From Candidatus Thorarchaeota archaeon (lineage in GTDB: Archaea; Asgardarchaeota; Thorarchaeia; Thorarchaeales; Thorarchaeaceae): DNA of 19,958 nucleotides. Below the pieces are notes generated by a model. It made no database searches and had not been told where the DNA came from. It saw only the letters and a program-made list of their open reading frames with translations. Position 1 is the first letter of the stretch. Each line of letters begins with the position of its first letter. A program made the translations under genes and the position numbers. The stretch lies in assembly GCA_048884965.1 (NCBI GenBank), contig JBHLQH010000046.1:1-19958 (forward strand), given 5' to 3'. Positions 1-19,958 of the stretch are shown piece after piece.

Positions 1-249
1 CCGGAGCTTATCACAGAGGGACTCTATGGTAAGATTCGTCATCCGCTATATCTTGCCACTATCTTGCTCTTTCTTGGCATCATGCTCATCTATCCATTTC
101 CAAATGTGATTGTCTTTGCACTGTCTTTGAGTGCCTATACCCTCATTGGAGCACACTTTGAGGAACGTAAGCTGATCCTTCATTATGGCGAAGAATATTT
201 GGAATACAAGAAACAGGTCGGATTCATATTTCCCAAACTCAGACGCTAG
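1..249 (+). CDS. Isoprenylcysteine carboxyl methyltransferase / PEMT-family membrane methyltransferase, C-terminal part (5' end outside window)
   Basis: Frame 1 is open from base 1: PELITEGLYGKIRHPLYLATILLFLG...FEERKLILHYGEEYLEYKKQVGFIFP*. It contains the family's T-x-G-x-Y-x-x-x-RHP-x-Y and EE-x-x-L-x-x-x-[FY]G-x-x-Y-x-x-Y motifs. Confidence 0.85.
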   Translation, partial: PELITEGLYGKIRHPLYLATILLFLGIMLIYPFPNVIVFALSLSAYTLIGAHFEERKLILHYGEEYLEYKKQVGFIFPKLRR

Positions 250-274
250 GTGAAGCCAATCTTTTCGATGTGCA

Positions 275-290
275 TCCTCGTACACGAGGA
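275..290. repeat. Short perfect inverted repeat in intergenic region (possible operator or hairpin)
   Basis: TCCTCGT-AC-ACGAGGA, 7-bp arms with a 2-nt spacer. Confidence 0.4.
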
Positions 291-333
291 ATCTCATTAG
301 TCGGATATGGTCAATACTATTGCGTGGTTTGGG

Positions 334-660
334 ATGATGAAGAGATGGATTGGAATGCTTATGGTTGCATCCCTTCTTCTGGTCGGGGTCGCATCAGCAG
401 CATCAGGATTGATGACCGCTACCTCCAGCGGTGAATGGCCTTTTGAACCCGCAGATGGAATGATAGTGGACAATACTGGGTCCAAACCGTGGATCATGGG
501 TGCCTTCTTTCTTTCCTTGGCCGTGAGTGAGATATCCTTTGGCACATTGATGCTGTACTATTTTGGGAAACGAAGGGCATTCGATGTTGGCATCGTTCCC
601 TTGGAGCTCGAAGAGGATGAGCTGGAGAGGTTATTCGAGGAGTTCATGAGCACGCCGTAG
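334..660 (+). CDS. Small hypothetical membrane protein (signal peptide, one TM helix, acidic C-terminal tail)
   Basis: MMKRWIGMLMVASLLLVGVASA looks like a Sec signal peptide ending in AxA. A second hydrophobic segment WIMGAFFLSLAVSEISFGTLMLYYF is followed by GKRR (positive-inside) and an acidic tail. The ORF track starts at 307; ATG 334 is preferred. Confidence 0.6.
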   Translation: MMKRWIGMLMVASLLLVGVASAASGLMTATSSGEWPFEPADGMIVDNTGSKPWIMGAFFLSLAVSEISFGTLMLYYFGKRRAFDVGIVPLELEEDELERLFEEFMSTP

Positions 661-663
661 ATA

Positions 664-1104
664 TCAGCCTATTGAGCTTCCTATCTTTGAGAGATGTCGG
701 GATCGTTTTACAGTATCAGGAGAAATCTCAACTACTTGACCTTTCTCTACAACAAAATGCTGCGTAGCAATCTCTGGGGTGAAATGCCGCTTAATATCCT
801 CAATCAAATAGTGAAGCTGGACACAGTGGGGACTTCCATCTATGGAAAGGGCAGTCACACTCTTGATACTCGCATAACGCACTATTGATGCGAGCTTGTA
901 CCCTGCATGATTCATATGAACCTCCTCGAGGCAAACATGCAAGACTGCCTTATCGCTGTTCTTTTGGGAGTACTCAGAAACGATATCTGGATATCTCTCT
1001 CGCATACAACTTCCGATAAGGAGTAGTTCTCCTTTTTCTCGTAGCTTTGAATCTCCAACATTTGTTCTCAGGAGATAGGACTCACAACTGCACCCCTCAC
1101 ACAC
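664..1104 (-). CDS. Conserved Cys-containing protein of the family usually annotated '4Fe-4S ferredoxin'
   Basis: Motifs LLLIGSC, VCLEEVHMNHAGYKLASI, DGSPHCVQLHY and RSRHLSKI, plus N-terminal CEGCSC. Start is GTG 1104 (GGAGG 11 nt upstream) or GTG 1113. The gene abuts or overlaps the upstream stop codon. Confidence 0.7.
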   Translation of the reverse strand: MCEGCSCESYLLRTNVGDSKLREKGELLLIGSCMRERYPDIVSEYSQKNSDKAVLHVCLEEVHMNHAGYKLASIVRYASIKSVTALSIDGSPHCVQLHYLIEDIKRHFTPEIATQHFVVEKGQVVEISPDTVKRSRHLSKIGSSIG

Positions 1105-1106
1105 AT

Positions 1107-2039
1107 CTACCACTTCCTCCGGGGTGTGGCGTCCTCTTCCTCTGAAATGACCTGCGTCTCTGAAATCCTTGACGCAATTGTTGCTACTCTGTCGCCTTCG
1201 AAGACATAGCTCATCCTGCTCAATGAGAGAAGAGTACCATCATAAGGGCTGAGTATCTTACCATTCCCTTCGACAGTACCTATGACATCTTCTGCTAGGA
1301 TATTCTCTCCAAGTCCTGCAGCAGGAACAAAGAATCCTTCCCGAGTTGAGTTGATTTGCAGTGCTCTGCCCGTAAAGGTGCTTGAGGTTTCTATTCTTTC
1401 CCCTGGTATCATGTCTTTGATCCTAAGGAAATTCAAAATTGCTTCTCGCACCTCAACCGATGCCTGTGGATCTATCTGATCTCGAAATCCTCGAAGATTG
1501 ATCGTCACAGAGGGGATTCCCTCATGGGCTGCTTCAGTTGAAAGAACGCCGCGTTGTCCGCTACTCTGTACTACGTACGGGAGATCAATCTGAGATGCGA
1601 GATTTCTGACATGGATATACTCCCGATGAAGACCTTCCACATGACTGACACATGCATGAGGGGTTGATCGCAAGTGAATAACAAAGTCCGCTTGGGAAGC
1701 CTTTCTCCAGATTTCCCATGCGATTTTTTCTGTCAGGGTTCCAAATTCACTTCCCGGGAATACGGTGTCTAACGCTTGGGAATCCAATGGAGAAACACGA
1801 GTACCTAATCTGAAGGCCAATGGATTTGCTACAGGAAGGATTGAGATCGACCCATCGATTCTGTTCAACTCCTCAAGTTGTTTCATCAAGAGGAAATTCG
1901 TGTACACGCAACCTGCAGCATGCCCCTCCATAGCAGAGAGAATGAGGATATTCGGTCTCTCATCTCCAAAGTGATAAAATCCTAGTGTAGTTCCCGTCTT
2001 GGGGTCGATGTCCAACGCCTCTACCTCGGGTTTTACCAT
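1107..2039 (-). CDS. Succinylglutamate desuccinylase / aspartoacylase (AstE/AspA, M14-like) fold protein with degenerate active site
   Basis: Family scaffold present: GSISILPVANPLAF...R...VFPGSEFGTLTEKIA, ADFVIHL, EAAHEGIPSVT, and a C-terminal barrel-sandwich-like region (GFFVP...ILSPYDGTL...VFEGD). GGTGA SD lies before the ATG. Confidence 0.8.
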   Translation of the reverse strand: MVKPEVEALDIDPKTGTTLGFYHFGDERPNILILSAMEGHAAGCVYTNFLLMKQLEELNRIDGSISILPVANPLAFRLGTRVSPLDSQALDTVFPGSEFGTLTEKIAWEIWRKASQADFVIHLRSTPHACVSHVEGLHREYIHVRNLASQIDLPYVVQSSGQRGVLSTEAAHEGIPSVTINLRGFRDQIDPQASVEVREAILNFLRIKDMIPGERIETSSTFTGRALQINSTREGFFVPAAGLGENILAEDVIGTVEGNGKILSPYDGTLLSLSRMSYVFEGDRVATIASRISETQVISEEEDATPRRKW

Positions 2040-2124
2040 TCTATCACCTTCTTCACACTAACACCAGTATGAGTGGAAAATCAGAATATTAACAGGTGTA
2101 ACACAGGAAAATGAATCATGCAAT

Positions 2125-2775
2125 TCAGGGTCTGTTGAATATCCGGACAGCTGTTCGAAATTCTCCCCTCGTGAAATCATCATGACGTCCGAGAAGGAAT
2201 GGAGAATCATGGATATCGTACTCCATCTGATGGATATTACTAGATGCCGCACATGAGTTCGGGTCTCCTATCCACACAAAAGGCACATCCTTCTCGATTA
2301 TGCTCTGACTAGTATCAGAATAGAATGGCTCCCAAGACATGAGAATGAGTGATGGATTGTGCTTTCTGATTGCTTCTAACGCTTCGACCTTCTCCATACC
2401 CTTCGGGAACTCGATACCATCGCGACTTGTCTTTGCATCAGTAGGAATGATTCGCTGTGATAGAAGTGGTTGAAGGAAATGAGTGAGGCGGCCATCTCCA
2501 GCCATCACCTCAAGTATCGGTCCATCATTACCATTGCCTGATTGTATCGAATGGATTAGAGTTGTGAGGTCTGTGATGAACTCCTTGCTGTAAATCTGGT
2601 AGATCCAACGACCTCCAGCATTCCTTCCATTGCAATATTCCTTCCTATCGAAGTCTTGTTCTACTCTACGAAAGAATCTGAGTACATCATTGAATGATCT
2701 TAGTTCAGAATGTATGTCGATGAATATTCCATCTACTGTAGTCATCCAAGTATCATCGGGGTCTTGACCAGTCAA
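2125..2775 (-). CDS. Hypothetical protein with class I SAM-dependent methyltransferase-like motif
   Basis: ILEVMAGDGRLT (motif I-like), IIPTD (motif II-like), EALEAI and LILMSWEP. TTG start with GAGG 8 nt upstream. Confidence 0.6.
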   Translation of the reverse strand: MTGQDPDDTWMTTVDGIFIDIHSELRSFNDVLRFFRRVEQDFDRKEYCNGRNAGGRWIYQIYSKEFITDLTTLIHSIQSGNGNDGPILEVMAGDGRLTHFLQPLLSQRIIPTDAKTSRDGIEFPKGMEKVEALEAIRKHNPSLILMSWEPFYSDTSQSIIEKDVPFVWIGDPNSCAASSNIHQMEYDIHDSPFLLGRHDDFTRGEFRTAVRIFNRP

Positions 2776-2814
2776 AGGGCAGTCCTCTGTAGAGGCATCC
2801 CTGCAAATCTGGCT

Positions 2815-2822
2815 TTTTTATA
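2815..2822 (-). promoter_or_regulatory. Candidate archaeal TATA box for the methyltransferase-like gene
   Basis: Minus strand reads TATAAAAA about 40 nt upstream of the TTG at 2775. Confidence 0.45.
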
Positions 2823-2859
2823 GATACTTATGAGGTAGTTATCGACTAAAGCCCTACTG

Positions 2860-3159
2860 CTAGCAATAGGGTCTCTCAGTCAACCTGAGATGTTGAGGCA
2901 CTCTGCTTGGAATCCTCTCTATCTCTCCTCTCGCCTCAAGATCGAGCTTGACTGTGGTATAGTACCATGTAACTGAACCATCGAATCTATCCCCAATCCG
3001 ATTCTTCAGTTCTCGACCAAGGTTCATGAAGGATTCCTCCTTTCTCTCTCTAAGTATCTCAATAATGGTGCACCGGATAAGATCGTATTTTTCTCTCTCG
3101 ATATTGACACCTTGTTTGCCATCAGGATGCAGTGTCATTATTCGATATTGACTCGTCAA
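2860..3159 (-). CDS. Small conserved protein, DUF6958-like (probable winged-helix fold)
   Basis: TLHPDGKQGVNIEREKYDLIR...FDGSVTWYYTTVKLDLEARGEIERIP matches the family pattern from memory. Confidence 0.7.
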   Translation of the reverse strand: MTSQYRIMTLHPDGKQGVNIEREKYDLIRCTIIEILRERKEESFMNLGRELKNRIGDRFDGSVTWYYTTVKLDLEARGEIERIPSRVPQHLRLTERPYC

Positions 3160-3173
3160 AGCAATCCCATCCG

Positions 3174-3189
3174 TTTAACTATAGTTAAA
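3174..3189. promoter_or_regulatory. Perfect 16-bp palindrome in a divergent promoter region (candidate operator)
   Basis: TTTAACTATAGTTAAA is its own reverse complement and lies between the divergent DUF6958-like and TatD genes. Confidence 0.5.
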
Positions 3190-3282
3190 ACCCCATAAAT
3201 ACCTTGCGTTTCCCTTTGAGGCGATGGCTGCTTTCATAGTATGCGTTTTATCTATGAGACTTTACCTTCATATGGCATTACA

Positions 3283-4065
3283 ATGCTTGTAGATATTCAT
3301 TTCCATACGTACGTATATTCACCGGATGAGCTGAAAGTTGCACTTCAAGACATAGAAGACAATGAGCTATTCCTATGCTCTGTTACCTGTGATATACCCG
3401 ATTGGGTGCAGACCCGCGAGATTTGTAGCATCAGTCCTCGAATAATTCCTATGTTCGGAATCCATCCAGAGAAAGCCCCTCTATATTTTGACAATCTCTC
3501 TATCTTGAATCCCTATATGGAAGAGGCTTTGATGTTCGGGGAGATTGGACTAGATCACAATTGGATCTCCGACAGCTCTCAATATGGTGCTCAAGAAAAA
3601 CTCTTGTCATATTTCTTGGAATCTGCTGAGAGAGAGGGAAAGCCTGTCATGCTTCATACCAATGGTGCCGAAGACGAGGTGCTAGCTCTTCTGGAAACAC
3701 ATTCTATTACAAAAGCCATCTTCCATGATTATGATTGCTCGGTAGAGCTGTTCAAGCGAATTGTCGATAATGGCTATTACATTTCAATCGGCAGGGTAAT
3801 CCTCGAAGAATACAAGGCGCGAGTAGCTAACTGGGAGCATTTCTTAGAACTAGCAAAGGAAACTCCTGAAGATCTCCTCCTGACTGAAACTGACGGTCCT
3901 CCTAGGGATCGCAGAATGCCACATTCTCTTTTGGTAGAAGTAGTGGAGAGATTGGCTGTTTTGCGAATGGAACCATTTGAGGAAACTGCATCAGCAGGAG
4001 TAAGAAACTTCAAGAAAATAATCCATGATGACTCAAGGTTCGAATCATACTTGAGATACTTTTGA
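3283..4065 (+). CDS. tatD: TatD-family metal-dependent hydrolase/DNase
   Basis: Motifs DIHFH, GIHP, GEIGLDH, PVMLH, IFH and LLTETDGP. ATG 3283 (MLVDIHFH) is preferred over 3241. Confidence 0.9.
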   Translation: MLVDIHFHTYVYSPDELKVALQDIEDNELFLCSVTCDIPDWVQTREICSISPRIIPMFGIHPEKAPLYFDNLSILNPYMEEALMFGEIGLDHNWISDSSQYGAQEKLLSYFLESAEREGKPVMLHTNGAEDEVLALLETHSITKAIFHDYDCSVELFKRIVDNGYYISIGRVILEEYKARVANWEHFLELAKETPEDLLLTETDGPPRDRRMPHSLLVEVVERLAVLRMEPFEETASAGVRNFKKIIHDDSRFESYLRYF

Positions 4066-4175
4066 AGATAGAATGCATCTCCCTGACACTCATTTGGACA
4101 AACATGACTCTTGGAATAGTGAATTATATCAATAACTAAAACTTGCTCTAAAACCATCATGAGGAGAGATTTCGA

Positions 4176-4832
4176 TTGCTTTCAGAGATAGGAATGTCGA
4201 TACTTAGTATCGTTTACCTGATACTGGTCATTGGTGTCATCAAATTCCTCTGGGTTGACAGAAAAAGACACCATGCACTTTTACTCATCCTTATCCTTGG
4301 ACTCTTTTTGGATAATTTCGTGATTGCCATAGGAATAATTCTAGGAGAGGGCACACTGCTTCTGTATCTGAACCTCCTAAGATTTGGAGTTCACGCGATT
4401 TTCACACCTTTTGCATGTCTAGTGGCATACTACCAAGTCACCGAATTCAAGATTCTTGACACAACCAAAAGAACAGCATCTTATGCAACATTATCCCTAT
4501 ATCTGGTCTTTGTAGTGATTGGTTCTGCTCAACTTGTGGGCGTCACGTACATCCCTGAGCTGTTCGATGGTACTCTTCGATATGTCACTGTGGAAAGTAT
4601 TGGACCTCCCTTTGGGGCGATAGGTACAATATTCTATGTACTGGCCATTGCAATTCTAATGAGTAGAAATCATAGTCACTGGCTGTTAGTAGGATCTGTT
4701 ATCATGATTCTTGGAGCCGCTATTCCAACCAGTATATATGGCCCGCTACCTCAGTCAATAGCTGAGGTCATCTTCGCTTTAGGATTCTTCATGAATGCCC
4801 AATCATTGTCAATTGTCAAGGACGTTGGTTGA
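4176..4832 (+). CDS. Hypothetical polytopic membrane protein (about 7 TM)
   Basis: 218-aa ORF with about seven hydrophobic segments and polar intramembrane residues (DN, R..H..FTP, E). Confidence 0.75.
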   Translation: MLSEIGMSILSIVYLILVIGVIKFLWVDRKRHHALLLILILGLFLDNFVIAIGIILGEGTLLLYLNLLRFGVHAIFTPFACLVAYYQVTEFKILDTTKRTASYATLSLYLVFVVIGSAQLVGVTYIPELFDGTLRYVTVESIGPPFGAIGTIFYVLAIAILMSRNHSHWLLVGSVIMILGAAIPTSIYGPLPQSIAEVIFALGFFMNAQSLSIVKDVG

Positions 4833-4970
4833 CTTGAATTGACCATAGCTCTAATAAGGAAAAACGATATCTCAAATGCTGAGTGAGCAAAGGATGGATT
4901 GCGTTCTCGATTAATACCAACTGCTTTTGCGAGTCCTTTATAGCGGAGCGCATCTCAGGCTCTCTAACCA

Positions 4971-4992
4971 TTATAAACCACACAGTCGAGGT
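4971..4992 (+). promoter_or_regulatory. Candidate TATA box and SD for leuS
   Basis: TTATAAA at 4971-4977 and GAGGT at 4988-4992, upstream of ATG 5001. An alternative TATA-like TTTATAG lies at 4937-4943. Confidence 0.4.
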
Positions 4993-5000
4993 CATTGAAT

Positions 5001-7904
5001 ATGAGTGAGTTTGCCAAGTATGAAAAGAAGTGGCAGAAGCGCTGGAAGAAGGATAGGGTCTTTGAAGCGGATCCCGATCCTAAGAGAAAGAAGTTCTTCC
5101 TGACGGTGCCATACCCCTATACGAATGGTGCATTACACATCGGTCACGGTAGGACATATACAGTAGGTGACCTGATCGCGCGTTGGAAACGTATGCAGGG
5201 CTTCAATGTGCTGTTCCCTATGGCTTCGCATATGACAGGAACCCCTGTTCTGGGTATGGTTGAGCGAATCAAGGCTGGTGATAAGACCGCCATTGAGCAG
5301 TATAAGCGAGACCTTCGACTGTACTTTGAAACTGAAGAGGAAGTCAATGCTCAGCTAGCAAAGTTCACCAACCCATGGACCACTGCATCCTTCTTTGCAA
5401 AGGTGATCTCCCATGACTTTGATGCACTAGGATATGGCATAGATTGGAGAAGGAAGTTCACCACGGGTGATAAGACCTACAACAAGTTCATAGAATGGCA
5501 ATATCAGAAGTTCATGGAGAAGAAGTACATCAAGCAGGGCAACTATCCGCTGTTGTATTGTCCCAAGTGTGGTAATCCCGTTGGTGAGGACGACCTGCTG
5601 CAGGGTGAGACTGCCAAGATAAAGGAATTCACCGCAATAAAGTGGGGCTTTGAGGATGGCTACTTAGTGGCAGCTACACTGCGCCCTGAAACGATATTCG
5701 GCGTCACGAACATGTGGATAAATCCTAAGGCCAAGTATGTTTGGGCGATTGTAGATGGAGAGAAGTGGATCATCTCAAAGAAAGCTGTTCCAAAGATCAA
5801 GCTACAAGCTAAGGAGATTGAGGTCATTGAGGAATTTCCGGGTTCCAAGATCATTGGCAAGCGATTCAGAGCCATTCATGATGGTCATGAGATAATCATT
5901 CTACCCGCGGATTTCGTCAACCCTGACAATGCTACTGGAGTAGTCTATAGTGTCCCCGGTCATGCTCCTTTCGACTATATTGCTCTACGTGACCTATGGG
6001 ATGATCCCTCCGGTCTTGAGCAATATGGGATTTCTGCTGAGGATGTAAGAAACATCAAGATCATTGGGATGATTGACATCAAGGGGTATAGTGAGTTTCC
6101 TGCTAAGGATGCAGTCGAGAGCAGAGATATCAAGTCTCAGGCTGAAAGTGATAAGCTAGAAGCCGCAACTCAAGAGATCTACAAGGCTGAGTTCTATGAA
6201 GGGATGATGAAGGACAACTGTGCCCAGTTCTCTGGTCGCTCAATCAAGGATGTAAAGGACGATGTCATAGGATGGATGAAGGAAAACAATACGTGTGATG
6301 TCTTCTACGAACCTGATACGCGTCCTGTCATCTGTAAGTGCGGAACTGACGTACAGGTTGGTGTCTTCGCGGGTCAGTGGTTCCTGGACTACTTGAGCCC
6401 TGGTTGGAAGGACACTGCATGGAAAGCATTGAATGAGATGGCAATTATCCCAGATATCTTCCGGAACCTGTTCGAAGCTACCTTTGATTGGCTAACCCAA
6501 AGACCGTGTGCCCGGAAACGCGGGATAGGAACACGATTGCCCTTTGACCAAGATTGGATCATTGAGTCTCTATCTGACTCAACTATCTACATGGCTTACT
6601 ACACGATTGCTCATCACATCACTGACAACAAGCTGAAGCCCGACCAGTTGACTTACGAGTTCTTCGAATACATCTTCCTAGGAAAGGGCACTCCCAGCAA
6701 GGTCTCAGAGAAGACAAAGATCGATGCTGGTTTATTGAAGAGCATGCGTGATGAGTTCATGTACTGGTATCCCAACGATCAACGACACACTGCTCCCTCA
6801 CATATCTCCAATCACCTGTCCTTTGCTATCTTCCATCATGTGGCTATCTTCCCCGAGAAGCACTGGATTCAGAAGATTAGCTTGAATGAGCACCTGATCA
6901 TGGAGGGCGGGAAGATGTCAAAGAGCAAAGGCAACGTTATACCTCTAGTTGAGATCCCAAAGAAGTATGGGGCAGATGTCTATAGGATGTATGCCATCTC
7001 TGCTGCAGAGCCTGGTTCTCTGATGGACTGGAGGGAGAAGGATGTTCCTACTGTCAAGAACAGACTACGTCAATTCATTGATGTCGTCAGCAAGTATGGC
7101 AAGAAGGAGCCAAAGGTGTTCTTGAAGAAGGACAAGCCCACATCTGCGACACAGTGGCTACAGAGTCGAGTGAATACCATCGTTCAGGAATCCACTGAGT
7201 TGTTAGAGAACTTCAAGCTACGCGACTATGCGATAGTGACGACCTCTGAGATGAACCGGATCATCGCGCACTATCTGAAACGCAATGAAGTACCGAAGAC
7301 AGAGATGGAAGGAGCGCTGGCATATGTTTGTGATATATGGGTCCGGTTAATGGCTCCCATAACACCTCATACCTCGGAAGAGCTCTGGGCGATGATGAAG
7401 CGTGATGGATATGTGTCCTTGGCCGAATGGCCACGACCTGACAAGAAATTGATGGACCCAGATGTCGAGAAGGCACATGACGTTGTCGAATCCACGATTA
7501 GGGATATCCGTGAGATTGTACGATTGATGAAGGGGAAAAAGGTCACCAAGGTCCATGTCTATGTAGCACCTGAGTGGATGTTCGAAGCGATGAATGGCAT
7601 TCGAGAAGCGAACCTACCCCTCATCGTTGGCGACATCATGAAGCATCTCATGTCAAAACCTGAATTCAGGCAGTATGGCAAGGAGGTCAAGTCGATAGTT
7701 GATAGAATCTCAAAAGAGAATGGTCTATGGGATCATTCAACTACCGCAATAAACGAAGCCAAGAATCTCAATGACTCAGCTCCCTACATGACTGCTGAGC
7801 TTGGATTGGACATTGTAGTTCATGATTCAGATGCGGTAGACTATGACCCTCAGAATAAAGCCCGATTCGCACTACCAGGGCGCGTGTCATTGTTCATAGA
7901 GTAG
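5001..7904 (+). CDS. leuS: Leucine--tRNA ligase, archaeal/eukaryotic type
   Basis: PYPYTNGALHIGH (HIGH), KMSKSKGN, CP1 editing motifs ATLRPETIFGVTN and ATGVVYSVPGHAPFD, WIIESLSDSTIYMAYYTI, and C-terminal DPQNKARFALPGR. The ORF track begins at TTG 4995; ATG 5001 is preferred. Confidence 0.97.
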   Translation: MSEFAKYEKKWQKRWKKDRVFEADPDPKRKKFFLTVPYPYTNGALHIGHGRTYTVGDLIARWKRMQGFNVLFPMASHMTGTPVLGMVERIKAGDKTAIEQYKRDLRLYFETEEEVNAQLAKFTNPWTTASFFAKVISHDFDALGYGIDWRRKFTTGDKTYNKFIEWQYQKFMEKKYIKQGNYPLLYCPKCGNPVGEDDLLQGETAKIKEFTAIKWGFEDGYLVAATLRPETIFGVTNMWINPKAKYVWAIVDGEKWIISKKAVPKIKLQAKEIEVIEEFPGSKIIGKRFRAIHDGHEIIILPADFVNPDNATGVVYSVPGHAPFDYIALRDLWDDPSGLEQYGISAEDVRNIKIIGMIDIKGYSEFPAKDAVESRDIKSQAESDKLEAATQEIYKAEFYEGMMKDNCAQFSGRSIKDVKDDVIGWMKENNTCDVFYEPDTRPVICKCGTDVQVGVFAGQWFLDYLSPGWKDTAWKALNEMAIIPDIFRNLFEATFDWLTQRPCARKRGIGTRLPFDQDWIIESLSDSTIYMAYYTIAHHITDNKLKPDQLTYEFFEYIFLGKGTPSKVSEKTKIDAGLLKSMRDEFMYWYPNDQRHTAPSHISNHLSFAIFHHVAIFPEKHWIQKISLNEHLIMEGGKMSKSKGNVIPLVEIPKKYGADVYRMYAISAAEPGSLMDWREKDVPTVKNRLRQFIDVVSKYGKKEPKVFLKKDKPTSATQWLQSRVNTIVQESTELLENFKLRDYAIVTTSEMNRIIAHYLKRNEVPKTEMEGALAYVCDIWVRLMAPITPHTSEELWAMMKRDGYVSLAEWPRPDKKLMDPDVEKAHDVVESTIRDIREIVRLMKGKKVTKVHVYVAPEWMFEAMNGIREANLPLIVGDIMKHLMSKPEFRQYGKEVKSIVDRISKENGLWDHSTTAINEAKNLNDSAPYMTAELGLDIVVHDSDAVDYDPQNKARFALPGRVSLFIE

Positions 7905-7917
7905 TATATGAGCATTC

Positions 7918-7956
7918 AAGAATCATGAGGGCTCTGATTGATTCCTCGTGATTCTT
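7918..7956. terminator. Stem-loop between convergent genes (candidate terminator)
   Basis: AAGAATCATGAGG (7918-7930) pairs with CCTCGTGATTCTT (7944-7956): a 13-bp stem with one U-G pair and a 13-nt loop, 13 nt after the leuS stop. Confidence 0.55.
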
Positions 7957-7978
7957 TCAGGACACACTCAATGTCGAT

Positions 7979-9097
7979 CTATGCAGCATCTTTGAACACA
8001 TCTTCATCTTTTCGATCCCAATCGTATGCCAAGTATTTCGAACGACTCATCTTCGAACGAAGTAGATAGAGAAATGGGATTTTGACTGTTTGTTCTTGAG
8101 ATGATATCTTTGGCTGGAACCACTGCTTTTCATCTTCCTCCCATATGGTATCAGTGACGGACACCGGTTTCAATAGCAAAACTGCAAGTATACCCACAAT
8201 GAGCGTGATTGGAATAGGCATGAACGAATATCCTAGCCCATAAAGGGGAATCATCTGAATTACATATGGTGCACTAAAGGTAGCTATGATTCCTATTATG
8301 ATGCACCTTACTCTTGACGTTTTTCCTTGGAGGTATTTGATGATCCTGTGTACATATAGGATGTACAGCGCATTCGTGATTGCACTCAGTGGAAAATATA
8401 TGCCTGTAGAAAGCATGATGTCAATATAGAGTCCGGTCTGATTCCTCTGCACCTGCATGAAGAACATATATGAGATCATGATTACACTCTCGCTATAATA
8501 CTCAAAGAAGTATGAATAGAGACCCACCATTATGGGTACTACGACTATACAGAGTAACATGATCATCCCGACGATGCGATATTTCGAAGCCGATTTGATA
8601 TGACTGTATCCTCTCGCTCTGTTTGGTGACACTATTTCTTCAATCCGATCAATCTCTCTCATAATAAACGGAACGATAGCCATGATGACAAGAGCCCAAG
8701 CTGCAGCCATAATTCCAAGAGCCAATCCGTTCATGATCTGCATGTAGGTGTCCATATAACGAGATAGAAACAGTATTGGGGCTAAAATGAACGAGATTGC
8801 GAAATATTGAAGGAATATATTTCCAAAAATCAGGCTAGCAACAAAGGGTCTTGCTACTGACTCTTCCTTTGGTCGATGATACTGGATATAGTTGAAGACG
8901 GTTGCCGGTGTCATCATAATTGCAGTGAAGAGGAGTGCCCATGGTATCGTTGCTATGTCAACAGGTAGGCTGGATATCCCTACATGTATAAGGACTGAGT
9001 CGAAACTTGAGGAAGGACCCGGCGCAACGATTCTCACTGGCAACAGGCATACCAAGACTATCTTGATGACCAGCGACTTCAACCACCTCCCTTCCAT
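7979..9097 (-). CDS. Hypothetical polytopic membrane protein, tandem paralog A
   Basis: About 8 hydrophobic segments. Aligns end to end with the neighbouring ORF (MEGRWLKS..., FNYIQYHRPKE, YLQGKTSR, PIPIT, YDWDRKDEDVF). Start 9097 was chosen by alignment with paralog B. Confidence 0.8.
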   Translation of the reverse strand: MEGRWLKSLVIKIVLVCLLPVRIVAPGPSSSFDSVLIHVGISSLPVDIATIPWALLFTAIMMTPATVFNYIQYHRPKEESVARPFVASLIFGNIFLQYFAISFILAPILFLSRYMDTYMQIMNGLALGIMAAAWALVIMAIVPFIMREIDRIEEIVSPNRARGYSHIKSASKYRIVGMIMLLCIVVVPIMVGLYSYFFEYYSESVIMISYMFFMQVQRNQTGLYIDIMLSTGIYFPLSAITNALYILYVHRIIKYLQGKTSRVRCIIIGIIATFSAPYVIQMIPLYGLGYSFMPIPITLIVGILAVLLLKPVSVTDTIWEEDEKQWFQPKISSQEQTVKIPFLYLLRSKMSRSKYLAYDWDRKDEDVFKDAA

Positions 9098-9194
9098 GGC
9101 TTTCCCCCAATATTCTTTCAATACTTACTCATTCCCTCCGCGTATTAAGATATTTTATTCGATAGACGGATGCCTCTAATCGTTAGTAGTCCAA

Positions 9195-10349
9195 TCAATC
9201 GTTTGACCTCGTATCATTTCCGAAGGCATCTTCGTCTTTCTTGTCCCAATCGTACTCTTGTTTACTCTTGTCTTTCTTCTCTACGTCGGCCTGAGGAACT
9301 AGGGTGACTGGTGTTTCATCCTTTGCTTGGTCTGACTCTCCAACATGAGTTGGTTTTCTGAAAAGATCCTGTTCAACACTCTCATCCCATATTGGTTCTT
9401 CAATGTAGACGGGCTTGTTGACAAGAATGATAAGTAGACCGAGAACGAAAGTGATGGGGATTGGCAGGAGCAAACCTCCTGTTCCCATATATGACAAGGG
9501 GAGTATTGGGATGATGAATGGCGATCCCACAACGGAAACCAATCCGATTGCGACACATTGGTTGCGGGATGCCTTGCCTTGAAGATACTGCAGAATGTTT
9601 ACAGCGAAATATAGGTAGAGGGCATTGACTATTGCCATAAACGGGTAGTAGATGCCTGATACAATCAGATAGGTGAAACTAGAGGTAGGATAATTCATAC
9701 CTTCAAAGACAGCAGATCCTGATATGAGGGTAAAACTACTGCCTCCAAAAGGTGACATTGTGCCGTAGAATGCAAAGAGATTAGGTGCGAGAAAGATGGT
9801 TGCTCCCAGAAGAATAGCAATGATATCATATTGCGACAGTAATCTGCCAAATCTTGATGATCCGAGATTCTGTTTGATTTGCAGTGCATCTTTCATCATT
9901 CTTGTTTCTCTACTAAGAAATGGTATGATCACGAATAGAAGCAAGCCCCAAGTTGATGCCAGAAGTGCTAATCCAGCTGAGATTTGCATTTGCATCCATA
10001 TCTCCCAACTCAAAACTGATAGTAGTAGAACAATTGGTGTCATAATGAAGTATTGAATGAAGGGATTTCCAATGATATATGCACCAACAAAGTACTTCCG
10101 GACCGATACCTCTTTGGGTTTATGGTATTGAATATAGTCAAAGAGGATTCCAGGAATCTGTAAGAAGAGCAGAATTGGGAGGATAATGAGCAGACTTGGT
10201 TCCGCGTATGTAGGAATGAATCTCGGTTCTCCTGTCTGTAGAACTACTGAGGTATAACCAAAAGAGTCCAAATAGAATGATATCTCAATCGGAAGGAGTA
10301 GGATTATCACAATCCTGACTAGAACAGAATACAACCACTTACGTTCCAT
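9195..10349 (-). CDS. Hypothetical polytopic membrane protein, tandem paralog B
   Basis: MERKWLYS..., FDYIQYHKPKE, YLQGKASR, PIPIT, YDWDKKDEDAF. ATG 10349 is preceded by GAGGGG. Confidence 0.8.
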   Translation of the reverse strand: MERKWLYSVLVRIVIILLLPIEISFYLDSFGYTSVVLQTGEPRFIPTYAEPSLLIILPILLFLQIPGILFDYIQYHKPKEVSVRKYFVGAYIIGNPFIQYFIMTPIVLLLSVLSWEIWMQMQISAGLALLASTWGLLLFVIIPFLSRETRMMKDALQIKQNLGSSRFGRLLSQYDIIAILLGATIFLAPNLFAFYGTMSPFGGSSFTLISGSAVFEGMNYPTSSFTYLIVSGIYYPFMAIVNALYLYFAVNILQYLQGKASRNQCVAIGLVSVVGSPFIIPILPLSYMGTGGLLLPIPITFVLGLLIILVNKPVYIEEPIWDESVEQDLFRKPTHVGESDQAKDETPVTLVPQADVEKKDKSKQEYDWDKKDEDAFGNDTRSND

Positions 10350-10532
10350 CTGATACCCCTCTATACACGCAAGTATTATGCTGTGTGAAATGCTATAAAG
10401 ATGCAGTAAAATGAAGCAATGTACTATGAATATACTCTGCATTGTAGTTGCTTTTCTTGGGAGACAATTCCGTGCAACACTCTTCGTTCATTTCGGTATC
10501 TTTTAGTTCACATTCGAAGTGAGAAACAGCAA

Positions 10533-11429
10533 ATGCAGCTAACTCCTGATGTTCTCTTAGGCGTCGCAATCGGTCTATTCACTGCGTTCCTCTGGGGTAT
10601 CTCGACCAACGTATACAAGTCCCAAAGCGACTCAGCGACTCCCCTGGCAATATCCTCCATCAAGATGTGGCTATCATTTGTGTTCATGCTGTTCATTGTG
10701 CTGTTGCCATTTCGTACATCTCCCTTCTATGTTCCAATGGAGTCTTTTCTTTTCCTGATATCCTCGGTCACTATCAGTCTTGTTATAGGAGATCTTGTCT
10801 ATCTGATCGGGCAGGAACGGATTGGAGTGTCCTATGCATTCCCCATCGCGAATATCTATCCTATCACGACCTATGTCATCGCCATCTTTCTCGTGAGTGA
10901 GGCTATCGTTCCTCTTCGTTTCGTCGGTGTCATCATTGCTATCATTGGAGTCGGGATGATATCGAATGCGCAAGCTCGAACAAAGGAAGAAGGAACTCCT
11001 AAGGATATCATTGGAATAGGATTGGCTCTTGTTGCAGCGGTGTGCTGGTCTATTGGAAGCGTTTTCCTCCAGATTGGGGTAACAGGTGTTGATCCAATAG
11101 ATGCGAACTTTGTAAGGATGGCGTTCGGTGCTGCAATCTTCTTTCCTGTTTTCCTTGGTGCCAAGCATCGAGGCATGCCCTCACCCCCGCGAAAATCCAC
11201 CAAGATGATTCTAGCAGGTGGTTTCCTTGGTATGACCCTTGGTTCTCTGTTCTATACATACACTATCGATTTGATAGGTGCCTCTGTTGCGTCCCTCTTA
11301 GGCTCCACAGCTCCATTGTTCGCACTGCCAATCTCTATCTTCTTTCTAAAAGAGCGTTACACATTCCGGTCTGTCCTTGGCGCTTTGCTGACCGTACTCG
11401 GAGTGATTCTTGTCGTAATCGCAGTCTAG
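10533..11429 (+). CDS. EamA/DMT-family transporter
   Basis: About 10 TM segments in two repeats (AFLWG...ERIGVSYAFPIANIYP...FLVSE; AVCWS...IGASVASLLGSTAPLFALPISIFFLKER...GALLTVLGV). ATG 10533 is preferred. Confidence 0.9.
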   Translation: MQLTPDVLLGVAIGLFTAFLWGISTNVYKSQSDSATPLAISSIKMWLSFVFMLFIVLLPFRTSPFYVPMESFLFLISSVTISLVIGDLVYLIGQERIGVSYAFPIANIYPITTYVIAIFLVSEAIVPLRFVGVIIAIIGVGMISNAQARTKEEGTPKDIIGIGLALVAAVCWSIGSVFLQIGVTGVDPIDANFVRMAFGAAIFFPVFLGAKHRGMPSPPRKSTKMILAGGFLGMTLGSLFYTYTIDLIGASVASLLGSTAPLFALPISIFFLKERYTFRSVLGALLTVLGVILVVIAV

Positions 11430-12076
11430 GAACTTGAAGTCAGGGACCTGTTCTTCAGGAATACGTACAGAGCTATCGATAGTAGATAGATGATGACCGC
11501 AAAGTAGATCGCCCATTCAAGAGTGGTTGTCAAGGAGAAATCGGGACGTCCCGGTCCCTCATCACCAGTTCCAAAGAGGAATGCCGCAAAGATAACTCCA
11601 GTGATTAAAGCTCCGATAGAGAATATCTTGGGAATCTTGATCTCCTTTTGAACGAGAATCGCAATTGCCCAGAGGATGACCATGATCATACCACTGAAGA
11701 AGAATGACATCGCAGAGATATAATGCTCGAGAAGGAAATTCATTGGATATATCCCTACGAGGATGATGGAAATGGATGAGTATACTCCAACGACTGCAGA
11801 GAGTTTGGCAATGAAGTTGTCGAGGTGTGAACCTAATCCAATGAAGAATGGAATAAACGCAATCCCTGCTAGAATCAGCCCGATGTTGAACATCGGTGCC
11901 CATACTGAAACCCCTATCTCTCCAAGCTCTGATACATAGTGGTTGAACATTGAGAAAGGCTCTCCCTCTGTTCCCTGATAGGGCATCATTGGTACTAGGA
12001 TGAATATCACCCCGATCGCGGAACCAATAAGTCCCCAGAGGGGGAAGCGTTTCTGTCCGAACACTCTCTGATACAT
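11426..12076 (-). CDS. DUF998-family membrane protein
   Basis: NHYVSELG, FNIGLILAG, VGIYPMN...H..SA..FF and C-terminal LEW patterns, about 6 TM. Stop overlaps the convergent EamA stop (CTAG). Confidence 0.75.
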   Translation of the reverse strand: MYQRVFGQKRFPLWGLIGSAIGVIFILVPMMPYQGTEGEPFSMFNHYVSELGEIGVSVWAPMFNIGLILAGIAFIPFFIGLGSHLDNFIAKLSAVVGVYSSISIILVGIYPMNFLLEHYISAMSFFFSGMIMVILWAIAILVQKEIKIPKIFSIGALITGVIFAAFLFGTGDEGPGRPDFSLTTTLEWAIYFAVIIYLLSIALYVFLKNRSLTSSS

Positions 12077-12091
12077 TCGATTATCCTCCAG

Positions 12092-13285
12092 CTACTCAAT
12101 AACTAGGTGCTCGATATCCCGTGGATATCTTGTCAGAACCTCGATACCATCCTCCGTGACAACGAAGGTATCACTATGCCGGAATCCACCGAGTCCTTTC
12201 TCGTAGATTCCCGGCTCACATGAGAATATCATCCCTTCCTCAAGAACATCTTCAGAGCCGATATCCAGGAAAGGTTTCTCATGTCCCTCCATACCAAGAC
12301 CATGACCCGTATGATGCCTGACCAAGTGTGATACTCCTCTCTCCTTGAATGTTTTCCGTACCGCCTTATCCACATCAGCACACCTCACACCAGGACCTGC
12401 AACGGCAAAAGCTGCATCCTGGGCCGCTACCATTGCAGAGAATAGTTCCCTCTGACGTTCATTTGGCTCTCCAATGAACATGGTTCGTTCTAGCTCCGAT
12501 TGGATACCATACACATCTGAGGACGCCCCAGTCACCAGGGTATCTCCTTGCTTGAAGACAATTCCTCTGGATAGAGCGTGAGGGAAATAGGAGTTGGGGC
12601 CTATCTGTCCCCGATAGAGTGCGATTGCAGGGAACATGGAGAACCCTGTAGGGCGATAGTCGTTTCCCAGCTCTGAAATCATATCGTGAGACCCTTGGGT
12701 ACTTGCTCGTATGGTTACATCAATCTCATTCGCACCTGCTTCAGTATACTCCTGAAGATATCTATGTGCTCTGTCTGCCCACTTCGAGGACTCTCTCATG
12801 AGTTCGATCTCCTCTGGTTCCTTGATTACTCTCATATCCATAATGATATCCGGAAGGAGCATGAACTTGAGACTAGTTACCTCTTCCAATGCCGGTCCTT
12901 TGTATCCCCAGTATCCCGGAGCTCCTGCTATCTCGCTTGCTACTCGCTTGTTGGCTACCTTCAACTCCTTGATTAGGACATCAGCGAGGTGGCGCATTGG
13001 ATGCTTCTCATCAGGATATTCGAAATAAGAGAAGACTTCCTTGACAAAGGGCACTTGATGCTGGATGTGATCTATCTCAAGGGATGGGACAAAGAAGTAT
13101 GTTTCACCATGATGAATCATTAGTATTATCGGACGCTCTGTTGGGATGAATGAGAGTCCAGTCAAATAGAAGATGTTCTTCGAATTGAAGAGAAGAAATG
13201 TATCAATTCCCTTTCCATCCAGCTCTTCCTTCAGCTTCTCGATTCTTCGCTGGTGATGTTTTGGAGTCAGGTAGCAGAATGTCAT
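12092..13285 (-). CDS. M24 (Xaa-Pro peptidase / creatinase, pita-bread fold) family hydrolase
   Basis: Creatinase-N-like start (RRIEKL...NIFYLTG), MRVIKEPEEIELMRES, PHA, SELERT, HHTGHGLGMEGHEKP, SCEPGIY, GGFRHSDT. ATG 13285 is preferred over the overlapping start at 13390. Confidence 0.9.
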   Translation of the reverse strand: MTFCYLTPKHHQRRIEKLKEELDGKGIDTFLLFNSKNIFYLTGLSFIPTERPIILMIHHGETYFFVPSLEIDHIQHQVPFVKEVFSYFEYPDEKHPMRHLADVLIKELKVANKRVASEIAGAPGYWGYKGPALEEVTSLKFMLLPDIIMDMRVIKEPEEIELMRESSKWADRAHRYLQEYTEAGANEIDVTIRASTQGSHDMISELGNDYRPTGFSMFPAIALYRGQIGPNSYFPHALSRGIVFKQGDTLVTGASSDVYGIQSELERTMFIGEPNERQRELFSAMVAAQDAAFAVAGPGVRCADVDKAVRKTFKERGVSHLVRHHTGHGLGMEGHEKPFLDIGSEDVLEEGMIFSCEPGIYEKGLGGFRHSDTFVVTEDGIEVLTRYPRDIEHLVIE

Positions 13286-13334
13286 TTCATGTTCCTCGAA
13301 GGATGTGCAGTATCCCTTAGAAACTAACCTGCTA

Positions 13335-14039
13335 TTAAGAATCTCGTGCAGCCAGATATGAACGGTTTCCGCCTTCAATCGCTTGTTCATGGGTGATCAA
13401 TGGTTGTGATATTTTAGCCAAAAGTTCCTGAGAAATATTCCCTTTCTCTATGAGCTGTCTTCCTGCAACCTCTGCTGCCTCGTATATCTCCATTGTCCTC
13501 TCATCACCCTGCTGGAGTTGCCCTGCATGTGGACGAATGATTGGTCCGATGAACTCGACATTGACGTTCTCTGCTATCTCCTTTACAATATGAGTGACAA
13601 CTTCGAAGTTGCCTACTTCATACCAGCCTCCAGAGCCAACGAATACAATCTTGGTAACGTTCACATTATCGTGCCATTTGGCACGTGTCCTTCCATCTTG
13701 AATGCTTAGCATAGGTTCGACTAGTGGCATTAGTCTATTCAGGAGGTTCTGGAATGCACCTGGAAGAGGTAGGTAGATCGGTGTTGCAAACACCAGAATC
13801 TCTGCCTCTCTTACCTTTGCATAGACTTGCTCCATCTCATCTGTGTGTATGCATACACCAACTTTCTCGAACCAACATTGGAAGTCTCCTATACAGTGCC
13901 TGATTTTGAGCTTCTGGGAAAAGAGGGTGTCTACAGATGCTCCTGCCTTTCTCATCCCATCCAGCAGTGGTGCTAGGATCTTGTGAGTATTCCCTTTCTC
14001 CATATTGGGACTCCCATTTATTGCAAGTACACTTGTCAT
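13335..14039 (-). CDS. Flavodoxin-fold NAD(P)H-dependent FMN reductase / iron-sulfur flavoprotein-like protein
   Basis: VLAINGSPNMEKGNT (FMN phosphate loop), CIGDFQCW...CIHTD, VFATPIY, LLNRL. GGTGA SD lies before ATG 14039. Confidence 0.88.
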   Translation of the reverse strand: MTSVLAINGSPNMEKGNTHKILAPLLDGMRKAGASVDTLFSQKLKIRHCIGDFQCWFEKVGVCIHTDEMEQVYAKVREAEILVFATPIYLPLPGAFQNLLNRLMPLVEPMLSIQDGRTRAKWHDNVNVTKIVFVGSGGWYEVGNFEVVTHIVKEIAENVNVEFIGPIIRPHAGQLQQGDERTMEIYEAAEVAGRQLIEKGNISQELLAKISQPLITHEQAIEGGNRSYLAARDS

Positions 14040-14164
14040 GTACATCACCACAACGATGTTATGGCTCTCAAGGAAGCAGTAGTTTGCTTTAAACTATAGT
14101 ATCTACATCCCTAGTACGCAGAACATTCAAGTGAGTCGTTCTGTCAGTTGGAGGATGAGATCAA

Positions 14165-14560
14165 ATGAATGAAGACTATCCTATCGTTGATCCCAAAACG
14201 ATGAACCAGATATGGAGGAAGATCTTACCACCTGAGGTGACACGGTGGGCTATCTTCAAGCATGGGACTATCGTCTTATGTCATGACAATGATAAGGATC
14301 CTAGGGAACATGGATTGCAAGTGTTGAAAGAGTGGGGTCCTCTGGCACCTGGTACCCCTTTAGGCGACTTCAATGTAACGCTTGCAGGAGCAGTGCCCGG
14401 TTGGGTTGTCGAGTACGCTCACGAGGACATCGGTTCCTATGTGAGTCCTGATGAGCTCAAGGATGCAGAAGATGACGTGTTAATGATAGGTCTCTATGGT
14501 AGAGCAAAGAGGCATGAGGATTTCCTTTCTCTGGAGATAATTCATGTTGAAGACCCATAA
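14165..14560 (+). CDS. Conserved hypothetical protein
   Basis: 131-aa ORF with GGAGG SD and conserved-looking motifs WAIFKHGTIV, WGP..PGTP.GDF, GWVV, YVSPDE, IGLYGRAKR, EIIHVED. Confidence 0.7.
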   Translation: MNEDYPIVDPKTMNQIWRKILPPEVTRWAIFKHGTIVLCHDNDKDPREHGLQVLKEWGPLAPGTPLGDFNVTLAGAVPGWVVEYAHEDIGSYVSPDELKDAEDDVLMIGLYGRAKRHEDFLSLEIIHVEDP

Positions 14561-14634
14561 GACATTCTCTGCAATTCTTTTTGCTATGGTGTAAATTAAA
14601 ATATACAAGAATTCACTGTTCCTTGGCGATTTGG

Positions 14635-16254
14635 ATGACAACTAGCGATGAAAGAGTTGAGGAACTTGCCAAGAGACTGATTGATGAGTTCCTTCGTGAT
14701 AATCCCACCTATGCAACCTTTATGGGAGTTCATGAATATGACGGACAGTTGGGCGACTTATCGCCTGCAGCTATTGAGCGGACCATACACCAGCTGAATC
14801 AGGCTCTAGAGGACTTGGCCCAAATTGATCCATCTGGACATTCAGAGGAAGGTATGATAAACAGAGAGATGTTTGAAGCTGGCATCGAATACCAGCTTTT
14901 CCAGTTTGAGGAATTGAAGACCTATGAGTCAGATGTCGATTTTGGCGGGTTCATCGGAATGGCTCTGTTCCCACTTTTCACAAGGGATTTTGCTCCTTTT
15001 GAAGAACGCATGATGGCCATTGCATCACGACTCGAAGGTATTCCTCTTGCATTTGATCAGTTCAAACGTACTATCACGAAGCCTGTGCACCTATGGACCC
15101 AGACTGCACTACAGTCCCTTCAGGGTATACCGGGTTTGATCCAATTGATTATCTCTGTGGCAGAGCAAAAGCTACAAGGGGAGGCACTAGTACGTCTACA
15201 AAACGCCGGAGAAATTGCTATTGATACACTGGCAGAGGTTCAAGCATGGCTTGAGGAACTCGCTCAAGATCACAGGGATTTTTGGTGTATCGGTGCCTAC
15301 AACTTCGAGAAGCTCATTCGCGTTCGAAGATTAGGGCTCACCCCTGCTGAGATTTTAAGAATTGGATTCAAATACCTCAAGCAGTTCGAAGGAGAGCTAA
15401 AAGAACTCGCTGGAAAGATATCTCCTGGGTCTTCTGTCGATCAAGTCCGAGAGATGATCAAGGACAATCATCCAAAGACGTTCGAGGATACGCTTGCGTA
15501 CTATCAACAGTGGGTGGAGAAGGCAAAACAATGGGTGATTGCCAACGACTTCGTTACTGTCAGAGAAGGCATATTGGATGTGATAGAGACACCTGCATTC
15601 TTAGCCCCTCTCCTCCCAACAGCTGCACTCGTACCTCCAGGATTCTTTGAGTCCTCGAAGAGAGGAGAGTATATTGTCACAAGACCCGCTGATGAGAAGA
15701 ACCTCAGAGAGCATTACTATGCAAGAATTCCAAACACATGCATCCATGAGGCATACCCGGGTCATTTCAATGAAGGATTAGCAAGTGCAGAGGCTCCTCT
15801 CTCACGACTTCTACTTGAAGGGTCAGAGATGGTTGAAGGCTGGGCTTTCTATTGCGAGCAAGTTTCGATTGATATGGGCTTCAATGACACCCCCGAGGCA
15901 CGATTCGCACAGACAAATGCGTTGCTCTTCAGAGCTGCTCGAATAATAGTGGATGTCAACCTTTCTTCTGGTCGAATGGGCTTCAATGAGGCTGTGAAGT
16001 TTCTTACGATAAAGACAGGCATGGCTGAAGCTAGCGCTATCGCTGAGGTTACACGATATACACAAACCCCTGGATATCCCCTCTCCTATTTACTGGGACG
16101 GCATCAGATTATGGACGCTAGAAATGAATTGGAAAACGAATTCGGAGAGCAATTCAATCAGAAATTGTTCCATGATGTGATTGTTTCCTCCGGAAGAGTC
16201 CCAATATCCTATATACCAAGACTTTATCGAATAGCCTCGAAGAGAAAGGTCTGA
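14635..16254 (+). CDS. DUF885-family protein (putative zinc metallopeptidase-like)
   Basis: NPTYATFMGVHEYD..L.DLS, HEAYPGH, EGWAFYCE, RAARIIVD and EVTRY...PGYPLSYLLG...FHD motifs. ATG 14635 is preferred. Confidence 0.92.
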   Translation: MTTSDERVEELAKRLIDEFLRDNPTYATFMGVHEYDGQLGDLSPAAIERTIHQLNQALEDLAQIDPSGHSEEGMINREMFEAGIEYQLFQFEELKTYESDVDFGGFIGMALFPLFTRDFAPFEERMMAIASRLEGIPLAFDQFKRTITKPVHLWTQTALQSLQGIPGLIQLIISVAEQKLQGEALVRLQNAGEIAIDTLAEVQAWLEELAQDHRDFWCIGAYNFEKLIRVRRLGLTPAEILRIGFKYLKQFEGELKELAGKISPGSSVDQVREMIKDNHPKTFEDTLAYYQQWVEKAKQWVIANDFVTVREGILDVIETPAFLAPLLPTAALVPPGFFESSKRGEYIVTRPADEKNLREHYYARIPNTCIHEAYPGHFNEGLASAEAPLSRLLLEGSEMVEGWAFYCEQVSIDMGFNDTPEARFAQTNALLFRAARIIVDVNLSSGRMGFNEAVKFLTIKTGMAEASAIAEVTRYTQTPGYPLSYLLGRHQIMDARNELENEFGEQFNQKLFHDVIVSSGRVPISYIPRLYRIASKRKV

Positions 16255-16260
16255 GTTTCT

Positions 16261-16301
16261 AAGAAAAAGAAAGGATTCCATAGCATCACGGCTATGGAAT
16301 C
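16261..16301 (-). terminator. Hairpin plus U-rich tract terminator of the ABC operon
   Basis: Perfect 11-bp stem GATTCCATAGC/GCTATGGAATC (16274-16284 and 16291-16301, 6-nt loop), followed on the minus strand by CTTTCTTTTTCTT. It starts 8 nt after the permease stop. Confidence 0.7.
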
Positions 16302-16309
16302 TCAGGCAC

Positions 16310-17593
16310 TTACTCGTTACGCAATGCATCAACTGGTTGAAGATTTGCGGCACGTCGAGCCGGATAGAGGGCGAAGACTACACTCACAACAATCCCAAAG
16401 AATAAGGCCATGAAGATGAGGTCCAGTGTAATCACAGGAGTGATTGTACCAAGAGAACCTAATGGGCTCTGACCACCTCCGCCCATTCCTACGCTGAACC
16501 CTCCTAACATTCCCGAGAGTAGCATTGCTATGATTCCACCGGTGAGGATCCCGAACACACCTCCAAAGATGCCAATCATCATAGCTTCTGATAGGAAGAC
16601 CATGAGCACTGTGCTCCCTTTCGCACCTAATGCTTTGAGAATACCAATCTCACGAGTTCGCTCCATGATGGACACAATCATGATGTTCATGATTCCAATT
16701 CCAGCCACAAGAAGCGAGATAGCCGCAATGCCTCCAAGTAACAGCTCAATTGTTCCTATCATTGTTGATAGCTGGTCTAGCATCGCGGTTGGAGATGTCA
16801 CTGTGGCTTCTCCGTCAAAGAGTGCTGAGATTCCACTTGTTACCAACTCTATGGTAGTGTCTGAGTCATCAGTCAATTGGGCCACGATGGAATTGACCTC
16901 TGATGTTTCAAAGAAGTCCACTGCTGTATCAATTGAAATATAGACGCCCATATCACTAGGTCCACCAAATGAGCTGCCAATCTCCTCTAGAATACCCACT
17001 ACGGTGACAGTCATATTTTTCTCAGTGCGAACTACTCCGTTGATGACTGTATACGAGATCAGTATCTCATCACCCACCTCCGCGAATAATGTTCCGTTGT
17101 CCCAAGGATCTGAAACCGAAGTCCCAATGACTGCGTCGGATGCCAAGGATGTAGAGGGAATCTCACCGCTTTGAGCTATGAATGTACTGCTATAGATTTC
17201 CTGATACGCTGCAAAATCAATACCAATCACACTGAGTGACAGTTCATACTCACTAGTGTTCAAAGTCACCTGCTTGCTTATCACTGGTGAAACGCGTTCG
17301 ACATACTCGAGAGATTCTATCAAATCTGTATCATTCACGTAGAGCGTAAAGTCAGAAGGCTGGGTACCTGCACCCGGTCTGATTGCGAAGTTCTGCGCAC
17401 TAACAGTGACTGTATCTGTCGAGAAGCCTTCGGTGAACTGATTTGTGATTGCTACTTCGAAACCTTGCGTGTAAGACATTAGAGCAACGATCGCAGCAAT
17501 TCCGATGACTATTCCCAGAGTCGTTAGACCTGAACGAACCTTTCGAAGACGGATTGATCCGAATGAGTATGAGAAGATATCACGGGTTCTCAT
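16310..17593 (-). CDS. ABC transporter permease, MacB/FtsX/LolC family
   Basis: RSGLTTLGIVIGIAAIV TM1, a large extracytoplasmic domain, IAAISLLVAGIGIMNIMIVSIMERTREIGILKALGA, and YPARRAANLQPVDALRNE. Confidence 0.95.
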   Translation of the reverse strand: MRTRDIFSYSFGSIRLRKVRSGLTTLGIVIGIAAIVALMSYTQGFEVAITNQFTEGFSTDTVTVSAQNFAIRPGAGTQPSDFTLYVNDTDLIESLEYVERVSPVISKQVTLNTSEYELSLSVIGIDFAAYQEIYSSTFIAQSGEIPSTSLASDAVIGTSVSDPWDNGTLFAEVGDEILISYTVINGVVRTEKNMTVTVVGILEEIGSSFGGPSDMGVYISIDTAVDFFETSEVNSIVAQLTDDSDTTIELVTSGISALFDGEATVTSPTAMLDQLSTMIGTIELLLGGIAAISLLVAGIGIMNIMIVSIMERTREIGILKALGAKGSTVLMVFLSEAMMIGIFGGVFGILTGGIIAMLLSGMLGGFSVGMGGGGQSPLGSLGTITPVITLDLIFMALFFGIVVSVVFALYPARRAANLQPVDALRNE

Positions 17594-18277
17594 CTATCTC
17601 ACCTCGTCTGCCGATACCAACCCATCGACCAATCTGATTTGCCGTCTTGCAGAAGCACCGACCTCAAGATCATGTGTAACGACGATAACCGTGACTCCCA
17701 TTTCCTGATTCAATCTACCAACGAGTTCCATCATCTCTACTGCAGTCTTCGTGTCAAGATTTCCTGTGGGCTCATCAAGCAGTAGGAAGCTGGGCTCTGC
17801 CACCAAAGCTCGCGCTACCGCTACTCGTTGGCGCTCGCCGCCACTGAGCTGAGATGGTCGATGGTCCATTCGGCCTTCCAGACCAACCTTTCTGAGCATG
17901 TCTTCTGCTCGATTCCGTCGCTCTTCTTTTGGTACTCCAGCAATCGTTAGAGGGAGTTCAACGTTGGCACGAGCGCTCAATCGAGATATAAGATTAAAGA
18001 ACTGGAAGACAAAGCCTACCCTGCGGCGAGTTTCAGCCAGTTTGTTGTCGTTTAGACTCGACACCTCTATTCCCTGTATCCGGATGCTTCCTTCTGAAGG
18101 TCTATCTAAGGCACCGATCATATTCAGAAGGGTAGATTTTCCGGACCCTGAAGGCCCAACAATAGCAATGAACTCACCCTGTTCAACTCTTACATCAACT
18201 CCTTGGAGCGCATGAACAGGCACCTCACCCATTTGATAGGTCTTCTTTATTCCTGTCAATTCAAGTACAGTATCCAT
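17594..18277 (-). CDS. ABC transporter ATP-binding protein, LolD/MacB type
   Basis: Walker A GPSGSGKST, GFVFQFFNL, signature LSGGERQRVAVARAL, Walker B LLLDEPTGNLD, H-loop VTHD. Its stop directly abuts the permease ATG. Start is ATG 18277 or GTG 18286. Confidence 0.96.
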   Translation of the reverse strand: MDTVLELTGIKKTYQMGEVPVHALQGVDVRVEQGEFIAIVGPSGSGKSTLLNMIGALDRPSEGSIRIQGIEVSSLNDNKLAETRRRVGFVFQFFNLISRLSARANVELPLTIAGVPKEERRNRAEDMLRKVGLEGRMDHRPSQLSGGERQRVAVARALVAEPSFLLLDEPTGNLDTKTAVEMMELVGRLNQEMGVTVIVVTHDLEVGASARRQIRLVDGLVSADEVR

Positions 18278-18336
18278 TTTCTTCACTTAGTCTAGAGGAA
18301 GGATTCCTCTTGTTAGATGAATGCCTTCGCGAATTG

Positions 18337-18401
18337 TATATAGGGTTAGACCGAAGTTAAACCGGAAAAAGGCCCAAATATCACCCAAATCTTGTCGAAT
18401 T
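18337..18401 (-). promoter_or_regulatory. ABC operon promoter: TATA box with an upstream 11-bp-period heptamer array
   Basis: TATATA at 18337-18342. Plus-strand heptamers CCGAAGT (18351), CCGGAAA (18362), CCCAAAT (18373), CCCAAAT (18384) and TCGAATT (18395) start exactly 11 bp apart. Confidence 0.65.
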
Positions 18402-18472
18402 TTCGAAGCAAAGAATTGAGGCGTACGTTCGCATAATCACTTATTACCACCTGTCAATCATCAAAGAAATCG

Positions 18473-18784
18473 ATGATAACCAAGAGGCTGCTCTGGTGGC
18501 TGCTTGCAGGAACCAGAGGTGGTGTCAATCGTGCTAGAATCATATTGGCATTGCATGAGTTCCCATCCAATGCTAATCAGCTAGCGGAGCAACTAAGCCT
18601 CGATTACAAGACAATTCGACATCATCTGGACGTTCTAGTTGAACATACGGTATTGATCCCTCAAGGAGAGGGGTATGGCACGATCTACTTTGTATCAGAT
18701 GATATTGAGAATAACTTTGAGGAATTCGAACAAATTTGGGAAAGAATTGGGAAAACAGGCTTTAAGGAAAAGAACAAGGTATAG
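18473..18784 (+). CDS. Winged-helix (ArsR-like) archaeal transcriptional regulator
   Basis: LLWWLLAGTRGGVNRARII, P.NANQLAEQLSLDYKTIRHHLDVL (HTH) and GEGYGTIYF (wing). Confidence 0.9.
   Translation: MITKRLLWWLLAGTRGGVNRARIILALHEFPSNANQLAEQLSLDYKTIRHHLDVLVEHTVLIPQGEGYGTIYFVSDDIENNFEEFEQIWERIGKTGFKEKNKV
18723..18766 (+). promoter_or_regulatory. Candidate internal promoter within the regulator gene: heptamer array plus TATA-like box
   Basis: AATTCGA (18723), ATTTGGG (18734) and AATTGGG (18745) at 11-bp period, then TTTAAG at 18761-18766, upstream of ATG 18795. Confidence 0.55.
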
Positions 18785-18794
18785 GTGCATTGAC

Positions 18795-19220
18795 ATGAAT
18801 AACAAACAGCTCACAGGATTGCTAATAGTGTGTATGGTGATTGCGGGGATAATGGGATATCTCATCGCGATAGTACTCCTACTTCCACTAATAGGTGCTC
18901 CATCCATCCCGACCATCATCCCACCTCTTGAAGTCGTCCAGTTCTTTGTGATTCAGAAGACGATTGTTTCCTTCATCAATACGGCTCTCATCCTATTCAC
19001 CTTGGGTGTATATCTCGACATCTATAGGACTATGAAGACAAGATTCACACTTGGTCTTGTGACAATGCTACTCCTACTATTGATGTATGCTGTATCATCG
19101 AATCCTATCATCCATGCACGTTTTGGATTTCAATCAATAGGTCTTGGTCCTTTTAGCATCCTCCCTGACATATTCACAACTGTTGCCATGCTAATTCTAT
19201 TCTATCTGAGCCTGGAGTGA
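18795..19220 (+). CDS. Small membrane protein (about 4 TM) following the wHTH regulator
   Basis: Hydrophobic segments with YLDIYRTMKTRFTLGL, SSNP and GLGPFSILPDIF..A...YLSLE. ATG 18795 lies 10 nt after the regulator stop, with an AGGTG SD. Confidence 0.8.
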   Translation: MNNKQLTGLLIVCMVIAGIMGYLIAIVLLLPLIGAPSIPTIIPPLEVVQFFVIQKTIVSFINTALILFTLGVYLDIYRTMKTRFTLGLVTMLLLLLMYAVSSNPIIHARFGFQSIGLGPFSILPDIFTTVAMLILFYLSLE

Positions 19221-19221
19221 T

Positions 19222-19956
19222 TTAGATTTTAGAAAGGATATCGATAATGCGAATCTTCAGAGGGTCTCTTGTACTACCTAGGAATTCATTGATTTTGGTT
19301 AGCCACTTTTTACACTCCTTGATACACTGGGAAAAGATGTCTTCACACCCTAATGCTTTTCCAACTGCTGGCAGATGCAGCAGTGTCTTCTCTAGCCAAT
19401 CCAAATATCCCTTATCATTTCCAACGGCGTGGACACGACTTTTCGAGAAATCTCCCTCTCCCGTTAGGAAGTCACAAAGGATGTCATATGAAGAAGTAAG
19501 ATGGTCGATATCCTGCCCTTTACTCTCATCTGCCTGACTATGAACAAGTCTGAATGGCAGGCGTTCTCCGTTCTTGAGCATCGAAGTGTACGATGACAAG
19601 ACCTTGATGAGAGCGTATGCGCATTTCGTTTCTTTCACCAAGATATCAAGGAATCCAAGATTATTCCATGTGGCAGGATCTGCAAATGAATGGCTTGTGA
19701 ACAACATTTCCAGATTTTGCACATCTTCATCATATTGTGGTTTAAGCCAATTTACAGCATAAGTAAGAGGAGTCGCCTTTCCTTGATGAACCAGTCCTGT
19801 GCCATTGGAGAAGCAACGTGCCACTTCTTCATGCATTCTTTGTCTAAGTACAAGGTCTAGGGTCATTGCAGAGAGGGGTGACAAAGAGTCTTTATTCTCT
19901 GCAAAGATCATATTCAGTCCATTGACTGGTCCTCGAATTAGCTGGTTGCTCCGCGT
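19222..19956 (-). CDS. Hypothetical soluble protein, C-terminal part (5' end probably outside window)
   Basis: The frame stays open upstream of ATG 19911 to the window edge (TRSNQLIRGPVNGLN-MIFAE...). No recognisable motif. Confidence 0.65.
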   Translation of the reverse strand, partial: TRSNQLIRGPVNGLNMIFAENKDSLSPLSAMTLDLVLRQRMHEEVARCFSNGTGLVHQGKATPLTYAVNWLKPQYDEDVQNLEMLFTSHSFADPATWNNLGFLDILVKETKCAYALIKVLSSYTSMLKNGERLPFRLVHSQADESKGQDIDHLTSSYDILCDFLTGEGDFSKSRVHAVGNDKGYLDWLEKTLLHLPAVGKALGCEDIFSQCIKECKKWLTKINEFLGSTRDPLKIRIIDILSKI

Positions 19957-19958
19957 TA

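Follow-up and report, generated by a model that had tools for sequence, protein, structure and literature searches.

A candidate kinase-free regulatory cassette of an ArsR-fold protein, a DUF8036 membrane protein, and phased heptamer arrays in Thorarchaeota and other archaea

RESULTS AND DISCUSSION

The 19,958-nucleotide window (the whole stretch of Candidatus Thorarchaeota DNA analyzed here) contains a gene for an ArsR-fold winged helix-turn-helix (wHTH) protein, a gene for a DUF8036 membrane protein, and direct-repeat heptamer arrays placed just upstream of TATA-like boxes. With slightly more confidence than doubt, we propose that these elements form one cassette, in which the wHTH protein would act as an activator of three promoters and DUF8036 as the sensor. 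The initial annotation had tied phased heptamers to the wHTH gene, in the sense direction and abutting the BRE/TATA of both promoters at the locus, and comparison with relatives bears this out as a conserved cis element. The phased cassette is larger than first noted, as it extends to a third promoter in the genome and to several archaeal phyla.

Gene organization and the ABC exporter

The minus strand carries an ABC operon consisting of a LolD/MacB-like ATPase gene (17594-18277 or 17594-18286; Pfam ABC_tran, 6e-38; NCBIfam LolD/MacB/FtsE type) and, as second gene, a MacB-type permease gene (16310-17593; 427 amino acids; Pfam MacB_PCD, 3.4e-24; FtsX, 1.5e-17). The ATG at 18277 is the likely ATPase start, because the N termini of orthologues read M-x-T-V-LE. 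The best NCBIfam matches of the pair were LolD and MacB (MacB/LolCE for the permease), below the equivalog cutoffs. With a MacB periplasmic core, an FtsX transmembrane (TM) bundle, and a LolD/MacB-like ATPase, the pair is a MacB-type (type VII) exporter. Divergently oriented on the plus strand are the gene for the ArsR-type wHTH protein (18473-18784; 103 amino acids; Pfam HTH_5) and the gene for the DUF8036 membrane protein (18795-19220; 141 amino acids, 4 TM; PF26119 annotation of the identical protein). Gene map and Pfam matches thus agree with the arrangement described initially, a LolD/MacB ABC pair divergent from a wHTH gene that is followed by a 4-TM gene. The locus had also been described as kinase free; indeed, Pfam found neither a histidine kinase nor a receiver-domain response regulator in any gene of 13335-19911.

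Bacterial MacB/BceAB-type exporter modules, such as BceRS-BceAB, are usually under two-component control. The archaeal locus resembles BceRS-BceAB in that a type VII (MacB_PCD plus FtsX) exporter lies beside its dedicated envelope-linked regulator. However, it has no histidine kinase or response regulator, its exporter is one among several alternative outputs, and nothing ties this exporter to antimicrobial peptides.

The array of the ABC operon

Upstream of the ABC operon lie four heptamers with an 11-bp period (18351-18390, minus strand), a candidate operator/UAS of the wHTH protein as judged by sequence, genome scan, and orthologues. On the minus strand these read ATTTGGG (18384-18390), ATTTGGG (18373-18379), TTTCCGG (18362-18368), and ACTTCGG (18351-18357), separated by the 4-nt spacers tgat, cctt, and ttta, in that order. 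The 8-nt spacer tctaaccc (18343-18350, minus strand), at the position of the BRE, connects the last heptamer to the TATATA box of the operon (18337-18342, minus strand). Based on the usual archaeal TATA-to-start spacing of -26/27 (PMC5512572), transcription of the operon is predicted to start near 18313. Six orthologous ABC-wHTH spacers (L041, L043, and L045 to L048) have kept the four phased heptamers, the 8 nt, and the TATA box (TATATA or TATATG in the same place), while their flanks have diverged. Conservation across these six spacers indicates that the two degenerate promoter-proximal heptamers (TTTCCGG and ACTTCGG) are real elements. A putative fifth unit is not conserved. All Thorarchaeota arrays of the ABC and GT-C genes share the 8-nt spacer. 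Heptamers at an 11-bp period, 8 to 9 nt ahead of a TATA-like box, had been reported for both promoters at the locus; they can be read directly from the DNA and are kept in orthologues.

Rarity of the arrays and a third promoter

When up to two mismatches were allowed, ATTTGGG-N4-ATTTGGG matched the window twice, both times at the ABC/wHTH locus (0.13 matches expected), and none of 200 shuffles of the window reached two matches. A scan of the genome for this pattern, as suggested at the outset, yielded three matches in the whole 4.09 Mb with at most one mismatch, i.e., the two at the locus and one more in the promoter of an unlinked gene for a GT-C-fold protein. A three-slot heptamer matrix gave the highest score in the genome to the ABC array (28.1), followed by the unlinked array (27.8) and, at 19.3, the next match; no score above 18 was obtained in the reversed-genome control. 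Among relatives the two-heptamer pattern is noisy, with 3.0 matches per genome where the wHTH gene is present versus 0.8 where it is absent.

The unlinked gene behind the strong array, located by both matrix and pattern scan, encodes a membrane protein of 504 amino acids (G000:C39:16156-17670). Its AF2 model (pLDDT 89.6, pTM 0.90) had GT-C enzymes as all of its top 22 Foldseek matches in the PDB (AglB, STT3, PglB, AftA, ArnT, and Pmt4; prob 1.0, TM 0.34 to 0.46), and judged by this model the protein has a GT-C membrane fold and is glycosyltransferase-like. None of the homologues carries a Pfam annotation, and PMT_2 was detected below threshold in two orthologues only (E 0.002; 18.8 bits versus 26.1). 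Residue D162 is invariant and is a candidate for the acidic catalytic residue that GT-C enzymes have in their first outer loop.

Full-length orthologues of this protein (40 to 45% identity; E 1e-110 to 1e-128) are encoded directly downstream of wHTH-DUF8036 in seven loci from six other genera, where the intergenic gap before the ~500-amino-acid gene is filled by the same type of array. The unlinked GT-C orthologues of the closest sampled relatives from the same genus (G003 and G006) are likewise preceded by an array. Among 37 genomes of the family, 12 encode both the wHTH and the GT-C protein, 3 only the one, 3 only the other, and 19 neither (p=1e-4, a value that treats related genomes as independent). 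From synteny and phyletic pattern, we infer that the GT-C gene is a member of the wHTH regulon.

An array within the wHTH coding sequence

The remaining array lies within the wHTH gene itself, near the 3' end of its coding sequence (18723-18751, plus strand); it was identified by pattern scan and codon control. It consists of a weak AATTCGA, followed by ATTTGGG (18734-18740), aaag, and AATTGGG (18745-18751), which together encode I-W-E-R-I-G, and its matrix score of 18.8 ranks seventh genome-wide. Nine nucleotides past the array, at a distance of 28 nt from the start codon (ATG) of the membrane protein gene, lies TTTAAG (18761-18766, plus strand), a putative TATA-like box, whose position predicts that this gene may have a leaderless or very-short-leader transcript. 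Thorarchaeota orthologues have an A/T-rich hexamer (TTTAAG, TTAAAG, ATAAAG, ATATAA, or TATAGG) 8 to 9 nt past the second internal heptamer. Of the heptamers in the internal array, only two are good, and the TATA-like box that follows them is weak.

This array could be a mere by-product of the peptide I-W-x-x-I-G, with function restricted to the intergenic arrays and the membrane protein gene expressed by read-through alone from the wHTH promoter. Residues I88 and W89 are invariant, so that their codons are forced to AT[TCA]-TGG. Furthermore, the DUF8036 gene starts 10 nt past the wHTH stop codon and is preceded by an SD-like GGTG, so that its expression might be explicable by cotranscription alone. 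However, positions that are free to vary synonymously are constrained. The Gly93 codon is GGG in 20 of 21 genes, compared to 9 of 115 codons at five invariant Gly columns of the same genes (p=4e-16), and the Ile92 codon is ATT in 18 of 20 genes versus 21 of 56 controls. This bias extends to other phyla, where the Gly93 codon is GGG in 27 of 34 cases, versus 51 of 285 at control glycines. In addition, the A/T-rich box stands in the same 8- to 9-nt register as behind the intergenic arrays. This codon choice shows that the DNA of the internal array is under selection, and we consider the by-product explanation very improbable.

The wHTH gene itself is usually without an array upstream of it. A conserved A/T block, ATAATCACTTATTA (18422-18436, plus strand), probably represents its TATA region; in orthologues this block (reverse complement TAATAAGTGATTAT, and variants) is found 25 to 45 nt ahead of the wHTH start.

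A conserved regulator-membrane protein pair with exchangeable outputs

PF26119 (DUF8036) is recorded, as a precomputed annotation, for the identical protein P0121 and all 17 homologues, and the Atlas clusters of the membrane protein are 98 to 100% DUF8036. Our own Pfam search of this protein (E<=0.01) gave no match, the SdpI family included; the set searched was without the PF26119 model, and the DUF8036 assignment is that of the precomputed annotation. Alignment A2 shows a conserved 3-TM core with a cytoplasmic loop, Y-R-x-x-K-S/T-x-F-T-L-G-L. Homology between DUF8036 and SdpI was not detectable.

Co-occurrence of the wHTH gene with the 4-TM gene had been put forward as a check on the circuit, and an open reading frame for a protein with 3 to 4 TM segments directly follows the wHTH gene in 75 of 77 complete loci, with gaps of 0 to 40 nt or overlaps. 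Pairs of an ArsR-fold wHTH protein and DUF8036 are present in Thorarchaeota, Methanomicrobiales, Methanosarcinales/ANME-2, Methanobacteria, and Thermoplasmatota. The layout of three to five heptamers, 8 nt, and TATA recurs in the same five archaeal lineages, which belong to four phyla. With a matrix derived from Thorarchaeota sites alone, arrays scoring as high as 31.7 were detected in other phyla just past the end of the DUF8036 gene, without exception in the sense orientation, and arrays follow DUF8036 in 41 of 75 loci compared to a background rate of 0.0019 in windows of the same size. Among the 62 arrays listed across phyla, 43 have four heptamers, all 62 have GG in the proximal heptamer, and most visibly continue with 8 nt and a TATA-like box. 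Proximal heptamers belong to the ATTCTGG/ACTTCGG type, the other units are ATTTGGG-like, and each of these is followed by a 4-nt spacer.

The arrays might in principle be bound by another factor or represent a lineage-general promoter feature, with the adjacency of the wHTH gene being accidental, as the wHTH protein is a candidate array binder only. We give this explanation almost no credence, considering that each of the only three arrays of the genome is linked to the cassette, either through its position or through synteny in relatives, and that arrays travel with wHTH-DUF8036 through five lineages and four phyla.

The outputs behind the arrays vary, but all are envelope or secreted functions, including MacB/ABC operons, the GT-C protein, and secreted proteins. 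The GT-C-fold membrane protein is the output in most Thorarchaeota; methanogens have secreted proteins in this role. The exporter had initially been regarded as the output of the circuit. This holds insofar as MacB/ABC operons recur behind arrays in three phyla (Thorarchaeota, Methanobacterium, and Thermoplasmatota); however, the exporter is one of several interchangeable outputs. Moreover, the ABC link is lineage specific, as in G003 and G006 a PadR gene heads the ABC operon, which lacks an array. The pair is kept while its outputs are swapped freely and therefore follows a pattern typical of sensor/regulator cassettes.

The wHTH regulator

Members of the ArsR/SmtB family classically bind inverted repeats as dimers and repress, rather than activating from direct repeats, a point that speaks against the model proposed here. 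The archaeal wHTH protein has the ArsR/SmtB fold (a1-a2-a3-a4-b-b-a5): it scored 26.5 bits with Pfam HTH_5 (cutoff 22), and its AF2 model (pLDDT 87.7) matched CzrA, SmtB, HlyU, and CadC in Foldseek at TM 0.6 to 0.68. It is encoded by a single gene copy in the genome. Alignment A1 shows two invariant elements, the N-terminal motif WWL-AG-xGG and the recognition helix (Y45-K-T-x-R-x-H51); the invariance of this helix is matched by that of the heptamer motif.

Although the fold is shared with the metalloregulators CzrA, SmtB, and CadC, the archaeal protein lacks their ligands, having no Cys, no His in helix 5 (residues 76 to 100), and no helix-5 Asp ligand. As it also has no ligand domain, it is therefore without any known ArsR sensing site. 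The NCBIfam metalloregulator model scored 25.7, below its cutoff of 55, and the SdpR family model NF033789 scored 20.6 bits (cutoff 100; E 3e-4). Sister wHTH proteins occur as fusions with PAS sensor domains or TM segments, as expected for a signal-output module. In contrast to the imperfect 12-2-12 inverted repeat of ArsR/SmtB proteins, which overlaps the promoter, the candidate operator here consists of an array of direct repeats that lies upstream of TATA, and the sign of regulation is probably opposite to that of ArsR/SmtB repressors, making the wHTH protein a candidate activator.

Proposed mechanism

The Pho box consists of direct repeats with a 7-bp core, a 4-bp spacer, and an 11-bp period, and PhoB/OmpR-family winged helices read it head to tail, upstream of the promoter. 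The arrays share the 7+4 direct repeats, the 11-bp period, the position upstream of a promoter, and a winged-helix regulator. However, the archaeal wHTH protein has no receiver domain or kinase, its fold is ArsR/SmtB rather than OmpR, and the basal machinery is archaeal. In our model, whose inferred parts are the wHTH protein as array binder, the sign of regulation, the wHTH-DUF8036 contact, and the signal, wHTH molecules would sit head to tail on the heptamers, on one face of the DNA in this Pho-box-like layout.

Array position and conservation point to the wHTH protein most likely binding as an upstream activator. Archaeal activators bind directly upstream of the BRE, as exemplified by EarA of Methanococcus maripaludis with four 6-bp sites, and archaeal repressors usually act at TATA or the start site (PMC5512572). 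We favor activation on account of the position of the array, which borders the BRE on its upstream side, and the wHTH protein may aid TFB/TBP loading in the manner of EarA, Ptr2 of Methanocaldococcus jannaschii, or TFB-RF1 of Pyrococcus furiosus, which also use several short sites abutting BRE/TATA (PMC5512572); recruitment of TFB or TBP is suggested here by analogy only. In contrast to these activators, which belong to other protein families (the wHTH protein is not homologous to the Lrp-type Ptr2) and have no obligate membrane partner, the wHTH array keeps a strict 7+4-bp phase, its distance to TATA is fixed at 8 nt, and one array of the cassette is inside the regulator's own coding sequence. 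The wHTH protein would thus drive the ABC operon (18337-18390, minus strand), the GT-C gene on C39, and, from within its own 3' coding sequence, the DUF8036 gene.

The initial annotation knew of no characterized example of such a circuit. An analogue does exist: in Bacillus subtilis, the ArsR-type autorepressor SdpR is sequestered by SdpI, a membrane immunity/signal transduction protein whose gene shares the operon (PMC2910880). Both systems are kinase free and have a small ArsR-fold regulator gene directly upstream of a gene for a small multipass membrane protein, and feedback on the pair would be common to both; sequestration, the proposed role of SdpI, is suggested for DUF8036 by analogy. 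However, homology of the archaeal pair is not detectable (SdpR model, 20.6 bits), and the archaeal cassette has a direct-repeat array of upstream-activator geometry, where SdpR is a repressor, and its predicted targets are varied envelope genes, not a toxin immunity gene.

The wHTH protein could nevertheless be a repressor in the manner of SdpR, covering the array and keeping TFB from the BRE until DUF8036 sequesters it on signal, derepressing the outputs and DUF8036 itself. The established SdpR/SdpI logic (PMC2910880), the typically repressive role of ArsR/SmtB-fold proteins, the weak match to the SdpR family (E 3e-4), and the position of the last heptamer, 8 nt from TATA and hence abutting the BRE, are all consistent with this. 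Yet the array reaches 40 to 50 bp upstream and never covers TATA or the predicted start, the strict sense orientation and fixed 8-nt register in all phyla fit contact with the basal machinery better, and the usual lack of an array upstream of the wHTH gene does not agree with a classic autorepressor. Repression is accordingly a reading that we consider unlikely, and we retain activation.

By analogy with SdpI, the DUF8036 protein most likely modulates the wHTH protein and is its candidate signaling partner. It may sense a membrane or envelope cue and hold or release the wHTH protein at the membrane; the circuit would have feedback, because the wHTH protein also drives DUF8036. Quite unlikely, in our estimation, is that DUF8036 is simply one more coregulated envelope protein and that the wHTH protein, acting through the arrays, senses a cue directly. 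In favor of this reading, DUF8036 is preceded by an array-type promoter of its own, as the other outputs are, and in sister wHTH proteins sensing is by cytoplasmic PAS domains fused to them. However, a pair kept in nearly all complete loci, with short gaps or overlaps, while outputs are swapped, and a 103-amino-acid regulator devoid of ligand domain, Cys, and helix-5 His argue for DUF8036 as the sensor.

Implications

Somewhat short of even confidence, we put forward a broader reading, an ancient kinase-free form of envelope signaling in Asgard, methanogenic, Thermoplasmatota, and other archaea. This would combine an ArsR-fold activator, an obligate DUF8036 sensor/anti-activator, a Pho-box-like enhancer 8 nt from TATA, dual-use coding sequence, and repeatedly exchanged outputs. 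If true, the last codons of the regulator would double as the enhancer/promoter of its partner gene, and MacB exporters, GT-C glycosyltransferase-like proteins, and secreted surface proteins would have been exchanged repeatedly as outputs. The cassette represents an uncharacterized archaeal signaling module that is directly testable.

Gene organization and repeat arrays

The initial annotation placed an ABC/MacB gene pair divergent from a regulator gene and its membrane partner, and all of these elements were found at the positions reported. The window is contig C46 of a MAG (4.09 Mb, 96% complete), and the nearest protein relatives carry the label Candidatus Thorarchaeota. The genes for a MacB-type permease (16310-17593, minus strand) and its partner ABC ATPase (17594-18277/18286, minus strand) are separated by a 186-bp divergent spacer from the gene for an ArsR-type wHTH regulator of 103 amino acids (aa) (18473-18784, plus strand). 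A gene encoding a 141-aa protein with four transmembrane (TM) helices (18795-19220, plus strand) begins 10 nt past the wHTH gene. The neighborhood contains no kinase or receiver domain. A 229-aa open reading frame (ORF) with no Pfam or NCBIfam match (19222-19911, minus strand) is convergent with the membrane protein gene; among the 80 homologous loci analyzed, the closest relative, L041, is the sole one to share it (72% identity). Sequencing runs matching the stretch comprised sediment-metagenome DNA contigs only, and no RNA run was listed.

Phased heptamers had been described ahead of two TATA-like boxes, and the sequence at both sites is as described. The array of the ABC operon, running from 18390 down to 18337 on the minus strand, reads ATTTGGG tgat ATTTGGG cctt TTTCCGG ttta ACTTCGG, followed after 8 nt by TATATA. 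The array within the end of the wHTH gene (18734-18766, plus strand) reads ATTTGGG aaag AATTGGG, followed after 9 nt by TTTAAG, with the ATG of the membrane protein gene at 18795. The two-heptamer pattern matched twice in the window (0.13 matches expected), and the proposed genome-wide scan for ATTTGGG-N4-ATTTGGG yielded only three matches, two of which were these arrays. With a three-slot heptamer matrix, the ABC array (28.1) and a site on contig C39 (27.8) were the highest-scoring matches in the genome, followed by a match at 19.3; no score exceeded 18 in the reversed-genome control. The internal array scored 18.8 (rank 7). Arrays of this kind are rarer than chance allows. Weaker matches scoring approximately 19 (contigs C2, C4, C5, and C6) lie within ORFs or have no TATA box and were taken as chance occurrences. 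A fifth heptamer proposed at 18395-18401 was rejected, as orthologues do not keep this unit.

A perfect 7-bp inverted repeat (AGAGGAA gga TTCCTCT, 18294-18310) is located where the ABC mRNA is predicted to begin (start near 18313, minus strand). At the same place in orthologues, the arms are altered yet complementary (GAGGA/TCCTC in L041, GAGAGA/TCTCTC in L046), and the repeat may form a leader hairpin.

Conservation of the exporter promoter in Thorarchaeota

Among loci of the Thorarchaeota clade with at least 70% wHTH identity, all eight that extend far enough have the ABC/MacB operon upstream of the wHTH gene on the opposite strand. Six of these (L041, L043, and L045-L048) share the divergent spacer, in which four phased heptamers are kept (ATTTGGG-n4-ATTTGGG-n4-TTCTTGG-n4-TTCTCGG, 8 nt, TATATA) while the surrounding sequence diverges. 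This conservation shows that the two degenerate heptamers in the window are real units.

In the other two loci, L040 and L042 (on the same contigs as genomes G006 and G003, respectively, of the same genus as the window), a gene for a 254-aa PadR-domain protein heads the ABC operon, and the array was not seen. The PadR gene separates the wHTH gene from the ABC operon and is oriented like the latter (L023:2022-2786 in G006, L024:8506-9270 in G003). Exporter control thus appears to have been rewired within one genus and, in G003 and G006, to have passed to a PadR-type regulator. The MacB permease orthologue of G003 (L024:9988-11230) appears as two overlapping ORFs with X residues in the translation, which probably reflects masked or ambiguous bases and not a true frameshift. 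An apparent palindrome (ATTTGGGCCCAAAT) upstream of the wHTH gene in genome G033 was also considered; it belongs to an opposite-strand direct-repeat array and is not a dyad operator.

Distribution of the gene pair and its arrays across archaeal phyla

When species-representative genomes were scanned with a degenerate pattern, at least 579 wHTH relatives were recovered, and the best 80 loci were analyzed. These derive from Thorarchaeota, Methanobacteria, Methanomicrobiales, Methanosarcinales/ANME-2, Methanocellales, Thermoplasmatota, Hydrothermarchaeales, and Bathyarchaeia. The predicted co-occurrence of the wHTH with a membrane protein gene held widely: among the best 80 of the at least 579 relatives, 75 of the 77 loci with a complete wHTH gene show an ORF of 75 aa or more starting just past the wHTH stop codon, and nearly all of these 75 ORFs encode predicted 3- or 4-TM proteins. 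The predicted association with MacB-type ABC genes held only in part. It is present in 8/8 sufficiently long loci of the clade with at least 70% wHTH identity and recurs in Methanobacterium and Thermoplasmatota; the output genes differ by lineage.

A matrix built solely from Thorarchaeota heptamers detected sense-strand arrays just past the stop codon of the membrane protein gene in 41 of the 75 loci (scores up to 31.7), compared with a background of 0.0019 per window of equal size; about ten further loci have slightly irregular arrays. The geometry of the element is fixed, and the element is co-inherited with the gene pair. Most of the 62 arrays contain four heptamers (43 arrays), with three in 15 and five in 4. 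In the proximal heptamer, the consensus is ATTCTGG and the GG is invariant, and an 8-nt spacer followed by a TATA-like box is visible in most arrays. The box itself varies by lineage (TATATA, CATATA, TATCTC, or TTTTTAAA).

The genes behind the arrays likewise vary by lineage, and all encode envelope or secreted proteins. They include the MacB permease with its ABC ATPase (Thorarchaeota, Methanobacterium, and Thermoplasmatota), a GT-C-fold protein, secreted proteins of ~140 aa and of 600 to 830 aa, and a 1,016-aa PKD/FG-GAP surface protein. Some Thermoplasmatota and Methanomicrobiales loci have two arrays a few kilobases apart, each before a large secreted protein; double arrays occur at L083:5885 and L083:9018, at L086:5829 and 8112, and at L091:1307 and 4326. 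Such paired arrays at single loci suggest that the cassette can drive several neighboring promoters. Across 61 relatives, the two-heptamer pattern averaged 3.0 matches per genome with the wHTH, 0.8 without it, and about 0.2 for a control pattern, and was too noisy to serve as a clean phyletic test.

A third array upstream of a GT-C-fold protein gene

The array on contig C39 (ATTTGGG tttg ATTTGGG tctc AATTTGG, 8 nt, TATATA) is followed 20 nt on by the ATG of a 504-aa multi-TM protein. In seven loci from six other genera of the same family, a gene for a membrane protein of ~500 aa lies directly 3' of the wHTH/4-TM pair, and the C39 protein is its full-length orthologue (40 to 45% identity, E values of 1e-110 to 1e-128). 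The gap before the ~500-aa gene holds the same kind of array in these seven loci (for example, ATTTCGG tatg ATTTGGT atag ATTTGGG tatg ATTTCGG, 8 nt, TATATA). Unlinked orthologues in two same-genus genomes are also preceded by the array. The gene has been parted from the pair in this genus with the element kept, as expected of a member of this synteny-inferred regulon. Among 37 genomes of the family, 12 encode both the wHTH and the C39-type protein, three encode only the one, three only the other, and 19 neither (P = 1e-4, although the genomes are related and hence not independent; two of the exceptions are 74 to 80% complete).

The C39 protein has no Pfam family and is confined to Asgard archaea. 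Its confident model (pLDDT, 89.6) matched only GT-C glycosyltransferases (AglB, STT3, PglB, AftA, ArnT, and PMT). A remnant in genome G013 (C26:52427-52709; L021/L038) retains residues 1 to 55 of a wHTH homologue and, within about 100 nt, a stretch matching the C-terminal ~60 residues of the GT-C-fold protein, a layout that deletion of the membrane protein gene together with most of the third gene would produce.

Selection on the array within the regulator gene

The internal array might be non-functional. Its heptamers, ATT-TGG-G and (A)-ATT-GGG, encode I88-W89 and I92-G93, and because the protein does not vary at I88 and W89, peptide conservation alone could yield the motif. Codon usage was therefore compared with that at other Gly and Ile positions within the same wHTH genes. 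In 23 Thorarchaeota genes, Gly93 is encoded by GGG in 20/21 cases, versus 9/115 at five invariant glycines (P = 4e-16), and Ile92 by ATT in 18/20 cases, versus 21/56 at other isoleucines (P = 5e-5). The GGG preference at Gly93 extends to 58 genes of other phyla (27/34 versus 51/285 for the control; P = 8e-13). This bias argues that the internal array is under selection at the DNA level. An A/T-rich hexamer also lies past the array at the matching 8- to 9-nt register, with the predicted start (near 18790, plus strand, in the window) at or just before the ATG of the membrane protein gene. Together, the codon bias and the hexamer register indicate that the regulator gene very probably has a second function at its 3' end, as a regulatory site of the partner gene.

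The regulator, its membrane partner, and the proposed circuit

The wHTH, encoded by a single-copy gene, was modeled with ArsR/SmtB topology (pLDDT, 87.7). Its best structural matches were CzrA, SmtB, HlyU, CadC, and SqrR, and its sequence matches to solved structures were weak. The protein lacks cysteine altogether and has no histidine in helix 5, so all known types of ArsR sensing site are missing. The wHTH represents a single clade among the numerous "ArsR family" annotations of archaeal genomes (694 clusters at 50% identity, E ≤ 1e-10). There is a fairly strong case for the wHTH as the candidate protein reading the heptamers, with one wHTH domain per 11-bp unit and all domains on one helix face. 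The position of the arrays upstream of the TATA-like boxes suggests that the wHTH would act as an activator. The rival reading is a repressor version of the same circuit; archaeal repressors typically sit over the TATA/BRE or the start site (PMC5512572).

The membrane protein belongs, according to precomputed annotations, to DUF8036 (PF26119), an archaea-only family of unassigned function. Its conserved 3-TM core carries a basic loop (Y-R-x-x-K-S-x-F-T-L-G-L), which by the positive-inside rule would face the cytoplasm. DUF8036 could be an effector only. However, as the pairing is invariant and the wHTH is without a sensor, we infer that DUF8036 controls the wHTH at the membrane. If the wHTH also drives DUF8036, as proposed, the circuit would have feedback. 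Complex prediction of the wHTH (alignment A1) with the DUF8036 core (alignment A2, residues 50-141) scored 0.00 in both runs and gave no verdict.

Distant wHTH relatives (among P0385, P0402, P0368, P0376, P0396, P0387, P0295, and P0401) carry strings of PAS domains; P0295 is fused to a domain resembling diadenylate cyclase by eye, and P0401 has two C-terminal TM helices that are not DUF8036. These fused relatives are putative one-component versions of the same DNA-binding module, and they fit an output module fed by an attached or separate sensor. No fused wHTH-DUF8036 protein was found among the long matches inspected.

Relation to known systems and implications

The wHTH has the ArsR/SmtB fold but not the family's defining sensing-site and operator features. 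The nearest characterized logic, a regulator with a membrane partner, is that of SdpR/SdpI (PMC2910880), although the wHTH and DUF8036 belong to neither family. In working principle, the upstream activating array resembles that of EarA/Ptr2, and the 7+4 direct repeats resemble the Pho box. Literature searches on DUF8036/PF26119 and the wHTH clade found no paper, and those joining ArsR, MacB, and archaea found nothing relevant. In Haloferax volcanii, a gene pair encoding a transmembrane protein and a DUF7521 regulator (HVO_B0192/B0193) is strongly induced in a quorum-sensing mutant (10.1101/2025.11.10.687552). This pair may be a haloarchaeal counterpart; in the Atlas, one cluster of weak similarity, whose score of 0.77 is below the lead threshold of 0.9, has DUF7521 on 11% of its members.

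Overall, the comparative support for the predicted module is unusually clean, and the route to experiment is direct. To our knowledge, operator, regulon, and signal path have all been defined for very few transcription factors of archaea, and archaeal transmembrane signaling is, as far as we know, largely obscure outside two-component systems and chemotaxis. The analysis yields a precise predicted binding-site model spanning phyla, together with a conserved pair of proteins and a set of envelope genes predicted to form the regulon, all testable by a few standard experiments, including in cultivable methanogen lineages that bear the cassette. If the proposal is true, a role would be assigned to DUF8036 and to one clade of archaeal "ArsR family" annotations, and the internal array would be a clear example of regulatory DNA within coding sequence. 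The analysis further suggests an envelope cue to which MacB-type exporters and a GT-C enzyme of Asgard archaea would respond.
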